From Candidatus Latescibacterota bacterium (lineage in GTDB: Bacteria > Latescibacterota > UBA2968), in the NCBI GenBank assembly GCA_965204375.1, contig OZ241986.1:5152001-5216000 (forward strand): DNA of 64,000 nucleotides, given 5' to 3'. How positions within the stretch are numbered: position 1 is the first letter of the stretch; each line of letters begins with the position of its first letter. The position numbers were made by a program, and so were the translations under genes. Under the pieces are notes generated by a model. The model saw only the letters and a program-made list of their open reading frames with translations. It had not been told where the DNA came from and did not search any database. Below are positions 1-64,000 of the stretch, one piece after another.

Positions 1-217
1 CCATAGCTAAATGGCTGCGCAGGGTAAAATCAAACTCAGCCGATGGGCGCACCTGTGGCAATTGCGCCATGCGCTCCTTCAAAGTTTGCACATCGGCCAA
101 CAAAGTGCGACAATGCTCGCACTCGGCAGCTTTGCGCTCCATTTCCGCCATCTCAACCGGACTCATTTCGCCATCTACATAAGCCGAAACTCGCGCTTCA
201 AAATCAGTAACGGTCAT
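1..217 (-). CDS. Anti-sigma factor, zf-HC2-like N-terminus (partial, runs off the window)
   Basis: Read manually: MTVTDFEARVSAYVDGEMSPVEMAEMERKAAECEHCRTLL..., with SAYxDGE and CxxC motifs. GGAGG RBS; lies directly downstream of an ECF sigma gene. Confidence 0.8.
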   Translation of the reverse strand, partial: MTVTDFEARVSAYVDGEMSPVEMAEMERKAAECEHCRTLLADVQTLKERMAQLPQVRPSAEFDFTLRSHLAM

Positions 218-247
218 GTCTCGATTTGACCTCCGTTTCAGGATATC

Positions 248-859
248 TTAAACATTAAGGCCCACATCTCGGCCTTCATTTTTCAATTTTTGTTGTAATT
301 TTAAGCGCCCGCGATTGACGCGCGACTTCACCGTCCCAACCGGACATTTCACAATTTCAGAAATCTCATAATACGACATACCTTCCACATCGCGCAACAA
401 AATCACCTGGCGGTAATTATCGGGCAACGAAGCAATGGCATTCTGGATCTCCACATCAACCAGAGAAGATTCCGCCATGCGATCGGGACGCATAGATTCA
501 TCGGGCAAATCCATGCCCGTATCTGACTCCTCGTCTCGATCCAGTGAAAACAACCGCCATCGCTTGCGCCTTCTCAACTCACTTTTGGCCAAATTTCCGG
601 CAATCGTAAACAGCCATGTAGAAAAATTGGCAATTGCGCGGTATTCCTCGCGCTTTCCAAACGCGCGCAAAAACGCCTCTTGCACGATATCTTCTGCTGT
701 TTCCCGATCGCTCACAAAGCGAAAAACAAAATTGTACAACCGTCCTTGATAGCGCCGCACAATTTTTCCATAAGCATCAATATCTCCAGCAGATACTTCA
801 GCTAAAATCTCTACATCGGGTTGTTCGCCAAGTCCATATCTCGAATTTGCCATAAGCAT
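248..859 (-). CDS. ECF sigma-70 factor (RpoE/SigW-like)
   Basis: AEDIVQEAFLRA, FSTWLFTIAGN and YEISEIVKCPVGTVKSRVNRGR motifs. Start placed at ATG 859 after GGAGG. Confidence 0.92.
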   Translation of the reverse strand: MLMANSRYGLGEQPDVEILAEVSAGDIDAYGKIVRRYQGRLYNFVFRFVSDRETAEDIVQEAFLRAFGKREEYRAIANFSTWLFTIAGNLAKSELRRRKRWRLFSLDRDEESDTGMDLPDESMRPDRMAESSLVDVEIQNAIASLPDNYRQVILLRDVEGMSYYEISEIVKCPVGTVKSRVNRGRLKLQQKLKNEGRDVGLNV

Positions 860-1064
860 GGAATTCCTCCCCTTTGGGCATATCTTCCCATCCCATCCCA
901 AAGCTTTACATCCTCAATCCTACTATTAAACCCCCCATGCACCGTCAGGGTTCCCAAAAATACGCGCCGACTATTTTTCCGCATTGCGCCTTCGTCAATC
1001 CCGTCTTATATTCATCAGCCCAAATCCGAAACTGATGACATTCATAAGAAAGCGAGGAACCCCG

Positions 1065-3059
1065 ATGGCAGCAAATCAGGTCGTCGAACAAAACGGACAA
1101 TACATCCCACCGCAAAATCTCAGCACCAATGCACATGTTCCCAGCATAGATGCCTACGGAAAACAATACGAAAAATCAATTGCCGACCCCGAAGCATTCT
1201 GGGTAGAAATTGCCAATTCATTTCACTGGTACAAAAAATGGGACACCGTGCGGTCCTACAACTACAATATAGACAACGGGCCGATCTCTATCAAGTGGTT
1301 TGAAGGGGCCAAAACCAACATCACGTACAACTGCATTGACCGTCACCTCGCGTCTCGAGGAGATCAAGTCGCCATCATCTGGGAAGGCAACGAGCCTGGT
1401 GAGGACGCCAAACTCACCTATAGTGAACTGCATGAACAAGTCTGCAAATTTGCCAACGTACTCAAATCTCGAGGTGTAAAAAAAGGCGACTGCGTCTCCA
1501 TCTACATGCCCATGATCCCCGAACTCGCCATCGCTATGCTGGCCTGCGCGCGCATCGGCGCTGTCCACTCAATCGTCTTTGGCGGCTTCTCCGCCGAAGC
1601 ACTGGCAGACCGCATCGTCGATTCCTCCTGTCAGATCGTACTCACTACAGATGGCATGTTCCGCGGCGACCGCCCCATGGAACGCAAGCAACCCGCCGAC
1701 GAAGCCATCGCATTGGCCAACTCGCGCATGGGGAACATTAGTGTTCACACCTGCATCGTCGTCCAGCGCGTGGGCGAAGATAGTGGCATCGCATGTCCCA
1801 TGCGTGAAGGACGCGACTTGTGGTGGCACGAAGCCATGTCAGAAGTTGATGCCGACTGCCCATGCGAAGAAATGGACGCCGAAGATCCGCTCTTCATCCT
1901 CTACACATCTGGTTCCACCGGCAAACCCAAAGGCGTACAGCACAATGTAGGTGGCTACATGGTGTACACGGGCTACACGCATAAAAATGTCTTTGACTAT
2001 CAGGACGGCGACATCTACTTTTGCGCCGCCGACATAGGCTGGATCACAGGCCACTCCTACATCATCTACGGACCCTTATCAAATGCCGCCACCACCATCA
2101 TGTTTGAAAGCACGCCCGTCTATCCCGACCCGGGCCGTTACTGGCAGGTCATCGACAAATACAAAGTCAACCAATTCTACACCGCGCCCACAGCCATACG
2201 CGCTCTAACCAGAGAAGGCGATGAATGGCCCGCCAAATACGACCTGTCATCCCTCAAAATACTCGGCACAGTGGGCGAACCCATCAATCCCGAAGCCTGG
2301 CAATGGTATCACCGCAATGTCGGGAGAGAGCGATGCCCCATCGTAGATACATGGTGGCAAACCGAAACCGGAGGCATCCTCATCAGCCCCCTGCCCGGCG
2401 CAACCCCTACCAAACCCGGGTCTGCGACCTTTCCTCTCTACGGCATCAAACCCGTGGTACTCGAACCCGAATCGGGCAAAATCGTCGATGGCAATGGCGT
2501 CGATGGCGTACTCGCCATCTCAGAACCCTGGCCGGGACAAATGCGCACTGTCTATGGCGATCACAAACGCTTTGAAGAAACCTACTTTCAGCAATACAAA
2601 GGCTTCTACTTCACCGGTGACGGCTGTCGTCGCGACGAAGACGGCTACTACTGGATCACCGGCCGCGTAGATGACGTCATCAACATCTCGGGCCACCGCA
2701 TGGGCACCGCCGAAGTCGAAAGCGCCCTGGTCTCACACGCCAAAGTAGCCGAAGCCGCTGTCGTCGGCTTCCCGCACGAAATCAAAGGACAGGGCATCTA
2801 TGCCTATGTCACCCTCAATGTGGGCGAAGCCTATACCGACGACCTCAAAGCCGAACTCGTCCAGCAAGTCCGCACCGAAATCGGTCCCATCGCCACCCCG
2901 GATGTAATCCATTGGGCACCGGGACTGCCCAAAACGCGCTCGGGCAAAATCATGCGCCGAATCCTGCGCAAAATCGCCGAAAATGACACCTCGGACCTCG
3001 GCGACACCTCCACCCTCGCCGACCCAACCGTCGTTGACGACCTCCTCGCCAACCAATAA
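1065..3059 (+). CDS. acs: Acetyl-CoA synthetase
   Basis: [21 protein letters not shown] and [11 protein letters not shown] motifs. Start moved to ATG 1065 after GAGG. Confidence 0.97.
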
Positions 3060-3064
3060 GGCAG

Positions 3065-3101
3065 AAAAAAGGCGGACACGATTGCGTGCCCGCCTTTTTT
3101 T
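3065..3101. terminator. Bidirectional intrinsic terminator
   Basis: AAAAAAGGCGGACACG-ATTG-CGTGCCCGCCTTTTTT between convergent genes. Confidence 0.85.
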
Positions 3102-3115
3102 AATCGACCATCATC

Positions 3116-4069
3116 TCACAGCACCACATCATCTAAAATATGTTCAAATGCTTCAAGACTGGACACCTGGACCGCCGAGCGGAGCACCTGTTTGAGGCGT
3201 TGCAAATCTTCAATGGCGGCAATGCGAGCAGATAGGGAATGCGAAGCAGGGAGATCAAATCGAATCTCTAACACATCGAGAATATCTGCAATCGCACGGT
3301 CTCTTTCACCTCGCTTAATGCCCTGCTCAAGACCCTGCTCTCTGCCCTCCTCAAGGCCCTCCTCTCTGGCTTCCTCTCTGCTTTGTTGGGTAAGGTGTTG
3401 AAAAAGAGATGATTCGCGGATCAGATCCATGATACCCTCCTTAAAAATAATACCAGAAATTGTTTCAGACTCATATACCAACTCGCTCAACGCCACCATG
3501 CCAGCCAGATAATCCGCCCGATATGACCGGGCGATGGGATGCGTCCGAGCCGTGTGAATACACTGATGCAACCACGCATCTAAGGCCATCCCCTCAGGTG
3601 GCTTCATCAATGGCGTGAAAGGAATCAGACCCGATTGCTCCGATTCGAGCACGCGCTCGCCTTCTATCTCAATCAACCTGATCACCCTGTACTGAACCGC
3701 GAACAGGTAGCCGGAACGCTCCTGGATATAATATCCGGGATCGCGCCGCCCGGCATTGGGACGCAGGTAGATCACGTTGGAATATATCGGCAGACCGTGT
3801 TGTCTAATAGCATGTCCAATATAGCCTGCCATGCGGCGCGGCATGGGCGGATTGGTGCTGTCAGTCGTTTGAAACTCGTTGTGAACCAATACCTCTTCGT
3901 CATCGATACGCACGCGAATCAGGCTATCGGTCTGGTGTGCTTCAATCGTGAGTTGCTCTGTGTCAATGACGGCAAGAACTTCAACGTCTTCGCGTCCGAG
4001 GGTGAAACTGGCAAAGTCGTCGGGATAAGTTTGAATGAGGTGTTTAGATATTGCATCAAATTCGGCCAT
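3116..4069 (-). CDS. Rpn-family (PD-(D/E)XK) recombination-promoting nuclease / putative transposase with DUF4351-like tail
   Basis: TDSLIRV..HNEFQT, MPRRMAGY, VIYL, a run of EEG/EQG repeats and a C-terminal LEIRF...LEAFE. Confidence 0.8.
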   Translation of the reverse strand: MAEFDAISKHLIQTYPDDFASFTLGREDVEVLAVIDTEQLTIEAHQTDSLIRVRIDDEEVLVHNEFQTTDSTNPPMPRRMAGYIGHAIRQHGLPIYSNVIYLRPNAGRRDPGYYIQERSGYLFAVQYRVIRLIEIEGERVLESEQSGLIPFTPLMKPPEGMALDAWLHQCIHTARTHPIARSYRADYLAGMVALSELVYESETISGIIFKEGIMDLIRESSLFQHLTQQSREEAREEGLEEGREQGLEQGIKRGERDRAIADILDVLEIRFDLPASHSLSARIAAIEDLQRLKQVLRSAVQVSSLEAFEHILDDVVL

Positions 4070-4250
4070 GTGAGATGCCCCAGATCTGAGAGTTGGTCGT
4101 ATTTTGGACAAACGCAACAGTCAGAACTCAAGCAAATATCAGGCCAAGATCACAAAATTGAGCGATAAAAGGAGGCTCGACAGAAACTCAGACACCTCAT
4201 TATGCTTTCAATATGCAGTATTGAGCTATTGTTCACAACTTGAATTTAAA

Positions 4251-4281
4251 TCCGCAGATGGACGCAGATGGGCACAGATGA
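4251..4281. repeat. 10-bp tandem repeat (xxCGCAGATG family), 3 units
   Basis: TCCGCAGATG GACGCAGATG GGCACAGATG. Confidence 0.7.
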
Positions 4282-4581
4282 AAGGCAAAAGGGTACATTT
4301 TGAGCCATGAATAGGCGGCATAGTGAAAGATATGTGCCACTTGCCCGAAGCCAGCCAATCCCCCTGTCAGAAGCGGTGTACAACTGGTCGATTTCCAGAC
4401 CAGTTCATCAGGATGGGCAGAGCCTGCACTGGAATGTTTCTATCCAGTGATGTGAGGATTTACACCCCTCTCAAGCCCCCCATCCAAACCCATTACACAC
4501 TCTCAGTGGATTACGAAGGGATAGGTGGTCAATAAAAACCGTCGTCAGGATATTGCCTTTGTACGAGTAAGAGCAATACAT

Positions 4582-7500
4582 TTACTGATCTACGACACGC
4601 ACGGGAATGGGAACAGTGCGAAAATCTACATGATCGCCGTGCGTGACCTGGAGTTCAATCGTAGTTTCGCCTACCTTGAGACCACGCAGGTGAAAATCAA
4701 ACTTGCCGACATCATCGGCATCCTGAACAACTTCCAAAACCGTGGGATCGGCAATCGCCCATGTAAATTTGAAATCGGGATCATCTGGTGGGGGAATCTC
4801 ATCGCCATGGTCATCCAGAAAACGGATGCTCCATTTAGGAGTAAGTCCACCATTGGAAACTTTGAGATGGCCTACCCGACCACCGCTGGCATCGATCTGC
4901 CCTTGAAAATATCGGAAAAATCGATTGCCCGAATCTATGAGGACCAGACCCTCGGGTTCGAAACGTTCTTTCTCTTCCTTACCGAAGCTTCTGCCAAAAA
5001 TCAGAAAATCGCCAAATCCAATCGTGCCATCTTCATCCAGATCATACTTTGCGTCATACTGCTCATCGCCACGACTTAAACCAAACTGGCCTACAAATAG
5101 CACAAAGTCGTCAAAACCAACCCGCCCATCGCCATTAAAGTCCGGCGTAAGAACCGCAAGCTGTAATGCCACGCTGGTATTATCAAACGTTACCTCTTCA
5201 CGTTGTCCCCCGCGACCGAGTTCGGCACGCACCAACCGAAGCGTTGTGCCAGAAAACGTACTCGTTGTGCGAAAACGAATACTTCCCACCAGACCGCTAT
5301 CGACTGCGGCCTTCCCCCCAAAAGACACCAGACTAATCTCAATAGCAGTTGGATTCGTGCTTGGTAAGGCAAGCACCTGAGCATTTGGTAGAACACTGCC
5401 TGAGTCAAATCCCTCATAAAGCAGTTGCGTTGCATCGTATTCAAAGCGAATGGAAACACCATCCGCATTCTGGATATTTTTGCCAAATACCTGAAGGGAG
5501 ACAACCGACCCGGGAGCAACATCGAGAGATGTAACCGCTTGGTCGCCTGCTGCACCATCCACATCCAGAGATAGTGAAAAGGTGGCCTGTGACACCCCAT
5601 CCAATCCCAATGCAGACATATCCCACAGAATGACCGTACCACTACCACCCCCTGAAGCAAGGGATGTCCCATCGGGAGAAAACGCAACAGACCAGACAGG
5701 TTGCGTACGACCAAAATCAGAATGCTCATCTATATGCCTATAAGTCGCGATATTTTGTCCTGTCGCAATGTCCCAAAGTTTAACTGTTCTATCACTTGAC
5801 CCTGAACCGAGGGATGTCCCATTGGGAGAAAATGCAACAGACCAGACCGAAGACTTATGCCCTTCAAAGGTGGCACTATTTGTTTGCGTCGCTATATTCC
5901 ACAGCCTGATTGTGTTATCCCCTGACCCGGACGCGAGAGTTTTGCCATCAGGAGAGAACACCACAGAAGAGATCCCAGATGTATGTCCTTCAAGCGTAGC
6001 GATAGTGCGACCTGTCGCAATATCCCAAAGTTTAACTGTTCTATCACTTGACCCCGAAGCGAGGGTTTTACTATCGGGAGAAAACGCCACTGAACGGACC
6101 CTATGTGTGTGTCTTAGCGTGGTGATATTTTCTTTAGTCGCCACATCCCACAGCTTGATTGTGCTATCCTGTGAACCCGAAGCAAGCATTGTACTATCAG
6201 GAGAAAACGCCACTTGAACAGAACGCGTATGCTCCTCAAAGGTAGCGATATTTTCTTTGGTCGCAATATCCCATAGTCTAACCGTGCCATCGTATGCCCC
6301 TGAGGCGAGGGTTTTGCTATTGGGAGAAAATGCCACTGAACGGACCCTATGTGTGTGTCTTAGCGTGGCGATATTTTCTTTAGTCGCCACATCCCACAGC
6401 TTGATTGTGCTATCCTGTGAACCCGAAGCAAGCATTGTACTATCGGGAGAAAATGCTACTGAACGGACAGAACCTATATGTCCCTCAAGCGTGACGATAC
6501 GGTGTGGCGATAATTCCCACAGACTAAATGCCTCTGCGCTAACATTCCCTTCAGTATCAACCGCCATAATAAAAATCGAATGCACAGGAGGTTCGGAAAG
6601 ACTTGAAAATACAGCAGACGGAATAACGCCATCATAATCAAATTCAACTATAGCCTCTCTTTCGCCTGAAAACCCGCTACATATTTTCACTTCAGCACCT
6701 CCGGCGGCAAAGTGTGGCTCTCTTGTTCTAATGAATAGAATCACCTGATGAAGGCCATCTAAATCGCTGACTTTGAGTTGGATAGAGACACTTCTTGAGC
6801 CTGCTGGATATTCACGCTGAGAAATGAGTTCGATTGTTGGCGGCGGCGTCTCTTCATCTGGAATATCGGGATTAAAGTAAGGATGTACAGCCAAAAATTC
6901 AGCATTACATGCTGATAACTGGTCTTCTACCCTTGGACCATACGACATGATGTAATTGCCATCCCTGAAATCGTGCGACAATCCGAAAGCATGGCCAAGT
7001 TCATGTGCCGCTGTGTGAAAGCTAAATCTACCAGGAACCAATGCATCTCCGCCATTTTTCCCTCTGGAGCCTGCTGTCCCTCCTGCACGCTGACCACCAC
7101 CAGTACCAATTGCATCTATACTATTGTCAATGACAATGAAGTAAATATTCTTTCTCACATCAAACACCTGTTCAATCTCGTCAAACATGGTAAGAAATGT
7201 ATTGTCAAGATAGTGAATATCAGGGTATTGACCATCCACGCGATGAACCATCGGTTCGCCTCGTGCATCGGTTTCAAAGCGAAAAGTTTTGTACCCATAT
7301 CCATGCGCCTGCATCTGTTCTGCATAAAAGGTCTGAATCTGGCGAATTGCAACTTTTATCGAATCAACTACTTCCTGACGAAACGGACGGTCATTCGGCA
7401 AGAAGTAGATCATCCGCACAGTACGCGGTTCGCCAACGTTCAAATTAAGCGCGTGCTTTGTAGCAGCATAGATGCTATCGCGTGCCTGCCTGTCTTCGAG

Positions 7501-7632
7501 ATTGAGAGGTAGGCAAAAATGTACATTGTTCTCAGCGGATGGATGAGAAGCATACCCAACAGACGAGAAGCAACCGCAGATAACCGCAGATAGACACAGA
7601 TAAAAAGCAAAACGAATAATGGAGCTTTTCAT
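4582..7632 (-). CDS. Secreted metzincin-like metalloprotease with WD40 propeller, cohesin-like and dockerin/EF-hand-like modules
   Basis: Signal peptide; HELGHAFGLSH...IMSY (HExxHxxGxxH plus Met-turn); about 7 WD40 repeats (GH..V.SVAFSPD..LASGS.D.TIKLWD); PDFNGDGRVGFDDF...YDLDEDGTIGFGDF. Confidence 0.85.
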   Translation of the reverse strand: MKSSIIRFAFYLCLSAVICGCFSSVGYASHPSAENNVHFCLPLNLEDRQARDSIYAATKHALNLNVGEPRTVRMIYFLPNDRPFRQEVVDSIKVAIRQIQTFYAEQMQAHGYGYKTFRFETDARGEPMVHRVDGQYPDIHYLDNTFLTMFDEIEQVFDVRKNIYFIVIDNSIDAIGTGGGQRAGGTAGSRGKNGGDALVPGRFSFHTAAHELGHAFGLSHDFRDGNYIMSYGPRVEDQLSACNAEFLAVHPYFNPDIPDEETPPPTIELISQREYPAGSRSVSIQLKVSDLDGLHQVILFIRTREPHFAAGGAEVKICSGFSGEREAIVEFDYDGVIPSAVFSSLSEPPVHSIFIMAVDTEGNVSAEAFSLWELSPHRIVTLEGHIGSVRSVAFSPDSTMLASGSQDSTIKLWDVATKENIATLRHTHRVRSVAFSPNSKTLASGAYDGTVRLWDIATKENIATFEEHTRSVQVAFSPDSTMLASGSQDSTIKLWDVATKENITTLRHTHRVRSVAFSPDSKTLASGSSDRTVKLWDIATGRTIATLEGHTSGISSVVFSPDGKTLASGSGDNTIRLWNIATQTNSATFEGHKSSVWSVAFSPNGTSLGSGSSDRTVKLWDIATGQNIATYRHIDEHSDFGRTQPVWSVAFSPDGTSLASGGGSGTVILWDMSALGLDGVSQATFSLSLDVDGAAGDQAVTSLDVAPGSVVSLQVFGKNIQNADGVSIRFEYDATQLLYEGFDSGSVLPNAQVLALPSTNPTAIEISLVSFGGKAAVDSGLVGSIRFRTTSTFSGTTLRLVRAELGRGGQREEVTFDNTSVALQLAVLTPDFNGDGRVGFDDFVLFVGQFGLSRGDEQYDAKYDLDEDGTIGFGDFLIFGRSFGKEEKERFEPEGLVLIDSGNRFFRYFQGQIDASGGRVGHLKVSNGGLTPKWSIRFLDDHGDEIPPPDDPDFKFTWAIADPTVLEVVQDADDVGKFDFHLRGLKVGETTIELQVTHGDHVDFRTVPIPVRVVDQ

Positions 7633-7767
7633 GGGTTTGTGCTCCTTTAATCTACTTCTATTGACGATGATATCTTATTCACGATTCAAGACGTGCCCCA
7701 TTATACGCTTTTTCTATATCAGACAAAGACTTATGGGCGGATGTAAAAGCAACCTTTAGTCTTTTCT

Positions 7768-8373
7768 TTAAGTCATGTTCATACCAGATTCCCAAGCCAG
7801 AAATTCAGCTATTTCAAGACAATCTGAGGCCATAGCGGGAAGTCCTCCGAGTTCAAGCTCCCAGAACTTAGGCGTGAAGTGGACAAACTCATTTCTCAAC
7901 TGGTTCAATAGTTTGATAGATTGATCTTGGGTACCTGTGGGAACGAACTGCTGGCTATCCCCGTGCCTTTTCATTGGGGGCTTATCATCTTTGATCTTCT
8001 TATAAAGGTCGAGGAAGTTAGCGAGTTTCCCGCGCGGCTCTGGCTCGTCGCTTCTATCATTTTCATACCAACTTAACCACCGATCCGCATCCTTTTCGTG
8101 AAGAACATTCAAGCCATGACTTCCTGTGAGCGCAAGGACCATCATGCCCTGGATGCCGCTATGCAGAGCGAAGGTCGCCCACTTCCACTGACGCGGATCA
8201 TCTATGACCCGTTGTAGCTGTTCTGAGAACATCTCGAAGTCCGAAACCGTCTCGATCCATTCATTTGTGCTCAGCCATTCATCTTCCAAGTTATTTGGTT
8301 CTTCTTTTGGATGGAATATTGCTTGGTACATCTGATCCATTTCATTTTGAATCGCGTTATTCTCCTGTTTCAT
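7768..8373 (-). CDS. Hypothetical protein with a HEPN-like RxxxxH motif
   Basis: LNQLRNEFVH motif near the C-terminus; strong AGGAGG RBS. Confidence 0.6.
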   Translation of the reverse strand: MKQENNAIQNEMDQMYQAIFHPKEEPNNLEDEWLSTNEWIETVSDFEMFSEQLQRVIDDPRQWKWATFALHSGIQGMMVLALTGSHGLNVLHEKDADRWLSWYENDRSDEPEPRGKLANFLDLYKKIKDDKPPMKRHGDSQQFVPTGTQDQSIKLLNQLRNEFVHFTPKFWELELGGLPAMASDCLEIAEFLAWESGMNMT

Positions 8374-8501
8374 AATACACCTCCTGATGAGAGTGAATCT
8401 CTGGATGCTCCTATTTCAATTTTACTATCCAGTGGAGTCCCTTGTAGATGTGAGGTAGGTCGTGCCATTCTCACTCAAAAGATTGCTATAAGATTCCGCA
8501 G

Positions 8502-8804
8502 TCATTTCACCAACCCCTTTTGTCGTCCGCGGCGTAAGGTGCGTTTTTGGTCTGCGGGATTTGAGGGATAGGCAGTGATGACGCGCCCGTTGCGTATCAC
8601 GACCTTGCGATTCACAAGCCGACTCAACGTCTGTATCTCTCGCTTTCGGATCTCAATCTCGCGGGCGGCATCCCGGTTACGCATAAAATAGGTTTCGTCG
8701 TCAATCTGCGTTCCATACGCGAGAATGATCGGTATATCCGCTTTGCGAATGCCGCGCTGTTGCAGGCGTGTCTCGGCGTGTCGGCTATAAATGAGATTAC
8801 TCAT
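8502..8804 (-). CDS. DUF4258-like (RelE/barnase-fold) small basic protein, putative toxin
   Basis: YSRHAETRLQQRGI at the N-terminus and VITAY near the end; ATGA overlap with the upstream gene. Confidence 0.7.
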   Translation of the reverse strand: MSNLIYSRHAETRLQQRGIRKADIPIILAYGTQIDDETYFMRNRDAAREIEIRKREIQTLSRLVNRKVVIRNGRVITAYPSNPADQKRTLRRGRQKGLVK

Positions 8805-9832
8805 TGATCATCTCCTTCTTGATCAGTTTCGGAATTGGTCTTTTGAGAATCCGCCTTCAATAAAATATTCCTCTTCTCATCGCCTTGTAGCGACGTGGCT
8901 ATAAACTCTGCGATTACGCCCTCTTTATCCCGTTCCAAAATATCCGGTAGCTTTTCTTCAAGCCACTTCGCACGCTTCTCGCTGGCATCTTCTGCCATCA
9001 GTTCATCGGGAATCTCTGAGAGCCGCGCACAACCAGTTTCAAGGCATATCCTGGCAATAGGAGATCCGTTAGCAATGTGGTCGAGTTCTTCTCGGCAGAT
9101 GTCGTAGTGAGGGAACTTGAAATTTGACGCCAAGCTGAGAACACCACTATCTACATCAACCACGCCGGAGGCAGCGAGTTCTTCTGCTAACTTTCGCAAA
9201 TAGTGGGTGAAGGGGTTGTTTTTAGAGGCATCAAAGGGCGTACCCATAAAATCATCATCCAGATGTTCGCCAAATAGATCAGCCTTATCGATGGACTCTC
9301 CTTCTCCGCCGGCACCTTCGTCCATGCCGTGCTGAAGATATGCGCTGCCCCCACTCCAGAATCCATCAATTTTCATCAAATGATCGTACGCTTCCTCCAC
9401 CTCTTTCAATTTTTCGCGTCGCCAGGCGAGACTTCCTTCGGCCAGAAGGACAAAAAAGAGCGGTGCCATATTAATGATCTCGGTGGCATTGACACTATAT
9501 CGGCGTTTGATGAGGTCGTAGGCGAGTCGGGTCTTCGGTGCTACCTGCGCGCCAATCTGGACTCGGTCGGGGTTGTCGGCGGGCGTATCATCGGACTCGG
9601 GAAGCGGCAACTCGCCGGTGAGTACACCAGGTTCGACGCTGAGTGCCTTGGCTAAGCTTTCTATGGTGTGCTCGCGGACAGTCGTGTTCTGCTGTGAAGT
9701 GGCTTCTAAGCGTTGGATTGTCTTCTCGGTAATTCCAGGTGGATTCACACGCTTGGTCTTTTCCGCCAGTTTAACCAGCGAAAGTTTCTGCTTTTTGCGC
9801 AGATAGCGAAGGCGATCAGGATCAATTTTCAT
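8801..9832 (-). CDS. XRE-family HTH protein with a large acidic C-terminal region
   Basis: RLRYLRKKQKLSLVKLAE...TIQRLE...LAKALSVEPGVL. Confidence 0.75.
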   Translation of the reverse strand: MKIDPDRLRYLRKKQKLSLVKLAEKTKRVNPPGITEKTIQRLEATSQQNTTVREHTIESLAKALSVEPGVLTGELPLPESDDTPADNPDRVQIGAQVAPKTRLAYDLIKRRYSVNATEIINMAPLFFVLLAEGSLAWRREKLKEVEEAYDHLMKIDGFWSGGSAYLQHGMDEGAGGEGESIDKADLFGEHLDDDFMGTPFDASKNNPFTHYLRKLAEELAASGVVDVDSGVLSLASNFKFPHYDICREELDHIANGSPIARICLETGCARLSEIPDELMAEDASEKRAKWLEEKLPDILERDKEGVIAEFIATSLQGDEKRNILLKADSQKTNSETDQEGDDQ

Positions 9833-9948
9833 GGCGAGGCTCCTTGAAGTAAGTTTTCACGACGAGGCCGCTTAAATTTGAAATGCTATAAAATATAATA
9901 TAATTAAAATAGCCTCGCAATGGATATATTTCCAAAATAATTATTTAA

Positions 9949-9983
9949 ATAATAGGACATTTATATTCTAAATGTCCTATTAT
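9949..9983. promoter_or_regulatory. Perfect 15-bp inverted repeat, candidate XRE operator
   Basis: ATAATAGGACATTTA-TATTC-TAAATGTCCTATTAT in AT-rich DNA upstream of the XRE gene. Confidence 0.55.
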
Positions 9984-10112
9984 ACCCTTGAAACACTTAC
10001 CGAGACTCTGTCCCAGCGCACAAAGAAGACAAACGCGGACATTTTGATGTTTTGCATCCCTCGGCCCGTTTCCCGCGGATGTGGCGTGGGTTTGACCAGC
10101 GTCGCCAGTAAC

Positions 10113-10148
10113 AAAAAAATACCGCCCTCCCGATATAGGAGAGCGGCA
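10113..10148 (-). terminator. Intrinsic terminator after the cupin gene
   Basis: Minus strand reads GCCGCTCTCC-TATATC-GGGAGGGCGGT-ATTTTTTT. Confidence 0.7.
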
Positions 10149-10187
10149 TAGGATGGATTGGTGCTATGAACCGACGCCTGTGTTTTT

Positions 10188-10490
10188 CTATCCCTTCAAC
10201 TCCACAATAATATTCCGCCAGGGTTCATCACCCACATTGATGGCCTCGTGAATATCTTCGCCATCAACATCTCGCCATTGCACCTGTCCATCCTCCATAT
10301 CGCGGGCCTCGCGTTTGGTCCCATCTGATGAAACGCCCTGGAGTGTTCCCCCGCCGATAACCACGTACAAATAGTCATTCTCGTGCCGATGCATGCCCGT
10401 ACTCTCGCCCGGGGCAAGCGCGAGATCCCAAACGCGCACGCGATCATTTTCAAAAAGCAATTTGGTCCCAATATCTTCAGATATATTCAT
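10188..10490 (-). CDS. Cupin domain protein
   Basis: LFENDRVRVW, MHRHENDY, HEAINVG, IIVELK. Confidence 0.85.
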   Translation of the reverse strand: MNISEDIGTKLLFENDRVRVWDLALAPGESTGMHRHENDYLYVVIGGGTLQGVSSDGTKREARDMEDGQVQWRDVDGEDIHEAINVGDEPWRNIIVELKG

Positions 10491-10513
10491 CTTGACCTCC
10501 TGTAAATAAAATG

Positions 10514-11596
10514 TCAGACCGCAAATTTCTGTGCGACAAAAATATCGGCGCGCCGGCCCAGCACCGCAATATCTTTAATCTGTTCAATCAGCGTCAAATT
10601 GGTCCGCGCCAGCGCACGCTTGATCGCCTCCCACTCACTCGAAAGAACCACAACAATACCGTCAGGGCGCAAAACCCGGTCAATCTCCGCAAAAGCAGAC
10701 TCATAAAGCGCGCGGAGTTCAAAAACAGACCCAACCTGACGGCCCCAGGGCGGATTGGTCGCAACCTTATCAACAGACTGATCGGACAGAGGCAATCGAC
10801 GCGCATCCCAGTGAAAAACATCGCGCGGCTTATGGCGATTGCCAAAATTTTCCAGCGTATCTGCAACAGCTTGCTCGTCAATATCCCCACCCTGAACCAG
10901 CGCATAGCGACCCGCAAGCGCGCGCTCAATCATAACCGTACCCGCACCGCACATCGGATCCAGAAAAATATCGCCATCTTCTGGACGGGTGAGCTGAACG
11001 AGTGCCCGCGCAATCGTGGGACGCAGCGACGCCGGGCGATTGGCAATTTTATACGTGCGATGGCGCATCGTGCGATCCGTAAGCCGCAACCCCAGACGCA
11101 CCTGCCTGCCGGTCTGTTGCAACCACAATTCCAGATTGGCATCATCGGGCACAAGACGCCATTTGGGAAAGCGGCGCCCCACAGCCCGTTCAACCGCCAC
11201 CTGCATCTGGTTGCGACGGTACGATTGCCAGCCCTGCATAGATGCCTGAACAATAACGCGATAGCTCGTCCGCCCTCTGGGCAACCCATTGAACTGCCTG
11301 TGAATATTGAGCGCCGGAATCAAATCGGGTATCTCACCTATGGTATTGAGATCCTCGCGCTCTCCGCTCAGCGGCACATCTGCAAGATGCAAAAAAACAT
11401 CCTCCACAGTCCCCAGTTGGCGCAACGCGAGCGGATTGCCTCGCCAGTTGAACTGTACCAGATCGTAATCTCGCACGCGGTCTGTCCGCACATTGGAAAG
11501 GCGATCCCCAAAACAAAACCGCAACTCCCGCACAGTAACCTGCCCAATGCCCTTGAATGACGTCGTATATAAAGTCGTCACAGTATCTTTGCTCAA
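10514..11596 (-). CDS. THUMP-domain RNA m2G methyltransferase (Trm14/RlmL-like)
   Basis: ASLRPTIA, LDPMCGAGT, ATNPPWG. Confidence 0.85.
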   Translation of the reverse strand: MSKDTVTTLYTTSFKGIGQVTVRELRFCFGDRLSNVRTDRVRDYDLVQFNWRGNPLALRQLGTVEDVFLHLADVPLSGEREDLNTIGEIPDLIPALNIHRQFNGLPRGRTSYRVIVQASMQGWQSYRRNQMQVAVERAVGRRFPKWRLVPDDANLELWLQQTGRQVRLGLRLTDRTMRHRTYKIANRPASLRPTIARALVQLTRPEDGDIFLDPMCGAGTVMIERALAGRYALVQGGDIDEQAVADTLENFGNRHKPRDVFHWDARRLPLSDQSVDKVATNPPWGRQVGSVFELRALYESAFAEIDRVLRPDGIVVVLSSEWEAIKRALARTNLTLIEQIKDIAVLGRRADIFVAQKFAV

Positions 11597-11676
11597 ATCG
11601 TCGAAACGACATAAAGTAAATTTTTATTTTGCAAAACCATAAGAAAGTAAATATAATGCTCTGCAATTCAAGATAA

Positions 11677-11820
11677 ATTTTTACGACCAAAGAAGTGGGA
11701 GAAGGCACGGGACTGGGTCTTTCGGTTAGTTATGGTCTCATCCAGGAGCACAGAGGCCGAATTGGGGTGAACAGTCAACCGGGCAAAGGTACTGAGTTCC
11801 AGATTTATCTTCCCGTTAGA
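11677..11820 (+). pseudogene. Remnant of a sensor histidine kinase HATPase C-terminus
   Basis: [45 protein letters not shown] (F and G2 boxes), with no upstream kinase body. Confidence 0.75.
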
Positions 11821-11850
11821 CGAATAGACGAACCCCGCCACCCAAAATGT

Positions 11851-11910
11851 ATCCGCAGATGGACGCAGATGGACGCAGATGGACGCAGATGGACGCAGAT
11901 GAACGCAGAC
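11851..11910. repeat. 10-bp tandem repeat (GGACGCAGAT), 6 units
   Basis: ATCCGCAGAT (GGACGCAGAT)x4 GAACGCAGAC. Confidence 0.9.
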
Positions 11911-12146
11911 AGGGAAGACTCATCTATGAACTGGCGTGGGACACGGCGCAACGAAGAAGTACCAATAATTTTAAAACAGCTTCTAAAGTGTATAATTTTT
12001 TCGTGGTTTCTTTTTCAATCGTATAAAAAATTATACACTTTACAGAAAATTACGACTTATAGCACTTAAAATATAAAAATTTTATCTCTTTTTTTTTCAA
12101 GCACTTGAGCATTTTCAAGTGCTTTTTTTTGTATTGAACGAATTTA

Positions 12147-12162
12147 TGGCACGCATCTTGCT
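12147..12162 (+). promoter_or_regulatory. Sigma-54 (-24/-12) promoter upstream of the Sel1 gene
   Basis: TGGCACGCATCTTGCT fits TGGCACG-N4-TTGCW. An inverted repeat AAGTGTATAATTTTT...AAAAATTATACACTT lies upstream at about 11986-12040. Confidence 0.7.
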
Positions 12163-12249
12163 TTAATAACAAATCCGAACCCTGATAACAGAGGCCGATA
12201 TCTATGGTGTTTTCGACCTTATTCACAATGTCAACAAAGGAGCGTTGCG

Positions 12250-13110
12250 ATGATCAGGATGACCGAGAACAAACGGAGAACCGATGTGTGCAACCCTGTG
12301 TCCTGTTCAATCGGCATGCTTTTCATTCTTTGTCTGCTCGCTGTGCCATTGGCATGGGGGGATTATCAGGATGGCAGGATGGCATATAGCCGTGGAGACT
12401 ATGCAACAACACTCGAGGAATTGCGCCCCCTCGCCGAGCGAGGCAATGCCAGCGCGCAGTATTTCATTGGTTATATGTATTACAAAGGGCAGGGGGTGAA
12501 GAAAAACTATGCGGAGGCTGTGATATGGCTTCGCAAGGCCGCCGAGCAAGGCGATGCCCGTGCCCAACTCTTCCTTCGCCGGATAGGTAATAAAAGCCAT
12601 TGTCCAGATGCAAAGGCCGCGAAATGGCTTCGCAAAGCTGCCGAACAAGGCGATGCCAATGCTCAACTCGCGCTTGCTGGCAGGTATTTCAGAGGTCACG
12701 GCGTCGCCAAAGACGATAAGGAAGCCGCGAAGTGGCTTCATAAGGCTGCTGAGCAAGGCCATGCCAAGTCTCAGTTCGCACTTGCCAACAGGTATTTCAG
12801 AGGTCACGGCGTCGCCAAAGACGATAAGGAAGCCGCGAAGTGGTTTCGCAAGGCCGCCGAACAAGGCTATGTCCTGGCCCAATTCACCCTGGGTAGATTC
12901 TATGTTACGGGTATGGCGACACTCAGCGTGTCGAAAGACGTTGTGGAGGCGCATAAGTGGTTGAGCCTATCTGCGGCACAGGACCACACCAAAGCCCGCG
13001 AAAAACGCGACGAGATTGCCAAACTGATGACTGCTGAGCAACTTGCCAAAGCCGAGCGCCGGGCGTGCGAATGGGAATGGAAAAGGATTGAAAAAAAAGG
13101 GCCAGAGTAA
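12250..13110 (+). CDS. Secreted Sel1-like repeat protein
   Basis: Repeated A..WLRKAAEQG.A.AQ..L units; signal-like hydrophobic segment; AAGGAG RBS. Confidence 0.9.
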   Translation: MIRMTENKRRTDVCNPVSCSIGMLFILCLLAVPLAWGDYQDGRMAYSRGDYATTLEELRPLAERGNASAQYFIGYMYYKGQGVKKNYAEAVIWLRKAAEQGDARAQLFLRRIGNKSHCPDAKAAKWLRKAAEQGDANAQLALAGRYFRGHGVAKDDKEAAKWLHKAAEQGHAKSQFALANRYFRGHGVAKDDKEAAKWFRKAAEQGYVLAQFTLGRFYVTGMATLSVSKDVVEAHKWLSLSAAQDHTKAREKRDEIAKLMTAEQLAKAERRACEWEWKRIEKKGPE

Positions 13111-13238
13111 GCCAGCAGTGCCAAACACACTTTGATGTAGAGCGTAATATGTAACGCGAATCAACGGAGCGGGGTACAAGGGGGCGTTTTCCAGCCCTGT
13201 TCATAGACGGAACGGGGTACCTTCGTGGATTTCACGTC

Positions 13239-14000
<762 letters not shown>

Positions 14001-15335
14001 TCACCTCTCAGCCCCGTCGGTAACAGCTACAATCGCATCGCAAACAATATCTATCATGTAATCTATCTCGCCTTTGGAAACAGCATAAGGAGGCATAAGA
14101 ACAAGCGTATTGACCAGCGGGCGAATGAGAAGTCCATTTTCCCGGGCAACATCGCACACCCGGTGTCCTATGCGGTCTTCAAACGGATATGGCGTTTTAT
14201 TCTCCGCATCCAACACCAGTTCAATAGCCACAATAAAACCCCGTTGACGAACATCCCCCACATGTGCCAGATCCCTGAACCGCTGCAACTGCTCCGCGAG
14301 ATACGCGATCTTATATTGCAATTTCTCCAGCGTGCGATCTGTCTCAAATTTCTCTATTGTCGCAAGCGCAGCCACACAACCGAGTGGATTGCCCGTGTAC
14401 GTATGCCCGTGAAAAAACGTCTTCATCTCCGCATAATCGCCCAAAAAGGCATCGTAAATCTCATCCGTAGCCAGCGTAGCCGCCACCGGAAGATACCCCC
14501 CGGTAAGCCCCTTGCCCAGACAGAGCAAATCGGGTGCAACATCTTCGTGTTCACAGGCAAACATCTTGCCCGTTCGCCCAAATCCCGTAGCGACCTCATC
14601 CGCAATCAGAAGCACATCGTATCTATCGCACAACTCAGCCGCGTATTTGAGAAAACCCGGCGGATGCATAAGCATGCCCCCTGCCCCCTGCACGAGCGGT
14701 TCCACGATAAAAGCCGCGAGGCGATCCGCGTGTTCGGCAATAATCTTCTCCAGGGTATCAAAACACGTCCTATCGTGAGGAAAAGGCGCGGCAATAGAAG
14801 AAAAAAGCAGGGGCCGATACACACTGTGAAAATGCGCGATCCCCCCCACGCTCACCGAACCAATCGTATCGCCGTGATAGCTCTCCGTCAGATGCAAAAA
14901 AGAGTCCTTCTCCCGACGCGGATGTGCCCGCTGTTGCCAGTATTGAAACGCCATCTTAACCGCAACTTCAACCGCAGTCGCGCCACTATCTGAAAAAAAA
15001 ACCCGACTGAGACCCCTCGGCGCAATCTGCACCAGCTTCTCCGCAAGTTGAACAGCCGGAATATTGGACAGGCCCAACAGCGTACTGTGCGCTACGCGGT
15101 CGAGTTGCGCGCGAATAGCACCGTCAATCTCCGCAACGCGGTGCCCGTGCACATTGCACCACATAGACGAAAACCCATCGAGATAGCGCTTGCCGTCGAT
15201 ATCCACGAGATAAACACCATCGCCGTGCGAAATAATAACAGGCTCCTCATCCGCATAATCTCGCATCTGCGTAAACGGATGCCAGACAACCGCACGGTCG
15301 ATATCCTTCAAATGGCGTTTCTGCGCATCGTCCAT
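14001..15335 (-). CDS. bioA: Adenosylmethionine-8-amino-7-oxononanoate transaminase
   Basis: VWHPFTQM, YHGDT, DEVATGFGRTG, LGKGLTGG, FFHGHTYTGN; adjacent to bioD. Confidence 0.96.
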   Translation of the reverse strand: MDDAQKRHLKDIDRAVVWHPFTQMRDYADEEPVIISHGDGVYLVDIDGKRYLDGFSSMWCNVHGHRVAEIDGAIRAQLDRVAHSTLLGLSNIPAVQLAEKLVQIAPRGLSRVFFSDSGATAVEVAVKMAFQYWQQRAHPRREKDSFLHLTESYHGDTIGSVSVGGIAHFHSVYRPLLFSSIAAPFPHDRTCFDTLEKIIAEHADRLAAFIVEPLVQGAGGMLMHPPGFLKYAAELCDRYDVLLIADEVATGFGRTGKMFACEHEDVAPDLLCLGKGLTGGYLPVAATLATDEIYDAFLGDYAEMKTFFHGHTYTGNPLGCVAALATIEKFETDRTLEKLQYKIAYLAEQLQRFRDLAHVGDVRQRGFIVAIELVLDAENKTPYPFEDRIGHRVCDVARENGLLIRPLVNTLVLMPPYAVSKGEIDYMIDIVCDAIVAVTDGAER

Positions 15336-15338
15336 CGC

Positions 15339-16325
15339 TCATCGTCCATCGCTCATCGCCGCGCCAACCTCCCGCGCAACACGGGGGCGACGCAACTTCC
15401 AGATCATACCATCGTAAATAAAATGCATAAACGACGTGCCATACGTAAAAACCAGAAAAAACGGAAGAGAAAGAAATTTGAGACCGTATAACAAGCCGCT
15501 GACCACAACAATAAAACCCGCAGTATAGGGCACAATACGCTTTCCCGCGCGCGTCAGCACAGGTGACGCAAACGCATCGAGTTTTGCCTTATTGTGAACC
15601 GTAAGCGCGACAAGGGCGATATATTCCGCGGCGTGGCTAAAGCTGGTCGCAATAAAAAGCGCGTCTGACGACAAAATGGGCACAACGCCATACATAAACG
15701 CAACCGAAGCAAAAAAAAGCAATTTGGGCCAGTTGATCTGCGCGCCCCGAAACTCGTAAATAAGCCACGCAATAGTCACAGCGATGGCTGCGACATATAT
15801 CCCTTGCGCCCCCACAGGCGGAAGCGGCGTCCCGATAAGCGTATGCAAATAATGCATAACGCGACCTTCGACATCGGCCTGAAAAGCAAACAGATACCCA
15901 AAGCCCGCAATGCCCCAGAGATACGAAGTCCAGGCATCGAGCTGTTTGTGACCCCATTGCCCCTTCCCGGAATAAATCCGCAAAATGCCGTACTTTTGAC
16001 GAACAAAATGGAAATAATTAAAAAGATACCAGAACGCGAACATCTCCGGCTCTTCAACCCGAAAATAATAACACAGAGCGACAAATCCCAGACACAGCAC
16101 CGGGGTTATGAGATAGATCAGACGCCGCCGTTCAAATTCAATGCGGTCGAGATAAACGAGGGGAAAGGTGAAATACCGGTGGGCAACAAATGACGTGACC
16201 GCAATGAGACGGAATGTTTCACTGAGGTCAGGGAGAAGATAAGGAGCGGCAAAAAAGACCAGCCATCCGAGCGAAATACAGCACAAATCGACAGACGGGG
16301 AAATAATCCAGTGAGATTTTTTCAT
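15339..16325 (-). CDS. Polytopic membrane protein with several His-containing motifs
   Basis: Many hydrophobic segments; AHRYFT, HFVRQKYG, SHAAEY, HFIYDGMIW. Confidence 0.7.
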   Translation of the reverse strand: MKKSHWIISPSVDLCCISLGWLVFFAAPYLLPDLSETFRLIAVTSFVAHRYFTFPLVYLDRIEFERRRLIYLITPVLCLGFVALCYYFRVEEPEMFAFWYLFNYFHFVRQKYGILRIYSGKGQWGHKQLDAWTSYLWGIAGFGYLFAFQADVEGRVMHYLHTLIGTPLPPVGAQGIYVAAIAVTIAWLIYEFRGAQINWPKLLFFASVAFMYGVVPILSSDALFIATSFSHAAEYIALVALTVHNKAKLDAFASPVLTRAGKRIVPYTAGFIVVVSGLLYGLKFLSLPFFLVFTYGTSFMHFIYDGMIWKLRRPRVAREVGAAMSDGR

Positions 16326-16331
16326 CGCATA

Positions 16332-17306
16332 CTACGCGCGGGACGCGCCCAGGGTTTCGAGGACTTGCTTGGGAATTTTGCAAACAAAAGTATAAGCGGG
16401 ATCGTACATATTGCCCATATCGTATTCGACCGCCTCCCCCAGCAACACATGCACGGTGCGCTCATCCAACCCAAAATCAGACACGAGCCAGCGGATCATT
16501 TCAGTGGTCGCGTGTTCCACACACTGATCGAGTGGACGGGCATTGCCCACCGTAAAAATATGCGTCTCGTTTTCACCCCGCGGCCAGTTAATCGTTTTGC
16601 CCTTGTGCAGATGAACCGTAAAACGGACATCAAAAGAAATTTCAATACCCGTACCCACAATTTCACCATCGCCCTGAAGCGCGTGCCCATCGCCAATGTG
16701 AAAAAGCGCGCCCTCGACAAAAACTGGCAAATAAACCGTCGTGCCCTCGTTAAAACGCTTGTAATCCATATTCCCGCCGTGCGTGGATGACGTCGCTGTC
16801 GAAATCGCCTGCCCCCGCGGCGGCGCAACCCCAAAACATCCGGGATGCGGATTGAGCGGCAAAACCAGATCGCTTAACGGACGGGTAGCGGGACTGCCAT
16901 AACCGGGCGTGGTATGGTCGCGGTTGCGAGAAACCTCTACCGGGCGTGCCGTGCGATTTTCAAAATCGATCGCCCATAAAACCCGCGAAATGTCATCCTC
17001 AAACTTGGGCACATAACCCGGATCGAGCACATTGGGCGCAACGCGCGCAGACGTATAGCCATGCGAGCGATTGGGCATCAGGTGATCAAACACAACCGAA
17101 ATCGAATCCCCCGGCTCTGCACCCTCAATATAAAAAGGACCCGTCTGGGGATTGCCACCCTCGGTCACTTGCTCGCCCGTCATATCCCTGCCACCCGCAC
17201 AAACCGTCGTCGTCGAAAGCGTATCACCACTTGCAATGGTAAGGACAGGTTCGTGTGATCCGATGGTCGTGTGATAATGCGTGGGGGTAAAGTTATGATG
17301 TGCCAT
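16332..17306 (-). CDS. Acetamidase/formamidase family protein
   Basis: TGPFYIEGAEPGD, HGGNMD, IGDGHALQGDGE. Confidence 0.92.
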   Translation of the reverse strand: MAHHNFTPTHYHTTIGSHEPVLTIASGDTLSTTTVCAGGRDMTGEQVTEGGNPQTGPFYIEGAEPGDSISVVFDHLMPNRSHGYTSARVAPNVLDPGYVPKFEDDISRVLWAIDFENRTARPVEVSRNRDHTTPGYGSPATRPLSDLVLPLNPHPGCFGVAPPRGQAISTATSSTHGGNMDYKRFNEGTTVYLPVFVEGALFHIGDGHALQGDGEIVGTGIEISFDVRFTVHLHKGKTINWPRGENETHIFTVGNARPLDQCVEHATTEMIRWLVSDFGLDERTVHVLLGEAVEYDMGNMYDPAYTFVCKIPKQVLETLGASRA

Positions 17307-17327
17307 AAATACTCCTAAAAGATAATG

Positions 17328-18239
17328 TCACGCAATCATCCTTATTTTCTCCTGTGCCTCCCAGGCCCGCTCCCATGACTTACCGCGATCCTCACTGATA
17401 TAAAGCGTCTTATCCACGGCGGCCCAAGCACACCCATCTTTTGAAAACGCAATGTGAAAGGTATCGATATTGTGCGGAACTGTTCCTGGAAAACCCGCTG
17501 TAACGTGTTCCCAGGTACCGCCCGCATCATCCGATCTATAAAGCTGGCCTGAAGCCTCTCCGTGTGGCCCCTTGCTCACCGTAGCCAGCACACAATCCGG
17601 ATCATCGGGATGCACGGCAATAGCGCGACCGTAATAATAGGGAAAACCCTCAGATCGGTGGGACCATGACCTCCCGCGATCATCGCTCACAAACACCGCA
17701 CGCGCCGTATTTGCATACACGCGGTCATCATCCCGGGGCGAAGTAGCCACCTGGTGAACATCATCGTGCAAATCAGGCGTCACGGGTTCCCATGTCTCAC
17801 CGCAATCTGCCGAACGCATAATACTACCCACGTGAATATCGGCATAAACCCAGCCATCCGTTGTCCTGGCAAAACTGCGCACATCAGGTGGACCCCCCCA
17901 GGGCGTGTACCACTTATCGCGCACCGAAAGCTGGTCAAAAGACTCAACGCGATGCGTCTTCCCATCGTCATAACAATAAATATGGGACTCGCCCGTACCG
18001 ATAAGCAAACGCAGAGGTTCTTCGTCAACAATAATCAAACACTCGATATCCTGCTCAATACCCGTGGCAACCGTCTGGGATCCCGTTTCGGTACATACAA
18101 ACAAATCACCACTCTTAAGAGCAACAACGCGATAAACCTCGCCTTTGGCAAGCGCGGCAACATCGCCCTCTACAATCTGCACAGGATCGGCATGCTCCTC
18201 AAAACCCGTATGCACTGTTCGCGACGTAGCAATAAGCAT
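17328..18239 (-). CDS. BNR/Asp-box beta-propeller protein
   Basis: Repeated SxDxGxTW Asp-boxes; WYTPWGGPPDVRS. Confidence 0.8.
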   Translation of the reverse strand: MLIATSRTVHTGFEEHADPVQIVEGDVAALAKGEVYRVVALKSGDLFVCTETGSQTVATGIEQDIECLIIVDEEPLRLLIGTGESHIYCYDDGKTHRVESFDQLSVRDKWYTPWGGPPDVRSFARTTDGWVYADIHVGSIMRSADCGETWEPVTPDLHDDVHQVATSPRDDDRVYANTARAVFVSDDRGRSWSHRSEGFPYYYGRAIAVHPDDPDCVLATVSKGPHGEASGQLYRSDDAGGTWEHVTAGFPGTVPHNIDTFHIAFSKDGCAWAAVDKTLYISEDRGKSWERAWEAQEKIRMIA

Positions 18240-18397
18240 AACGCACCTCCGTGTTTAAGTTTAAAAGCAATTTAACCGATCGCCCGACCACTGTAAACCC
18301 CAAAATCCATTGCCTGACAATTCTAAAAACTTGACAAACTCAGAAATGTCGGATTATTTGTATTGTCTTTCCATTCTACATAAAGGAGATCAATACC

Positions 18398-19249
18398 ATG
18401 AATAATTGGAAACCCACCGACGAACAAAAACACCAATGGGAAGAAAAGGGATTCTTTATCGAGCGCAACGTCGTACCAGAAAGCATTGCTTTTGACATGC
18501 GCGGCGTTATAAAAAACGAATTGCTCAAACCCGAGCCAAGTGGCAACCCCAATCCAGACCCCATGGATCCCATGGGTGACACCCCTGAAGCGCGCGCCCT
18601 GAGATTTCGAAAATTGGGCAATTTCTGCGTCGAATCCCCCCTCATCTGGCATACATTTCACACCGGACGAGAAATGCTCGCCCTGGCGCAATATTTTTTG
18701 GGCAGCGACATCATCGTCAAATTCAACAGCGTATTTGTAAAACCCGCCAAAACGGGCAGCGCAACACCCTGGCATCAGGACAACGGCCTCTGGCGCGACG
18801 GAGAAACCGAACCCTTTAATGCGTGGATGGCACTCGACCCGGCAACGCGCGAAAATGGGTGTATGCAATTTGTTCCGGGCAGTCACAAAGGTGAGATAGT
18901 ACAACATGTCATGTACGAAGACAGCATTCACGGTGAACTGCCCCGCGACCTCGTAAAAACGCGCATAAAACAAAGCGGCACAGAACACATCGAACTCAAC
19001 CCGGGCGACGTGGTCTGCTGGCACAGCAGCCTGTGGCATTACAGCCCGCCAAACCCCAGTCCAAACAGCCGCATAGCCATAGCGGGCGTGTGGACAAACC
19101 CCAAAATCAACGCCGGACGCATGCGTCCCCTACACCGCTGGGGCATGAAAAACGGCGAAATATGCACCGCATTTCCCCCCGAATTCGTCCAGAACGAAAA
19201 CGGCAAGCCCCACCACCCGGGAGACTTTCCCAAAGCAATAAAACCATGA
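18398..19249 (+). CDS. Phytanoyl-CoA dioxygenase (PhyH) family Fe(II)/2OG enzyme
   Basis: TPWHQD, WMALD, NGCMQFVPGSH, LWHYSPPN...R. Confidence 0.9.
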   Translation: MNNWKPTDEQKHQWEEKGFFIERNVVPESIAFDMRGVIKNELLKPEPSGNPNPDPMDPMGDTPEARALRFRKLGNFCVESPLIWHTFHTGREMLALAQYFLGSDIIVKFNSVFVKPAKTGSATPWHQDNGLWRDGETEPFNAWMALDPATRENGCMQFVPGSHKGEIVQHVMYEDSIHGELPRDLVKTRIKQSGTEHIELNPGDVVCWHSSLWHYSPPNPSPNSRIAIAGVWTNPKINAGRMRPLHRWGMKNGEICTAFPPEFVQNENGKPHHPGDFPKAIKP

Positions 19250-21462
19250 ACAAACAGGGAACCATAGACCGTTCCATCGGTCTGGCAGGCGCAACAGGCG
19301 TGGGCATTGGTGCCATTGTCGGAGGCGGCATACTCGCACTTGCAGGCGTGGCCTATGCGACCACTGGACCGGCGACACTGCTCGTCTTCGCGGCCAATGG
19401 TGTAATAGCAGTACTGACAGCATTGAGCTTTGCCGAGATGTCAACCGCATTTCCCCAGTCCGGCGGCACCTATACATTTGCCAAAAACGTATTATCCGTA
19501 CGCGCGGCTTTCGCTTTTGGATGGGTAGGCTGGTTTGCATCCATCGTCGCTGGCGTACTCTACGCGATGGGGTTTGCATCCTATGCTGCGATAGCACTAC
19601 AAGAATGCGGGCGTCTTCTCTTTGGCGTCGCACCAGAATGGCTTGTTGGACAGGCGATGGTCGCAACACTGGCCATCTGCGCAACAGCCTATTATACTTT
19701 TGGCCTCATTCGCACCAGCGGAGGCGGGGACAACTGGATCAACTTTGCAAAAATGCTCGTCTTTGCCGTGCTTATCGGCGGCGGTCTATGGGCACTCACG
19801 GGCCGCAGCCTGGGAGCCATACACGCCAGCCTGACCCCATTTCTCACCCATGGAACAGCGGGATTTTTTAAAGCCATGGGATATACCTTTATCGCCCTCC
19901 AGGGCTTTGACCTCATCGCTGCCGTCGCTGGCGAAGTACGCACTCCCGAACGCACATTGCCGCGAGCCATGCTCTTGTCTCTCGCAGCGGCTCTGGGCGT
20001 CTATTTGCCCCTGCTCTTTGTCATCGCGACTGTAGGTGTGCCACCCGGACATACGATAGGTGGCCTGAGCGCCAACCATCCCGAAGTGGTAGTGGCTCTC
20101 GCGGCGCGACATTTTTTAGGTGAAACGGGTTTCTGGCTCGTACTGGTCGCCGCCATCTTGTCCATGCTATCGGCACTACAGGCCAATTTGCTGGCGGCTT
20201 CTCGCGTGGCCCTCACCATGGCGCAAGACCGCACCCTTCCCGCACCTATTGGCGAAGTACATATTCGCCATAAAACGCCCATAACCGCAATCTGTGTCAG
20301 TGCCCTGACAATGGCAATCCTGCTGATGGTTGTGCCCGATGTAGCGGCTGCTGGCGCTGCGGCGAGTTTGATTTTTCTCATCTCTTTTGCCATGACGCAC
20401 TGGACCAGCATCCTGGCCCGAACGCGACGGCGAACACCCGCACCATTCCACACGCCATTATTTCCGCTCATTCCCGTTACAGGCGGTTTGTGTTGCGCCG
20501 GACTGGCACTCTTTCAGGCCATATCCGTGCCAACCGCTGGCTTGATCTCGGCGGTATGGCTGGGACTGGGCGGATTATTGTATTGGGCATTATTGGCGCG
20601 CCGCGCACGCGTTGTCGATGCCTCTGCCGAAGCCCTCGACCCACAACTGCTCCAAATGCGCGGTCGCAGTCCCCTGGTCCTCGTACCCGTGGCCAATCCT
20701 CAAAATGCCTCTGCCATGGTCGCAGTTGCCCACGCGCTCGCACCGCCAGGCGTAGGGCGCGTATTGCTATTATCCGTAGTAGCTACCCCAGAAGAGGGAT
20801 GGCGCGAGGAAGAACCACCTCATACCTTGCGCGACACACAGACAGTACTCAGAGAAGCCGTAACAGCCTCGTTTGCTGCTGGAATGGCACCCGAAGCACT
20901 GATGACCATCGCGCCACAACCCTGGCCCGAGATTGTGCGGGTTTCTCGCGCGCACCGCTGCGAGAGTTTGTTATTGGGTTTGAGCGATGTCAACAGTGCC
21001 CATCTGGAAGAACTCATCAGTTCTGTGGCGTGCGACGTGGTGGTATTACACGCGCCACCGGGTTGGCACTTAAAGAACATACATCGCGTACTGGTGCCCA
21101 CGCGAAGTCTCAGTGCCCACGACAAATTTCGCGCCCGCTTGCTGGGCAGTCTGTGCCGCACGGGCAAACGCGAAGTCACCTTTTTGCAGGTATTGCCCGA
21201 ACACAGCAGTGATTTTCAGTGTGACCGCGCACAGCGCAGACTGACGCAATATGCAAATGAAGAAGTTCCCACCAGAGCCGATGCCTTGGTGGTGCGCCAC
21301 AACAAACCCCTCGAAGCAATTACGGATATGGCAAATAACTACGACCTAACGGTTTTGGGATTGGAGCGCATTGATAAAAACCGCAGACAATTTGGACAAC
21401 TCGCACCGGCCCTCGCACAGAATATCACCTGTGCCACCATCATGATCAGCAGACGAGGATGA
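19246..21462 (+). CDS. APC-family amino-acid permease with C-terminal USP-like domains
   Basis: GAIVGGGI, FPQSGGTY, GFDLIAAVAGEV, about 12 TM segments, then LVPVANP. Start 19246 overlaps the phyH stop (ATGA). Confidence 0.88.
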   Translation: MNKQGTIDRSIGLAGATGVGIGAIVGGGILALAGVAYATTGPATLLVFAANGVIAVLTALSFAEMSTAFPQSGGTYTFAKNVLSVRAAFAFGWVGWFASIVAGVLYAMGFASYAAIALQECGRLLFGVAPEWLVGQAMVATLAICATAYYTFGLIRTSGGGDNWINFAKMLVFAVLIGGGLWALTGRSLGAIHASLTPFLTHGTAGFFKAMGYTFIALQGFDLIAAVAGEVRTPERTLPRAMLLSLAAALGVYLPLLFVIATVGVPPGHTIGGLSANHPEVVVALAARHFLGETGFWLVLVAAILSMLSALQANLLAASRVALTMAQDRTLPAPIGEVHIRHKTPITAICVSALTMAILLMVVPDVAAAGAAASLIFLISFAMTHWTSILARTRRRTPAPFHTPLFPLIPVTGGLCCAGLALFQAISVPTAGLISAVWLGLGGLLYWALLARRARVVDASAEALDPQLLQMRGRSPLVLVPVANPQNASAMVAVAHALAPPGVGRVLLLSVVATPEEGWREEEPPHTLRDTQTVLREAVTASFAAGMAPEALMTIAPQPWPEIVRVSRAHRCESLLLGLSDVNSAHLEELISSVACDVVVLHAPPGWHLKNIHRVLVPTRSLSAHDKFRARLLGSLCRTGKREVTFLQVLPEHSSDFQCDRAQRRLTQYANEEVPTRADALVVRHNKPLEAITDMANNYDLTVLGLERIDKNRRQFGQLAPALAQNITCATIMISRRG

Positions 21463-21497
21463 AGAAGTGTGAAGTATGAAGGAGGAAGTGGGAAACG

Positions 21498-21566
21498 GTA
21501 GGGGCGAAAAATTTTTCGCCCGTCATTGCGACATAATCCGGTAGGGGCGAGGCATGCCTCGCCCGT
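21498..21566. repeat. GTAG-type REP doublet
   Basis: GTAGGGGCGAAAAATTTTTCGCCCGT and GTAGGGGCGAGGCATGCCTCGCCCGT. Confidence 0.8.
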
Positions 21567-21600
21567 CGTTGGGATCCGCAGATAAAAAAAGGAGAACACC

Positions 21601-22431
21601 ATGGACGCGAAAAAATGGTTGCAACACTGCGCCACAGAAGCGCAACTCAGGCAATTTAATGACGAGGGATATTTGATCGTCGAAGACGCCCTATCACCCG
21701 ACCTGCTCGCGCGATTGAATGACGCCGTCGATCGGGTAGAAGCGCGGGAACGCGAGGCAAAAGGACTGAAACCAGATGCATTATTGAAAAAATTCCGAAC
21801 TGTTGTGGAAGACGATGTCTTTCTGGAATTACTCGATAATCCCAAAACATTCCCCTTATTATGGGATATCCTGGGATGGAATATCCAGCTCTATATCTCC
21901 CATCTGATCGTATATCCTCCCGAGCAAAAGAAACGCGAGATACACCAGGGCGGCTGGCATCAAGACGGCGGGAGACCCGTGCCCGAGATGGAACGCCCCC
22001 ACCCGCGTCTATCCCTGAAAATCAGCTACTGGTTAAGCGATGTTGACACGCCAGAACACGGCGCAATGCAAATTGTGCCGCGCAGTCACAAACTGGACAC
22101 AAAACCCGAAGGATGCGATGTGATGCCCGTATGTGTCAAGGCGGGAACAGCCGTGCTTTTTGACCGCAGAATGTGGCACCGGCGGGGAATCAACACATCC
22201 GACGTCACACGCCGCGTGCTATTCTTTGGCTATAGTTATCGCTGGCTGCGGGGACTGGATTACAACCTCATGCCCGAAAATATACTCGGCAAATGCGACC
22301 CCATCCGCCGCCAGCTACTCGGCGATGGCATAGACGTCAAAGGATGGTGGCAGCCCACAGAAGCCGACGTCCCCCTCAAGAGTTGGCTGCGCGAACACAA
22401 AGGCGAAGAATATCTCGAAGCATTGGGATAG
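21601..22431 (+). CDS. Phytanoyl-CoA dioxygenase (PhyH) family protein
   Basis: GWHQDG, YWLSD, GAMQIVPRSH, RMWHR. Confidence 0.88.
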   Translation: MDAKKWLQHCATEAQLRQFNDEGYLIVEDALSPDLLARLNDAVDRVEAREREAKGLKPDALLKKFRTVVEDDVFLELLDNPKTFPLLWDILGWNIQLYISHLIVYPPEQKKREIHQGGWHQDGGRPVPEMERPHPRLSLKISYWLSDVDTPEHGAMQIVPRSHKLDTKPEGCDVMPVCVKAGTAVLFDRRMWHRRGINTSDVTRRVLFFGYSYRWLRGLDYNLMPENILGKCDPIRRQLLGDGIDVKGWWQPTEADVPLKSWLREHKGEEYLEALG

Positions 22432-22433
22432 AC

Positions 22434-22474
22434 AAAAAGAGCCATAACAGATAAATGTTATGGCTCTTTTATTT
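22434..22474. terminator. Bidirectional intrinsic terminator
   Basis: AAAAGAGCCATAACA-GATAAA-TGTTATGGCTCTTTT between convergent genes. Confidence 0.8.
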
Positions 22475-22503
22475 TCCGAGAACTTCCACGGCTATCAAAC
22501 CCC

Positions 22504-23319
22504 TCAATCAAAAGACCACAGCTTGAGAATCGTCTTACACAAAATCCATTCCAGGTCGTCATCATTAAAAAACATGTGGTCGCGTATCAAATCCAGAGAC
22601 TCTTTGTACCCACAACTCCTGAACACATGGGGAAAATCCGTACCCCACATCAAACGTTCGGGACCGTACACATCGTAAATGCGCTTGATCATATCGTGCG
22701 TATCGCGGTGCGGATAGGGCATATTGGATCGCTGACCCACATTGGAAATTTTGACATACACATTGGGATATTGTCCCCAATTGAGCAAATTGGTCAGCAA
22801 GGGTTTGGGATCGGGTTCATCCGCGGGAATACCGGCAATGTGATCAACCACAACATTGACCTCGGGAAACCGGGCAATAATGGGTTCAATGGGCTGATGA
22901 TCTTCAGCCCCGCCAAACAAATTGAAACACAGGCCCAGATCCCGGGCACGCGCCCACAGCGGATCCTTGTCAGATGCAGCCAGACCTTTAGGGTCTCCAT
23001 AACGCGACAGATGAATGCGCATCCCGCCAAAACCCTCTTCCCTGTGCAAACGCTCTAACTCATCCGCAGCATCGGGTGATGTGGGATCCACAAGTGCCTG
23101 TGCCGCGAGCTTATCCGGATACCGCTTGAGACAGTCCGCCACATAGCGATTATCAAAAAGATAGTGGATCGGCTGAACAATAACCGCTTTATCCACTCCT
23201 GCGTCCGCCATCGTCTCAAACAAAAGCTCGACCGAACCCGCTTCATGGGGTCGGCTGGGACCATAGGGATAGGTTTCCTCGTCATCGCTCCACACGTGGA
23301 GATGGGGATCAATAATCAT
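22504..23319 (-). CDS. Amidohydrolase_2 family protein
   Basis: IIDPHLH, VVVDH, VYVKIS, LMWGTDFP. Start at ATG 23319 after GGAGG. Confidence 0.88.
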   Translation of the reverse strand: MIIDPHLHVWSDDEETYPYGPSRPHEAGSVELLFETMADAGVDKAVIVQPIHYLFDNRYVADCLKRYPDKLAAQALVDPTSPDAADELERLHREEGFGGMRIHLSRYGDPKGLAASDKDPLWARARDLGLCFNLFGGAEDHQPIEPIIARFPEVNVVVDHIAGIPADEPDPKPLLTNLLNWGQYPNVYVKISNVGQRSNMPYPHRDTHDMIKRIYDVYGPERLMWGTDFPHVFRSCGYKESLDLIRDHMFFNDDDLEWILCKTILKLWSFD

Positions 23320-23329
23320 GTTAAACCTC

Positions 23330-24241
23330 CTAAAAGCCGTTCGGCGTATCTTGCAAAATCTTCTCAATCCGTTCCAATTCATCATCCGAAAACGCGACAT
23401 CTGCCGCGCCGACGTGTTCCTTGACCTGATCGGAATTTTTCGCGCCAACGAGTACACATGTGACTTCCTCGCGGCGAAGAAGCCAGGCAATGGCGAGTTG
23501 GACCATCGTGATATTTTTCTCGGCAGCAACGGATTTTAACCCATCTGCCACTGCGAGATAACGGGCAAAAAGATCGCCCTGAAAGCGGGGTGAATTCGCG
23601 CGCTCATCGTCTTCGGAAAAGACGTGACCGGGCGCGTATTTGCCCGTGAGCAACCCTTTCCCCAGGGGACTATGTGCGAGGATACCAATACCCGTTTGTC
23701 TGCAAAAATCCAGATCTTCGGCTTCAATATTGCGGTCAAACATATTGTAACGCGGTTGATTCGAATGAAATGGGGCAATATCGTACGCCTGTTGCATCTG
23801 TGCCGCATTGAAGTTGGAAACCCCGATAAAGCGCGTTTTGCCCTGTTCTTGCAGCCGGGCCATGGTTTCCATACTCTCTTCAATTGGATACTGCGGATTC
23901 CAACTGTGGATTTGATACAAATCTACGCAATCGACATCGAGATTTCGCAGGCTATTTTCAATGGCGCTTTCAATATCCCCGCGAGAATACTGACGACTGA
24001 CTTTTGTGGCGAGAAAGCACCGCTCGCGATAGCCATCTTTGAGTGCCCTGCCCAACGTGGCTTCGCTGGTGCGATATGCCTGTGCAGTATCGAGCAGGGT
24101 AATACCGCTGTCAATAGCAGTACGCACAGTATCAATACTATCCCTATCATCCATATTGCCCATACCGCCGCCAATGGGCCAGGCACCCAGGCCAATAACC
24201 GGGATGTCGGCACCGTCTTTGCCTAATTGCCGATGATTCAT
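23330..24241 (-). CDS. Aldo/keto reductase
   Basis: LDTAQAY, LATK, DLYQIH, IGVSNF, SPLGKGLLTGK. Confidence 0.93.
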   Translation of the reverse strand: MNHRQLGKDGADIPVIGLGAWPIGGGMGNMDDRDSIDTVRTAIDSGITLLDTAQAYRTSEATLGRALKDGYRERCFLATKVSRQYSRGDIESAIENSLRNLDVDCVDLYQIHSWNPQYPIEESMETMARLQEQGKTRFIGVSNFNAAQMQQAYDIAPFHSNQPRYNMFDRNIEAEDLDFCRQTGIGILAHSPLGKGLLTGKYAPGHVFSEDDERANSPRFQGDLFARYLAVADGLKSVAAEKNITMVQLAIAWLLRREEVTCVLVGAKNSDQVKEHVGAADVAFSDDELERIEKILQDTPNGF

Positions 24242-24321
24242 AACAGACTCCCTTCTCTGCTTGATATTAAGCGCGTGATGTGATACCTTGATCTCAACAT
24301 GTTAATCAGAACGGATTTTAA

Positions 24322-25491
24322 ATGCCACTAATCAATACACCCAACGAACTCGAAACCCTTGTCAACCGCGCCCTGGACGCGCCCTGTGTGGGCATTGATA
24401 CAGAATTTGTCTGGGAACAAACCTATTATCCGCGCCTGGGCATTGTACAGGTGGGACTTGCAAAAAATGATTGCCACCTGATAGACGCCGTCACATTATC
24501 GGATCTATCACCTCTGGGTGCATTAATAGCAGACCGCCACACCGTGAAAATCTTACACGATGCACAGCAAGACCTCTGGATTTTAAGACGGATAACAAAT
24601 GCTATCCCCTGTAATATATTCGATACGCGTTGTGCAGCGGGTTTTGCGGGCCTGGGTTCAACCCTATCGCTGGGTAATTTGTTGCGCCTGTGTCTCAATA
24701 TACAATTGCCCAAAACAGAAACGCGCACAAACTGGTTGAGGCGACCATTATCGGATAAACAACTCGAATACGCTCTGAATGACGTGCGATATTTGCCCGC
24801 CCTGCGCGAACACCTTCTGACCGACATTCATCGACGAGGCAGAGAAAACTGGTTGGCAGAAGAACTCCGTCAGTACGATATTGCCAAATTGTACGATGAC
24901 CGCGCCCCCGAAGAACAATATACGCGCGTAAAAGGCACGGGAAGACTGTCAAGGCGCGACATGGTCATCGTGCGCGAACTGGCCACCTGGCGCGAACAAA
25001 AGGCGCGACTGGCAGACCGCCCCAGAGCCTGGATCATAAGGGATGATACGCTCGTGCAAATTGCCCGGCGTAAACCGCGATCAATTCAGTCGTTAAAACG
25101 ATTGCGGGGTATCCCGAGATCAACTGTAAATCGGTACGGCAAAAACCTCCTCAACGCTGTGCAACGCGGATTGGCAATCGACGAAAAAAATTGCCCGCCC
25201 ATACCGCCACCTGTGCGGCCCGATCCCCTTGACGATGCCCGTCTCGATCTCGCCATGGCTTTCTTGCGCGGACGATGTCTATCAGAAGGGATCGATCTCG
25301 CAATGGTCGCATCTCGATCAGAAGTCAAAGAATTCATTTCTCCCAAAAGAAATGCGCCGGATAATCCGTTGCACGCGGGATGGCGACACGAATTTTTGGG
25401 CGCAGACCTCACCGCGCTCTTGACTGGCAAACACGCCATTGGCATCGATCCCGACACCCGCTTGCCAAACTTGCTGCGGGATAAGGCATAA
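24322..25491 (+). CDS. rnd: Ribonuclease D (DEDDy exonuclease plus HRDC)
   Basis: IDTEF, HDAQQD, WLRRPLS..QLEYALNDV, HRDC region. Confidence 0.92.
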   Translation: MPLINTPNELETLVNRALDAPCVGIDTEFVWEQTYYPRLGIVQVGLAKNDCHLIDAVTLSDLSPLGALIADRHTVKILHDAQQDLWILRRITNAIPCNIFDTRCAAGFAGLGSTLSLGNLLRLCLNIQLPKTETRTNWLRRPLSDKQLEYALNDVRYLPALREHLLTDIHRRGRENWLAEELRQYDIAKLYDDRAPEEQYTRVKGTGRLSRRDMVIVRELATWREQKARLADRPRAWIIRDDTLVQIARRKPRSIQSLKRLRGIPRSTVNRYGKNLLNAVQRGLAIDEKNCPPIPPPVRPDPLDDARLDLAMAFLRGRCLSEGIDLAMVASRSEVKEFISPKRNAPDNPLHAGWRHEFLGADLTALLTGKHAIGIDPDTRLPNLLRDKA

Positions 25492-25496
25492 TCCGC

Positions 25497-27473
25497 TTAC
25501 CACCCGTGAACAGAATGCCCTTCTTCCGGAAAAAAGGTAAAATCGACAATAGAAGACACACCAACGCCGACGACATAACCGATCACAAGACCAAAGAACA
25601 AAGGGATACAGCGCCGATAGAGCGAAATGCCACCAATGCGCAGAATAATGAGCTTGGATGCCCAGGTCAGAAAAATACTGAAGGCATAGACCCGAGAACC
25701 CGACATCTTCTGAAAAGCCAGACCCAGGGGATGCAAGGGCCACCACGGGATGCGATTGCGAAGGAGCATAAGCAGACCAGCTTGCCCAAACCCAAAAATC
25801 CAGACCGCTATTTTACCCGGATCAAAAACCGTTTTATCCGCGCCAACAATAGCGGAAACCATGCGATCGTACGTGCGAATATTGGACCCGCTAAAACCCG
25901 ACAGCCCCAGGTTTTGACCCGCGTAGTTATATCCCAAATGGACAATAAAAAGACAAGACCCGAAGAACCCCGAGGCAAAAGCCAGCAGAACGATCCAGAA
26001 AACCCATCGGCGGCGGACGTCATTCCCTAAAAGTTTGAGGTGATGAGGCAACGCGGGCCATGCGGGAATGCGCGAATTGCCAAAAAATGCACTCGAATTA
26101 ATCACGCCCAATGCAACGGTATTTTGTTGCGTGAGCGTTGCGGTCCCCGTAAAAATCTCGACAATTTGACCCCCCTTACCTCCAACCGGAAAAAGATAAG
26201 AAAAGCCACTCGCCGCGGTGTATTTTGCCACCGTGAAATACGCTGCATAGAGCAGTAAAAGGTGAAAAAGCGCGAGAAAAGGAGACAAACCCACCGCGAC
26301 GAACCAGCCAAAAACAAAGATAGTCGCCGCAATAAAACCGAGCAATGATAGGCGATAAGATACCAGACCGTCATCTGCCTCTCCCGTCACGGCTGCGCGA
26401 AGAACATCTCGCAAATGGCCTCGCGCGACCCATATTGCCCACACTGCCAGAAAGATGAAAGCACCATGAGATTCTAAAATCAGAATCTCACTCGCTTCTG
26501 CCTGTTGCCCGGAAAGACCCACATTAAATCCCGTGCGAGCCATCACCCCTTCTTTGACAATAGCGATAAGACGAAAAGCCCAGAAACTGAAGAGGATGTC
26601 CAGATTACACATATAAGTAAGGCCCAAAACAGGAGGCAGAATACGCAAATAGAACGATGGAAAATTGCGCGCAATGGGCACTTCTTTGGTCAGATAACCG
26701 TCGTAAATGCCAATTCGAGGCAAGCTAATGGCAAAATAACCGAGAATATTCCAGGCAAAAACACCGAAAACAACAAAAAACCCCACCCAGAAGAGTTTAT
26801 TCCGAAAAATACCGGGTATAACGCGACCGGGTTCATCAAAACCCTCGGTCAATGCAATCGGAAAAGCCGCAAGAGGAAAAGTGAGACGCTCATTCTCCTC
26901 CCATTGCTTTTGAAAAATGACCGCAAGGCACAATCCAGCAACAACAAGGGCAATAGACACGGCGAACCACCAGTGCAGTGAAGCCAGCCATCCGCGCCAG
27001 GGAATGCTCGCGCCATCGGGAAGGCCCTCGTAATACGTGCGAATAATCTCGGGCGTTGCCTGCGGCAAACACCACCACGGCAAAAAGTCAAAAAGGACCT
27101 CTTCCCATCGATTTTCGGGCGAAGCATAATAAAACGGCGTACTGACAATGCCACCCCAATAGGTCGTCCACCCACTTGCCGAAACCGTACCGACAATCCA
27201 CGACATGCTGTAAATAACCAGAAGCTCTGTACTGCGCAAAGCCATGCGCGGCCATGCGAGCTTTAGAATGAGATTGATCACGAGCCACGCGACAAAGGGC
27301 AAAAGCATAGCCATAGACAACTGCGACTTGACCAGCGAAGCAGACCCCAAAATCATGCCCGTGTAATCGCTGTAAATATTGAGCAACGCCGCAGTAGCCG
27401 CACCCAGGACAATGGATCGAATGGTAATACGCCGCGAGCGTGCAGGTTCGGGTTGTGGTTGTGCAAGTGCCAT
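25497..27473 (-). CDS. DUF6785/DUF6784-like polytopic membrane protein (putative peptide transporter)
   Basis: QWEENERLTFPL, WWPLHPLG, GGISLYRR..PLFFGL; many TM segments. Confidence 0.75.
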   Translation of the reverse strand: MALAQPQPEPARSRRITIRSIVLGAATAALLNIYSDYTGMILGSASLVKSQLSMAMLLPFVAWLVINLILKLAWPRMALRSTELLVIYSMSWIVGTVSASGWTTYWGGIVSTPFYYASPENRWEEVLFDFLPWWCLPQATPEIIRTYYEGLPDGASIPWRGWLASLHWWFAVSIALVVAGLCLAVIFQKQWEENERLTFPLAAFPIALTEGFDEPGRVIPGIFRNKLFWVGFFVVFGVFAWNILGYFAISLPRIGIYDGYLTKEVPIARNFPSFYLRILPPVLGLTYMCNLDILFSFWAFRLIAIVKEGVMARTGFNVGLSGQQAEASEILILESHGAFIFLAVWAIWVARGHLRDVLRAAVTGEADDGLVSYRLSLLGFIAATIFVFGWFVAVGLSPFLALFHLLLLYAAYFTVAKYTAASGFSYLFPVGGKGGQIVEIFTGTATLTQQNTVALGVINSSAFFGNSRIPAWPALPHHLKLLGNDVRRRWVFWIVLLAFASGFFGSCLFIVHLGYNYAGQNLGLSGFSGSNIRTYDRMVSAIVGADKTVFDPGKIAVWIFGFGQAGLLMLLRNRIPWWPLHPLGLAFQKMSGSRVYAFSIFLTWASKLIILRIGGISLYRRCIPLFFGLVIGYVVGVGVSSIVDFTFFPEEGHSVHGW

Positions 27474-27613
27474 GATATTCTGAGTAATGATATATTGTGC
27501 ATTTGTCAAGGATGTATTGTACTGAGACAAACCCTGAAAATTGGCTTGCACTTTACCGTTTTGATTGCTATTTTTTCAAAAAAAGCGAACGTCCGCTTGC
27601 AGGAGAAGAATAG

Positions 27614-28639
27614 ATGGGCACACAAATAGAAGTCGGCTCTCTCGAAGACGAAATAGAAACCTGTTTTGAACGCGGCTGGAGCGACGGCTTGCCCGTCGTG
27701 CCACCCACTGAAGAACGCGTATTGCGCATGCTATCTGGAACAACCCGCTCCCCCGACGAATTGGTAGGCATTGTCCCCCCCAATTACAACAAATGCACCG
27801 TTGAAAAAGTCGCCATCAACGCTGTTCTCGCCGGATGCAAACCCGAATATCTCCCCGTCGTACTCGCAGCGGTTGAAGCCGCACTCACAGAGGCCTTCTG
27901 CATGCACGGACTGCTCGCCACCACATTCTTTGCTGGACCCCTGATCGTCGTCAACGGACCGATCACACGCGAAATCGGCATGAATGCGCGGGTCAATGCG
28001 CTCGGGCAGGGCAACCGCGCCAACGCGACCATCGGACGCGCCCTTCAACTCGTCATCCGCAACATCGGCGGCGGCATCCCCGGCGGCATTGATCGCGCCA
28101 TGCTCGGCAACCCGGGCAAATACACCTTCTGCTTTGCCGAACGCGAAGACGATTCGCCCTGGGAATCCCTCGCCGTCGAAAGGGGGTTTGCACCCGACGC
28201 ATCCACAGTCTCGCTCTTTGCAGCCAGCGGTGTCACCCCCATCATGGATCAGGCGTCCCGAGATCCCGACGCGCTCTGTCGATCCTTCGCCGCCTGCCTC
28301 AAAGCCGACGGCCATCCCAAACACGCAAACAGCCCGCCCCCCGTACTGGTCATATCGCCGGAACACACCCGCCGCTATGCAGACGCAGGCTGGTCAAAAA
28401 CCCGATTCCGCGACACATTAAATCAGTACCTCCAACTCCCCGTCGCAGAACTGCTCGAAGGCGCGGGCGGCATCCCGGAAGGCATTTCAAAACAACGGAC
28501 AAAAGACAACGAAACAATACCCAAATTTCGCAACAACACCTTGCACATCGTCCGCGCAGGCGGAGACGCGGGCTTATTCTCTGCCCTCATCAGCAGTTGG
28601 GGAGGCAGCCAATCCCTCACAAAGGAGATTACACCATGA
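27614..28639 (+). CDS. Uncharacterised partner protein of UGSC selenoproteins
   Basis: GWSDGLPVVPPTEERV, AVLAGCKPEY, RANATIGRAL; translationally coupled to the UGSC gene. Confidence 0.75.
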   Translation: MGTQIEVGSLEDEIETCFERGWSDGLPVVPPTEERVLRMLSGTTRSPDELVGIVPPNYNKCTVEKVAINAVLAGCKPEYLPVVLAAVEAALTEAFCMHGLLATTFFAGPLIVVNGPITREIGMNARVNALGQGNRANATIGRALQLVIRNIGGGIPGGIDRAMLGNPGKYTFCFAEREDDSPWESLAVERGFAPDASTVSLFAASGVTPIMDQASRDPDALCRSFAACLKADGHPKHANSPPPVLVISPEHTRRYADAGWSKTRFRDTLNQYLQLPVAELLEGAGGIPEGISKQRTKDNETIPKFRNNTLHIVRAGGDAGLFSALISSWGGSQSLTKEITP

Positions 28640-29151
28640 AAACAACCTTACTCGACCCCACATCCGAGCAAAAACCAGCACAGAGAGAACGGGTAAAACG
28701 CCCGCAATCACTCGACGGACTGACCATCGGGCTTCTCGACATATCCAAAAGTCGGGGCGACGTATTCCTCGACCGCATCGAAACGCATCTCACACAGCGC
28801 AACCTCAAAGTCAACCGCTACACCAAACCCACATTCACGCGCCCGGCACCCATCGAACTCCAGCAACAAATCGCCACCGAGTGCGATGTCGTCGTCGAAG
28901 GCCTGGCGGATTGAGGGTCCTGTACAACGTGCAGTGTGCACGACACGACCAACCTGGAAACGCGCGGCATACCCACCGTCTTTGTCGCATCCGAGCCGTT
29001 CCGAGAAGCAGCCGATGCCCAGTCAACCGCCCTGGGATTTAATCCCGCTCGCGTCTTCGTCGCCCATCCCATTCAGGATCGCACCGACGAAGAAATGCAG
29101 GCACTCGCCGATGGCGCTATTGAACGCATCATGAAAAGAATTAGTAGATAA
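28636..29151 (+). CDS. UGSC-family selenoprotein (UGA at 28912-28914 read as Sec), 171 aa
   Basis: Two ORF-track fragments in the same frame join as ...EGLAD-U-GSCTTCSVHD... Confidence 0.85.
28916..28950 (+). promoter_or_regulatory. Candidate bacterial SECIS element
   Basis: GGTC-C-TGT-[ACAA]-CGTGCA-GTG-TGCACG-ACA-C-GACC hairpin starting right after UGA; the loop begins with G 20 nt downstream of the codon. Confidence 0.65.
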
Positions 29152-29169
29152 AAAAGGATCTACCCCCCA

Positions 29170-29577
29170 ATGAACGACGAAAAACTCACCAAAACAGACC
29201 GAGAATGGCGGGAACAACTCACGCCCGAACAATACTATGTCTGTCGTCAAAAAGGCACGGAACGCGCCTTCACCGGCATGTACTGGGACTGCCGTGAGGA
29301 AGGCGTATATCGCTGTGTGTGCTGCAATGCCGAACTCTTCCGCTCAGAACAGAAATTCGACTCCCACTGCGGATGGCCCAGCTTTTTTGACGCCATTGAC
29401 CCCGACCGCATCAACCAGCACGAAGACCTGAGCTTTGGCATGCGCCGCATCGAGGTTACCTGCGCCCGCTGCGATGCCCACCTGGGCCACATCTTCGACG
29501 ACGGACCCGCCCCCACGGGCCTGCGCTATTGCATCAACTCCGTAGCCATTCATCTGGACCGCGATACAGAATCGTAA
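29170..29577 (+). CDS. msrB: Peptide-methionine (R)-S-oxide reductase
   Basis: [37 protein letters not shown]. Confidence 0.97.
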
Positions 29578-29888
29578 TACGTGCGATTTTTTTTCTTCCC
29601 TAAAAACGCGACAAGTTCTACATTAGCAGCCCAACGCTTCATTTCCCCGCAATATTTTGTATATCCCTTATATCCCCTCTCGTGGTCTTTATTTTAGCCA
29701 TTGGTGTATATCATCCATCTGTCATAAAAATTGGACGTTATACCGTCTAGGGAACTCACGTCCGGACAATACTACGTCTGCCGTCAAAGCAGAATCGTGA
29801 AAAGCATCTTTGATCACATTTTGTATCGTCCCATTCGAATCACTTAATTGGCAAAGGTTGAACATCACTATCCCGGAGTCACAAGTCT

Positions 29889-32800
29889 ATGATACGCTCG
29901 CACAGCAGGCCCGTCTTCCTCGCCGTTCTTATCGCCGCACTCTACCTGCTCACCGCCGCCCTGTCTGCAGTGCCTGCACAGGCGGGCGATTGTGCAACAG
30001 TGCAGGCATTCCCCTGTGGTGAAGAAGAATGTGGCGCCACAGTATTCATAAATGAGAATAATGTAAGAATGATCCCTGCCAATGTGAACTGGCTGCAGGC
30101 AACGCCTGCAGGGAACATATTTGACAAGGGAACCACGGTAACACTGAAGATACTCTCCAGCGCACCAAGCAATGCCCATATCTTCTTTCAGGGCAACAAC
30201 TGCACAGGAGTAGGGATCGTGGTAACACCGCCGCAAGGTACTCCACCGCCACAGGATCCACCGCCACAGGATCCACCGCCACAGGATCCACCGCCACAGC
30301 CGCCACCACAGCCGCCACCACAGCCGCCACCACAGCCGCCACCACAGCCGCCACCACCAACCCCTTCGGTGACAATCACAGCGAATCCTACAACCATCAC
30401 GGAAGGCACATCTGCGACATTCACAATCACAGCTAACCCTGCACCGGCAAACACAATAACCGTGAACGTCAACGTCAGTCAGAACGGCACTTTCATCAGT
30501 GGCTCAACAGGCACGCACACGGTCATCATCGGCACCTCCGGCACCGCCACATTGATAGCCAATACTGTAAATGATAATACAGATGAGCCGAATGGCTCGA
30601 TAACAGCCCAAGTGCAAGGTGGAACAGGCTATACAGTAGGCTCTCCATCTTCAGCAACCGTCAATGTCAACGACAACGACGTATCTGGAGGAGGGAGTCA
30701 ACCGCCGATAGTGACCCCACCACCACAACAACCACAGCCACCGCCACCACCACCGCCAACCCCTTCGGCGACAATCACAGTGGGGACCTCACCTATCACT
30801 GAAGGCACGGATGCGACGTTCACAATCACAGCCTCCCCTGCTCCGTCAGCCACAATAACCGTGAGGGTGAATGTCACTCAAACGGGTAGTGTCCTCAGCG
30901 GCACACCGCCTTCAACCGTCACCATCGGCACCTCTGGCACCGCCACACTGACGGTAGCAACAGATGACGATAATACAGATGAGCCAAATGGCTCAATAAC
31001 AGCCCAAGTGCAAAGCGGAACAGGCTATACAGCAGGCACTCCATCCTCGGCAACCGTCAACGTAAACGACAACGATATTCCAAAGGTGACAATCACAGCA
31101 AATACGTCACCCGTCACCGAAGGTACGGATGCGACATTCACAATCACAGCGAACCCTGCACCTACAACCTCATTAAACATGATGGTGGATGTCTCTCAGA
31201 CCGGCAACTTCATCAGCGGTTCACCGGGCATGCGCTTGGTCACCATCAACGCCAACAATACCACCGCCACACTGACAGTAGAAACGGACAACGATAATAC
31301 AGATGAGCCAAATGGCTCGATAACAGCGCAAGTGCAAAGCGGAACAGGCTACACAGTAGGCTCTCCATCTTCAGCACCCGTCACCGTCAATGACAACGAC
31401 ATTCCGCAGATGACAATCACAGCGAATCCTACAACCATCACTGAAGGCACGGCTGCGACATTCACAATCACAGCGAACCCCAGACCGGCAACCGCAATAA
31501 CTGTGAACGTAAGCGTCACCCAAACCGGCAAGGTCTTCAGGGGCACACCGCCTTCAACTGTCACCTTCCGCGCCAACCAGACCACCGCTACCCTCACAGT
31601 AGCAACAGATGACGACAATGTAGATGAAATCGCCAGCCAGGTAACAGCGCAAGTGCAAGCCGGAACAGGCTATACAGTAGGCTCTCCATCTTCAGCAACC
31701 GTTACCGTCAATGACAACGACATTCCGCAGATGACAATCACAGCGAATCGCGCAAGCGTCACTGAAGGCACGGCTGCGACATTCACAATCACAGCGAACC
31801 CCAGACCGGCAACCGCAATAACTGTGAACGTAAGCGTCACCCAAACCGGCGATATCCTCAGCGGCACACCGCCCTCAACAATCACCATCAGCACCAAAAA
31901 TACCACCCTCACAGTCGCAACGGATGACGACGACGTGCGCGAATCCGATGGTACCGTAATGGCACAGATAACGACAGGTGTGGGCTACACAGTGGGCACA
32001 CCATCCTCGGCAAGCGTCACCGTAAACGACAACGACACACCTCCGAACTCGCCAGCAACAGGTGCCCCAATCATCATCGGCAAACCCGAGTTGGGCGAAA
32101 CCCTAAAAGCAGATGTCTCCAACATCCGGGATGCCAATGGCCTCACCAATGTGTCATACGCCTATCAGTGGATCCGCGTAATCGGCAGCATGGAGACCGA
32201 GATCTCCGGTGCCACTGGCTCGACGTACAAAGTGGTAATAGCCGATAGTGGTTACCGGCTAAAAGTTCGGGTAAACTTCAACGACGATTTGGGCTATCCC
32301 GAAGAATTGGAAAGCGCGTTGACAGCGATGGTGGTCATACCGGGCGTGACGCCGGTCATAACAATCACAGCGGACCCCCCAGGTGTCACCGAAGGCGAGG
32401 CTGCGACATTCACAATCACAGCAACCCCTGCACCTACAATCACACTCACCGTGAACGTGAACGTAACCGAAACCGCCAAAATGCTCAGCGGCACACCGCC
32501 TTCAACAGTCACCATCAGCACCGGCCAAACCACCCTGACAGTAGCAACAGACGACGATAAAAAGGACGAACGCGCCAGTGTCGTAACCGCGCAAGTACGA
32601 ACCGGAGCAGGCTATGTAGTAGGCACACCATCCTCATCCAGAGTACTTGTCCTGGATAACGACTTGCCACCCACGATAGACGCAACCCTGAGCAGCCTGA
32701 CCATCAACCCCGGCGTTATGACTCCGACATTCGCCCCGGAGACATTGTCCTACACCTCCTTAGTGCCGAACGCGACCTCAATGGTAACAGCCACAGCAAC

Positions 32801-35800
32801 ACCCAAAAACCCGGACGCAACCGTATCCATCAACGGCCAGAACACCACCACATTGGACGTGCCATTTACCGGCGACACGATGGACGTCACAGTAACGGTT
32901 ACAGCCGTCGATAACATCACGCAATTGACCTACACCATCACAGTCAACCGTGCGCCATCAGGGCTCCCGCAGGTAACAATCACAGCGAATCCCAAAACCG
33001 TCACCGAAGGCACGAATGCGACATTTACGGTCACAGCAAACCAGCCATCGGTAACCGATCTGACCTTAAACGTGAACGTAACAGAGACCGCCAAAATGCT
33101 CAGCGGCACACCGCCCTCAACAGTCACCATCAGTGCCGGCTACACCACCGCCACACTGATAGTCGCAACGCATGACGACGATGTAGATGAACACGCCAGC
33201 GTGGTCAAAGCGCAAGTGCGAGCCGGAACAGGCTATACAATAGGCGACCCATCCCTGGCGAGCGTACTTGTGCTGGACGACGAAGTGGTGTTATCGACCG
33301 ACGCAACGCTGAACAACCTGACCATCAACCCCGGTACACTGAACCCGACATTCGATCCCGACACATACACTTACACCGCCACAGTGCCGCACGCGACCTC
33401 TACGGTAACAGTCACAGCAATACCCAATCACACAGACGCAACCGTATCTATCAACGGTCAGACCGCGACCACATTGAACGCGCCATTTACCGGCGACACG
33501 ATGGACATCGCGGTAACAGTAACAGCCGAAGACAACACGACCCAAGTGACCTACACCATCACAGTCAACCGCGGTGCCCCATCGATCGACGCAACGCTGG
33601 GCAGCTTGACAATCAACCCCGGCACACTGAACCCAGCATTCGATCCGGCGACATTGGACTACACCGTCTCAGTGGAGAACGGGATCTCGACCATAACGAT
33701 TACAACGACAGCCAATCACCCGGGTGCAACCGTATCCATCAACGGGCAGACCGCGACCACATTGGACGTATCACTTGTCGAAGGCACGAACATCATCACA
33801 GTAGTAGTCACAGCCGAAGACAACAGTACACAATTGACCTACACCATCACAGTCACACGCGAAGCACCGATCCCACAGGTGACAATCTCGGTAAATACCA
33901 CACCCATCACCGAAGGCACGGATGCGACATTTACAATCACGGCGACCCCTGCATCCACAACAGCAATAACCGTGAACGTGAGCGTTACCCAGACGGGTAG
34001 TGTCATCAGCGGCACGCCGCCCTCGACCATCACCATCAACGCCAATGAAACCTCCGCTACTCTTACAGTAGCAACAGATGACGATAACACAGATGAAGAA
34101 GCTGGTGTAATAACCGCGACACTACAAGCTGGAACAGACTACACAGTGGGCGACCCATCCTCGGCGAGCGTCACTGTAAACGACAACGACGCGGCTCCCA
34201 ACAATCCAGCCACGGGTGCCCCAACAATCACTGGTACACCCGAAGTGGGAGAAACACTCACAGCCGATGTCTCTAACATCCGGGATGCCGATGGCCTCGA
34301 AAATGTATCATACATCTATCAGTGGATCCGCGTAATGGGCGGTGTGGAGACTGAGATCCCCAATGCGACAGGTACGACATACGAAGTCGTCACAGCCGAT
34401 ATAGGCCACCAGCTAAAAGTTCGGGTGAACTTCAACGATGATTTGGGCAACACCGAAGAACTGGAAAGCGAATTGATAGCACTCGTCGTTGCACCAGTGG
34501 TCCCACAGATAACCATCTCGGCAAGCACCACAACCATCACTGAAGGCGGGAATGCAACCTTCACCATCACAGCAACTCCTGCACCAACAACCGCGCTGAC
34601 CGTAAATGTGAGTATAACCGAGACGGGTAGTGTCATCAGCGGCACACCGCCCTTGACCATCACCATCAACGCCAATGAAACCTCCATCACACTGACCGTA
34701 GCCACAGATGACGACAATGTAGATGAAGAAAATAGCGTCATAAGCGCAACACTACAGGCTGGAACAGGCTACACAGCAGGCACACCATCCTCGGCGAGCG
34801 TCAACGTCAACGACAACGACCTGCCCCCGAACTCGCCAGCCACAGGCGTCCCAACAATCACCGGCACACCGCAAGTAGGTCAAACACTAACCGCGGACGT
34901 CTCGAACATCCAGGATGCCAATGGCCTCACCAATGTATCGTACACCTATCAGTGGATCCGTCTGGTAGGCAGTGTGGAAACCGAAATCATCGGCGCCACG
35001 GGTGTGACATACGAAGTCACAATAACCGACACAGAGCGCCAGCTAAAAGTTCGGGTGAATTTCACCGACGATTTGGGCTATGCCGAAGAATTGGAAAGCG
35101 CGTGGACAGCAGTTATTACACCAGAGGAACCTCGCGTGGTAAAATTAGACGGATGGCTGGCGCGATTTGGGCGAACAGCATCGAATCATGTCGTCGAAAC
35201 AGTGCGCGAACGCGTTAGAGGGCATGTGGGCACCAACCATGTGGTGATCGGCGGGTACAACCTCCATGAGATGAATTATCGCGGACTATTTTTTAACCCG
35301 ACATTGATGCCGGGCGATTCCCCAATGAGATTTAGCATTGAAGCCGCACAGAGTGCGCACGACAAAGAGATATTGAAGCAAATAATATCGAGTACATCAT
35401 TTGCCCTGTCTGGCAAAATGGGACCGTACAGCGAACCTCGATGGGCCGTGTGGGGCCGGGGCGCAACAACGCGCTTTAGCGGCACCGACGACGATCAGAC
35501 AGTAGAAGGCGACGTAACATCGGTCATGCTGGGTATTGACTATGGAGATAATTGTTTCCAGGGCGGACTTGTCCTGTCCTACACCATGGGCGATGGCATA
35601 CTGGGCACCATCGCCAATACCCGCGACGAATGGTCAGTAGAGACAACGCTGACGGGTATTTACCCCTGGGCGCGCCTCGCATTGACAAACAAATCCTCCG
35701 TATGGGGAATGCTGGGCTATGGCGGAGGCAACCTGCCCTTATCGCTCGAAGGCATCGAGAAATTAGAGACAGACGCCAATATGGTAATGGGAGCAATTGG

Positions 35801-36599
35801 TACCCGCACCGATTTAATCGGATCGACCTATCATGACGGTTTTTCATTATCACTAACATCAGATGCCGTGCTATCGCGTGCGAATGCGGATGATCTGGCG
35901 GATTTGTTGGAAAACAAGGGCACCGCGAGCCGCGTACGCGTATTATTAGAGGGATCACACGTACTCTGGGTCTCTGGGGGATCACTGCAACCATTGGTTG
36001 AACTGGGCATGCGGTATGACGGCGGCGATGCAGATACCGGCATGGGAATAGAATTCGGAGCCGGGATGCGCTATGTACTGGCCTCAATGGGTCTGATGAT
36101 AGAGGGACGGGTACGCGGCCTGATCGCACACCAGGAAGGCAGTTATGAAGAATGGGGTGGATCGGGCACAATCCGCCTGTCTCCAAATCCATCAGGCGAG
36201 GGACTATCGCTTCGGGTATCGCCAACATGGGGCGAAGCATCTGGCAGCGCGCGTGCCCTGTGGTCGAGGCCCGACATGAGCGACATCGCATCTGGTCGCA
36301 ACTCGGAAGTCTTCTCATCTAATCGCGTATCCGCCGAAGTGGCATACGGGGTGCCGGTAGGCGATAAATTAGTTGCAACGCCATTTGTCGGACTACAAGA
36401 CAGGCACAAACGACTCGGCGTCGGCTTGCACAGAGGTTCGTTGTTCGGCCTTGCGGTCGAGGGCATGCAACACAACCAGGATCTTGCCCTGCGGGTTCGT
36501 GCGGGCATGCACACGCAACACATCATCCTCCGCCTTGAAGGCAGCCTCGATACATACGGTCACCACGCCTATTTCAGACTACACCGCGATATGAAGTGA
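29889..36599 (+). CDS. Large secreted adhesin/autotransporter: Pro-rich linkers, Calx-beta-like and cadherin-like repeats, C-terminal beta-barrel
   Basis: Signal peptide; (PPPQ)n; repeated ITEGT.ATFTITA...TDDDN.DE..VNDND; DATL..LTINPG.L.P.F; WLARFGRT followed by a barrel-like C-terminus. Confidence 0.85.
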   Translation: MIRSHSRPVFLAVLIAALYLLTAALSAVPAQAGDCATVQAFPCGEEECGATVFINENNVRMIPANVNWLQATPAGNIFDKGTTVTLKILSSAPSNAHIFFQGNNCTGVGIVVTPPQGTPPPQDPPPQDPPPQDPPPQPPPQPPPQPPPQPPPQPPPPTPSVTITANPTTITEGTSATFTITANPAPANTITVNVNVSQNGTFISGSTGTHTVIIGTSGTATLIANTVNDNTDEPNGSITAQVQGGTGYTVGSPSSATVNVNDNDVSGGGSQPPIVTPPPQQPQPPPPPPPTPSATITVGTSPITEGTDATFTITASPAPSATITVRVNVTQTGSVLSGTPPSTVTIGTSGTATLTVATDDDNTDEPNGSITAQVQSGTGYTAGTPSSATVNVNDNDIPKVTITANTSPVTEGTDATFTITANPAPTTSLNMMVDVSQTGNFISGSPGMRLVTINANNTTATLTVETDNDNTDEPNGSITAQVQSGTGYTVGSPSSAPVTVNDNDIPQMTITANPTTITEGTAATFTITANPRPATAITVNVSVTQTGKVFRGTPPSTVTFRANQTTATLTVATDDDNVDEIASQVTAQVQAGTGYTVGSPSSATVTVNDNDIPQMTITANRASVTEGTAATFTITANPRPATAITVNVSVTQTGDILSGTPPSTITISTKNTTLTVATDDDDVRESDGTVMAQITTGVGYTVGTPSSASVTVNDNDTPPNSPATGAPIIIGKPELGETLKADVSNIRDANGLTNVSYAYQWIRVIGSMETEISGATGSTYKVVIADSGYRLKVRVNFNDDLGYPEELESALTAMVVIPGVTPVITITADPPGVTEGEAATFTITATPAPTITLTVNVNVTETAKMLSGTPPSTVTISTGQTTLTVATDDDKKDERASVVTAQVRTGAGYVVGTPSSSRVLVLDNDLPPTIDATLSSLTINPGVMTPTFAPETLSYTSLVPNATSMVTATATPKNPDATVSINGQNTTTLDVPFTGDTMDVTVTVTAVDNITQLTYTITVNRAPSGLPQVTITANPKTVTEGTNATFTVTANQPSVTDLTLNVNVTETAKMLSGTPPSTVTISAGYTTATLIVATHDDDVDEHASVVKAQVRAGTGYTIGDPSLASVLVLDDEVVLSTDATLNNLTINPGTLNPTFDPDTYTYTATVPHATSTVTVTAIPNHTDATVSINGQTATTLNAPFTGDTMDIAVTVTAEDNTTQVTYTITVNRGAPSIDATLGSLTINPGTLNPAFDPATLDYTVSVENGISTITITTTANHPGATVSINGQTATTLDVSLVEGTNIITVVVTAEDNSTQLTYTITVTREAPIPQVTISVNTTPITEGTDATFTITATPASTTAITVNVSVTQTGSVISGTPPSTITINANETSATLTVATDDDNTDEEAGVITATLQAGTDYTVGDPSSASVTVNDNDAAPNNPATGAPTITGTPEVGETLTADVSNIRDADGLENVSYIYQWIRVMGGVETEIPNATGTTYEVVTADIGHQLKVRVNFNDDLGNTEELESELIALVVAPVVPQITISASTTTITEGGNATFTITATPAPTTALTVNVSITETGSVISGTPPLTITINANETSITLTVATDDDNVDEENSVISATLQAGTGYTAGTPSSASVNVNDNDLPPNSPATGVPTITGTPQVGQTLTADVSNIQDANGLTNVSYTYQWIRLVGSVETEIIGATGVTYEVTITDTERQLKVRVNFTDDLGYAEELESAWTAVITPEEPRVVKLDGWLARFGRTASNHVVETVRERVRGHVGTNHVVIGGYNLHEMNYRGLFFNPTLMPGDSPMRFSIEAAQSAHDKEILKQIISSTSFALSGKMGPYSEPRWAVWGRGATTRFSGTDDDQTVEGDVTSVMLGIDYGDNCFQGGLVLSYTMGDGILGTIANTRDEWSVETTLTGIYPWARLALTNKSSVWGMLGYGGGNLPLSLEGIEKLETDANMVMGAIGTRTDLIGSTYHDGFSLSLTSDAVLSRANADDLADLLENKGTASRVRVLLEGSHVLWVSGGSLQPLVELGMRYDGGDADTGMGIEFGAGMRYVLASMGLMIEGRVRGLIAHQEGSYEEWGGSGTIRLSPNPSGEGLSLRVSPTWGEASGSARALWSRPDMSDIASGRNSEVFSSNRVSAEVAYGVPVGDKLVATPFVGLQDRHKRLGVGLHRGSLFGLAVEGMQHNQDLALRVRAGMHTQHIILRLEGSLDTYGHHAYFRLHRDMK

Positions 36600-36711
36600 G
36601 AAGTGAGAAGGTAGAAGTTAGAAGACCCCGCTCCACCACCCTAAAGCTGCTGCCTCATCCTACTTCCTCCTTCACACTTCCTCCTTCACACTTCACACTT
36701 CACACTTCCTC
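36593..36711 (+). repeat. Dispersed heptamer-armed hairpin element, copy 1
   Basis: (GAAGTGA)n - GAAGACCCCGC..CCACCCTAAAGCTG core - (CACTTCA/TCCTTCA)n. Confidence 0.75.
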
Positions 36712-36714
36712 AAC

Positions 36715-37707
36715 ATGACCCTCAAAACCCTGAACCACATCCTCTCCAAATTCCAAAACCTCGCCATCCTTGTCATCGGCGACTACTTCCTCGACCGCTA
36801 TCTCATCACGGACCCCGACCTCGTCGAAACATCCATCGAAACTGGCCTTGAAGCCCACCAAATAGTCGCCATTCGCAACCAGCCCGGCGCAGCCGGCACC
36901 ATCACCTCCAACCTCTGTGCTCTCGGCATTGGACACATCTATGCCCTGGGCATAATCGGTCGCGACGGTCAGGGCTATGACCTCAAACAGGGATTGCGCG
37001 CCACGGGTGTAGATATCACCCACCTCATCGAAACGTCCGACCGCTTTACCCCGACTTATACCAAACCCATGAACAAAAAAACAGGCGCTGAAATGGAACG
37101 CCTGGATATAAAAAATCGAACGCCACTACCCCTCGACCTCGAAAATCAACTCATCAAAACCCTGCACCATCTCTTCCCCAAAGTAGATGGCGTCATAGCC
37201 CTCGACCAGGTGCAAGAATCCAACTGCGGTGTACTCACAGATCGCGTCGTCGCCGAACTCGCAAAACTCGCCAAAACGCATCCCAACACCGTCTGCTTCG
37301 CCGACTCTCGCACCCGCATCACCAACTTCAAAAATGTCATCCTCAAATCCAACCGCGACGAAGCCATTCACGCAGAACGCGACCTCAACCAGTGTGCCCG
37401 CATCTTTTCCCAGCGCACCGGCAAACCCGTCTTCATCACCCTTGGACCCGACGGCATTCTCGTTGCCAACAACGAAAACCTCACGCATATTCCCGGTATA
37501 AAAATTCCGCCTCCCATCGACATTGTGGGCGCAGGCGACAGCGTCTCGGCATCTGTGGTCTCCGCCCTTTGTGCCGGCGCATCACTATCCGACGCCGCTC
37601 AAATAGGCGTATTGGCCTCATCCATCACCATACAACAAATTGGCACAACCGGCACAGCCTCACCCGAACAGATCGCAAAGCGATTTCGAGAAACCCAAAC
37701 GTCTTAA
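36715..37707 (+). CDS. PfkB-family carbohydrate kinase (RfaE/HldA-like)
   Basis: LVIGDYFLDRY, PGAAG, DIVGAGDS. Confidence 0.85.
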   Translation: MTLKTLNHILSKFQNLAILVIGDYFLDRYLITDPDLVETSIETGLEAHQIVAIRNQPGAAGTITSNLCALGIGHIYALGIIGRDGQGYDLKQGLRATGVDITHLIETSDRFTPTYTKPMNKKTGAEMERLDIKNRTPLPLDLENQLIKTLHHLFPKVDGVIALDQVQESNCGVLTDRVVAELAKLAKTHPNTVCFADSRTRITNFKNVILKSNRDEAIHAERDLNQCARIFSQRTGKPVFITLGPDGILVANNENLTHIPGIKIPPPIDIVGAGDSVSASVVSALCAGASLSDAAQIGVLASSITIQQIGTTGTASPEQIAKRFRETQTS

Positions 37708-37718
37708 AAGGAATTCCC

Positions 37719-39002
37719 ATGTCTGACAAACCCAACTTCATTGTATTCATGAGTGACGATCACGGGCACCGCGACCTCTCTTGCATGGGCGCGACCGACT
37801 TCCAAACCCCCAACTTTGACCGCATAGCCTCTCGGGGTGCCAAACTCACCCGCTGGTATTCCAATGCCCCGATCTGCTCGGCCGGGCGCTGCGGCATACT
37901 CACCGGGCGCTATCCCATTGCCGCGGGCATTCCCGGCAACGTAGGCGTAACTGCCGATGGCCTATCGCCGGACCTGCCCACCATACCCAAAGCACTCAAA
38001 AAACTGGGCTATCAAACCTGCATGTCGGGCAAATGGCACCTGGGCAATCGCGAGCCCTTCTTGCCGCACAACCACGGCTTTGACCACTGGTTTGGCTTCA
38101 CCAACGGCTGCATCGACTACTACTCGCACATCTTCTACTGGGCACTATCTTCGAAAAACCAGGCGCGGCACGACCTCTGGGAAGACGGCAGAGAAGTGTA
38201 TCGCAACGGCACCTACTTCGTCGATCTCATGCGCGACAAAGCCATTGAATACATCCAAAAAGCCAAAAACGATGGACGACCGTTCTTCATGTATGTCCCC
38301 TTCAACACCCCGCACTATCCCCTGCACGCGCCAGAAGAATACATGGAACGCTTTGCCCACTTGCCCCGCTCGCGACAACTCATGACCGCCATGCTCACCG
38401 TCATGGACGACGCCATCGGCAAAATCCTCGACGAACTCGAGCGCTTAGACCTCTTTGACAACACCTGTATCTTTTTTCAACCCGATCACGGCCCCTCGCG
38501 CGAACCGCGCAACTGGACCGACGGCACAGACCTCCCCTATCCCGGCGGTGACACAGGTGGCCTGCGCGGACACAAAGGCACCCTCTGGGAAGGCGGTATC
38601 CGCGTCCCCACCCTCATGAGCTGGCCCGCGCGCGTACAGGGCGGAAAAACCATCGACGAAATCGGCATCGGCATGGACATTTTCCCCACCATCCTCACTG
38701 CCGCAGGAGGCGACCCCGAACAATACGAGCTCGACGGCACGGACATTCTCCCAATGATCGCCGACAACGCCCCCTCACCGCACGGCGACCTCTTCTGGAC
38801 ACAAGGACCCAGAGGCAACACCCGTGCAATACAACGCGACCGCTACAAACTCCTCCTCGACCAAAACGAAATACACCTCACCAACCTCAACACCGATCCC
38901 AACGAAACCACCAACATCGCGGGCGACGAACCCGACCTGACCAACGACCTCCTCACCCGCCTCAACGAATGGCATGCCTTGGAAGTGAGAAGTAAGAAGT
39001 GA
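37719..39002 (+). CDS. Sulfatase (formylglycine-dependent family)
   Basis: PNFIVFMSDD, CSAGR..ILTGRY, GKWHLG, GHKGTLWEGGIRVP. Start at ATG 37719. Confidence 0.9.
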   Translation: MSDKPNFIVFMSDDHGHRDLSCMGATDFQTPNFDRIASRGAKLTRWYSNAPICSAGRCGILTGRYPIAAGIPGNVGVTADGLSPDLPTIPKALKKLGYQTCMSGKWHLGNREPFLPHNHGFDHWFGFTNGCIDYYSHIFYWALSSKNQARHDLWEDGREVYRNGTYFVDLMRDKAIEYIQKAKNDGRPFFMYVPFNTPHYPLHAPEEYMERFAHLPRSRQLMTAMLTVMDDAIGKILDELERLDLFDNTCIFFQPDHGPSREPRNWTDGTDLPYPGGDTGGLRGHKGTLWEGGIRVPTLMSWPARVQGGKTIDEIGIGMDIFPTILTAAGGDPEQYELDGTDILPMIADNAPSPHGDLFWTQGPRGNTRAIQRDRYKLLLDQNEIHLTNLNTDPNETTNIAGDEPDLTNDLLTRLNEWHALEVRSKK

Positions 39003-39073
39003 GAAGTAAGAAGACCCGCCCCAACCACCCAAAGGCTGGCACTTCACACTTCCTCCTTCACACTTCACACTTC
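38982..39073 (+). repeat. Dispersed heptamer-armed hairpin element, copy 2
   Basis: (GAAGTGA/GAAGTAA)n - GAAGACCCGCCCCAACCACCCAAAGGCTGG - (CACTTCA)n. Confidence 0.75.
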
Positions 39074-39831
39074 TACCCTCTCCCACCCTTCACACTCCAA
39101 ACCGAACCCGTCGTATAAGTATTGCGCTCAGAACACAAAAACTCAATCACCTCGGCCACCTCCTCCGGATCCGAATACCGCCCCATCGGCTGACCCGGAG
39201 GACTGGCAACATACTCGGGCGAAAATCTCGGTACCACCATATCCGTCAACGCGCGCCCTGGTTCCACGCCATTGACAAACACACCCTGTTTGCAATACGC
39301 ATTGCCCAGCGCGCCGATAAATGAATACACAGCGCCCTTCGACACCGAATACGGCACCTGATTCGGACTGCCATTGCGCGCACCCGAAGTAATCGTCACA
39401 CAGCGCCCCCAACCCCCTGCGAGCATATAGGGAATTGCAGCCTGGTGAAAATGATAAACCCCGTACACATTGATACGCATCACTTTATCAAACTGCGCCA
39501 CGGGTTGCTCAAAAAACGGCTTCTCCCATCCCAAAATACCCGCACAACACACCAGAATATCCAGCCTTCCAAAACGCGCAACCGCTTGTGCCACACATGC
39601 CTGGACAGCGGACTCTTCTGTCACATCAGTCGCCACAAACATCGCCTCCTGTCCCAAAGCCTCAATCTTTTCAACCATCTCCGTCCCCTCTTTTGCCAGA
39701 ACATCGGCAATAACAATATCCCGTCCCTCCTCTGCAATCCGAACCGCCGTTGCTCCACCAATACCCCGCGCACCCCCCGTAACAAGCGCAACCCGCCGTT
39801 CCTTCTCTGCTGCAAAACGCAAATTCGACAT
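39073..39831 (-). CDS. Short-chain dehydrogenase/reductase
   Basis: TGGARGIG, YSVSK (YxxxK), VNGVEPG. Confidence 0.9.
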   Translation of the reverse strand: MSNLRFAAEKERRVALVTGGARGIGGATAVRIAEEGRDIVIADVLAKEGTEMVEKIEALGQEAMFVATDVTEESAVQACVAQAVARFGRLDILVCCAGILGWEKPFFEQPVAQFDKVMRINVYGVYHFHQAAIPYMLAGGWGRCVTITSGARNGSPNQVPYSVSKGAVYSFIGALGNAYCKQGVFVNGVEPGRALTDMVVPRFSPEYVASPPGQPMGRYSDPEEVAEVIEFLCSERNTYTTGSVWSVKGGRG

Positions 39832-39926
39832 CTCACCCTCCTCATATTCTATTGCCCATTGTCGTCTCATCGCGTAATATAACTCAAGTAACGCTCAATT
39901 CCATACCTGAATACAAGGAGTCAAAT

Positions 39927-41054
39927 ATGAAAATCGACCAGGTCGAACACTTCCTGCTCGGCAACAGCTATGTCGTCCGCCTCACCACCGATACCGGCAT
40001 CTCCGGCATTGGCACCTCTGCCTGCTGGGGCTATCCCAAAGCGATTCAAGCCATCGCCAAAGTCTTCAAAGAATACCTTATCGGACAAAACCCCATGCGC
40101 ATTGAGCACCACTGGCAGCACCTCTACCGCATGGCACCCTTTCGCGGCACCGCGCTCTGCGGCGCAGTCAGCGCAATGGACATCGCCCTATACGACATCA
40201 AAGGCAAACACTTTCAGGTCCCGGTCTGGGAACTCCTCGGCGGCAACTGCCGCGACAAAATTCGCCTGCACCTGCTCGCGGGCGGCCCCACACCCGAACA
40301 AATGTATAAAAACGCAAAAGCCGCCGTTGCCGAAGGCTTCACCGCGATCAAATTTGATCCCATCACAGGCGGGTACCAGAACCAGGCGCAATCGCGCATC
40401 ATACAAAACGCCGTCGAAATTGTCGCCGCTGCCCGCGAAGCCGCAGGTCCCGATGTGGATCTCATCGTGGAAGTCCACCGCAAACTCACTCCAATGGTCG
40501 CCGTAGCTCTGGGCGAAGCCCTCATCCCCTATCACCTCTACTTCATGGAAGACCCCATCCAGATAGACACCATCACCACCCAGGCAGAAATCGCCAAACG
40601 CATCCCCGTACCCCTGGGCAATGGTGAACGCTTCACCTCAATATGGGAATTCCGCGAACTCCTCGAACACGGCGGTCCCCAGTACGTGCGTCCAGACATA
40701 GCGCTGGCAGGCGGCCTGACCCACTGCAAAAAAATTGCCGCCATCGCCGAATCCTATCACTGCGCGGTCGTCACCCACAACTTTCTCAGTCCCCTGGGCA
40801 CAGCCGCATCCCTTCACCTCGACGCCAGCATCCCCAACTTCATCACACAGGAATACTCCAAAAACGACGAAGCCGAACACAACGCCGTGTACAAATGCGC
40901 CCACAAACGCGAAGGCGGCTATATCCCTCTTCCCGAAGCCCCTGGCCTTGGCGTTGAACTCGACGACGCCAAAATACCCGATACGCCCTTTGCCCCCTTG
41001 ACCAAAGTCAGTACACCGAGACGAGAGGACGGATCAATCGCGTATGCGGTGTGA
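39927..41054 (+). CDS. Mandelate racemase/enolase-superfamily dehydratase (DgoD-like)
   Basis: DIALYDIKGK, AIKFD, VEVH, FMEDP, NGER, HN. Confidence 0.88.
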   Translation: MKIDQVEHFLLGNSYVVRLTTDTGISGIGTSACWGYPKAIQAIAKVFKEYLIGQNPMRIEHHWQHLYRMAPFRGTALCGAVSAMDIALYDIKGKHFQVPVWELLGGNCRDKIRLHLLAGGPTPEQMYKNAKAAVAEGFTAIKFDPITGGYQNQAQSRIIQNAVEIVAAAREAAGPDVDLIVEVHRKLTPMVAVALGEALIPYHLYFMEDPIQIDTITTQAEIAKRIPVPLGNGERFTSIWEFRELLEHGGPQYVRPDIALAGGLTHCKKIAAIAESYHCAVVTHNFLSPLGTAASLHLDASIPNFITQEYSKNDEAEHNAVYKCAHKREGGYIPLPEAPGLGVELDDAKIPDTPFAPLTKVSTPRREDGSIAYAV

Positions 41055-42222
41055 AACAAATTACAAAACCGCCATTCTCAATGCGGTATCAAACCCCGAA
41101 ACCTTTCTCAGGCTTACCCTGAGTCATCCGCGGCGCGGCATAATCTGGAACAAAATCGCTGTCCGCATGGTCCAGATCAAAAACGCGCCGCATCTCCAGA
41201 TCGCGCGATACAGCCGCACGCAAGACATCACGGAAAACATACCGCTAACCGACGCGAACACCGCGCTCGACGAACTCCTCGCCTTGCCCTTCGCACAAAT
41301 CCACGTACAAAATAGTCACGAAGACCTGCACATTCGCATCACCAAAAAAGGCCGCGCACTATGCAAACGCGCAAAACCCTCGCGTCCAGATGCCCAACCC
41401 GCACTATCGCACAACCGCGTCAAACACCACCCCCTGTCCGACAACCGTCCCGACGCCTTCCTGCAGGGTCTCGGCATCATGGACCATAACGGGCGCGTGC
41501 GCGCCTCCATGCGCGACAAATTCAAACAGATCAACGCCTTTCTCCACCACTTACAACCCGTCATACCAGCATCGAAACGCCCCCTCACCCTCATAGACTG
41601 CGGCTGCGGCAACGCGTATCTCACATTCGCAGCGTATCACTACCTGAACAACATCTATAACATCCCCGTGCGACTCATCGGCATTGACCACAACCCATCT
41701 CTCATCGCCAAATGTCGCAACCTCGCCAATGACCTCGGCTGGACAAACCTCGCCTTTCGCGAAACCAGCATCGCCGACTTCACGCCCCAAACACCGCCCG
41801 ACATCGTCTTTAGCCTGCACGCCTGCGACACAGCAACCGACGACGCCATTGCCCGCGCCGTACAGTGGAACAGCCCCGTCATCCTCGCAGCCCCCTGCTG
41901 CCAGCATGAACTGCGCCCACAACTCGACGCATCTGTCTTCGCACCCGTAATGGCGCACGGCATCCTCAAAGGGCGCACCGCTGACATCCTCACCGACGCC
42001 TGCCGCGCACAACTCCTGAGAATATTGGGCTATCGCACCGAACTCATAGAATTTATCGACTCCAAACACACGCCCAAAAATATCCTCATCCGCGCAAAAA
42101 AAACCTCCCAAACAAGTGATCCAACCCTCGTTCAGGAGTATTGCGCCATGCGCGACTTCTGGCACATCACCCCCAGCCTCGAACGCCTGCTCGCCCGCGA
42201 ACTCGCGCTTTTTTTATCCTGA
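41044..42222 (+). CDS. SAM-dependent methyltransferase (Methyltransf_32-like)
   Basis: DCGCGNAYLTF, SLHACDTATD, APCC, HTPKN. Confidence 0.88.
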   Translation: MRCETNYKTAILNAVSNPETFLRLTLSHPRRGIIWNKIAVRMVQIKNAPHLQIARYSRTQDITENIPLTDANTALDELLALPFAQIHVQNSHEDLHIRITKKGRALCKRAKPSRPDAQPALSHNRVKHHPLSDNRPDAFLQGLGIMDHNGRVRASMRDKFKQINAFLHHLQPVIPASKRPLTLIDCGCGNAYLTFAAYHYLNNIYNIPVRLIGIDHNPSLIAKCRNLANDLGWTNLAFRETSIADFTPQTPPDIVFSLHACDTATDDAIARAVQWNSPVILAAPCCQHELRPQLDASVFAPVMAHGILKGRTADILTDACRAQLLRILGYRTELIEFIDSKHTPKNILIRAKKTSQTSDPTLVQEYCAMRDFWHITPSLERLLARELALFLS

Positions 42223-42273
42223 CTCATCTTTCAAGTATAAAGGGCTTGTCGAACTGATACAGGAGAAGAAAAC

Positions 42274-42639
42274 ATGCAATCTATTTATGTAAAAGTCCCT
42301 GAAGATATTGTGCAGAATGTCGTGCAGCAGATGTACGATGATGGATATGTTTACGATAGTAAAAATGATTCTCAGTTTTTGAGTGACAGAGATCCTTTAA
42401 TTGTAAAAATGTTGGATGGAGAATATAGGGAAGTAACTGTTGCACATTTACAAGAGGTTTTGGATGGATTGATCGAAATTCAATTGGCTCAGTCATTTAG
42501 AGAGTATCAAGAACAAAATGTGACATTGCCCATGTGGATGTACAGGAGATTTTTTCGAAAGAACATGTTTGGAGTGGGTTGGGGGTTATTTATGATGGCG
42601 ATGGGTATTGCAATAGGTTATTTATTTTCTTTGGCGTAA
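42274..42639 (+). CDS. Hypothetical AT-rich protein with a C-terminal TM helix
   Basis: AGGAG RBS; hydrophobic tail FGVGWGLFMMAMGIAIGYLF. Confidence 0.6.
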   Translation: MQSIYVKVPEDIVQNVVQQMYDDGYVYDSKNDSQFLSDRDPLIVKMLDGEYREVTVAHLQEVLDGLIEIQLAQSFREYQEQNVTLPMWMYRRFFRKNMFGVGWGLFMMAMGIAIGYLFSLA

Positions 42640-42664
42640 ACAGAGTAAAGAGGAGAGAGAATTC

Positions 42665-45004
42665 ATGTCTTACGAGATGCCACCCGAAGAACTCGCCGCG
42701 ATTGTTGACGCGCCTTTGACACCTTCGTTTAGCATTGACCCGACGAGGACTGTGCTGCTGTTGATGCACCGTCCGGGCGCACCGTCTATTGAAGAGGTGT
42801 CGCGGTCTGAGTTGCGCCTGGCGGGTTTGCGCCTGAATCCGGATGTGAACGGGCAAAGTCGCGTGGGGTTTTACAATGGGCTGACGCTCAAATGGATTGC
42901 CGATGGTCGCGAATTACCTGTGACGGGGTTGCCGAAGGATGCAAAAATTGGACGGGCTTATTGGGCGCCCGATGGGCGGTGGTTTGCTTTTTCGGTGACG
43001 GGTGATGATGGGATTGATCTGTGGGTCGGCAATGCGGAGACGGGCAGGGCGCGTTCGGTTGGCGATGTGAAGTTGAATCAGGTGTTTGGCGGAGCTATGG
43101 TCTGGTTGCCAGACAGTTCGGGGCTGTTGGTGCGCGCGGTGTGTGATGGTCGGGGCGATCCGCCTGAGATGCCCCGCGTGCCCAAAGGCCCGGTGATTCA
43201 GGAAAATGTGGGGGAGCGGGCAGCGCCATCGCGCACGTATCAGGATTTGTTGAAGAATGCATACGATGAGTTGTTATTTGAATATTATGCCACTTCGCAG
43301 GTTGCACTTGTGCGCCTGAATGGGGATGTGAGACCCTTAGGGTCTCCCGGGCTGATCTGTCGCGCTGATCCGTCGCCAGATGGCCGCTATGTGCTGGTGT
43401 TGACTTATCACCGACCGTTTTCGTATCTGGTGCCTTCGTATCGTTTTCCGACACAGGTGGCGATCTGGGATCTGGACGGGCGCGAGGTGCGCGAACTCGT
43501 CGATTTGCCATTGGCCGAGTCTATTCCGATTGCGTATGATGCCGTGACCGAAGGTGCGCGTTCGGTTGGGTGGCGGGCAGACGTGCCTGCGACTGTAACG
43601 TGGGTTGAGGCACAGGATGGCGGCGATCCCGAGGTGGATGTGGCGGTGCGCGATATCGTATATGCGCTCGACGCACCTTTTGAAGATGATGGGCGCGCGC
43701 TTATGTCGCTGGCGATGCGCTATGGTGGGTGTTCGTGGGGGATGGGTGATCTCGCGTTGGTTTCAGAACGCTGGTGGAAAACGCGGCGCGTGCGTACCTG
43801 GCGCATTCGCCCGGATGATCCAGGTTCTGAACCGCAGGTGTTGTTTGATCGGTCGTGGGAAGATCGCTATGGCGATCCCGGCGCGCCCATGTTTACGCGG
43901 TTGCCCAATGGTCGGTCTGTTTTGCTGACGGATGCGTCGCAACGCCATCTGTTTTTTGCAGGTGATGGTGCGTCGCCCAAAGGCGATCGCCCATTTTTGG
44001 ATCGCTATGATCTGGAGACGGGTAAGGCGGAACGTCTCATGCATTCCCAGGCGCCGTTTTACGAGCGGCCCACGATGATGATCAATGCCAATACGGTGTT
44101 GATGAGCCGGGAGAGTGTCGATGAGCCGACCAATTATTATGTGCGGGATTTGGAGCGCAACAATATGCGGCAACTCACGCATTTTGTTCATCCGATGCCG
44201 GAGTTGAAAGCGGTGGAGAAGTCGCTGATTCAGTATCAGCGCGAAGATGGGGTGCAGTTGAATGGGACGTTGTATTTGCCGCCTGGATATAAGAGAGACG
44301 ATGGTCCTTTGCCCGTGCTGATGTGGGCTTATCCCCGCGAATTTAAGAGTGCAGATGCCGCGGGTCAGGTGAAGGATTCTCCTTTTCGCTTTGTGCGTAT
44401 CAGTTCGCACGGCGCAATGCCTTTTTTGGCGCGGGGTTATGCTGTGCTGGATGGTCCGGCGATGCCGATTGTGGGCGAGGGAGACCGCGAGGCAAATGAT
44501 ACTTATGTCGAGCAGCTTGCCGATAGTGCAAGGGCCGCGGTTGATGAGCTGGTGCGTCTGGGCGTGGCGGATCCCAAGAAAGTGGCGGTGGGGGGACACT
44601 CCTACGGCGGGTTTATGACGGCGAATTTGCTGGCCCATACCGATTTGTTTTGCTGTGGTATTGCGCGCAGTGGCGCGTATAACCGCACGTTGACGCCTTT
44701 TGGTTTTCAGGCAGAAGAGCGCACGTTCTGGCAGGCAGCAGATGTTTATGGCGCGATGTCTCCTTTTTATCATGTGCCCAAAATTAGTGCGCCTTTGCTG
44801 CTCATTCACGGTGAGGTAGATAATAATTCGGGTACGTTTCCCATGCAGAGCGAGCGATTTTACAATGCGCTCAAGGGGCACGGCGCCATCTGTCGATTGG
44901 TGATGTTGCCGCACGAGAGCCACGGCTATCGGGCGCGTGAGTCGGTTATGCACGTTCTGTGGGAGATGTCAGAGTGGTTGGATAAGTACGCGAAAAGGGA
45001 ATAA
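42665..45004 (+). CDS. S9 prolyl-oligopeptidase-family (glutamyl endopeptidase-like) peptidase
   Basis: GGHSYGG, ARSGAYNRTLTPFGFQ, D..NSGT, ESHGY. Confidence 0.92.
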   Translation: MSYEMPPEELAAIVDAPLTPSFSIDPTRTVLLLMHRPGAPSIEEVSRSELRLAGLRLNPDVNGQSRVGFYNGLTLKWIADGRELPVTGLPKDAKIGRAYWAPDGRWFAFSVTGDDGIDLWVGNAETGRARSVGDVKLNQVFGGAMVWLPDSSGLLVRAVCDGRGDPPEMPRVPKGPVIQENVGERAAPSRTYQDLLKNAYDELLFEYYATSQVALVRLNGDVRPLGSPGLICRADPSPDGRYVLVLTYHRPFSYLVPSYRFPTQVAIWDLDGREVRELVDLPLAESIPIAYDAVTEGARSVGWRADVPATVTWVEAQDGGDPEVDVAVRDIVYALDAPFEDDGRALMSLAMRYGGCSWGMGDLALVSERWWKTRRVRTWRIRPDDPGSEPQVLFDRSWEDRYGDPGAPMFTRLPNGRSVLLTDASQRHLFFAGDGASPKGDRPFLDRYDLETGKAERLMHSQAPFYERPTMMINANTVLMSRESVDEPTNYYVRDLERNNMRQLTHFVHPMPELKAVEKSLIQYQREDGVQLNGTLYLPPGYKRDDGPLPVLMWAYPREFKSADAAGQVKDSPFRFVRISSHGAMPFLARGYAVLDGPAMPIVGEGDREANDTYVEQLADSARAAVDELVRLGVADPKKVAVGGHSYGGFMTANLLAHTDLFCCGIARSGAYNRTLTPFGFQAEERTFWQAADVYGAMSPFYHVPKISAPLLLIHGEVDNNSGTFPMQSERFYNALKGHGAICRLVMLPHESHGYRARESVMHVLWEMSEWLDKYAKRE

Positions 45005-45017
45005 AAATTCAAAAAAG

Positions 45018-45058
45018 AGAATTTTTATTCTTGACTCGAACGAGTTTTCACGTATTTT
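45018..45058 (+). promoter_or_regulatory. ARG-box-like palindrome abutting a TTGACT -35 element upstream of argR
   Basis: AGAATTTTTATTCT resembles TGAATAWWWATTCA; TTGACT at 45031. Confidence 0.5.
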
Positions 45059-45068
45059 CATAAGTCCT

Positions 45069-45557
45069 ATGAGCGCGAAACAAGAACGCCAGCAAAAAAT
45101 TTTAGAGCTGATTGCACATCAGCCCATTGCTCGGCAAGAGGAACTCAGCACCGCGTTGATGGATGTTGGGATTTCGACTACGCAATCGACTCTGTCAAAA
45201 GATATTAAGGAGTTAGGCGTGGTTAAAGTGCCCGATGGCGAAGGTGGGTTTCGCTATCAGGTTCCCGGTGCGTTTATCGGGACAGATCGACTGGTTTTAC
45301 AGGGCGAAAATTTGCTTCGGCGCGAGTTGCAGGATTTTGTCGTCGGTGTGGATGGGGTTGACCTTATGCTGGTTGTAAAGACGATAACGGGTCACGCACA
45401 GGGGGTTTGTGAGTCCATTGATCAGATGTCATGGCCCGAGGTTGTGGGTACTCTTGCTGGTGAGAATACGATTTTTATTTTGTGTCGGTCTCCCGAAGCG
45501 CGGATGAATCTCGAGCGCGATATTCAGGGACAGATTGGGGATACAGGAAGGACCTGA
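45069..45557 (+). CDS. argR: Arginine repressor
   Basis: RQQKILELI, QEEL, TQSTLSKDIKEL, GTLAGENT. Confidence 0.93.
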   Translation: MSAKQERQQKILELIAHQPIARQEELSTALMDVGISTTQSTLSKDIKELGVVKVPDGEGGFRYQVPGAFIGTDRLVLQGENLLRRELQDFVVGVDGVDLMLVVKTITGHAQGVCESIDQMSWPEVVGTLAGENTIFILCRSPEARMNLERDIQGQIGDTGRT

Positions 45558-45559
45558 CG

Positions 45560-46492
45560 GTGATTAAAATAGGCATTTACGGCGATACGGGGATGGTGGG
45601 GCAGGAGATCCAAAAGGTGTTGAAACACCACGATCGGGCAAGTATCGCGTTTCGACAAAATTCAAGGCGTCGGGATGGCAATTTGGCCGATTGCGATGTG
45701 GTGTTTTTGGCGACGAAGGATCCCGAGTCGATGAAGTTTGCGCCCGAGGCTCTGGCCGCAGGTGCGAAAGTGATCGATATGAGCGGTGCTTTTCGGTTGC
45801 CGAGAGAGGCGTTTGAAAGGGGTTATGGTCTGGTGCATACGGCGCCTGAGTTGCTCAAAGAAGCGGTTTATGGCCTACCCGCTTTGTTTGCCAAAGAGAT
45901 TGCTATGGCGCGTCTGGTGGGCAATCCGGGGTGTTATCCTACGAGTGTTATTTTGGCTTTGTATCCTCTCAAATCTCTCGTGCAGGGGGAAGCGACGATT
46001 GTGGCGACTTCGGGTAATTCGGGTGCGCGAGCCGAGGTGGAGGATGTGTCAAATGAGGTTGCGTATAGCTATGGCAAGCGACACAAACACGTGCCTGAAA
46101 TGGTTTTGTATTCGGGCTTTGAAGTGAATTTTACGCCTATTGTATTGCGGTCAGTATTTGCGGGTATTAATGCAAATATTCGAGTTGAACTGACTGATGA
46201 GTTGAAGGCGCTGGCAAATGAAGATGCCGCTACGCAGTTGCGCGAGGCGATTGCAAGTGCTTATGGCGCTGACGATCTGGTGCAGGTGGTTGAAGATTCC
46301 GACGCGCATTGGTGGGGTACGCGCGATGTGGTAGATACGCATAAACTGATTATCAAGTTGGGCGTTGATGATGGCTTTGCTTATATCAATGTCCTGGAAG
46401 ACAATTTGCAAAAAGGCGCGGCTACCCAGGCTGTGGAAAATATGAATTTGATGCAGGCTCTGCCGCGTCTTTATGGGATTACTACAGTGTGA
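45560..46492 (+). CDS. argC: N-acetyl-gamma-glutamyl-phosphate reductase
   Basis: VIDMSGAFRL, NPGCYPT, HKHVPEM, DNLQKGAA; GTG start. Confidence 0.9.
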   Translation: MIKIGIYGDTGMVGQEIQKVLKHHDRASIAFRQNSRRRDGNLADCDVVFLATKDPESMKFAPEALAAGAKVIDMSGAFRLPREAFERGYGLVHTAPELLKEAVYGLPALFAKEIAMARLVGNPGCYPTSVILALYPLKSLVQGEATIVATSGNSGARAEVEDVSNEVAYSYGKRHKHVPEMVLYSGFEVNFTPIVLRSVFAGINANIRVELTDELKALANEDAATQLREAIASAYGADDLVQVVEDSDAHWWGTRDVVDTHKLIIKLGVDDGFAYINVLEDNLQKGAATQAVENMNLMQALPRLYGITTV

Positions 46493-47394
46493 TGGAGAAG
46501 ACCTTGGATTACAAGATCATTGAAAAGGCTGCGATTTTAATTGAGGCATTTCCGTATATTCGCGAATTTCGCGACAAAATGATTGTGGTGAAATACGGCG
46601 GTAGCACACAGCCCGAAGAGGGTGGTTCCCCTACTATAATGGCCGATCTGGTGTTTATGGAGACCGTGGGTATGCGTCCCGTGGTTGTACACGGAGGCGG
46701 TAAGGATATTAGCAGGCGTCTGGAGGAGTCGGGTATTGAATCGCAATGGGTCAATGGCTTGCGGGTGACGGATAAGGCGTCGATGCAGGTGGTGGAAGAT
46801 ACGTTGTTTGGCGAGGTGAACCGGCGCATTGTCGATGGTCTGGAGATACTCGATGGACGCGCGCGCAGTATGTCGGCAAAAGACGCTGGCGTGATGTATG
46901 TGACAAAGCATTTTGCGACGGTAGAGGAGGAAGATGGGGAGACCAAGAGGGTCGATATCGGCTATGTTGGCGATGTCGCCCGAATTGATCCCGAACCCAT
47001 CCGTCTGGCTTGTGAAGAGGGCATGATTCCCGTTATTTCGCCTATTGGATTGGGACCAGAGGGCGAGAGTTATAATGTGAATGCCGATACCGCGGCTGGG
47101 GAGATTGCGCGGGCACTGCAAGCGGAGAAGCTGGTGTTTTTGACGGATGTGAATGGTATCCGACGGTTTCCAGATGATCCAGATTCGCAGATTTCAACAT
47201 TGCATGTCAATGATGTGGAGACCCTGATTGAGAGAGGTATTGCCAGCGGGGGGATGATTCCCAAGTTGCGCGCCTGTGAACGTTCTGTGAAGGGCGGTGT
47301 TCACAAGACGCATATTATTGATGGCAGTGTTCCGCACGCGCTTTTGCTGGAGATTTTTACCCGCGAGGGTATTGGTACGCAGATAGTTCAGTAG
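46489..47394 (+). CDS. argB: Acetylglutamate kinase
   Basis: VVKYGG, VHGGG, GLRVTD, NVNAD, GGMIPK. Confidence 0.95.
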   Translation: MMEKTLDYKIIEKAAILIEAFPYIREFRDKMIVVKYGGSTQPEEGGSPTIMADLVFMETVGMRPVVVHGGGKDISRRLEESGIESQWVNGLRVTDKASMQVVEDTLFGEVNRRIVDGLEILDGRARSMSAKDAGVMYVTKHFATVEEEDGETKRVDIGYVGDVARIDPEPIRLACEEGMIPVISPIGLGPEGESYNVNADTAAGEIARALQAEKLVFLTDVNGIRRFPDDPDSQISTLHVNDVETLIERGIASGGMIPKLRACERSVKGGVHKTHIIDGSVPHALLLEIFTREGIGTQIVQ

Positions 47395-47416
47395 CCTTAA
47401 ACCATAAGGATTTAGC

Positions 47417-48616
47417 ATGACGACTCGAGAAATTATTGACTTAGAACAGAAGTACATTTTGCAGACCTATGGACGGCCCGAGTTTGTGCTGGAAAAGGGC
47501 GATGGGGTCCATATTGTGGATACGGATGGGAAGCATTATCTCGATTTTGTAAGTGGCCTGTCTGTCAATGCCCTGGGATATAATAATTCGGTGATTCAAG
47601 AGGCTGCCAACGCGCAGTTGGACAAGTTGATCCATGTTTCAAATTTGTACCACACGATTCCGGCGCCTCAGCTGGCGCAGTTGCTGTGCGAGCATTCGTT
47701 TGCCGATCGCGTGTTTTTTTGCAATAGCGGAACAGAGTCTATTGAGGCTGCGCTGAAGTTTGCGCGCAAGTGGGGGTATAAGAATTTTGAAGATGCGCCG
47801 AAGAATAAAATTATTGCGATGAATAATTCTTTTCACGGGCGAACGTATGGGGGGATTTCTGCAACGGGTCAACCCAGATATCATCAGGGTTTTGGGCCAA
47901 TGCTGCCGGGCATTGAGTTTGCCGATTTGAACGATTTAGAGTCGGTGGAGAAGATAGCAGATGGCCAGACGGTGGCTGTGTTGTTGGAGCCGCTACAGGC
48001 AGAAGGGGGTATTCATTCGGCAGATCCGGCATTTTTGGAGGGCGTGCGCGCCCTGTGCGATGAGATGAAGATGTTGTTGATTTTCGATGAGATTCAGTGC
48101 GGTTTGGGGCGGGCTGGTTCGCTGTTTTGCTATGAGCAGTACGGCGTGACGCCAGATATTATGACGCTTGCCAAGCCCCTGGCTGGCGGGTTGCCGATTG
48201 GGGCGACGCTTGTGACGCAGGATGTGGCCGATGCAGTGGAGCCGGGGGATCACGCCGCGACATTTGGCGCGCATCCCGTGTCGTGTGCAGTGGCGATTGA
48301 GGTGTTTAGAACGCTGTCTGATCCCGCATTTATTGCGGGTATAGAAGAGAAGAGTGCGTATTTGTTTGGGAAGCTGAGTGCACTGAAAGACAAACACGCC
48401 GAGAAGGTGACGGAAATTCGCGGCAGCGGGTTGATCGCGGGCGCGGTGTTGAAGGAGATACCAGCGGCGGATGCGATGAATGCGATTCGAGAGAATAACG
48501 ATATTCTATTATGTGTCGCAGGGCCAGATGTGGTTCGCTTTTTGCCGCCGCTGGTGATTGAAAAGGAACATATTGACGAGGCGGTGAATGCGCTGGATGA
48601 GTTTTTGACGGATTAA
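47417..48616 (+). CDS. argD: Acetylornithine aminotransferase
   Basis: FCNSGTES, SFHGRT, DEIQCG, LAKPLAGG; inside the arg operon. Confidence 0.93.
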   Translation: MTTREIIDLEQKYILQTYGRPEFVLEKGDGVHIVDTDGKHYLDFVSGLSVNALGYNNSVIQEAANAQLDKLIHVSNLYHTIPAPQLAQLLCEHSFADRVFFCNSGTESIEAALKFARKWGYKNFEDAPKNKIIAMNNSFHGRTYGGISATGQPRYHQGFGPMLPGIEFADLNDLESVEKIADGQTVAVLLEPLQAEGGIHSADPAFLEGVRALCDEMKMLLIFDEIQCGLGRAGSLFCYEQYGVTPDIMTLAKPLAGGLPIGATLVTQDVADAVEPGDHAATFGAHPVSCAVAIEVFRTLSDPAFIAGIEEKSAYLFGKLSALKDKHAEKVTEIRGSGLIAGAVLKEIPAADAMNAIRENNDILLCVAGPDVVRFLPPLVIEKEHIDEAVNALDEFLTD

Positions 48617-49863
48617 CATTGAACGGTTTTTTCGATCACTTCCCCATCGCCGAGATGGATAACGGCTTTCCATTCCCGGTCATCGTTCCGAACATCTATG
48701 CCACCTTGCCGCCAGTTGGTCTGAAAGTGCAGGGAAAAGGGTTCGTCATACGCGGTATCGTACAATTTGCCATTTCGATAAAAATCGACATAGCTGATTG
48801 TTTCGGGGTATAAGCTGGCGAGTCGAAGCCAGCGCTGGCCCCGGTATTCCCAATCGGATTCCAGGCCCTGGAGGTAGTACTGGTCGTCAATCGCATCTGT
48901 GGCGATTCCTATGCCTTCTGCCATCCGGTGTGCAAAGAAGGTGTCTTCTCCGGTGGTGATTCCCCAATCAGTGGGTGGCTCTTGTTTGGTCATGTTGTTG
49001 TAATATCCCCACGAGGTTTGCGTTTTATAGGCGACCTGGAGTTGTCCTATGGCCTGGGAATCTTCGTTGCAAACGATGGGGCGGTTCAGGTTCCAGTTTC
49101 GCACTTCCTGGATCATGTTGTGATATCGCTGCCGCGTGCAGCCGTTTCCGTGTATGAGGATGACGTCGCTGGCTTCGGCGACTTCCCGGTTGCGATATCC
49201 ACCCCCGCCACTGCACCCACAGGGTAGGCCACCCGATTCTTTTCTCGCGAGATCCAATAGTGTTATCATTCCTTCGGGTTCTTGAATGATGGGGTGATTT
49301 GCAAATGCTCCAATATTCATCTCGTTTGCGATTTCGATGATGACGTTGGGATATTCTTTTACAAAACGCGAGGCGGTTATTACGGCGTTGCGGATGGATT
49401 TTGCATCTTCTATCCAGCGGGTTTGCGAGCCATAAAAGAAGCTGACGATGACGATCATTCCAACTGCATCTGCTCCCCGGATCAGTTTGTCCATCCGCTC
49501 GGCGTAGTCGGCGTCGAGGTTCAGGCCGTCTTCGCCAAAGGGATTGTTCTGGATGGTGTGATTTGGGGTTGTGAAACACGGACCTCCGCCCTGGAATCCG
49601 GTTGTGAATGCGCGCAGTCCATAGCGATACCATTCGGGCAGTGCGGCTATGAGACGCTCGGTGTTGGCCATGGGCTCCCATTCGCTGTGGCCCCACCGCG
49701 CAAAGCGTTCGGGTTCCATCGCGTCGTCAAAAATGCCCTGGATAAATCGGGCATTCATGAGCAGTCCATGGGCGTCGGGTCTCGTTCCATCGATTTCTGA
49801 ATACGTCACCTTCTCGTTTATTAGAAATTTTTCGCCTTCTATGGTCAGGTGTGTTTTTGCCAT
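48613..49863 (-). CDS. Hypothetical protein, possible GH-A clan TIM-barrel hydrolase
   Basis: IIEIANE and IVCNED motifs resemble the two catalytic Glu sites; lies next to a sulfatase. Confidence 0.55.
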   Translation of the reverse strand: MAKTHLTIEGEKFLINEKVTYSEIDGTRPDAHGLLMNARFIQGIFDDAMEPERFARWGHSEWEPMANTERLIAALPEWYRYGLRAFTTGFQGGGPCFTTPNHTIQNNPFGEDGLNLDADYAERMDKLIRGADAVGMIVIVSFFYGSQTRWIEDAKSIRNAVITASRFVKEYPNVIIEIANEMNIGAFANHPIIQEPEGMITLLDLARKESGGLPCGCSGGGGYRNREVAEASDVILIHGNGCTRQRYHNMIQEVRNWNLNRPIVCNEDSQAIGQLQVAYKTQTSWGYYNNMTKQEPPTDWGITTGEDTFFAHRMAEGIGIATDAIDDQYYLQGLESDWEYRGQRWLRLASLYPETISYVDFYRNGKLYDTAYDEPFSLHFQTNWRQGGIDVRNDDREWKAVIHLGDGEVIEKTVQC

Positions 49864-49872
49864 GTTTTCTCC

Positions 49873-51303
49873 TTAACGGTCATAGAGGTATTCGGTGTAG
49901 TCCCATTCGTAATCCCGAGAACTGCCCATTATGCTTTCCGCGTAGTATTTTTTCTGGATTTCGTCGTGTTTTTGGGTGAGTCGATGCAGGTTTTCGGGGT
50001 GTCTCAAGGCGTCGTTGGTTTCTTTTTGCCAGGTTTCAAGGCGATTTTTTAATGCCTGCAATACGTCGTGATATGCCGGATTATGAGATAGGTTATCAAA
50101 TTCCCATGGGTCGTTTTGCAGGTCGTAAAGTTCGTATTCGGGTGGTTGTTCATAGCGTTCGTAAGCTGCCCGAATGCGCTTATCTGCGCTGGCAATTTCT
50201 TCTTGTGTCGCGCCGGATGTCCACTTTTGGTTCCTGTCCGAATATCCCAGTGCGCTCGGGCTTGGGCGGTCCTGGAGGAGATTGGCGATGAGTTTGTATC
50301 GACCATCTCGCACGCAGCGCTGTGGGAAATACGTGACGACGCCACCACTTCCCCATTCGGCGTATAGATGGGTTCGCCAGTCAATTTTTTGTCCTTTTAA
50401 TAGGGGGGCAAAGGATGCGCCTGCCACACCTGTGGGACACGCTATTCCCAGGATATCTGTCACGGTTGGCAAAATGTCGATTTGCGATACCAGTTCATCG
50501 CGTGTGTGGCCTTTAAGGCCAATACCGGGGCATCGCACGATTAGCGGTATGCGCAATCCGCCCTCGTAGATCGATGTTTTTCCCCGGGAAAACTGGGCGC
50601 CGTGATCGGTTGTAAAGATCACGAGTGTATTTTCGGTTTTTCCCAGTGCTCTCAGTTGTTCTAAGACCAGTCCTATGCCGGTGTCCAATCTGGACATGCA
50701 GTTGTAGTAGTCTGCGGTTTCCTCCCTGAGACGGGGAGTGTCAATGCCGACAAATGGGAGTGTCTCGACGTCTTTGCCCTCCTGTGGTTGTTCTGGTACG
50801 CCGAATTGTTGGCGGTGGAATGGCAGGTGCGCGTCGGGAAAGCTGATTTGTAAAAAGAACGGTTCGTCGGATGGTTTCATAAATTCGCCCGCTACTTCGG
50901 CCATTTTGCGTACGTCGCGGTTGGCAAAGCTGATAAATTCTTTCGGATTCCACCGCAGGTCGTAGGGAAAGACGTCTTCGGGATTGATGTGCAATTTGCC
51001 GATTAGTCCGGTTCTGTATCCTTCGTTTTTTAACAGGCGAGGCATGTTGGGAAATGCATCGTACAATGCGTATTTGTGGGTTGCCAATCCGAACTGACCA
51101 TTCTGGTGTGGATATAATCCGGTCAGGATACTCGCCCGGCCGGGGCTGCATACGGCCTGCGTCGCATACATGTTTTCAAATCGCACGCCTTCAGAGGCGA
51201 GTTTGTCTATGTGCGGCGTTTGTGCATAAGGGTCGCCATAACAACCGATATGTTGTCCGTTGTCTTCTGAGATTATGAGCAGGATGTTGTACCTGGATGA
51301 CAT
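49873..51303 (-). CDS. Sulfatase (sulfamidase-like)
   Basis: CSPGRASILTG, GKLH, TDHG, GKTSIYEGGLRIP; AGGAG RBS before 51303. Confidence 0.9.
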   Translation of the reverse strand: MSSRYNILLIISEDNGQHIGCYGDPYAQTPHIDKLASEGVRFENMYATQAVCSPGRASILTGLYPHQNGQFGLATHKYALYDAFPNMPRLLKNEGYRTGLIGKLHINPEDVFPYDLRWNPKEFISFANRDVRKMAEVAGEFMKPSDEPFFLQISFPDAHLPFHRQQFGVPEQPQEGKDVETLPFVGIDTPRLREETADYYNCMSRLDTGIGLVLEQLRALGKTENTLVIFTTDHGAQFSRGKTSIYEGGLRIPLIVRCPGIGLKGHTRDELVSQIDILPTVTDILGIACPTGVAGASFAPLLKGQKIDWRTHLYAEWGSGGVVTYFPQRCVRDGRYKLIANLLQDRPSPSALGYSDRNQKWTSGATQEEIASADKRIRAAYERYEQPPEYELYDLQNDPWEFDNLSHNPAYHDVLQALKNRLETWQKETNDALRHPENLHRLTQKHDEIQKKYYAESIMGSSRDYEWDYTEYLYDR

Positions 51304-51432
51304 TTTGAACTCCTTCCTGTTTGACATGGCTATTGTGATATTCTATCTTTGAAAACAAGCGGTTAGCTGATGGCTGATTTCCAGCGATCAACTCAACCAG
51401 TCCCCAGCCCCTTTTTTTGAGGAATAACCGAT

Positions 51433-53148
51433 ATGATCAAGGGTCTTGCCCCACAATTCGCCTTTTTATTGGGAAAGCGCACAACTCGGCGAAATCTCGG
51501 AACACTGTTCAAATTATTGCTGGCCGTTTCTGTGATTGTTACAATTTTTAGCGTTCTTTTTCATCTGATTATGCTCAGTGAGGGCCAGGAGTTTAGCTGG
51601 TTTACGGGTTTTTATTGGACGCTTACGGTTATGTCAACATTGGGATTTGGCGATATTACCTTTCATGGAGATCTGGGGCGTTTATTCTCTATGGTCGTTT
51701 TGCTGACCGGTATGGTTTTTTTGCTTATTGTTTTGCCGTTTACTTTTATTCAGTTTTTTTATGCGCCGTGGATTCAAGCCCAATCCGAAGCCCGCGCGCC
51801 GCATCAGTTGCCCCGCAGTACGCGAGATCATGTTCTTTTGACCAATTATGACCCCATTGCACACGCGCTTATCAACAAGCTGGATCGCTACCAACATTCC
51901 TACTATCTCATCACGCCAGATTTGGCGCATGCACAACAACTTTACGATCAGGGTATCAATGTTGTGGTCGGGGATTTGGACAATCCGGAAACGTACAAAA
52001 AAATGCAGATTGAACAAGCGGCTCTTGTTGCGGCAACAGATACCGATCCGATTAATACCCATATTGCATTTACTGTGCGCGATCTCAATCCCACTGTGCC
52101 GATTATCGCCAAGGTGGATGATCCCGATTCCGTGGATATTCTCGAATTAGCGGGATGCGACCATGTGCTTCAACTCGAAAAAATGCTGGGCGCATCTCTT
52201 GCGCGACGCACCCAGAGCGGGGAGACCGCAGCGCATGTGATTGGTCAGTACGACGATTTGTTCATTGCCGAGACTACGGCGGCCCATACGCCCCTTGTGG
52301 GCAAAACGCTCGAGGAGATTGGTCTGCGTAGAGAACTGGGCTTGACGGCGGTCGGTGTTTGGGAGCGCGGTATTTTTCAGCCGGCGTTGCCCGATACCCG
52401 TATTGGTCCCCATACTGTGCTGGTTATGACGGGGACACAGAGTCAATTGGACAGGTTTAACGAGTTGTTCTGTATTTACAAAGTTTCAAATGCTCCCGTT
52501 GTCATCATCGGTGGTGGTGGTGTTGGCATGGAGGCTGCGCGCACGCTTGTGGAACAGGGCATCGACTATCGGATTGTGGAAAAAGATGTGATCCAGGCTC
52601 GGAGACTCGATAATTGCATTGTGGGAAATGCCGCGGATTTTGAGGTTTTGAAAAGAGCCGAGATTATGAATGCGTTGACGGTTATTATTACGACGCACGA
52701 TGATGATATCAATGTTTATCTCACGGTTTATTGCCGACGATTGAATCCGGAAATTCAGATTATCAGCCGCGTTACGCAAGAGAGAAATATCGCAACACTG
52801 CACCGCGCGGGCGCGGATTTTGTTATGTCTTATGCGTCGATGGGCGCAGATGCAATTTTCAATTTCTTAAAACGCAGTGATACCCTGATGGTGGCAGAGA
52901 GCCTCAGCGTGTTTAGCGAGGATATCAGCGTGTTTAGAATGAAAATGCCCTCTTCTCTTGTTGGAAAGACGATTGCAAATTCAGCTATTCGCAGGAATAC
53001 GGGATGTACGGTTATCGCACTTAACGATAACCACGAAATGCAGCTCAACCCCGATCCGAATAAACCGCTACCAAAAGCAGCGGAGATTCTCCTTATTGGC
53101 AGTTCGGAAGGGGAAAAGCGATTTTTGGATCGGTATGTCCATACCTGA
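51433..53148 (+). CDS. Potassium channel protein with TrkA-N/TrkA-C (RCK) domains
   Basis: TVMSTLGFGDI pore motif; two RCK modules (GGGGVG). Confidence 0.9.
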   Translation: MIKGLAPQFAFLLGKRTTRRNLGTLFKLLLAVSVIVTIFSVLFHLIMLSEGQEFSWFTGFYWTLTVMSTLGFGDITFHGDLGRLFSMVVLLTGMVFLLIVLPFTFIQFFYAPWIQAQSEARAPHQLPRSTRDHVLLTNYDPIAHALINKLDRYQHSYYLITPDLAHAQQLYDQGINVVVGDLDNPETYKKMQIEQAALVAATDTDPINTHIAFTVRDLNPTVPIIAKVDDPDSVDILELAGCDHVLQLEKMLGASLARRTQSGETAAHVIGQYDDLFIAETTAAHTPLVGKTLEEIGLRRELGLTAVGVWERGIFQPALPDTRIGPHTVLVMTGTQSQLDRFNELFCIYKVSNAPVVIIGGGGVGMEAARTLVEQGIDYRIVEKDVIQARRLDNCIVGNAADFEVLKRAEIMNALTVIITTHDDDINVYLTVYCRRLNPEIQIISRVTQERNIATLHRAGADFVMSYASMGADAIFNFLKRSDTLMVAESLSVFSEDISVFRMKMPSSLVGKTIANSAIRRNTGCTVIALNDNHEMQLNPDPNKPLPKAAEILLIGSSEGEKRFLDRYVHT

Positions 53149-53150
53149 GC

Positions 53151-53630
53151 TTATTCCTCCGCGATACTTCGATATTTCCCTCCATAATAGAGCAACGGAT
53201 TTCCCTCTCCCAATTCTCCCGCCAGTATTTCTCCTACAAACATGTCGTGGTCGCCTGCTGGCAAGATGTTCACTATCTTGCAGTCGAGATATCCCAGTGT
53301 TCCCTCTATGATCGGTGCACCTGTTTTGCTTTCGCGCAATGTCAGGTCGGAAAAGTCCTTTGGTCCCGGCATGGCAAATCGGTTGGACAGATGTTCTTGC
53401 TCCCGGGTGAGGATGTTGATTGCATAACACTGTCCGTCAGATAAGGCGCTGTGCATGGTCGCCGATTTATCGACCGATACCACGACGAGTGGTGGGTCCA
53501 GCGATAATGACATGACGGCGTTGGCTGTCATGCCGGTTATGTCGCCGTTTTTGTATCGCGTGGTGACGACGGTGACACCCGTTGCAAACCGCCCCATTAT
53601 ATCTCGTTGCAGCCGTGAATCAAATGCCAT
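53151..53630 (-). CDS. Flavin reductase-like protein
   Basis: FATGVTVVT, SLSLDPPL, AGDH, PLLY. Confidence 0.92.
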   Translation of the reverse strand: MAFDSRLQRDIMGRFATGVTVVTTRYKNGDITGMTANAVMSLSLDPPLVVVSVDKSATMHSALSDGQCYAINILTREQEHLSNRFAMPGPKDFSDLTLRESKTGAPIIEGTLGYLDCKIVNILPAGDHDMFVGEILAGELGEGNPLLYYGGKYRSIAEE

Positions 53631-53640
53631 AGATCCTCCT

Positions 53641-53747
53641 GTGAAGTGTGAAGTGTGAAGTAGGAAGTGTGAAGTGTGAAATGGGATGAAGCACCAGCCT
53701 TTGGGCGGTTGGGCGGGGCCTTCTTACTTCTCACTTCTTACTTCTCC
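53641..53747 (-). repeat. Dispersed heptamer-armed hairpin element, copy 3 (inverted)
   Basis: Minus strand reads (GAAGTAA/GAAGTGA)n-GAAGGCCCCGCCCAACCGCCCAAAGGCTGG-(CACTTCA)n. Confidence 0.75.
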
Positions 53748-55046
53748 TAACCACTCCGTCGCCGGGGAATCTACCGATGCGTGATGCGCGGCGAGGTCGG
53801 CGGTCATGGTTGCGATCATTTCCCGGTGTTCGGGGGCGTCAAACAGGTTGTTCACCTGGTCGGGATCGTTTTGGCGATCAAAGAGGATGGCGTCGTGGTC
53901 CTTTACATAGGCGAGTTCGTAATTGGGGGTGAATACGCCGGCTCTGTTCGGGTCGTGGTGGATATAACAGATGTCGTCCCATTCGGTTTTTTCGCCGCGC
54001 AAGAGTGCAGATGCATCTCGTCCGTGTTCGCGGCCACAGGGTTCATATCCCATGAGGGTCAGGATGGTGGGCATGAAATCGACGGAGCCGATCAGGTGAT
54101 CTATTCGCGTGTTAGCCGGGATTTTATCGGGCCAGCGGATTAACATGGGGACGCGATACGCTGTTTCATAGAGTTGATTTTTGCCCATCAATCCGTGTTC
54201 GCCGAGGTATTCGCCGTGGTCGGATGTGAAGACCACAATTGTGTTGTCCAGGATGCCTTTTTCGCGGAGTGCATCGAGCATTTTGCCCACGCAGTCGTCT
54301 ATGACTTTGACCATGCCGCAGTATTGGGCCATGTGTTTGCGCAGGATTTCATCTTCTGGAGCCTGTCTGTTGGCTACCCAACTTGGTTTATTTTCTTCGT
54401 TGCGCGTGTCGGGCAATGGCATATCTGCGGGGTTGTACATAGTGTCGTAGGGTGGGCGTACGGTAAATGGCGGATGGGGGTCGGGGATGCTGAGCATGAA
54501 ACAAAATGGGTTTTCTCGATCTCGCGTCAAAAATTCGTTGGTTTTTTCGGTTAGCCAGTCCGTTGGATAGGTTTTTTCGTCGCCCATGGTCCTGTAATTA
54601 AACACCGTGGGCTGCACATCGCCCATTTCGACGTCTTCGATTTTTTTCCAGTGTCCGCGATTGAACATGTATTGGGCGTCGTCAAAACCCATTGTGCGTT
54701 CGGGGTGTACCCAGCCGGGGCGCGGAGGTCCGTCCAGATGCCATTTGCCCGCGTAGCCAGTGTCGTATCCGCGATCTTTTAGTGCTTGTGCAAATGTGAT
54801 TTCATCGCGGTTGAGGGGGATGTTGTTGCGATACGCGCCGTGTACATGTTCGTAGCGCCCGGTGAGGAATACGCCTCGGGATGGGGTGCATACGGCGACG
54901 TTGACCATGAAGTTTGTCAAGATCGCGCCTTCGTTTGCAAGGGCGTCGATGTGGGGCGTTTCGACGAGTGTTCCGCCATACGCGCTCAATGTCCAGCAGC
55001 TTTGTTCGTCGGTGTGTATGACGAGGAGATTTGGAGAATCTGCCAT
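53724..55046 (-). CDS. Sulfatase
   Basis: CTPSR, GKWHLD, DPHPP, SDHGE. Confidence 0.9.
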   Translation of the reverse strand: MADSPNLLVIHTDEQSCWTLSAYGGTLVETPHIDALANEGAILTNFMVNVAVCTPSRGVFLTGRYEHVHGAYRNNIPLNRDEITFAQALKDRGYDTGYAGKWHLDGPPRPGWVHPERTMGFDDAQYMFNRGHWKKIEDVEMGDVQPTVFNYRTMGDEKTYPTDWLTEKTNEFLTRDRENPFCFMLSIPDPHPPFTVRPPYDTMYNPADMPLPDTRNEENKPSWVANRQAPEDEILRKHMAQYCGMVKVIDDCVGKMLDALREKGILDNTIVVFTSDHGEYLGEHGLMGKNQLYETAYRVPMLIRWPDKIPANTRIDHLIGSVDFMPTILTLMGYEPCGREHGRDASALLRGEKTEWDDICYIHHDPNRAGVFTPNYELAYVKDHDAILFDRQNDPDQVNNLFDAPEHREMIATMTADLAAHHASVDSPATEWLGEVRSEK

Positions 55047-55056
55047 TTATTTCTCC

Positions 55057-56430
55057 TTAGTGTTGGGTTAACCATGGATCGCCAGTTTTTGCTAACCAGT
55101 TGTCCATTTCTTCGTTCAGTTCTGCTTCAAGGTCGGGATGATCGCCAGCGATGTTTTGGAGTTGATAGGGGTCTGCGATGTTGTCGTGGAGGATTGTTTC
55201 TTCGTCTTCGCCTGTTCGCGTGACGACATAGGTGTGTCGGTGTGTGCGCACGCCGCGCGATCCGCCAGCGGGGTTGTCGGGCATTACGTTGAGGTAGAGT
55301 GCAGAGGTGGGGCGCGTGCCTTCTTTGCCCATGAGGATATCGGAGTAATCCGTTCCCTGGACACTGTCGGGGACCTGTCCCACGCCCATGAGGTTGAGCA
55401 ATGTGGGCATTAAGTCGGGTGTGCCGATTAACAGGTTATCTGTGCCGGGTGTGATTTTTCCGGGCCAGCGAATGATAAATGGCACGGTGAAGGATTCTTC
55501 GTAGTGTACGGTTTTGCCGATGCGGCCGTGGCTGCCCATCATTTCACCGTGGTCAGAGGTGAAGACGACGATGGTGTTTTCTTCCAGGCCCTCTGTTTTC
55601 AGACAGTCCAGTATGCGTCCAAAGTTTTCATCGACGCCGGTTACCATGGCGAAGTAGTGTTTTACATTTTCGCGGGCGCTGTCGCCGCGTGCATCTGTGG
55701 GTACGTTGGGGCGCGTCAAGAGGTCTTCATGGGTGGCATCGCCGTATTGGGCGACGTATTTTTCTGGTACTTGTTTGAATGGCATGTGCGGTGGGTTGTG
55801 GGATATGACGAGTGAGAATGGTTTTTCGGGATCTCTGTATTTGCCACCTTCGTTGCGGATGTAGTTTATTGCGATGTCGGTTTCGTGTTTGGGAGACCAT
55901 TCCCGCGGGTCGATGCGTTTGTCTATGGGGTCGTTGCCGGTCCAATAATGGGGGTTGAAGTGCCAGTCGCAACAGCCGTAGGAATACCAGAAGTCATAGC
56001 CGTGTCTGCGCGGTCCCGGCGGGGTGTATGAATCCCAGATGACGCCATTTCCTCTCGGTCCTTCTGTGTATTGATACTGTTCATTGGGCGGGTCGAGGTG
56101 CAGTTTGCCCAGGTACGCCTGATTGTAGCCAGCGTCGTGCAAGACGTCTGAGAAGCACCGTGCGTTTTCCCGGAGGTAGTTTTCGTATTGTACTGTGGTG
56201 GAGTTGACGTTGCTGAGTACGCCGTTGGCGTGGGGATATTGTCCGGTGAAGAGCATTGCCCGATATGGGCTGCATACGGGTCTGGTGCTTACGGCGTCGG
56301 TTAATACCAGGCTTTCAGATGCAAATCGGTCGATGTTGGGCGTTATTACGGGGTCTTCGTTCATGAATCCCATGGCTTGTTTGCGATATTCATCGGGGAA
56401 TACAAATACGAGGTTGGGATGTTCAGGCAT
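55057..56430 (-). CDS. Sulfatase
   Basis: CSPYR, GKLHLD, PPH, SDHGEMMGSHG. Start moved to MPEHPN. Confidence 0.9.
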   Translation of the reverse strand: MPEHPNLVFVFPDEYRKQAMGFMNEDPVITPNIDRFASESLVLTDAVSTRPVCSPYRAMLFTGQYPHANGVLSNVNSTTVQYENYLRENARCFSDVLHDAGYNQAYLGKLHLDPPNEQYQYTEGPRGNGVIWDSYTPPGPRRHGYDFWYSYGCCDWHFNPHYWTGNDPIDKRIDPREWSPKHETDIAINYIRNEGGKYRDPEKPFSLVISHNPPHMPFKQVPEKYVAQYGDATHEDLLTRPNVPTDARGDSARENVKHYFAMVTGVDENFGRILDCLKTEGLEENTIVVFTSDHGEMMGSHGRIGKTVHYEESFTVPFIIRWPGKITPGTDNLLIGTPDLMPTLLNLMGVGQVPDSVQGTDYSDILMGKEGTRPTSALYLNVMPDNPAGGSRGVRTHRHTYVVTRTGEDEETILHDNIADPYQLQNIAGDHPDLEAELNEEMDNWLAKTGDPWLTQH

Positions 56431-56526
56431 CTTTGTCTCCATTTTATATATGCGGGAATAACACTGCCATAAATTGCGCCAATAGTCGCTGATGTCAAGG
56501 ATAACCATTGGTGCAGGTTGTCCATT

Positions 56527-56598
56527 GTAGGGGCGGGTTTTAAACCCGTCCGTCAGTGGTCAGTTATCCATTGTAGGGGCGAGGCATGCCTCGCCCGT
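56527..56598. repeat. GTAG-type REP doublet
   Basis: GTAGGGGCGGGTTTTAAACCCGTCCGT and GTAGGGGCGAGGCATGCCTCGCCCGT. Confidence 0.8.
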
Positions 56599-56687
56599 CA
56601 TTCCTGCATGGTGGAAAGCCGCCACGCGCAAGCACAACGCCAGTAATCCAGTGGTTTTTGTTTTTTAATTCCCAATTTTTAATTGCT

Positions 56688-57806
56688 TCATTTCACCCGA
56701 TCATAAATCGCCTCTAATTTTTTACCCTGTTTTTCCAGATTGTGCTGCTTTTCGACGTGAGTGCGGCCAGCGCGGCCAAATTGTTCGGGGGAGCTGAGGA
56801 GGGTGTCCAATCCCGATGCGAGGCCCGCGACATCTCGTTCGGGATATAATAGGCCACAGGTTTTGTCGATGACGACTTCGGGGATGTCGGCGTGTAGGGA
56901 CGATACGATGGGGACGCCCATTGCCATTGCTTCGATCAGGGCGACGGGGGCGCCGCCTTCGGTGTCGCCATCTGATGCTGTGATGCTGGGATATAAGAGG
57001 ATTGTTGCGCGTTTTAGTTCTTCCAGTGCGAGAGGATGGGGGAGCAAGCCGAGCATTTTGACGCAGTTTTCAAGGTGTAGTTTCCGTATTTCGGCTTGTA
57101 GTTGTGGGCGCAAAGGTCCGTCGCCGATCATCCGCAGTTGAACATCCGGGTATTTTTCCGCTATTTTTGAAAATGCCCGGATTGCGTATTTCAAGCCTTT
57201 TTTTTCTCGAAATACGCTGTATGTCAATACGACGGGTTGTTTGGGTGTGGGGTCTGTTCTGAGGGGAATTTTTTCGAGATCTACGCCCAGATGTTGTACG
57301 ATTACCCGGTTGGCAGGACATCCCAGTGCGATGAGTTGTTCTCCCATGAAGGGTCCTTCGACCAGGAAGAGATCGCCTTCGGCAAAGAGCCGTTTGTAGC
57401 GTTTTTGCCATTTTTTTTGACGGGGTAGTGCCGATACATCCAGGCCGTAAAAGGTGGTGATCAGGGGGATACCTGTGCGCTGTTTTGCGGAGAGACACCG
57501 GTATCCTTCTTGCCCAAAGTGCGCGTGGATGAGGGCGGCGTTGTGTTCTCGGAGCCAGTTTTCATAGCTGGCGTACGTGCCGCGCATTTTGCGAATGAGG
57601 CGCAGGATTGTTCTGCGAATGGGCGAGATATCTTCGGCGGATAGAACGGGTTCTATGGGGAATCGATCCAGGTTCTGGCGCGTTTGTGTGAGGACGATGG
57701 GCCGATACCGTTTCAGTGCGCGAATTTGATCGTATATCCAGGTGGCTGTTGCTGGTAAATAGGGGTTGGCACTGTGCGCGACGACAGGTTCCAGGCGGTT
57801 TCTCAT
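56688..57806 (-). CDS. GT4 glycosyltransferase (WcaL-like)
   Basis: IHAHFG, EKKGL, DGDTEGG.PVALIEAMAMG, HADIPE. Confidence 0.88.
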   Translation of the reverse strand: MRNRLEPVVAHSANPYLPATATWIYDQIRALKRYRPIVLTQTRQNLDRFPIEPVLSAEDISPIRRTILRLIRKMRGTYASYENWLREHNAALIHAHFGQEGYRCLSAKQRTGIPLITTFYGLDVSALPRQKKWQKRYKRLFAEGDLFLVEGPFMGEQLIALGCPANRVIVQHLGVDLEKIPLRTDPTPKQPVVLTYSVFREKKGLKYAIRAFSKIAEKYPDVQLRMIGDGPLRPQLQAEIRKLHLENCVKMLGLLPHPLALEELKRATILLYPSITASDGDTEGGAPVALIEAMAMGVPIVSSLHADIPEVVIDKTCGLLYPERDVAGLASGLDTLLSSPEQFGRAGRTHVEKQHNLEKQGKKLEAIYDRVK

Positions 57807-57937
57807 AAAAAAATCCCGTTGATACGCTCCATTCTATCGAAATTACCCCTGAAGAGTGTATCTCTCCAGGGGTTTTAAAATTCTGCAATATGTGGAGTAC
57901 ATCAGTCGCTATCCTCAGTTATATATTCCTGTTCTCA

Positions 57938-58138
57938 TCAGGGCAATGCTTCAACGCGTTCCACTTCCTCTGTCAAAATTTGATTCACCACTTGACCCAA
58001 ATCTTTGCCTCTTTTTTTTGCGACCTGTTCAAGCCGGTGCTGGAGTTTCGCATTGAGGTAAATTGGCAGCCGGATTTCAGCGCCCTTGCGGTAAAATTTT
58101 CCTCTTTCAGCCCCGGAGAAATCGTATTCTGGTTTCAT
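57938..58138 (-). CDS. BrnA/CopG-like antitoxin, apparently orphan
   Basis: MKPEYDFSGAERGKFYR N-terminus with an RHH-like C-terminus. Confidence 0.7.
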   Translation of the reverse strand: MKPEYDFSGAERGKFYRKGAEIRLPIYLNAKLQHRLEQVAKKRGKDLGQVVNQILTEEVERVEALP

Positions 58139-58382
58139 TGGGTTAGTCACTTATTGTCCTATCAATTTTCACCTATAATTCACTAAAAAAATGAAATACC
58201 TGACACTTTACTGCTGTGCCTTATAATAGCAAATGAGTGATATAAACACAATGCGAAAAATCAGATCTCAGAGTTTTTTGAAGGCATCGACAACCAATTA
58301 TCTTGCTTAAGGCGTTCTTCAGTGGGTTTATCATTTGCCATCAATTTGCCCAGCCTCAACAGAAGGTGTACGCACCATCTGC

Positions 58383-58679
58383 TCACACAATCACATAGTC
58401 CTCGCGTTTTGGCACGGGGTGTTCGCGTTCGGAAATGCCTTCTATCCGCTTTTCGCATGCAGCACATAGATGATAATAACAGATGCGATCATCTTCCGGG
58501 TCAATCAGTTCCGACATTTTGGACCGCAACGCGAGAAATCGACTTTCATTTAAGTTACACTCAAAAACGCTTTTCTGCCGCCGCGATCCATAATTTTCCA
58601 TGAGTTTCATTACCCGCCGCAATCGGCGTTTGTCGGCAATATCGTAGGCTACTACTACAAGCATCGCGCTGGTCTCCAA
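58383..58679 (-). CDS. cas2: CRISPR-associated endoribonuclease Cas2
   Basis: VVAYDI.D.RR, GSRRQKSVFEC, D.ICYY.LC..C; follows cas1. Confidence 0.95.
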   Translation of the reverse strand: METSAMLVVVAYDIADKRRLRRVMKLMENYGSRRQKSVFECNLNESRFLALRSKMSELIDPEDDRICYYHLCAACEKRIEGISEREHPVPKREDYVIV

Positions 58680-58682
58680 AAA

Positions 58683-59684
58683 TTATCGAATTAAGAATGG
58701 CAGGTATGCCGTGTCTTCGCCGCGCAATAGGCGGATGAGACGACGGGCCTGGAACTCAAAGCATTGGCGATATGACACTTTTTGTACCTGTCCACCGGGT
58801 TGCAGATATTGGACTTCAACAGCGACGCGATCTTGATAGGCACGAATTAACTGCGTCCGTCCATCGCCACATAAGAACACACCCCCGTCGCGCTGTTCAA
58901 AGTCTTCCTTTTTTATTTGTCCGTGATTCAGCAAGTCCAGTACCATTGCATCTACAATCACTGGGCGAAATTCTTCCATCATGTCCAGCGCGAGCGAGGG
59001 GCGGCCGTAATCTACGAGATGCAGATAACCGATATAGGGGTCCAAGCCCACGCGCAAGACAGCCGATTCCAGGTCCGAAGATAGGAGCGTATAGCCAAAG
59101 CTCAACATGGCGTTGACTGCATCTTTGGGTGGGCGGCGCGTGCGTTTGACAAAGGGAAATGCAGTGGGTAAAAATTGACCGAGCGCACCGAAATAGGTCG
59201 CGGTTGCAGCACCTTCGATTCCGCGCAGGGCATCGGCATTGTCAGCGCGGTCTATCTGTTTTAAGAGTGCGCGCAGTCGCCGTGCGGTGTGGGCGATGTC
59301 TCGATTTCGGCGTCGGGCAAGGCGCATGATCAGGGTGCGCATGTTGCGGATTTTGCCCGATACAAATCCCCGTGCGGCACCCAGTCGAAACGCTTCGTCT
59401 TCGTAGCGACGGTATTGCATTTGCCGCAGAATCACATTGCGGCCCTGCGGTCCGACCAGTCGCCCGCGATAACTGCCCGTGGTGCTGAGGAGTACGAGGT
59501 CAATGCCCTGCATTAGCGCGGTGTGCATGGCCGCAGGTGTTATTCCGATGTTGCCAAATAAGACCATCTGGTGCAGATCATACGCGGGTGATGTGTGGAG
59601 TTTTTTTTTGCCTTTCCACACGGTTAATCGCTCGCCTTCACGGCGTACCTGTGCGCCGGTTTCTGTGACATAGAGTACGGACAC
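58683..59684 (-). CDS. cas1: CRISPR-associated integrase Cas1
   Basis: LYVTETGA, GIEG.A...YF, NAMLSFGY, GYLH..DYGRPSLALDMMEEFRP. Likely GTG start at 59684. Confidence 0.97.
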   Translation of the reverse strand: MSVLYVTETGAQVRREGERLTVWKGKKKLHTSPAYDLHQMVLFGNIGITPAAMHTALMQGIDLVLLSTTGSYRGRLVGPQGRNVILRQMQYRRYEDEAFRLGAARGFVSGKIRNMRTLIMRLARRRNRDIAHTARRLRALLKQIDRADNADALRGIEGAATATYFGALGQFLPTAFPFVKRTRRPPKDAVNAMLSFGYTLLSSDLESAVLRVGLDPYIGYLHLVDYGRPSLALDMMEEFRPVIVDAMVLDLLNHGQIKKEDFEQRDGGVFLCGDGRTQLIRAYQDRVAVEVQYLQPGGQVQKVSYRQCFEFQARRLIRLLRGEDTAYLPFLIR

Positions 59685-59685
59685 T

Positions 59686-61611
59686 TCACACCACCTCAAC
59701 GCCTATTTGCAACCGTCCCGCGTCATCCGCTGTTACAACCCAAACGCCTGTGGTGATTTTGCCTTTGCGGTCGCGCAATAAGTCGCGCATTTCATCTTCT
59801 GCACGCGATAGGTCGGCCATGACCTGTGCGGCTTGCTGGCGCAGTGCGACGTAACGATCTATAGCTTCGCGGTTTTGCGGTTGATCCACACGTCCCATGC
59901 CGGCTGTAAATGCCGGGTCGATATGTAGCAGAGGAGAGGGGTACCCGCCTTCGGGCAAGTCAAATTCGCAGTTGCAGGGGACGGTTTCGACGAGGTCGGG
60001 CAGGTGTTTGCGGATTTTTGGACAGCCAATGGGATTCGGATGCAGGCGTTCGATCTGATAATCGGTTACTTCGGCTTTGTAATCTGCACACGCGCCGATT
60101 ACTGCGTGTAAAAAAGCGCGTCCCTGGTCGTCGAGATGTCCGAATACGCATTTTAAGACGTGGCGTTCGATGTGTACCAGATGGGCGGTTGTATAGGCTT
60201 TTTCTGTGAGTGCGCGAATGACGGCGCATCCCTTCATGATGGGTTGATATTCTGGAAAGGCTTTTTCTAAATCGACTTTTTGCAGGGGTGTGTGGGGTTT
60301 CCCTCCGCCCAGGCGAGAAACTGCATGGTCAAATGCCTGTGTGTCTATGGGTTTGATGTCGCGCAAGACGCGGTCCTGGTCTGCGAGTGCGTGTCCTTCT
60401 GTGTCGATAAATAGCGCACGTCGTCCTGTTTTGCGGTGGATGCCCAGGGGGAGTTTGATCAAATTGCCGAGTTCATCTTCTCCAACGGTGTCTTGTTTGG
60501 GAAACCATTCCCACTGCAATTCCTCTGATGGCGGTCCAAATCGCTTTGCAAATGCGCGACCATAAGCACGCAGGTCACATGCGGGGATGGGTTTTTCAAA
60601 GAAGAGCCATATATGCGCCCCTTTGTTTCCGCTGTCTTCGATGTGGACGGGGAGGTTGAGGGATGCAAAGCCAGCGCATACCCGTCGGATGTCTTTGCAT
60701 ACTTGTTCGCGCAACGCATCCATTAAGGTGTTGTTTTGCAGTGCTTTGTTGAGGGTCTCTTTTTTTATGTCGATGTCCAGGGCTAAAAATTGCGCTTTGT
60801 CCAGGTCGAATATCGGATATACCCCCACAGTCGTGTCTCCGCGGAGGTGGGATTGGATCACGCCCTCTGTGAGGGGTTCGCGCACGGGGACATAGCCGGT
60901 TTTTCCGTCTTCATCAATCCATTGCCGAGCGTACACGTCTTTGCGCGCGGTGAATAGCCGCAAGATGTGTGCGGCAGTATCAGGTTGGTTTTTGATTTCT
61001 GCATCTGGCAAGGTCTGGGATGTTTGCAACTGCGCGCCGACGAGTTGTTTGCCCGCAAGTGCGCCTGCATGGTCCGGGTCGTGCTCAAGTACTCGTCCGT
61101 AGAGTTCTTGCGCGAGGCCCATCATGCCATCTTCTTCGTATAGATGCGCGAGTTCAAAGAGTCCTTCTATGTGATCTGCATGATGCTGAATGAGGGTTTG
61201 CAAGCGCGATTGCGCGAGGCCCGTTTCATTGCGGTCTGCGTGTAACATTGCCAGTCCAAATAGGGATTTGGCATCGTCAGGGCACTGAGATAGGTGCGCC
61301 TGATAGATTTCAACGGCTGACTGGATGTCGTTCAGTTCTTCTGCGAGTACACCCCATTCACCAAACGCATCATCTACTGGTAGATCGCGCCACCGATTGA
61401 GCAATGTCTGTGCTCTGTCCTGTTCGCCCCGGATGAGGGCTATGCGGACCATCAATTGATGTGCGCGATTGCATGCCGGATCGCGCGCACAGGCTTCCGA
61501 AGCCAATGCCTCCACGCCATCCACGTTGTTTTGTTCTAAAAGTACCTGTGCTTTTTCACAGAGGGTATCCACGAGAGATGTGGGGGACGATTCTATTGCA
61601 GGAGTTGTCAT
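59686..61611 (-). CDS. CRISPR-associated primase-polymerase (CAPP): TPR repeats, AEP domain, Cys-rich C-terminal domain
   Basis: N-terminal TPRs; AEP motifs LDID and SGNKGAH; FPKQD..GNLIKLPLG; Cys-rich C-terminal domain; directly upstream of cas1-cas2. Confidence 0.88.
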   Translation of the reverse strand: MTTPAIESSPTSLVDTLCEKAQVLLEQNNVDGVEALASEACARDPACNRAHQLMVRIALIRGEQDRAQTLLNRWRDLPVDDAFGEWGVLAEELNDIQSAVEIYQAHLSQCPDDAKSLFGLAMLHADRNETGLAQSRLQTLIQHHADHIEGLFELAHLYEEDGMMGLAQELYGRVLEHDPDHAGALAGKQLVGAQLQTSQTLPDAEIKNQPDTAAHILRLFTARKDVYARQWIDEDGKTGYVPVREPLTEGVIQSHLRGDTTVGVYPIFDLDKAQFLALDIDIKKETLNKALQNNTLMDALREQVCKDIRRVCAGFASLNLPVHIEDSGNKGAHIWLFFEKPIPACDLRAYGRAFAKRFGPPSEELQWEWFPKQDTVGEDELGNLIKLPLGIHRKTGRRALFIDTEGHALADQDRVLRDIKPIDTQAFDHAVSRLGGGKPHTPLQKVDLEKAFPEYQPIMKGCAVIRALTEKAYTTAHLVHIERHVLKCVFGHLDDQGRAFLHAVIGACADYKAEVTDYQIERLHPNPIGCPKIRKHLPDLVETVPCNCEFDLPEGGYPSPLLHIDPAFTAGMGRVDQPQNREAIDRYVALRQQAAQVMADLSRAEDEMRDLLRDRKGKITTGVWVVTADDAGRLQIGVEVV

Positions 61612-61713
61612 GGGGAGATTCCTTTCTGTTTGGGGAAAAATAATGCAATCACACTGGGGTTTGTCTGTGGATTGCGTTTACACATTTTTTAGCAGTTTTA
61701 ATTTTTTCTTCAA

Positions 61714-61742
61714 AAATTAGTGCTCAAATGTTCACTTGTCAA
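61714..61742 (-). promoter_or_regulatory. Sigma-70 promoter for CAPP-cas1-cas2
   Basis: TTGACA-17 bp-TAATTT on the minus strand, about 100 bp upstream of CAPP. Confidence 0.65.
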
Positions 61743-61750
61743 GATAAAAA

Positions 61751-61774
61751 AGTAAACGGGTAGTCCCTCCTGAT
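61751..61774 (-). CRISPR. Partial degenerate CRISPR repeat
   Basis: AGTAAACGGGTAGTCCCTCCTGAT versus consensus AGTAGTCGGGTAATCCTTCCTGAT (20/24). Confidence 0.7.
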
Positions 61775-61780
61775 TGTTTC

Positions 61781-61948
61781 TTAGCCTCCAATGAACGCTT
61801 TAGCGATTGACCACAATACCACAATAGCCATGATATGCGGTATGTGTATAATCAGCGCAAAAATTACGGCGAACACGAATATACACAACACCACTATATC
61901 TACCAATAAACGGACAATGAGATCTGCTGTGTTATTGGGCTCTTTCAT
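61781..61948 (-). CDS. 55-aa two-helix membrane protein occupying a CRISPR spacer position (not in the ORF track)
   Basis: Manual translation: MKEPNNTADLIVRLLVDIVVLCIFVFAVIFALIIHIPHIMAIVVLWSIAKAFIGG*. The ATG directly follows the repeat end ATTGAAAC; GAGG lies 9 nt upstream. Confidence 0.65.
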   Translation of the reverse strand: MKEPNNTADLIVRLLVDIVVLCIFVFAVIFALIIHIPHIMAIVVLWSIAKAFIGG

Positions 61949-61985
61949 GTTTCAATGCCTCAGTAGTCGGGTAATCCTTTCTGAC
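61949..61985 (-). CRISPR. Isolated full-length degenerate CRISPR repeat (4 substitutions)
   Basis: GTTTCAATGCCTCAGTAGTCGGGTAATCCTTTCTGAC versus the array consensus (33/37). Confidence 0.9.
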
Positions 61986-62001
61986 GAACGCCCTATTTAT
62001 C

Positions 62002-62018
62002 TGCAAGAAGCGTGCCAA
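62002..62018 (-). promoter_or_regulatory. Sigma-54 (-24/-12) promoter firing into the isolated repeat
   Basis: TTGGCACGCTTCTTGCA fits YTGGCACG-N4-TTGCW; predicted start near 61991. Confidence 0.75.
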
Positions 62019-62124
62019 AAAATAAAAAATCCTCAAAAAAATGAGGATTTTCTTTTTTTATTCTTTTTTCGCGGTTTTTTTTGTAAAAAAATCCCAAACA
62101 GGCATTCACCAGAGGGGAACAGAC

Positions 62125-62158
62125 GTGCAGAAATGCTCACATTTGTGCAAAAATGCAC
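62125..62158. promoter_or_regulatory. Tandem palindromes, candidate enhancer (bEBP binding sites)
   Basis: GTGCAGAAATGCTC (62125) and GTGCAAAAATGCAC (62145), 20 bp apart and about 110-140 bp upstream of the -24 box. Confidence 0.5.
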
Positions 62159-62169
62159 GCCTATGCACA

Positions 62170-63996
62170 GTTTCAATACCCCAGTAGTCGGGTAATCCTT
62201 CCTGATTATCATCGACTCATACATCGCAGAGACCGCACCTTCAGGGTTTCAATACCCCAGTAGTCGGGTAATCCTTCCTGATAAACCAAAGCAGGATAAA
62301 AATGACGCCTGAAGATTTTAGTTTCAATACCCCAGTAGTCGGGTAATCCTTCCTGATGTGAGAAATTCCCTGTCAGAATTATTGATAGTTGTAAACCTAA
62401 TCGTTTCAATACCCCAGTAGTCGGGTAATCCTTCCTGATGACGACGGTTCAATGGAAGTCGATTCACCTTGCATGTTTTACAGTTTCAATACCCCAGTAG
62501 TCGGGTAATCCTTCCTGATGAATGGTCATATCAGTCATCGTAATACTTCCAATTTAGAAGTGTTTCAATACCCCAGTAGTCGGGTAATCCTTCCTGATTC
62601 AATTCACCAGAGACTTTAGGCTTATTTTACAAGATTCGTTCGTTTCAATACCCCAGTAGTCGGGTAATCCTTCCTGATCGTTGCAGAATTTGAGTTGGAA
62701 GTAGTGAAGGACATGTATGTTTCAATACCCCAGTAGTCGGGTAATCCTTCCTGATAGTTTTAGACCACGATTGGAAAGACCATCGCGTAAGACCAGTTTC
62801 AATACCCCAGTAGTCGGGTAATCCTTCCTGATCGGCACGAATTTGAGTGTCGTTGATTTGGGAAAGGAATTGTTTCAATACCCCAGTAGTCGGGTAATCC
62901 TTCCTGATCTTATGCTGCGATTAGGGCAATTCACGCTGGCCTTGATGATATGTTTCAATACCCCAGTAGTCGGGTAATCCTTCCTGATCAGATGCAAAAG
63001 CTCGCAGCAGCATACGCATTTGATCCGTTTCAATACCCCAGTAGTCGGGTAATCCTTCCTGATCACCAATTACAAAGGAGGTGTAAAATGGCAGTGATGA
63101 GGTTGGGTTTCAATACCCCAGTAGTCGGGTAATCCTTCCTGATCTGCCGAAACCATTGTTGGCTTGGGTTGCACGACGTTGCTGACGTTTCAATACCCCA
63201 GTAGTCGGGTAATCCTTCCTGATGAGGTTGCTATTCGTGTTGGGCAGCGGGTCAATGAGGAAATGTTTCAATACCCCAGTAGTCGGGTAATCCTTCCTGA
63301 TTGATCATTCAGGACTTACGATCAATACCACAGGATTTTTGTTTCAATACCCCAGTAGTCGGGTAATCCTTCCTGATGCAGGACGCAAAAGAAATTGAGT
63401 ACGCGTATCCCATATAGTTTCAATACCCCAGTAGTCGGGTAATCCTTCCTGATTGGCATGTGGTCTCCTTGTGCGGGAAATTTTGAGCAATCTGGTTTCA
63501 ATACCCCAGTAGTCGGGTAATCCTTCCTGATTTTGCAGTTCCGCATCTGCATTTTCCAACTCACATCAAGTTTCAATACCCCAGTAGTCGGGTAATCCTT
63601 CCTGATCAATTACCAATGAAAAGTAAATCAAAAGTAACATATGATAAGTTTCAATACCCCAGTAGTCGGGTAATCCTTCCTGATAATTGAAACTGTCATC
63701 CCGGCCGTGAAGAAGCGTAAGTAGTTTCAATACCCCAGTAGTCGGGTAATCCTTCCTGATTTGACCTTCCCGCCGAAGTGATTGACCTGTTTCGCGTTAT
63801 TGAAACGTTTCAATACCCCAGTAGTCGGGTAATCCTTCCTGATGACTCTCAGATGGCAACTATAGATCGGCTGTATGCTGGTTTCAATACCCCAGTAGTC
63901 GGGTAATCCTTCCTGATCTCAATCCGAATCGGACAGCTACTCGCACGCGCGAAAAAGATGTTTCAATACCCCAGTAGTCGGGTAATCCTTCCTGAT
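62170..63996 (-). CRISPR. CRISPR array: 24 identical 37-bp repeats and 23 spacers of 37-46 bp, probably continuing beyond the window
   Basis: Plus-strand repeat GTTTCAATACCCCAGTAGTCGGGTAATCCTTCCTGAT. The minus strand ends in the canonical ATTGAAAC handle, so minus orientation is inferred. Confidence 0.98.
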
Positions 63997-64000
63997 ATAC

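Follow-up and report, generated by a model that had tools for sequence, protein, structure and literature searches.

Introduction

In the CreTA system, the guide RNA encoded by a pair of repeats is of normal size and represses the promoter of a separate toxin through a DNA-binding effector of type I or V. CAPP, the CRISPR-associated primase-polymerase, is encoded fused or adjacent to cas1-cas2. Compared with these systems, the locus described here, from a Candidatus Latescibacterota genome, has both familiar and divergent features. In CreTA/CreR there are likewise degenerate repeats beside cas genes, and a toxin is coupled to the state of CRISPR. Unlike in CreTA, however, it is the putative toxin frame that the repeats enclose, the CRISPR system belongs to type III, and no partial self-target was found. 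As in known CAPP, an AEP primase-polymerase gene stands directly upstream of cas1-cas2, here in a type III locus, and what is new about CAPP is the predicted sigma-54 control alone.

In the sections of Shmakov et al. (2023, 10.1101/2023.03.03.530964) that bear on type III, mini-arrays and stray repeats lie, as they do here, near an array, outside the cas operon and with no target found for the spacer, and they are judged to be degraded, non-functional repeats. Mini-array spacers are defined there as 15-60 bp, so the 174-bp filler of the present locus would escape that count, and the mini-arrays show no positional conservation, whereas here at least one repeat is found at the same place in 4 of 5 sister loci. 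The type I modules of Clostridium difficile (PMC5961336) likewise place an ORF for a short hydrophobic peptide, 50-55 aa in length, right beside an array; those toxins are conserved among strains, have a lysine-rich C-terminus and come with mapped antisense RNAs, whereas the ORF studied here (ORF55) lies between repeat relics and has no lysine-rich tail.

Among regulators, RtcR has the same CARF, sigma-54 AAA+ and HTH architecture as the activator encoded at this locus. According to the 2014 survey (PMC4012209), the RtcR-like family was not CRISPR-linked and the RtcR sensor is of a divergent type, whereas the sensor of our activator is of the CARF5/Cas_NE0113 type of type III ancillary proteins; the activator is encoded within a III-D locus and is predicted to control cas6, a DUF1232 gene and CAPP-cas1-cas2. 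Csa3 is described (PMC8844856) as a CARF-domain regulator of CRISPR and adaptation genes.

Results

Organization of the cassette and its surroundings

The window, i.e. the whole stretch of 64,000 nt that was analysed, contains on its minus strand a cassette which the initial annotation had described as repeat, ORF and repeat beside CAPP-cas1-cas2. The order R1, ORF55, 6 bp and R2' was confirmed, and the features are as follows.

62170-64000, minus (crRNA strand): trailer-proximal part of a type III-D array, with 37-nt repeats ending in ATTGAAAC
62024-62053, both strands: hairpin of 10-12 pairs between runs of A and of T, terminator-like on either strand
61985-61949, minus: R1, a degenerate repeat sharing 33 of its 37 bases with the array repeat
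61948-61781, minus: ORF55 (P0001), an orphan hydrophobic peptide of 55 codons plus the stop TAA
61776-61789, minus: 14-nt repeat-like remnant that ends the filler, like the 3' end of R1 at 10 of 13 positions
61774-61751, minus: R2', a partial repeat of 24 nt with the 5' repeat part only, identical at 20 of 24 positions
61825-61852, plus: antisense promoter-like site inside ORF55 (TAGCCA, 16 nt, TATAAT), a 10/12 consensus match only
61714-61742, minus: sigma-70-like element before CAPP (TTGACA, 17 nt, TAATTT)
59686-61611, minus: CAPP, 641 aa, with N-terminal TPR repeats and an AEP primase-polymerase domain (PF22548, E 1.4e-45)
58683-59699, minus: cas1 (PF01867, E 1.5e-101)
58383-58679, minus: cas2 (PF09827, E 2.2e-24)

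The ATG of ORF55 abuts R1 with zero gap, GAAACA makes up the 6 bp between its TAA and R2', and a GAGG within R1 stands 9 nt before the ATG. Several other claims made before held as well: ORF55 occupies 168 of the 174 bp of filler between the repeats, within the window the array has spacers of 37-46 nt, the Pfam domains identify the genes downstream of the cassette as CAPP-cas1-cas2, and cas6 is present in the locus. The locus is of type III-D, with Csx10, Csx19, Csx7-type RAMPs and Cas10 (GGDD present), and orthologues of its CAPP were found in 7 relatives at 77-93% identity. The sigma-70-like element before CAPP is kept in 6 of 6 aligned loci; it was missed by the promoter scan because its -10 is weak.

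The whole array consists of 76 repeats of 37 nt and extends, on the scale of the window, to 67961, with its true leader at the far end (67962-68265); this leader is conserved and also stands before the first repeat in two other genomes (G057 and G008). Across all 76 repeats the spacers range from 34 to 48 nt, and the 174-nt filler falls outside that range. R1 and R2' count as members of the array-repeat family by identity, by strand (minus) and by adjacency to the array. The consensus repeat folds into a 5-bp hairpin (-7.3 kcal/mol). In R1, two of the five stem pairs are lost, the consensus hairpin is no longer predicted and the remaining fold (-3.5 kcal/mol) uses other pairing, while R2' is fused to a T run and lacks the 3' 13 nt of the repeat; its 3' handle is gone, and so is one half of its hairpin. 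Neither repeat shows the stem-loop with an 8-nt 3' handle; R1 nevertheless retains ATTGAAAC. The stop codon of ORF55 falls inside the repeat-like remnant at the end of the filler, and the chance of such a likeness at a fixed place is ~1e-4 by our own estimate, for a likeness spotted post hoc.

The hairpin at 62024-62053 is terminator-like on both strands and is therefore likely the end of the array transcript. It is kept in four sister species (G020, G016, G013 and G018) and free of substitutions in strains X4 and X6. An Rfam search over 61300-62400 gave 7 weak matches, all of them under the gathering score and all at this hairpin.

Predicted sigma-54 regulation of the locus

The cassette sits behind a predicted sigma-54 promoter and a pair of upstream sites.

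62017-62002, minus: predicted sigma-54 promoter, -24/-12 element TGGCACGCTTCTTGCA, a perfect TGGCACG-N4-TTGCA
62158-62145 and 62141-62126, minus: upstream activator-type sites, GTGCATTTTTGCAC and a near-copy, of the pattern GTGCA-N4-TGCAC

Using the usual 12-nt distance, the start of transcription is predicted near 61991, i.e. 6 nt before R1, and the RNA start that had earlier been guessed near 61991 agrees with this start from a perfect sigma-54 promoter. Genome-wide, the strict motif was observed 23 times versus 1.5 expected, and three of the occurrences are at the CRISPR locus; the two besides that of the cassette lie before cas6 and before a gene for a DUF1232 membrane protein. The genome carries rpoN (413 bits versus a cut-off of 277). 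The GTGCA-N4-TGCAC pattern has 8 sites in 6.34 Mb, 4 of which precede the three sigma-54 promoters of the locus by 100-170 nt, and each site at the locus is paired with a near-copy ~21 nt off.

The candidate activator (565 aa), whose gene adjoins the promoters before cas6 and DUF1232, combines a Cas_NE0113 CARF domain, which PADLOC assigns to the CARF5 type, with a Sigma54_activat domain (PF00158, E 1.6e-51), an AAA lid and HTH_8. It has a Walker A motif, and its loop reads GAFTNA, one residue off the GAFTGA consensus. At the level of sequence, the -24 GG and -12 GC elements, rpoN, shared inverted-repeat sites and an AAA+ activator were thus all found. The order activator, sigma-54 motif and cas6 was seen in all five fetched sister loci, and the DUF1232 gene comes next after cas6 in four of them, three of which have its own sigma-54 motif. 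The sigma-54 motif of the cassette is kept in 4 of 5 sister loci, and the upstream sites of its promoter in 4 sister species.

ORF55 is an orphan with gene-like properties

ORF55 was searched for in a wide range of collections. Its only match among 5.77 billion proteins, and with phmmer among 1.84 billion representatives, was itself; in 60 relatives nothing was significant, the best E of 0.054 being hydrophobic noise. Pattern matches in JGI metagenome contigs (439) and IMG/VR (32) yielded no confirmed case, and no match was found in PHROGs or PADLOC and no usable one in the ESM Atlas. The Pfam family Chordopox_L2 was considered and rejected, being sub-threshold (19.1 bits versus a cut-off of 27) and taken as compositional. 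With no Pfam domain above cut-off and no PHROGs or PADLOC match, no sensor domain of the kind expected in a cyclic-oligoadenylate membrane effector was seen. The language-model recognition score of 1821 is under the 2300 reached by 91 of 100 known-family proteins. At the DNA level, the filler was absent from phage and plasmid collections and from all 30 other family genomes searched, and its longest other match within its own genome is 17 nt, a chance word.

The peptide had been called very hydrophobic with two predicted helices, and the former is right (GRAVY 1.67), while the latter was not confirmed. Residues 10 to ~52 form a continuous hydrophobic stretch with a His-Ile-Pro-His break at residues 35-38 and a 19-residue window maximum of 3.3, and a single-sequence AlphaFold model gives one helix over residues 4-54 (pLDDT 90.6). 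At 55 aa, ORF55 is within the size of type I toxins (<60 aa) and has a hydrophobic transmembrane stretch as they do. Gene callers predicted ORF55 in two assemblies. Of 20,000 first-order Markov sequences of matched composition, 3.3% contained a sense ORF of 55 codons or more and 0.4% one that also had its ATG in the first 3 nt, in a test of ORF length made post hoc. The codon-frame score of 5.07 nats corresponds to the 29th percentile of real gene windows; it was reached by 0.4% of 3,261 surely spurious small ORFs and by 16% of 669 small ORFs from regions free of long ORFs. The G+C content of the filler is 41% versus ~51% genome-wide.

Among the contigs of the one RNA library covered, one from a coral sample reaches from within the 3' end of ORF55 over R2' into CAPP, which is a weak hint. 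The X15 RNA contig has its 5' end at 61811, where it stops in adapter sequence; no convincing promoter or Cas6-type site was seen at 61811.

Strain variation and the slot before CAPP

The initial annotation had asked for homologues or a conserved frame in relatives and for dN/dS. On the first, no homologue was found in other species, but the frame is kept: ORF55 is intact in two conspecific strains (from sponge and coral metagenomes of other studies) at ~96% DNA identity, with no indel inside ORF55 and three in its flanks. The second, run as pN/pS over these two strains, gave 7 nonsynonymous and 3 synonymous changes, a pN/pS of 0.70 that is near neutral, and at 10 substitutions neutrality cannot be told from weak purifying selection (omega ~0.5). 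Six of the seven amino-acid changes are conservative, and divergence is 3-4% in ORF55 versus 12-13% across 62054-62120. A further run, X5, covers 61901-62051 alone with no differences at a depth of 2 and is uninformative.

Among five sister species, the contents of the slot differ, with unrelated filler or none. For example, G013 and G016 have a single degenerate repeat, G018 has two repeats separated by 39 nt, which is a normal spacer size, and G020 and G015 have two repeats separated by 103 nt. This 103-nt filler is a REP/MITE-like repetitive element; of 18 congeners searched, 15 have at least 28 matches to it each. In 4 of 5 sister loci, CAPP is preceded by the promoter module and then by at least one repeat. 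G057 carries an orthologous CAPP and is uninformative on the slot, because there the array follows cas2 and CAPP has a CARF gene upstream. An ATG at the junction was considered as a shared coding feature and rejected, the frames in G020 (24 codons) and G015 (18 codons) being in different register. A metagenome scan with the sigma-54 promoter pattern returned 15 loci, all of them unrelated promoters of other organisms and none with a downstream repeat. The best reading of these comparisons is that the 174-bp filler is a young, species-specific insertion in an insertion-tolerant slot.

Discussion

We consider it about an even bet (probability roughly 0.5) that R1 and R2' are relics of the array trailer, now situated within the 5' leader of an inducible transcript for CAPP-cas1-cas2, and that they carry a proto-gene. 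The sigma-54 promoter behind which the cassette sits is a firmer result than ORF55, and it appears to link type III signalling to spacer acquisition. The anatomy, the promoter and upstream motifs with their conservation, the regulator domains, the lack of homologues, the differences among strains and the variability of the slot were computed; we infer that the sensor binds its ligand, that the promoters are activated, that transcription reads through into CAPP and that ORF55 is translated. On binding of target RNA, Cas10 would make cyclic oligoadenylate; the CARF5-type sensor, fused to the sigma-54 AAA+ activator, would then bind the paired GTGCA-N4-TGCAC sites, and the activator would open the three sigma-54 promoters, that is, those of cas6, of DUF1232, and of the cassette with the adaptation genes. 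ORF55 begins at the first AUG of the predicted transcript and looks translatable; therefore, the small hydrophobic peptide may well be made. In the best reading, ORF55 would behave as a proto-gene without detectable selection and not as a conserved toxin guarded by Cas6.

Its length, ATG position and codon frame are better than chance, and they stand against seeing ORF55 as a passenger or proto-gene, as do the suitable distance of the GAGG, the frame intact in two other strains, the mostly conservative amino-acid changes and the low divergence of ORF55 relative to 62054-62120. The GAFTNA loop of the activator, too, speaks against our main reading. ORF55 may instead be a functional membrane peptide, holin-like or type-I-toxin-like, made as the first cistron when the activator fires, and hence a recent, transcriptionally deployed type III effector that slows the infected cell. 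We hold this to be a tentative possibility. A start codon that is the first AUG on the predicted sigma-54 transcript and lies 9 nt after GAGG, an ORF length and ATG position unlikely by chance, gene-like codon usage, the hydrophobicity (GRAVY 1.67), the helical model and a frame intact in 3 strains all argue for it, as does DUF1232, another small membrane protein under the same predicted regulon. However, ORF55 is an orphan, missing from sister species that share the regulon, its pN/pS is 0.70, its language-model score of 1821 is below 2300, and it has neither a sensor domain nor a charged tail; the first 137 nt of ORF55 are covered by no RNA contig, contigs showing presence and not absence. 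The fuller scenario, in which the CARF5-sigma-54 activator induces cas6, DUF1232 and CAPP-cas1-cas2 and a new-born ORF55 has joined as first cistron to act as a membrane-active dormancy peptide, is unlikely on present evidence.

The filler could also have entered as an oversize 'spacer', ~158 nt of foreign coding DNA inserted by aberrant CAPP-Cas1-Cas2 integration that duplicated the 3' part of the repeat only, the ORF being a captured gene or a piece of one. In its last 14 nt, immediately before R2', it looks like the 3' end of R1, its G+C content (41% versus ~51%) and gene-like codon frame would suit a foreign origin, and it adjoins the adaptation genes. We nevertheless find this origin improbable: no source was found in the phages, plasmids, viral contigs, metagenome contigs and protein collections searched, and the other fillers of the slot are ordinary repetitive elements. 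We know of no spacers of ~158 nt.

For a type I toxin-antitoxin-like pair, an antisense RNA running from 61825-61852 (plus) to the two-way hairpin at 62026-62051 would check the ORF55 mRNA. The 10/12 promoter match, the terminator-like site on the plus strand, a hydrophobic peptide of <60 aa and the precedent beside arrays in C. difficile (PMC5961336) are consistent with it. But the signals are consensus matches alone, the scan giving 4 promoter-like sites versus 2.5 in shuffles; the hairpin is part of a module conserved in species without ORF55, the lysine-rich C-terminal tail is missing and the -35 is altered in one strain (61829), so that we give such a pair very little weight. Still slightly less probable is the guard that the initial annotation had proposed, in which Cas6 would cut R1 8 nt before the ATG and remove the RBS, and loss or inhibition of Cas6 would free the toxin. 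It is true that cas6 lies in the locus, itself behind a sigma-54 promoter, and that a cut at the canonical site would take away GAGG. Nevertheless, R1 has lost two of five stem pairs and with them the hairpin, the 3' half is missing from R2', conservation is confined to one species with no homologues in others, and the slot is variable in five sister species, so the guard is not supported. In addition, guards of the CreTA type use DNA-binding effectors of type I or V, V-A in the case of CreR, while the system here is of type III; the filler is 174 nt long, and no promoter-matching guide (longest match 17 nt) was found. The other option raised with it, a captured sequence with the repeat exapted as its 5' UTR, agrees better with the data, and that role of the repeat is borne out by R1, which contributes the GAGG.

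If ORF55 is a mere passenger, the cassette is a curiosity in which decayed trailer repeats trap insertions, and the regulatory context has greater weight than ORF55 itself. The CARF-sigma-54 activator with three matching promoters would open to direct test the idea that bacterial type III systems, on sensing infection, raise crRNA processing and adaptation at the level of transcription. To the best of our knowledge, a transcriptional boost of this kind is known only for Csa3-type regulators. In addition, the cassette is a natural case of possible gene birth inside CRISPR debris.

Organization of the repeat cassette

The CRISPR array at the window end, whose minus-strand repeat ends in ATTGAAAC, is followed by the elements listed below (window-scale coordinates continue the window numbering past its end).

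Features between the array and cas2, all on the minus strand
Window-scale 62170-67961: CRISPR array, 76 repeats counted in the whole genome
61986-62169: non-repeat stretch of 184 nt, from the array to R1
62017-62002: perfect sigma-54 -24/-12 element TGGCACGCTTCTTGCA
61985-61949: R1, degenerate repeat, 33 of 37 bases matching the array repeat
61948-61781: ORF55, 55 codons, its ATG directly after R1
Between ORF55 and R2': GAAACA
61774-61751: R2', a 24-nt piece matching the repeat 5' part at 20 of 24 positions
Past R2', in order: T run, CAPP, cas1, cas2

CAPP is an AEP primase-polymerase with TPR repeats. The anatomy described in the initial annotation, with an ORF and 6 bp between a full and a partial repeat next to CAPP-cas1-cas2, was borne out in every part, because R1, the ATG and ORF55, GAAACA, R2' and CAPP-cas1-cas2 were found in this order. 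The true array leader lies at the far end, adjoining the cas genes, and R1 and R2' are therefore at the trailer end. In two related genomes (G057 and G008), the first repeat comes after this same conserved leader, and in the G008 array decay runs toward the end opposite the leader.

Two repeat variants occur in the array, with 31 trailer-side copies (...GACTAC...) and 45 leader-side copies (...GCTTAC...), five of which, near the variant boundary, carry a third change; R2' is nearer to the boundary variant. Short tandem GTGAAG-type repeats with a 14-nt period follow a sulfatase gene (53640-53691), and the similar motif GAAGTGTGAAG occurs at the cas6 end (about 16530-16560 of L009, the fetched type III-D locus). 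A second CAPP paralogue, 42% identical, lies outside the window (G000:C1:3942277-3944154) and has orthologues in five congeners.

Type III-D locus and CARF-sigma-54 activator

A type III-D locus is located upstream of the array on the same strand.

Components of the type III-D locus
Two CARF proteins, one Csx14/Crn1-like
Several Csx7-type RAMPs, Csx19 and Csx10
Cas10 with GGDD
Cas6 (PF10040)
L009:14989-15855 (window-scale 78989-79855), minus: IS5-family transposase gene, between the DUF1232 gene and cas10
L009:15947-16297 (window-scale 79947-80297), minus: DUF1232 protein, 116 aa (PF06803; PHROG 14750, E 2e-39)
Activator, 565 aa: Cas_NE0113 CARF, sigma-54 interaction AAA+ and HTH_8

A Walker A motif and a GAFTNA loop are present in the activator. 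The PADLOC CARF models assign its sensor to CARF5, a type seen in type III ancillary proteins, while the RtcR/PspF-like models of PADLOC match its AAA+-HTH part only. Its architecture belongs to a family of more than 100 unnamed clusters in public data. Among 60 relatives, eight carry the activator CARF domain (a match over at least residues 1-224), and seven of these have a close CAPP orthologue (77-94% identity); in the eighth, G008, the CAPP search of relatives gave no match.

The genome encodes rpoN, and the strict sigma-54 motif has 23 genome matches against 1.5 expected. Three of them belong to this CRISPR locus and share the strand of the cas genes, standing before the cassette, the DUF1232 gene and cas6. 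GTGCA-N4-TGCAC occurs in eight copies in 6.34 Mb, half of which lie 100-170 nt upstream of these three promoters, each paired with a near-copy about 21 nt off; two sites of this type are in the 184-nt stretch, together with an A/T-rich part whose hairpin is terminator-like on both strands. The order activator, sigma-54 motif, cas6 was found in all five fetched sister loci, with DUF1232 next in four, in three of which it has a motif of its own. We infer that the cas6, DUF1232 and cassette promoters probably form the regulon of the activator, which would bind a ligand and activate them.

The DUF1232 gene, first behind the second sigma-54 promoter and 82-87% identical in 4/5 sister loci, may encode a membrane component of this regulon. 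The IS5 transposase gene lies between it and cas10, and the effector operon is therefore separated from the promoter at window-scale 80376, so that the link between this promoter and the effector genes may be lost in this strain. Cas10 is only about 26% identical between the loci compared, and Cas6 88-92%. Compared with L009, the congeneric loci L057-L061 are about 83-93% identical in Cas6, DUF1232, the activator, the array repeat and CAPP, and only 26-31% in Cas10 and a RAMP. An exchange of the effector module seems to have left the modules for regulation, processing and adaptation in place.

The slot in sister species

The slot alignment covered five congeners (G013, G015, G016, G018 and G020) and ran from the promoter module to CAPP.

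Slot content in each genome, from promoter module to CAPP promoter
G013, G016: single degenerate repeat
G018: near-perfect repeat, 39-nt spacer, degenerate repeat
G020, G015: repeat, 103 nt, repeat
This genome: repeat (R1), 174 nt, partial repeat (R2')

Four of the five congeners share the promoter module at about 86-89% identity, and the sigma-70-like element before CAPP is kept in all aligned congeners. The 103-nt filler (L012:1714-1816 in G020; L016 in G015) is largely a structured repetitive element that occurs in dozens of copies per genome across the genus; at least 28 matches each were counted in 15 congeners, out of 18 searched, and likewise in the genome studied. The 174-nt filler is single-copy in its own genome, and its DNA is absent from all 30 other family genomes. 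Slot content thus differs while the promoter-side repeat recurs: at least one repeat relic keeps its place behind the promoter, but the sequence after it changes. In G020 and G015, too, an ATG stands at the repeat junction, though in different frames. The 184-nt module itself exactly fills a spacer position between the last perfect repeat and R1, and a repeat precedes it in all four sister species carrying it.

Coding potential and transcription of ORF55

The ORF55 start is the first AUG past the predicted start site (near 61991, 6 nt ahead of R1), with GAGG 9 nt upstream. In random 174-nt sequences of the same composition, an ORF this long occurred in 3.3%, and in 0.4% when an ATG was also required in the first 3 nt. 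With a codon-frame score of 5.07 nats, ORF55 ranks at the 29th percentile of windows from real genes. Among small ORFs, this score was attained by 0.4% of 3,261 that are surely spurious and by 16% of 669 from regions without long ORFs. Most known families have a higher language-model recognition score than ORF55. The strong hydrophobicity of the peptide, as initially described, was confirmed (GRAVY 1.67). Where two helices had been predicted, the single-sequence AlphaFold model is one long helix; such models lean to helices for hydrophobic peptides, and this one therefore carries little weight.

The initial annotation had named a lack of homologues or of frame conservation in relatives among the findings that would speak against its proposal. 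No homologue was found in any collection searched (60 relatives, protein collections, metagenome contigs and viral contigs), and the frame was kept in two contigs from other studies, one from a sponge (X4) and one from a coral (X6), which cover the full 610-nt stretch at about 96% identity with zero indels inside ORF55; the X4 form is P0123 in the protein collection. The dN/dS comparison proposed earlier turned out unfavourable, with 7 nonsynonymous and 3 synonymous changes (pN/pS 0.70 over 127 and 38 sites); a binomial estimate on these 10 substitutions puts the likelihood of strong constraint (omega 0.2) at about one fifth of that of neutrality, and weak constraint would be compatible with them. 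Translation of ORF55 together with a selected function is possible but somewhat doubtful.

RNA contigs carry no strand information and give weak hints. In a metatranscriptome of the X6 sample (run X15), a 431-nt contig extends from within CAPP over the region of its promoter and R2' as far as 61811, within the ORF55 3' end, and stops there in Illumina adapter sequence. If it is RNA and not carried-over DNA, it hints that transcription crosses R2' into CAPP, as the model needs, and 61811 may be a defined RNA or fragment end, at which we found no convincing promoter or processing motif. The first 137 nt of ORF55 are uncovered, in contigs that show presence and not absence. A second RNA contig joins the true array leader to a consensus repeat.

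Discussion

The best reading, to which we give a probability of about 0.5, is that R1 and R2' would be trailer relics inside the leader of a sigma-54/CARF-controlled adaptation transcript, and that these relics would carry a young orphan ORF without detectable selection. The alternative raised initially, a captured sequence with the repeat as its leader, is plausible. The initial proposal that Cas6 cutting in R1 silences an ORF55 toxin, which Cas6 loss would release, appears highly improbable: the 5-bp hairpin predicted for the consensus repeat (-7.3 kcal/mol) is no longer formed by R1, whose 3' arm carries two changes, and R2' lacks the 3' 13 nt. CreTA-type guards depend on DNA-binding effectors and guides of normal size, whereas the present system is type III, and no partial match to the filler occurs elsewhere in the genome.

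Aberrant integration duplicating part of a repeat is an unlikely origin of the filler, even though its last 14 nt resemble the R1 3' end (10/13 positions) and the ORF55 stop codon lies inside this repeat-like remnant. In C. difficile, type I toxin-antitoxin pairs are described as adjoining arrays (PMC5961336), and an antisense RNA paired with ORF55 in this manner could be read from a plus-strand promoter-like site (10/12) within ORF55 and the two-way hairpin; these are motif matches, and we consider such a pair quite improbable.

In the Shmakov et al. 2023 preprint (10.1101/2023.03.03.530964), mini-arrays near arrays in 10-14% of type III systems, defined by spacers of 15-60 bp only, are judged degraded, non-functional and without positional conservation. 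R1 and R2' are likewise degraded, yet their position behind a regulated promoter is conserved. The CARF-sigma-54 architecture is known from RtcR, for which a 2014 survey saw no CRISPR link (PMC4012209); in contrast, the present activator lies inside a type III-D locus. Our literature search found no description of a CARF-sigma-54 activator within a type III regulon or of a coding frame between CRISPR repeats, although either may be in print elsewhere. We believe that the main value of this locus lies in the regulon, together with a testable case of gene birth.

Follow-up and report, generated by a model that had tools for sequence, protein, structure and literature searches.

Whether an isolated CRISPR repeat has been turned by selection into a translation-initiation region, or is merely decaying, is the question raised by a single repeat copy that stands directly before a short open reading frame (ORF) in the vicinity of a type III CRISPR array. 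The initial annotation favoured selection, with a possible change in Cas6 sensitivity. We analysed this copy, referred to as R′ (61949..61985, minus strand), within the window, the whole 64,000-nt stretch of DNA under study, which is part of a 6.34-Mb single-contig genome (G000 below). For comparison, we used other genomes of the same genus (G-numbers), referred to as relatives.

An isolated, decayed repeat near a type III array

The window holds the trailer-proximal part of a CRISPR array (62170..64000, minus strand), in which 24 identical 37-nt repeats, each ending in ATTGAAAC, run from 62170 to 63996. The complete array has 76 repeats, reaches genome position 5219961 and contains three repeat variants, so the initial description of all array repeats as identical is valid for the window and fails genome-wide. 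R′ is separated from the first array repeat by a 184-nt block. It aligns with the array repeat over its full length and in the same orientation, with 33 of 37 positions identical. Of its substitutions (A1>G, G6>A, G26>A and T29>C, in minus-strand numbering), the initial annotation had stressed the two at the 3′ side; both are present, among four in total. As it had also stated, the changes place a GAGG 9 nt before an ATG (61948) that opens an ORF, and both 3′ changes fall in a stem arm: G26 and T29 of the repeat lie within the 3′ arm of a 5-bp UACCC/GGGUA stem. The array repeat is predicted to fold at −7.3 kcal/mol with this hairpin and R′ at −3.5 kcal/mol without it, consistent with the claimed weakening, even if the hairpin of the array repeat is itself of unremarkable stability (z-score −0.75; 43 of 200 shuffled sequences fold equally well or better). 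The 8-nt 3′ end of the repeat, ATTGAAAC, is unchanged in R′, so the 3′ handle is indeed untouched.

All cas genes of the locus lie on the minus strand. Read in that direction, the locus begins with a gene for an activator combining CARF, sigma-54 AAA+ and HTH_8 domains, followed by cas6, a conserved 116-codon ORF, an IS element and cas10, and then by five genes with RAMP-family matches, three ORFs without a Pfam match and two genes for CARF proteins. Next come a 304-nt non-coding stretch, the 76-repeat array, the 184-nt block, R′, the short ORF and a second decayed repeat, R″. The locus ends with a TTGACA-17 nt-TAATTT block (61714..61742, minus strand), a gene for a protein with TPR and archaeo-eukaryotic primase domains (59686..61611, minus strand; PF22548), cas1 (58683..59699, minus strand; PF01867, E = 1.5e-101) and cas2 (58383..58679, minus strand; PF09827, E = 2.2e-24). 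The primase protein was identified as a CRISPR-associated primase-polymerase (NF040561, 331.7 bits against a cut-off of 200). Cas10 carries the GGDD motif. Identity to its orthologues in G015 and G016 amounts to only about 30%, and effector modules therefore differ between relatives. The TTGACA-17 nt-TAATTT block is 90–97% conserved in relatives and, read by eye, would be a sigma-70-type promoter of the adaptation operon; a consensus scan did not report it because its second hexamer matches at three of six positions only.

The 304-nt stretch at the far end of the array is 85–90% conserved adjoining the arrays of all five relatives searched, and G018 and G020 carry decayed repeats beside the 184-nt block. 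Together with the ATTGAAAC repeat ends and the orientation of the genes, this places the leader at the far end and, consequently, R′ and R″ beyond the trailer end. We also considered the AT-rich 184-nt block as a plus-strand leader of the main array and rejected it on the same grounds: the conserved leader is found at the opposite end, the minus strand is indicated both by the cas genes and by the ATTGAAAC repeat end, and the adjoining repeats are decayed in relatives.

The second copy, R″ (61751..61774, minus strand), retains the first 24 nt of the repeat and has lost its 3′ end, whereas relatives, as well as a loose contig end of sequencing run X6, carry a full-length decayed copy at this position. 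R′ and R″ flank a stretch of about 174 nt. Just before R″, the last two sense codons and the stop codon of the ORF read GGAGGC-TAA-GAAAC (61776..61789, minus strand), matching the 3′ end of R′ at 10 of 14 positions (read by eye, with a rough binomial estimate by hand). The resemblance noted in the initial annotation is thus real, and the 14 nt are possibly a remnant of a further repeat. Most likely, R′ is a decayed trailer-end repeat of the type III array and forms, together with R″, a fossil two-repeat mini-array.

A sigma-54 promoter block with candidate activator sites

The 184-nt block between the array and R′ contains a perfect −24/−12 element of the form TGGCAC-N5-TTGCA (62002..62017, minus strand), which we call P3. 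Its sequence is TGGCACGCTTCTTGCA (62017→62002) and its 3′ end lies 16 nt before R′, which would put the transcription start about 6–8 nt before R′. The genome encodes rpoN and has 39 sites of the strict motif TGGCAC-N5-TTGCW, compared with about 6 expected from base composition. Three of the 39 are in the CRISPR-cas locus, all on the minus strand and with the extended version TTTGGCACGC-N3-TTGCA in common; besides P3, one precedes cas6 and one the operon of the 116-codon ORF and cas10. A relaxed sigma-54 scan of the main-array leader revealed no such promoter.

Upstream of P3 are two palindromes of the GTGCA-N4-TGCAC type, one with a single mismatch, 20 bp apart (62125..62158). Exact GTGCA-N4-TGCAC sites number eight in the genome (about six expected), and four of these are within the CRISPR-cas locus. 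Exact and one-mismatch palindromes form tandem pairs, 19–21 bp apart, upstream of all three promoters, at a distance of 115–185 nt (for the pair at P3, a separate measure gives about 108–136 nt). They are candidate binding sites of the activator encoded at the start of the locus. In this protein, an N-terminal CARF domain (PF09623, E = 4.2e-34) of the NE0113 family (TIGR02584, 174.4 bits against a cut-off of 80.65) precedes a sigma-54 AAA+ domain (PF00158, E = 1.6e-51) and a C-terminal Fis-type HTH (PF02954, E = 4.1e-13). The loop that contacts sigma-54 canonically reads GAFTGA; that of the activator reads GAFTNA, with the F and T kept and the fifth residue different.

A hairpin bordered by T runs on each side (62024..62053) separates the palindromes from P3; it is terminator-like on both strands and conserved in G020, G018, G013 and G016. 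Rfam returned only weak matches to terminator-bearing leaders there, and no CRISPR or other family above threshold across 61500–62500. The hairpin would end the array transcript.

The promoter block is conserved in relatives

From R′ through P3, the hairpin and the palindromes to the first array repeat, the sequence is 85–90% identical in G020, G018, G013 and G016, a level of conservation equal to that of the start of the primase-polymerase gene. The GG-N10-GC core of P3 is kept next to R′ in all four. The layout in G018 is the same throughout, from the activator to P3, R′ and the primase-polymerase gene, with palindromes and a promoter before cas6, before the 116-codon ORF and effector genes, and, as P3, after the array. 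Full-length activator orthologues were found in 8 of 21 genomes of the genus. There are two exceptions to the arrangement: G015 has the mini-array and is missing the P3 block, and G008 has the activator and two promoters and no P3. A scan of genome contigs for the promoter block recovered five relatives only, in records annotated as Candidatus Latescibacterota metagenome-assembled genomes; the same scan of metagenome contigs found nothing.

The slot between the two repeats, by contrast with the block, holds unrelated sequence in different species. In G018 it is a 38-nt GC-rich palindromic spacer, and G020 and G015 share about 100 nt. The shared stretch is unrelated to that of G000, is also present in run X6, and recurs after solitary decayed repeats in G005 and partially in G004 and G006. 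G016 and G013 have a single repeat and no spacer, as if R′ and R″ had recombined. Among the genomes compared, the 174-nt ORF-bearing stretch occurs in G000 only.

The ribosome-binding-site look of R′ most likely reflects decay

To judge the proposed role of R′ in translation initiation, its physical and its evolutionary parts have to be separated. The 3′ end of the 16S rRNA of this genome reads ...CACCTCCTT, to which the GAGG of R′ is complementary. A spacing of 9 nt to the start codon is inside the 4–10 nt range by which such sites were judged and falls in the tail of the real Shine–Dalgarno distribution of the genome (65 cases, compared with 139 at the peak and a background of 6–16, among 3,287 long ORFs). 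Pairing is not improved by the substitutions: the duplex predicted with the 3′ end of the 16S rRNA has an energy of −5.6 kcal/mol in R′, compared with −6.1 kcal/mol in the intact repeat. With native R′ in place, the AUG is mostly unpaired in silico (P = 0.80–0.88) and the GAGG partly so; when an array repeat is substituted for R′, the centre of the GGGG run becomes paired, as do two of the three bases of the AUG (probability of being unpaired 0.00–0.03). In silico, the R′ changes thus mainly take the AUG, and in part the GAGG, out of the hairpin: what gains is accessibility rather than pairing with the 16S rRNA. The physical part of the initiation reading, a freed AUG with GAGG at a usable spacing, therefore stands in silico.

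The claim that selection tuned R′ for initiation does not. Conservation of the GAGG change in orthologous loci had been set as a check beforehand, and GAGG is absent from the R′ orthologues of G020, G018, G015 and G013, none of which precedes the 55-codon ORF. The orthologues vary in a scattered fashion, the outcome that the initial annotation had set out as refuting its view, with changes at positions 7 and 37 in G020, at 27 in G018, at 6, 7, 34 and 37 in G015, and at 1, 6, 24, 29 and others in G013. The G018 copy has a GGAG without a matching ORF. Three of the four G000 changes (1, 6 and 29), including one of the two in the stem, are also present in the G013 copy, where the repeat adjoins the promoter block of the cas1 operon and no ORF follows.

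Similar motifs arise in other decaying repeats. We compiled 32 singleton variant repeats from the loci of 13 genomes and found GAGG in five and GGAG in three at positions 25–28 (8 of 32 together). Since some of these copies are orthologous, the independent G>A events are fewer, at least three or four. An ATG after the altered GGGG run occurs among the 32 in the G000 copy only. Given the scattered orthologue changes, the frequency of GAGG and GGAG in decay, the unimproved 16S pairing and an ORF that is an orphan, the four substitutions most likely reflect drift rather than tuning, and the ribosome-site look ordinary decay. In the most plausible reading, the Shine–Dalgarno-like motif is of a kind that decay commonly produces, and it precedes an orphan ORF by chance.

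One feature of the copies may point to constraint of another kind. Across R′ of G000, G018, G020 and G015, none of 11 substitutions falls at positions 8–25 (a hand count of small numbers), compared with about a third to a half of the changes across the 32 decayed copies. This sparing may mean that R′ is constrained, for example by retained Cas6 binding to the repeat core.

An orphan ORF in the spacer position

The ORF that begins at R′ (61781..61948, minus strand; 55 codons and a stop) occupies the spacer position between the two repeats, and its ATG abuts the repeat boundary exactly. The strongest of the alternatives takes it as a real gene for a small membrane protein, with the repeat altered by selection for a ribosome-binding site and for escape from Cas6. 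Beyond the usable spacing and the freed AUG described above, several properties of the ORF fit such a gene. Its codon-usage log-odds of 0.160 per codon corresponds to the 29th percentile of real gene windows (mean 0.214, s.d. 0.125) and is reached by 5% of spurious antisense ORFs (n = 2,463; mean −0.092). About 44 nt before the ORF stands the sigma-54 promoter. In run X4, a DNA contig covers 61475–62274 with 51 differences and seven one-base indels, and none of the indels falls inside the ORF; a second strain thus has the segment. The predicted product is very hydrophobic (GRAVY 1.67) and is modelled from the single sequence as one helix spanning residues 4–54 (pLDDT 90.6), although a high-pLDDT helix is usual for hydrophobic peptides and says little.

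Set against this is the isolation of the ORF. A word-index search of 5.8 billion protein clusters and a phmmer search of 1.84 billion representatives each returned the query alone; no relative was found in viral or metagenome contigs, the Atlas gave no usable match, NCBIfam gave none, and the ORF DNA was not found in 60 related genomes searched. Two 20-residue hydrophobic matches in genome contigs of Chloracidobacterium metagenome-assembled genomes were taken as chance, and a Pfam match to Chordopox_L2 was set aside as sub-threshold (19.1 bits against a cut-off of 27). An open frame of at least 55 codons appears in 7.5% of shuffles of the ORF segment. With the unrelated slot sequences of relatives, the ORF-less G013 copy that shares three of the four substitutions, the prevalence of GAGG or GGAG in decayed copies and an anti-Shine–Dalgarno pairing energy no better than that of the intact repeat, we consider a selected gene of this kind unlikely. 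Even so, the ORF looks more gene-like than drift alone predicts, judged by codon usage, the ATG abutting the repeat and the indel-free frame in X4. Translation, if any, may be accidental or that of a young gene; that it yields a functional product is doubtful, a minority prospect. According to the model, the product would resemble a small membrane toxin or holin-like peptide in being a short, strongly hydrophobic helix. The searches above gave it no homology to a described family, and any toxicity would be hypothetical.

A further alternative is that Cas6 or the effector still binds R′ in the P3 leader, which might, for example, affect the 5′ end or stability of the adaptation-operon mRNA or titrate Cas6. 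One repeat copy follows P3 by 16 nt in all five genomes that have P3, and the spared positions 8–25 fit a conserved binding core, but the 3′ arm and handle vary between species, G000 has lost the hairpin, G016 and G013 have it in reduced form, and gene conversion from the array could explain the conserved core; the count is also low and drawn from lineages that are not independent. We regard such a function as improbable. Least probable is that the repeats and their spacer act as a crRNA-like regulatory mini-array in the manner of CreA, CreR or crlRNA, which would guide the effector to a host promoter or transcript. Two decayed repeats do surround a spacer-like stretch, at a position conserved in five species and with its own promoter, but a search with the 173-nt stretch gave only chance-level matches in the genome and no match within the CRISPR-cas locus (5208000–5240000). 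Its best outside match is 17 nt (E = 0.05), and it differs between species and is absent in two. The system is, moreover, type III, and in the accessible part of a survey (PMC10120712) mini-arrays of this type yielded no targets and were judged to be degraded repeats.

A proposed CARF–sigma-54 circuit

The reading we favour, and think reasonably probable as a whole, is that of a fossil mini-array in the leader of a P3 transcript that continues into the adaptation operon, with an initiation site made by drift. Recognition of a target RNA would cause Cas10 to make cyclic oligoadenylate, which would be bound by the CARF activator. Acting from the palindromes, the activator would then open the three sigma-54 promoters, and with them expression of cas6, the effector genes and the adaptation genes. 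The P3 transcript would carry R′, the ORF and R″ as a 5′ leader and then, most likely, the primase-polymerase gene, cas1 and cas2. By chance, the lost hairpin together with the gained GAGG would yield a usable initiation site for the lineage-specific ORF, which may be translated when P3 fires.

Continuation of the transcript into cas1 is consistent with the absence of any predicted terminator-like site on the way from R′ to the primase-polymerase gene. In run X5, an RNA library, one contig with adapters at both ends covers 61423–61811 and hence the 3′ end of the ORF, R″, the sigma-70-like block and the beginning of that gene. As the X5 contigs are unstranded, and this one could represent DNA carry-over, it is a hint of read-through only; the contigs also leave 61884–62156 uncovered, so that P3 is outside their span, a gap that speaks neither for nor against transcription there.

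A bolder version would have P3 drive a young, lineage-specific membrane peptide as a dormancy or abortive-infection effector, induced by cyclic oligoadenylate and with the decayed repeat as its ribosome-binding region, while the same transcript raises spacer acquisition. This we consider rather improbable.

On its own, the ribosome-site look of R′ is an ordinary by-product of repeat decay, and the surrounding regulon is the more interesting object. It is clean, conserved and testable: a single CARF activator and three matching promoters with sites in one type III locus, with one of the three sigma-54 promoters pointing at adaptation genes. If cyclic oligoadenylate does control the activator, interference signalling would be linked to spacer acquisition, in a bacterial counterpart of the archaeal Csa3 feedback built from different parts. 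The locus also displays a promoter block and a possible new ORF taking spacer positions among dying repeats.

Comparison with known systems

Our literature search found no description of a CRISPR-linked CARF–sigma-54 regulon, although the domain fusion may have been noted in the CARF classification of 2020. The repeats themselves have precedents. In the accessible part of Shmakov et al. 2023 (PMC10120712), type III mini-arrays are described as lacking targets and positional conservation and as consisting of degraded repeats. The copies described here are likewise decayed, lie near the array end opposite the leader and enclose a spacer with no detectable target. They differ from the mini-arrays of that account in a position that is conserved across five species, and from degraded mini-arrays in having a 184-nt functional-looking block in a spacer position and a 174-nt ‘spacer’ with an ORF.

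The CreTA and CreR mini-CRISPRs, as far as the accessible portions of the reports describe them (PMC8501985; PMC9458426; 10.1101/2023.03.10.532045), work with type I or V effectors and have a spacer matching a promoter. They share with this locus two degenerated repeats outside the array, next to a small and possibly toxic product. By contrast with what those portions report, the locus described here is of type III, its spacer yielded no target, and the small ORF sits inside the repeat pair instead of next to it.

For the activator, a counterpart in domain order is RtcR, described in the available sections of three papers as a CARF-AAA+-HTH sigma-54 activator of the rtcBA RNA-repair operon (PMC4012209; PMC9650030; PMC7790460). 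Both proteins have CARF, sigma-54 AAA+ and HTH in this order, and the AAA+ part of the activator aligns to the RtcR model with 249 bits. This is far under the RtcR cut-off of 650 bits, and the CARF domain belongs to the CRISPR-linked NE0113 family, not to the divergent RtcR type. In the accessible part of the 2014 survey, the RtcR-like family is not linked to CRISPR-Cas (PMC4012209); the activator gene described here, unlike the family in that account, lies inside a type III CRISPR-cas locus.

The adaptation genes resemble those of systems in which a CRISPR-associated primase-polymerase accompanies Cas1 and Cas2 (NF040561): the gene scores above the cut-off of that model and overlaps cas1 by 14 nt. 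The fused N-terminal TPR region and the putative sigma-54 control set it apart.

In regulatory logic, a known counterpart is Csa3, a CARF-HTH protein of Sulfolobus that binds cA4 and raises CRISPR and adaptation-gene expression, according to the accessible text of PMC8284326. As in that description, a CARF sensor would act in a type III context, with adaptation genes among its probable targets and positive feedback from invader detection. Where Csa3 is described there as having a winged HTH, the protein reported here is a sigma-54 AAA+ activator with a Fis-type HTH, in a bacterium. Its proposed circuit would work through −24/−12 promoters with distant palindromes.

An insertion sequence and a conserved ORF in the cas10 operon

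The second of the three look-alike sigma-54 promoters of the type III locus is followed directly by a 116-codon ORF in three genomes (L011:15947–16297, L047:3991–4341 and L046:4273–4623). Searches of this ORF against Pfam and NCBIfam returned no match. It is probably a real, so far undescribed gene of the type III locus. In the window genome, a gene for an IS4/5-family transposase (L011:14989–15855; genome positions 5230989–5231855, minus strand) lies between cas10 and this conserved ORF, which comes after the sigma-54 promoter of the cas10 operon. At the corresponding spot in the relatives G018 and G008, no 288-codon ORF was found; both carry the 116-codon ORF. The insertion may uncouple the effector genes from their sigma-54 promoter in the window genome.

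Repeat variants along the main array and in the decayed copies

The main array comprises 76 repeats (genome positions 5214170–5219961; window 62170 onward and L011:1–3961), the variants of which are arranged in zones. On the trailer side are 30 repeats, all identical, followed by a short mixed zone in which a CCCTCC variant (5 copies) is interleaved with another variant; on the leader side, a GTAAGC loop variant then recurs about 40 times. Of the two decayed repeats beyond the trailer end, R′ (61949–61985, minus strand) is like the trailer-side variant, and R″ (61751–61774, minus strand) resembles the loop/CCCTCC variant. Elsewhere in the window, long tandem repeats were observed at 6014–6468, 12616–12871, 30243–30359, 30795–31897 and 33293–33855, with periods of 123/246, 108, 12–36, 321 and 288 nt; they probably correspond to repeat domains within large proteins.

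Between the decayed repeats, several genomes and a metagenome strain carry some 100 nt of sequence that contains internal hairpins; it is seen in L014 and L016 (genomes G020 and G015), in L026 and in the loose ends of sequencing run X6 at 61751 and 61949. Identity is high among the genomes and the metagenome strain carrying it.

Possible remnants and spread of the CRISPR module

One to three decayed repeats are kept in four genomes without the full system (G006, G012, G005 and G004; L023, L024, L026 and L027). In the first three of these genomes, they directly follow the stop codon of a small conserved gene, ahead of a conserved downstream ORF, as if a CRISPR locus had been lost there and left a scar. 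Partial copies of the main-array leader (about 80–135 nt) occur in three relatives (G015:5991241, G015:5987809, G016:5745442 and G018:3476843), a few kilobases from the activator gene, on its side facing away from the array; perhaps these lead into second arrays, or else are remnants. Locus L019 of G057, a genome from another family within the same class, contains an array whose 22 repeats are identical to the repeat of the window, which suggests that the CRISPR module has moved horizontally.
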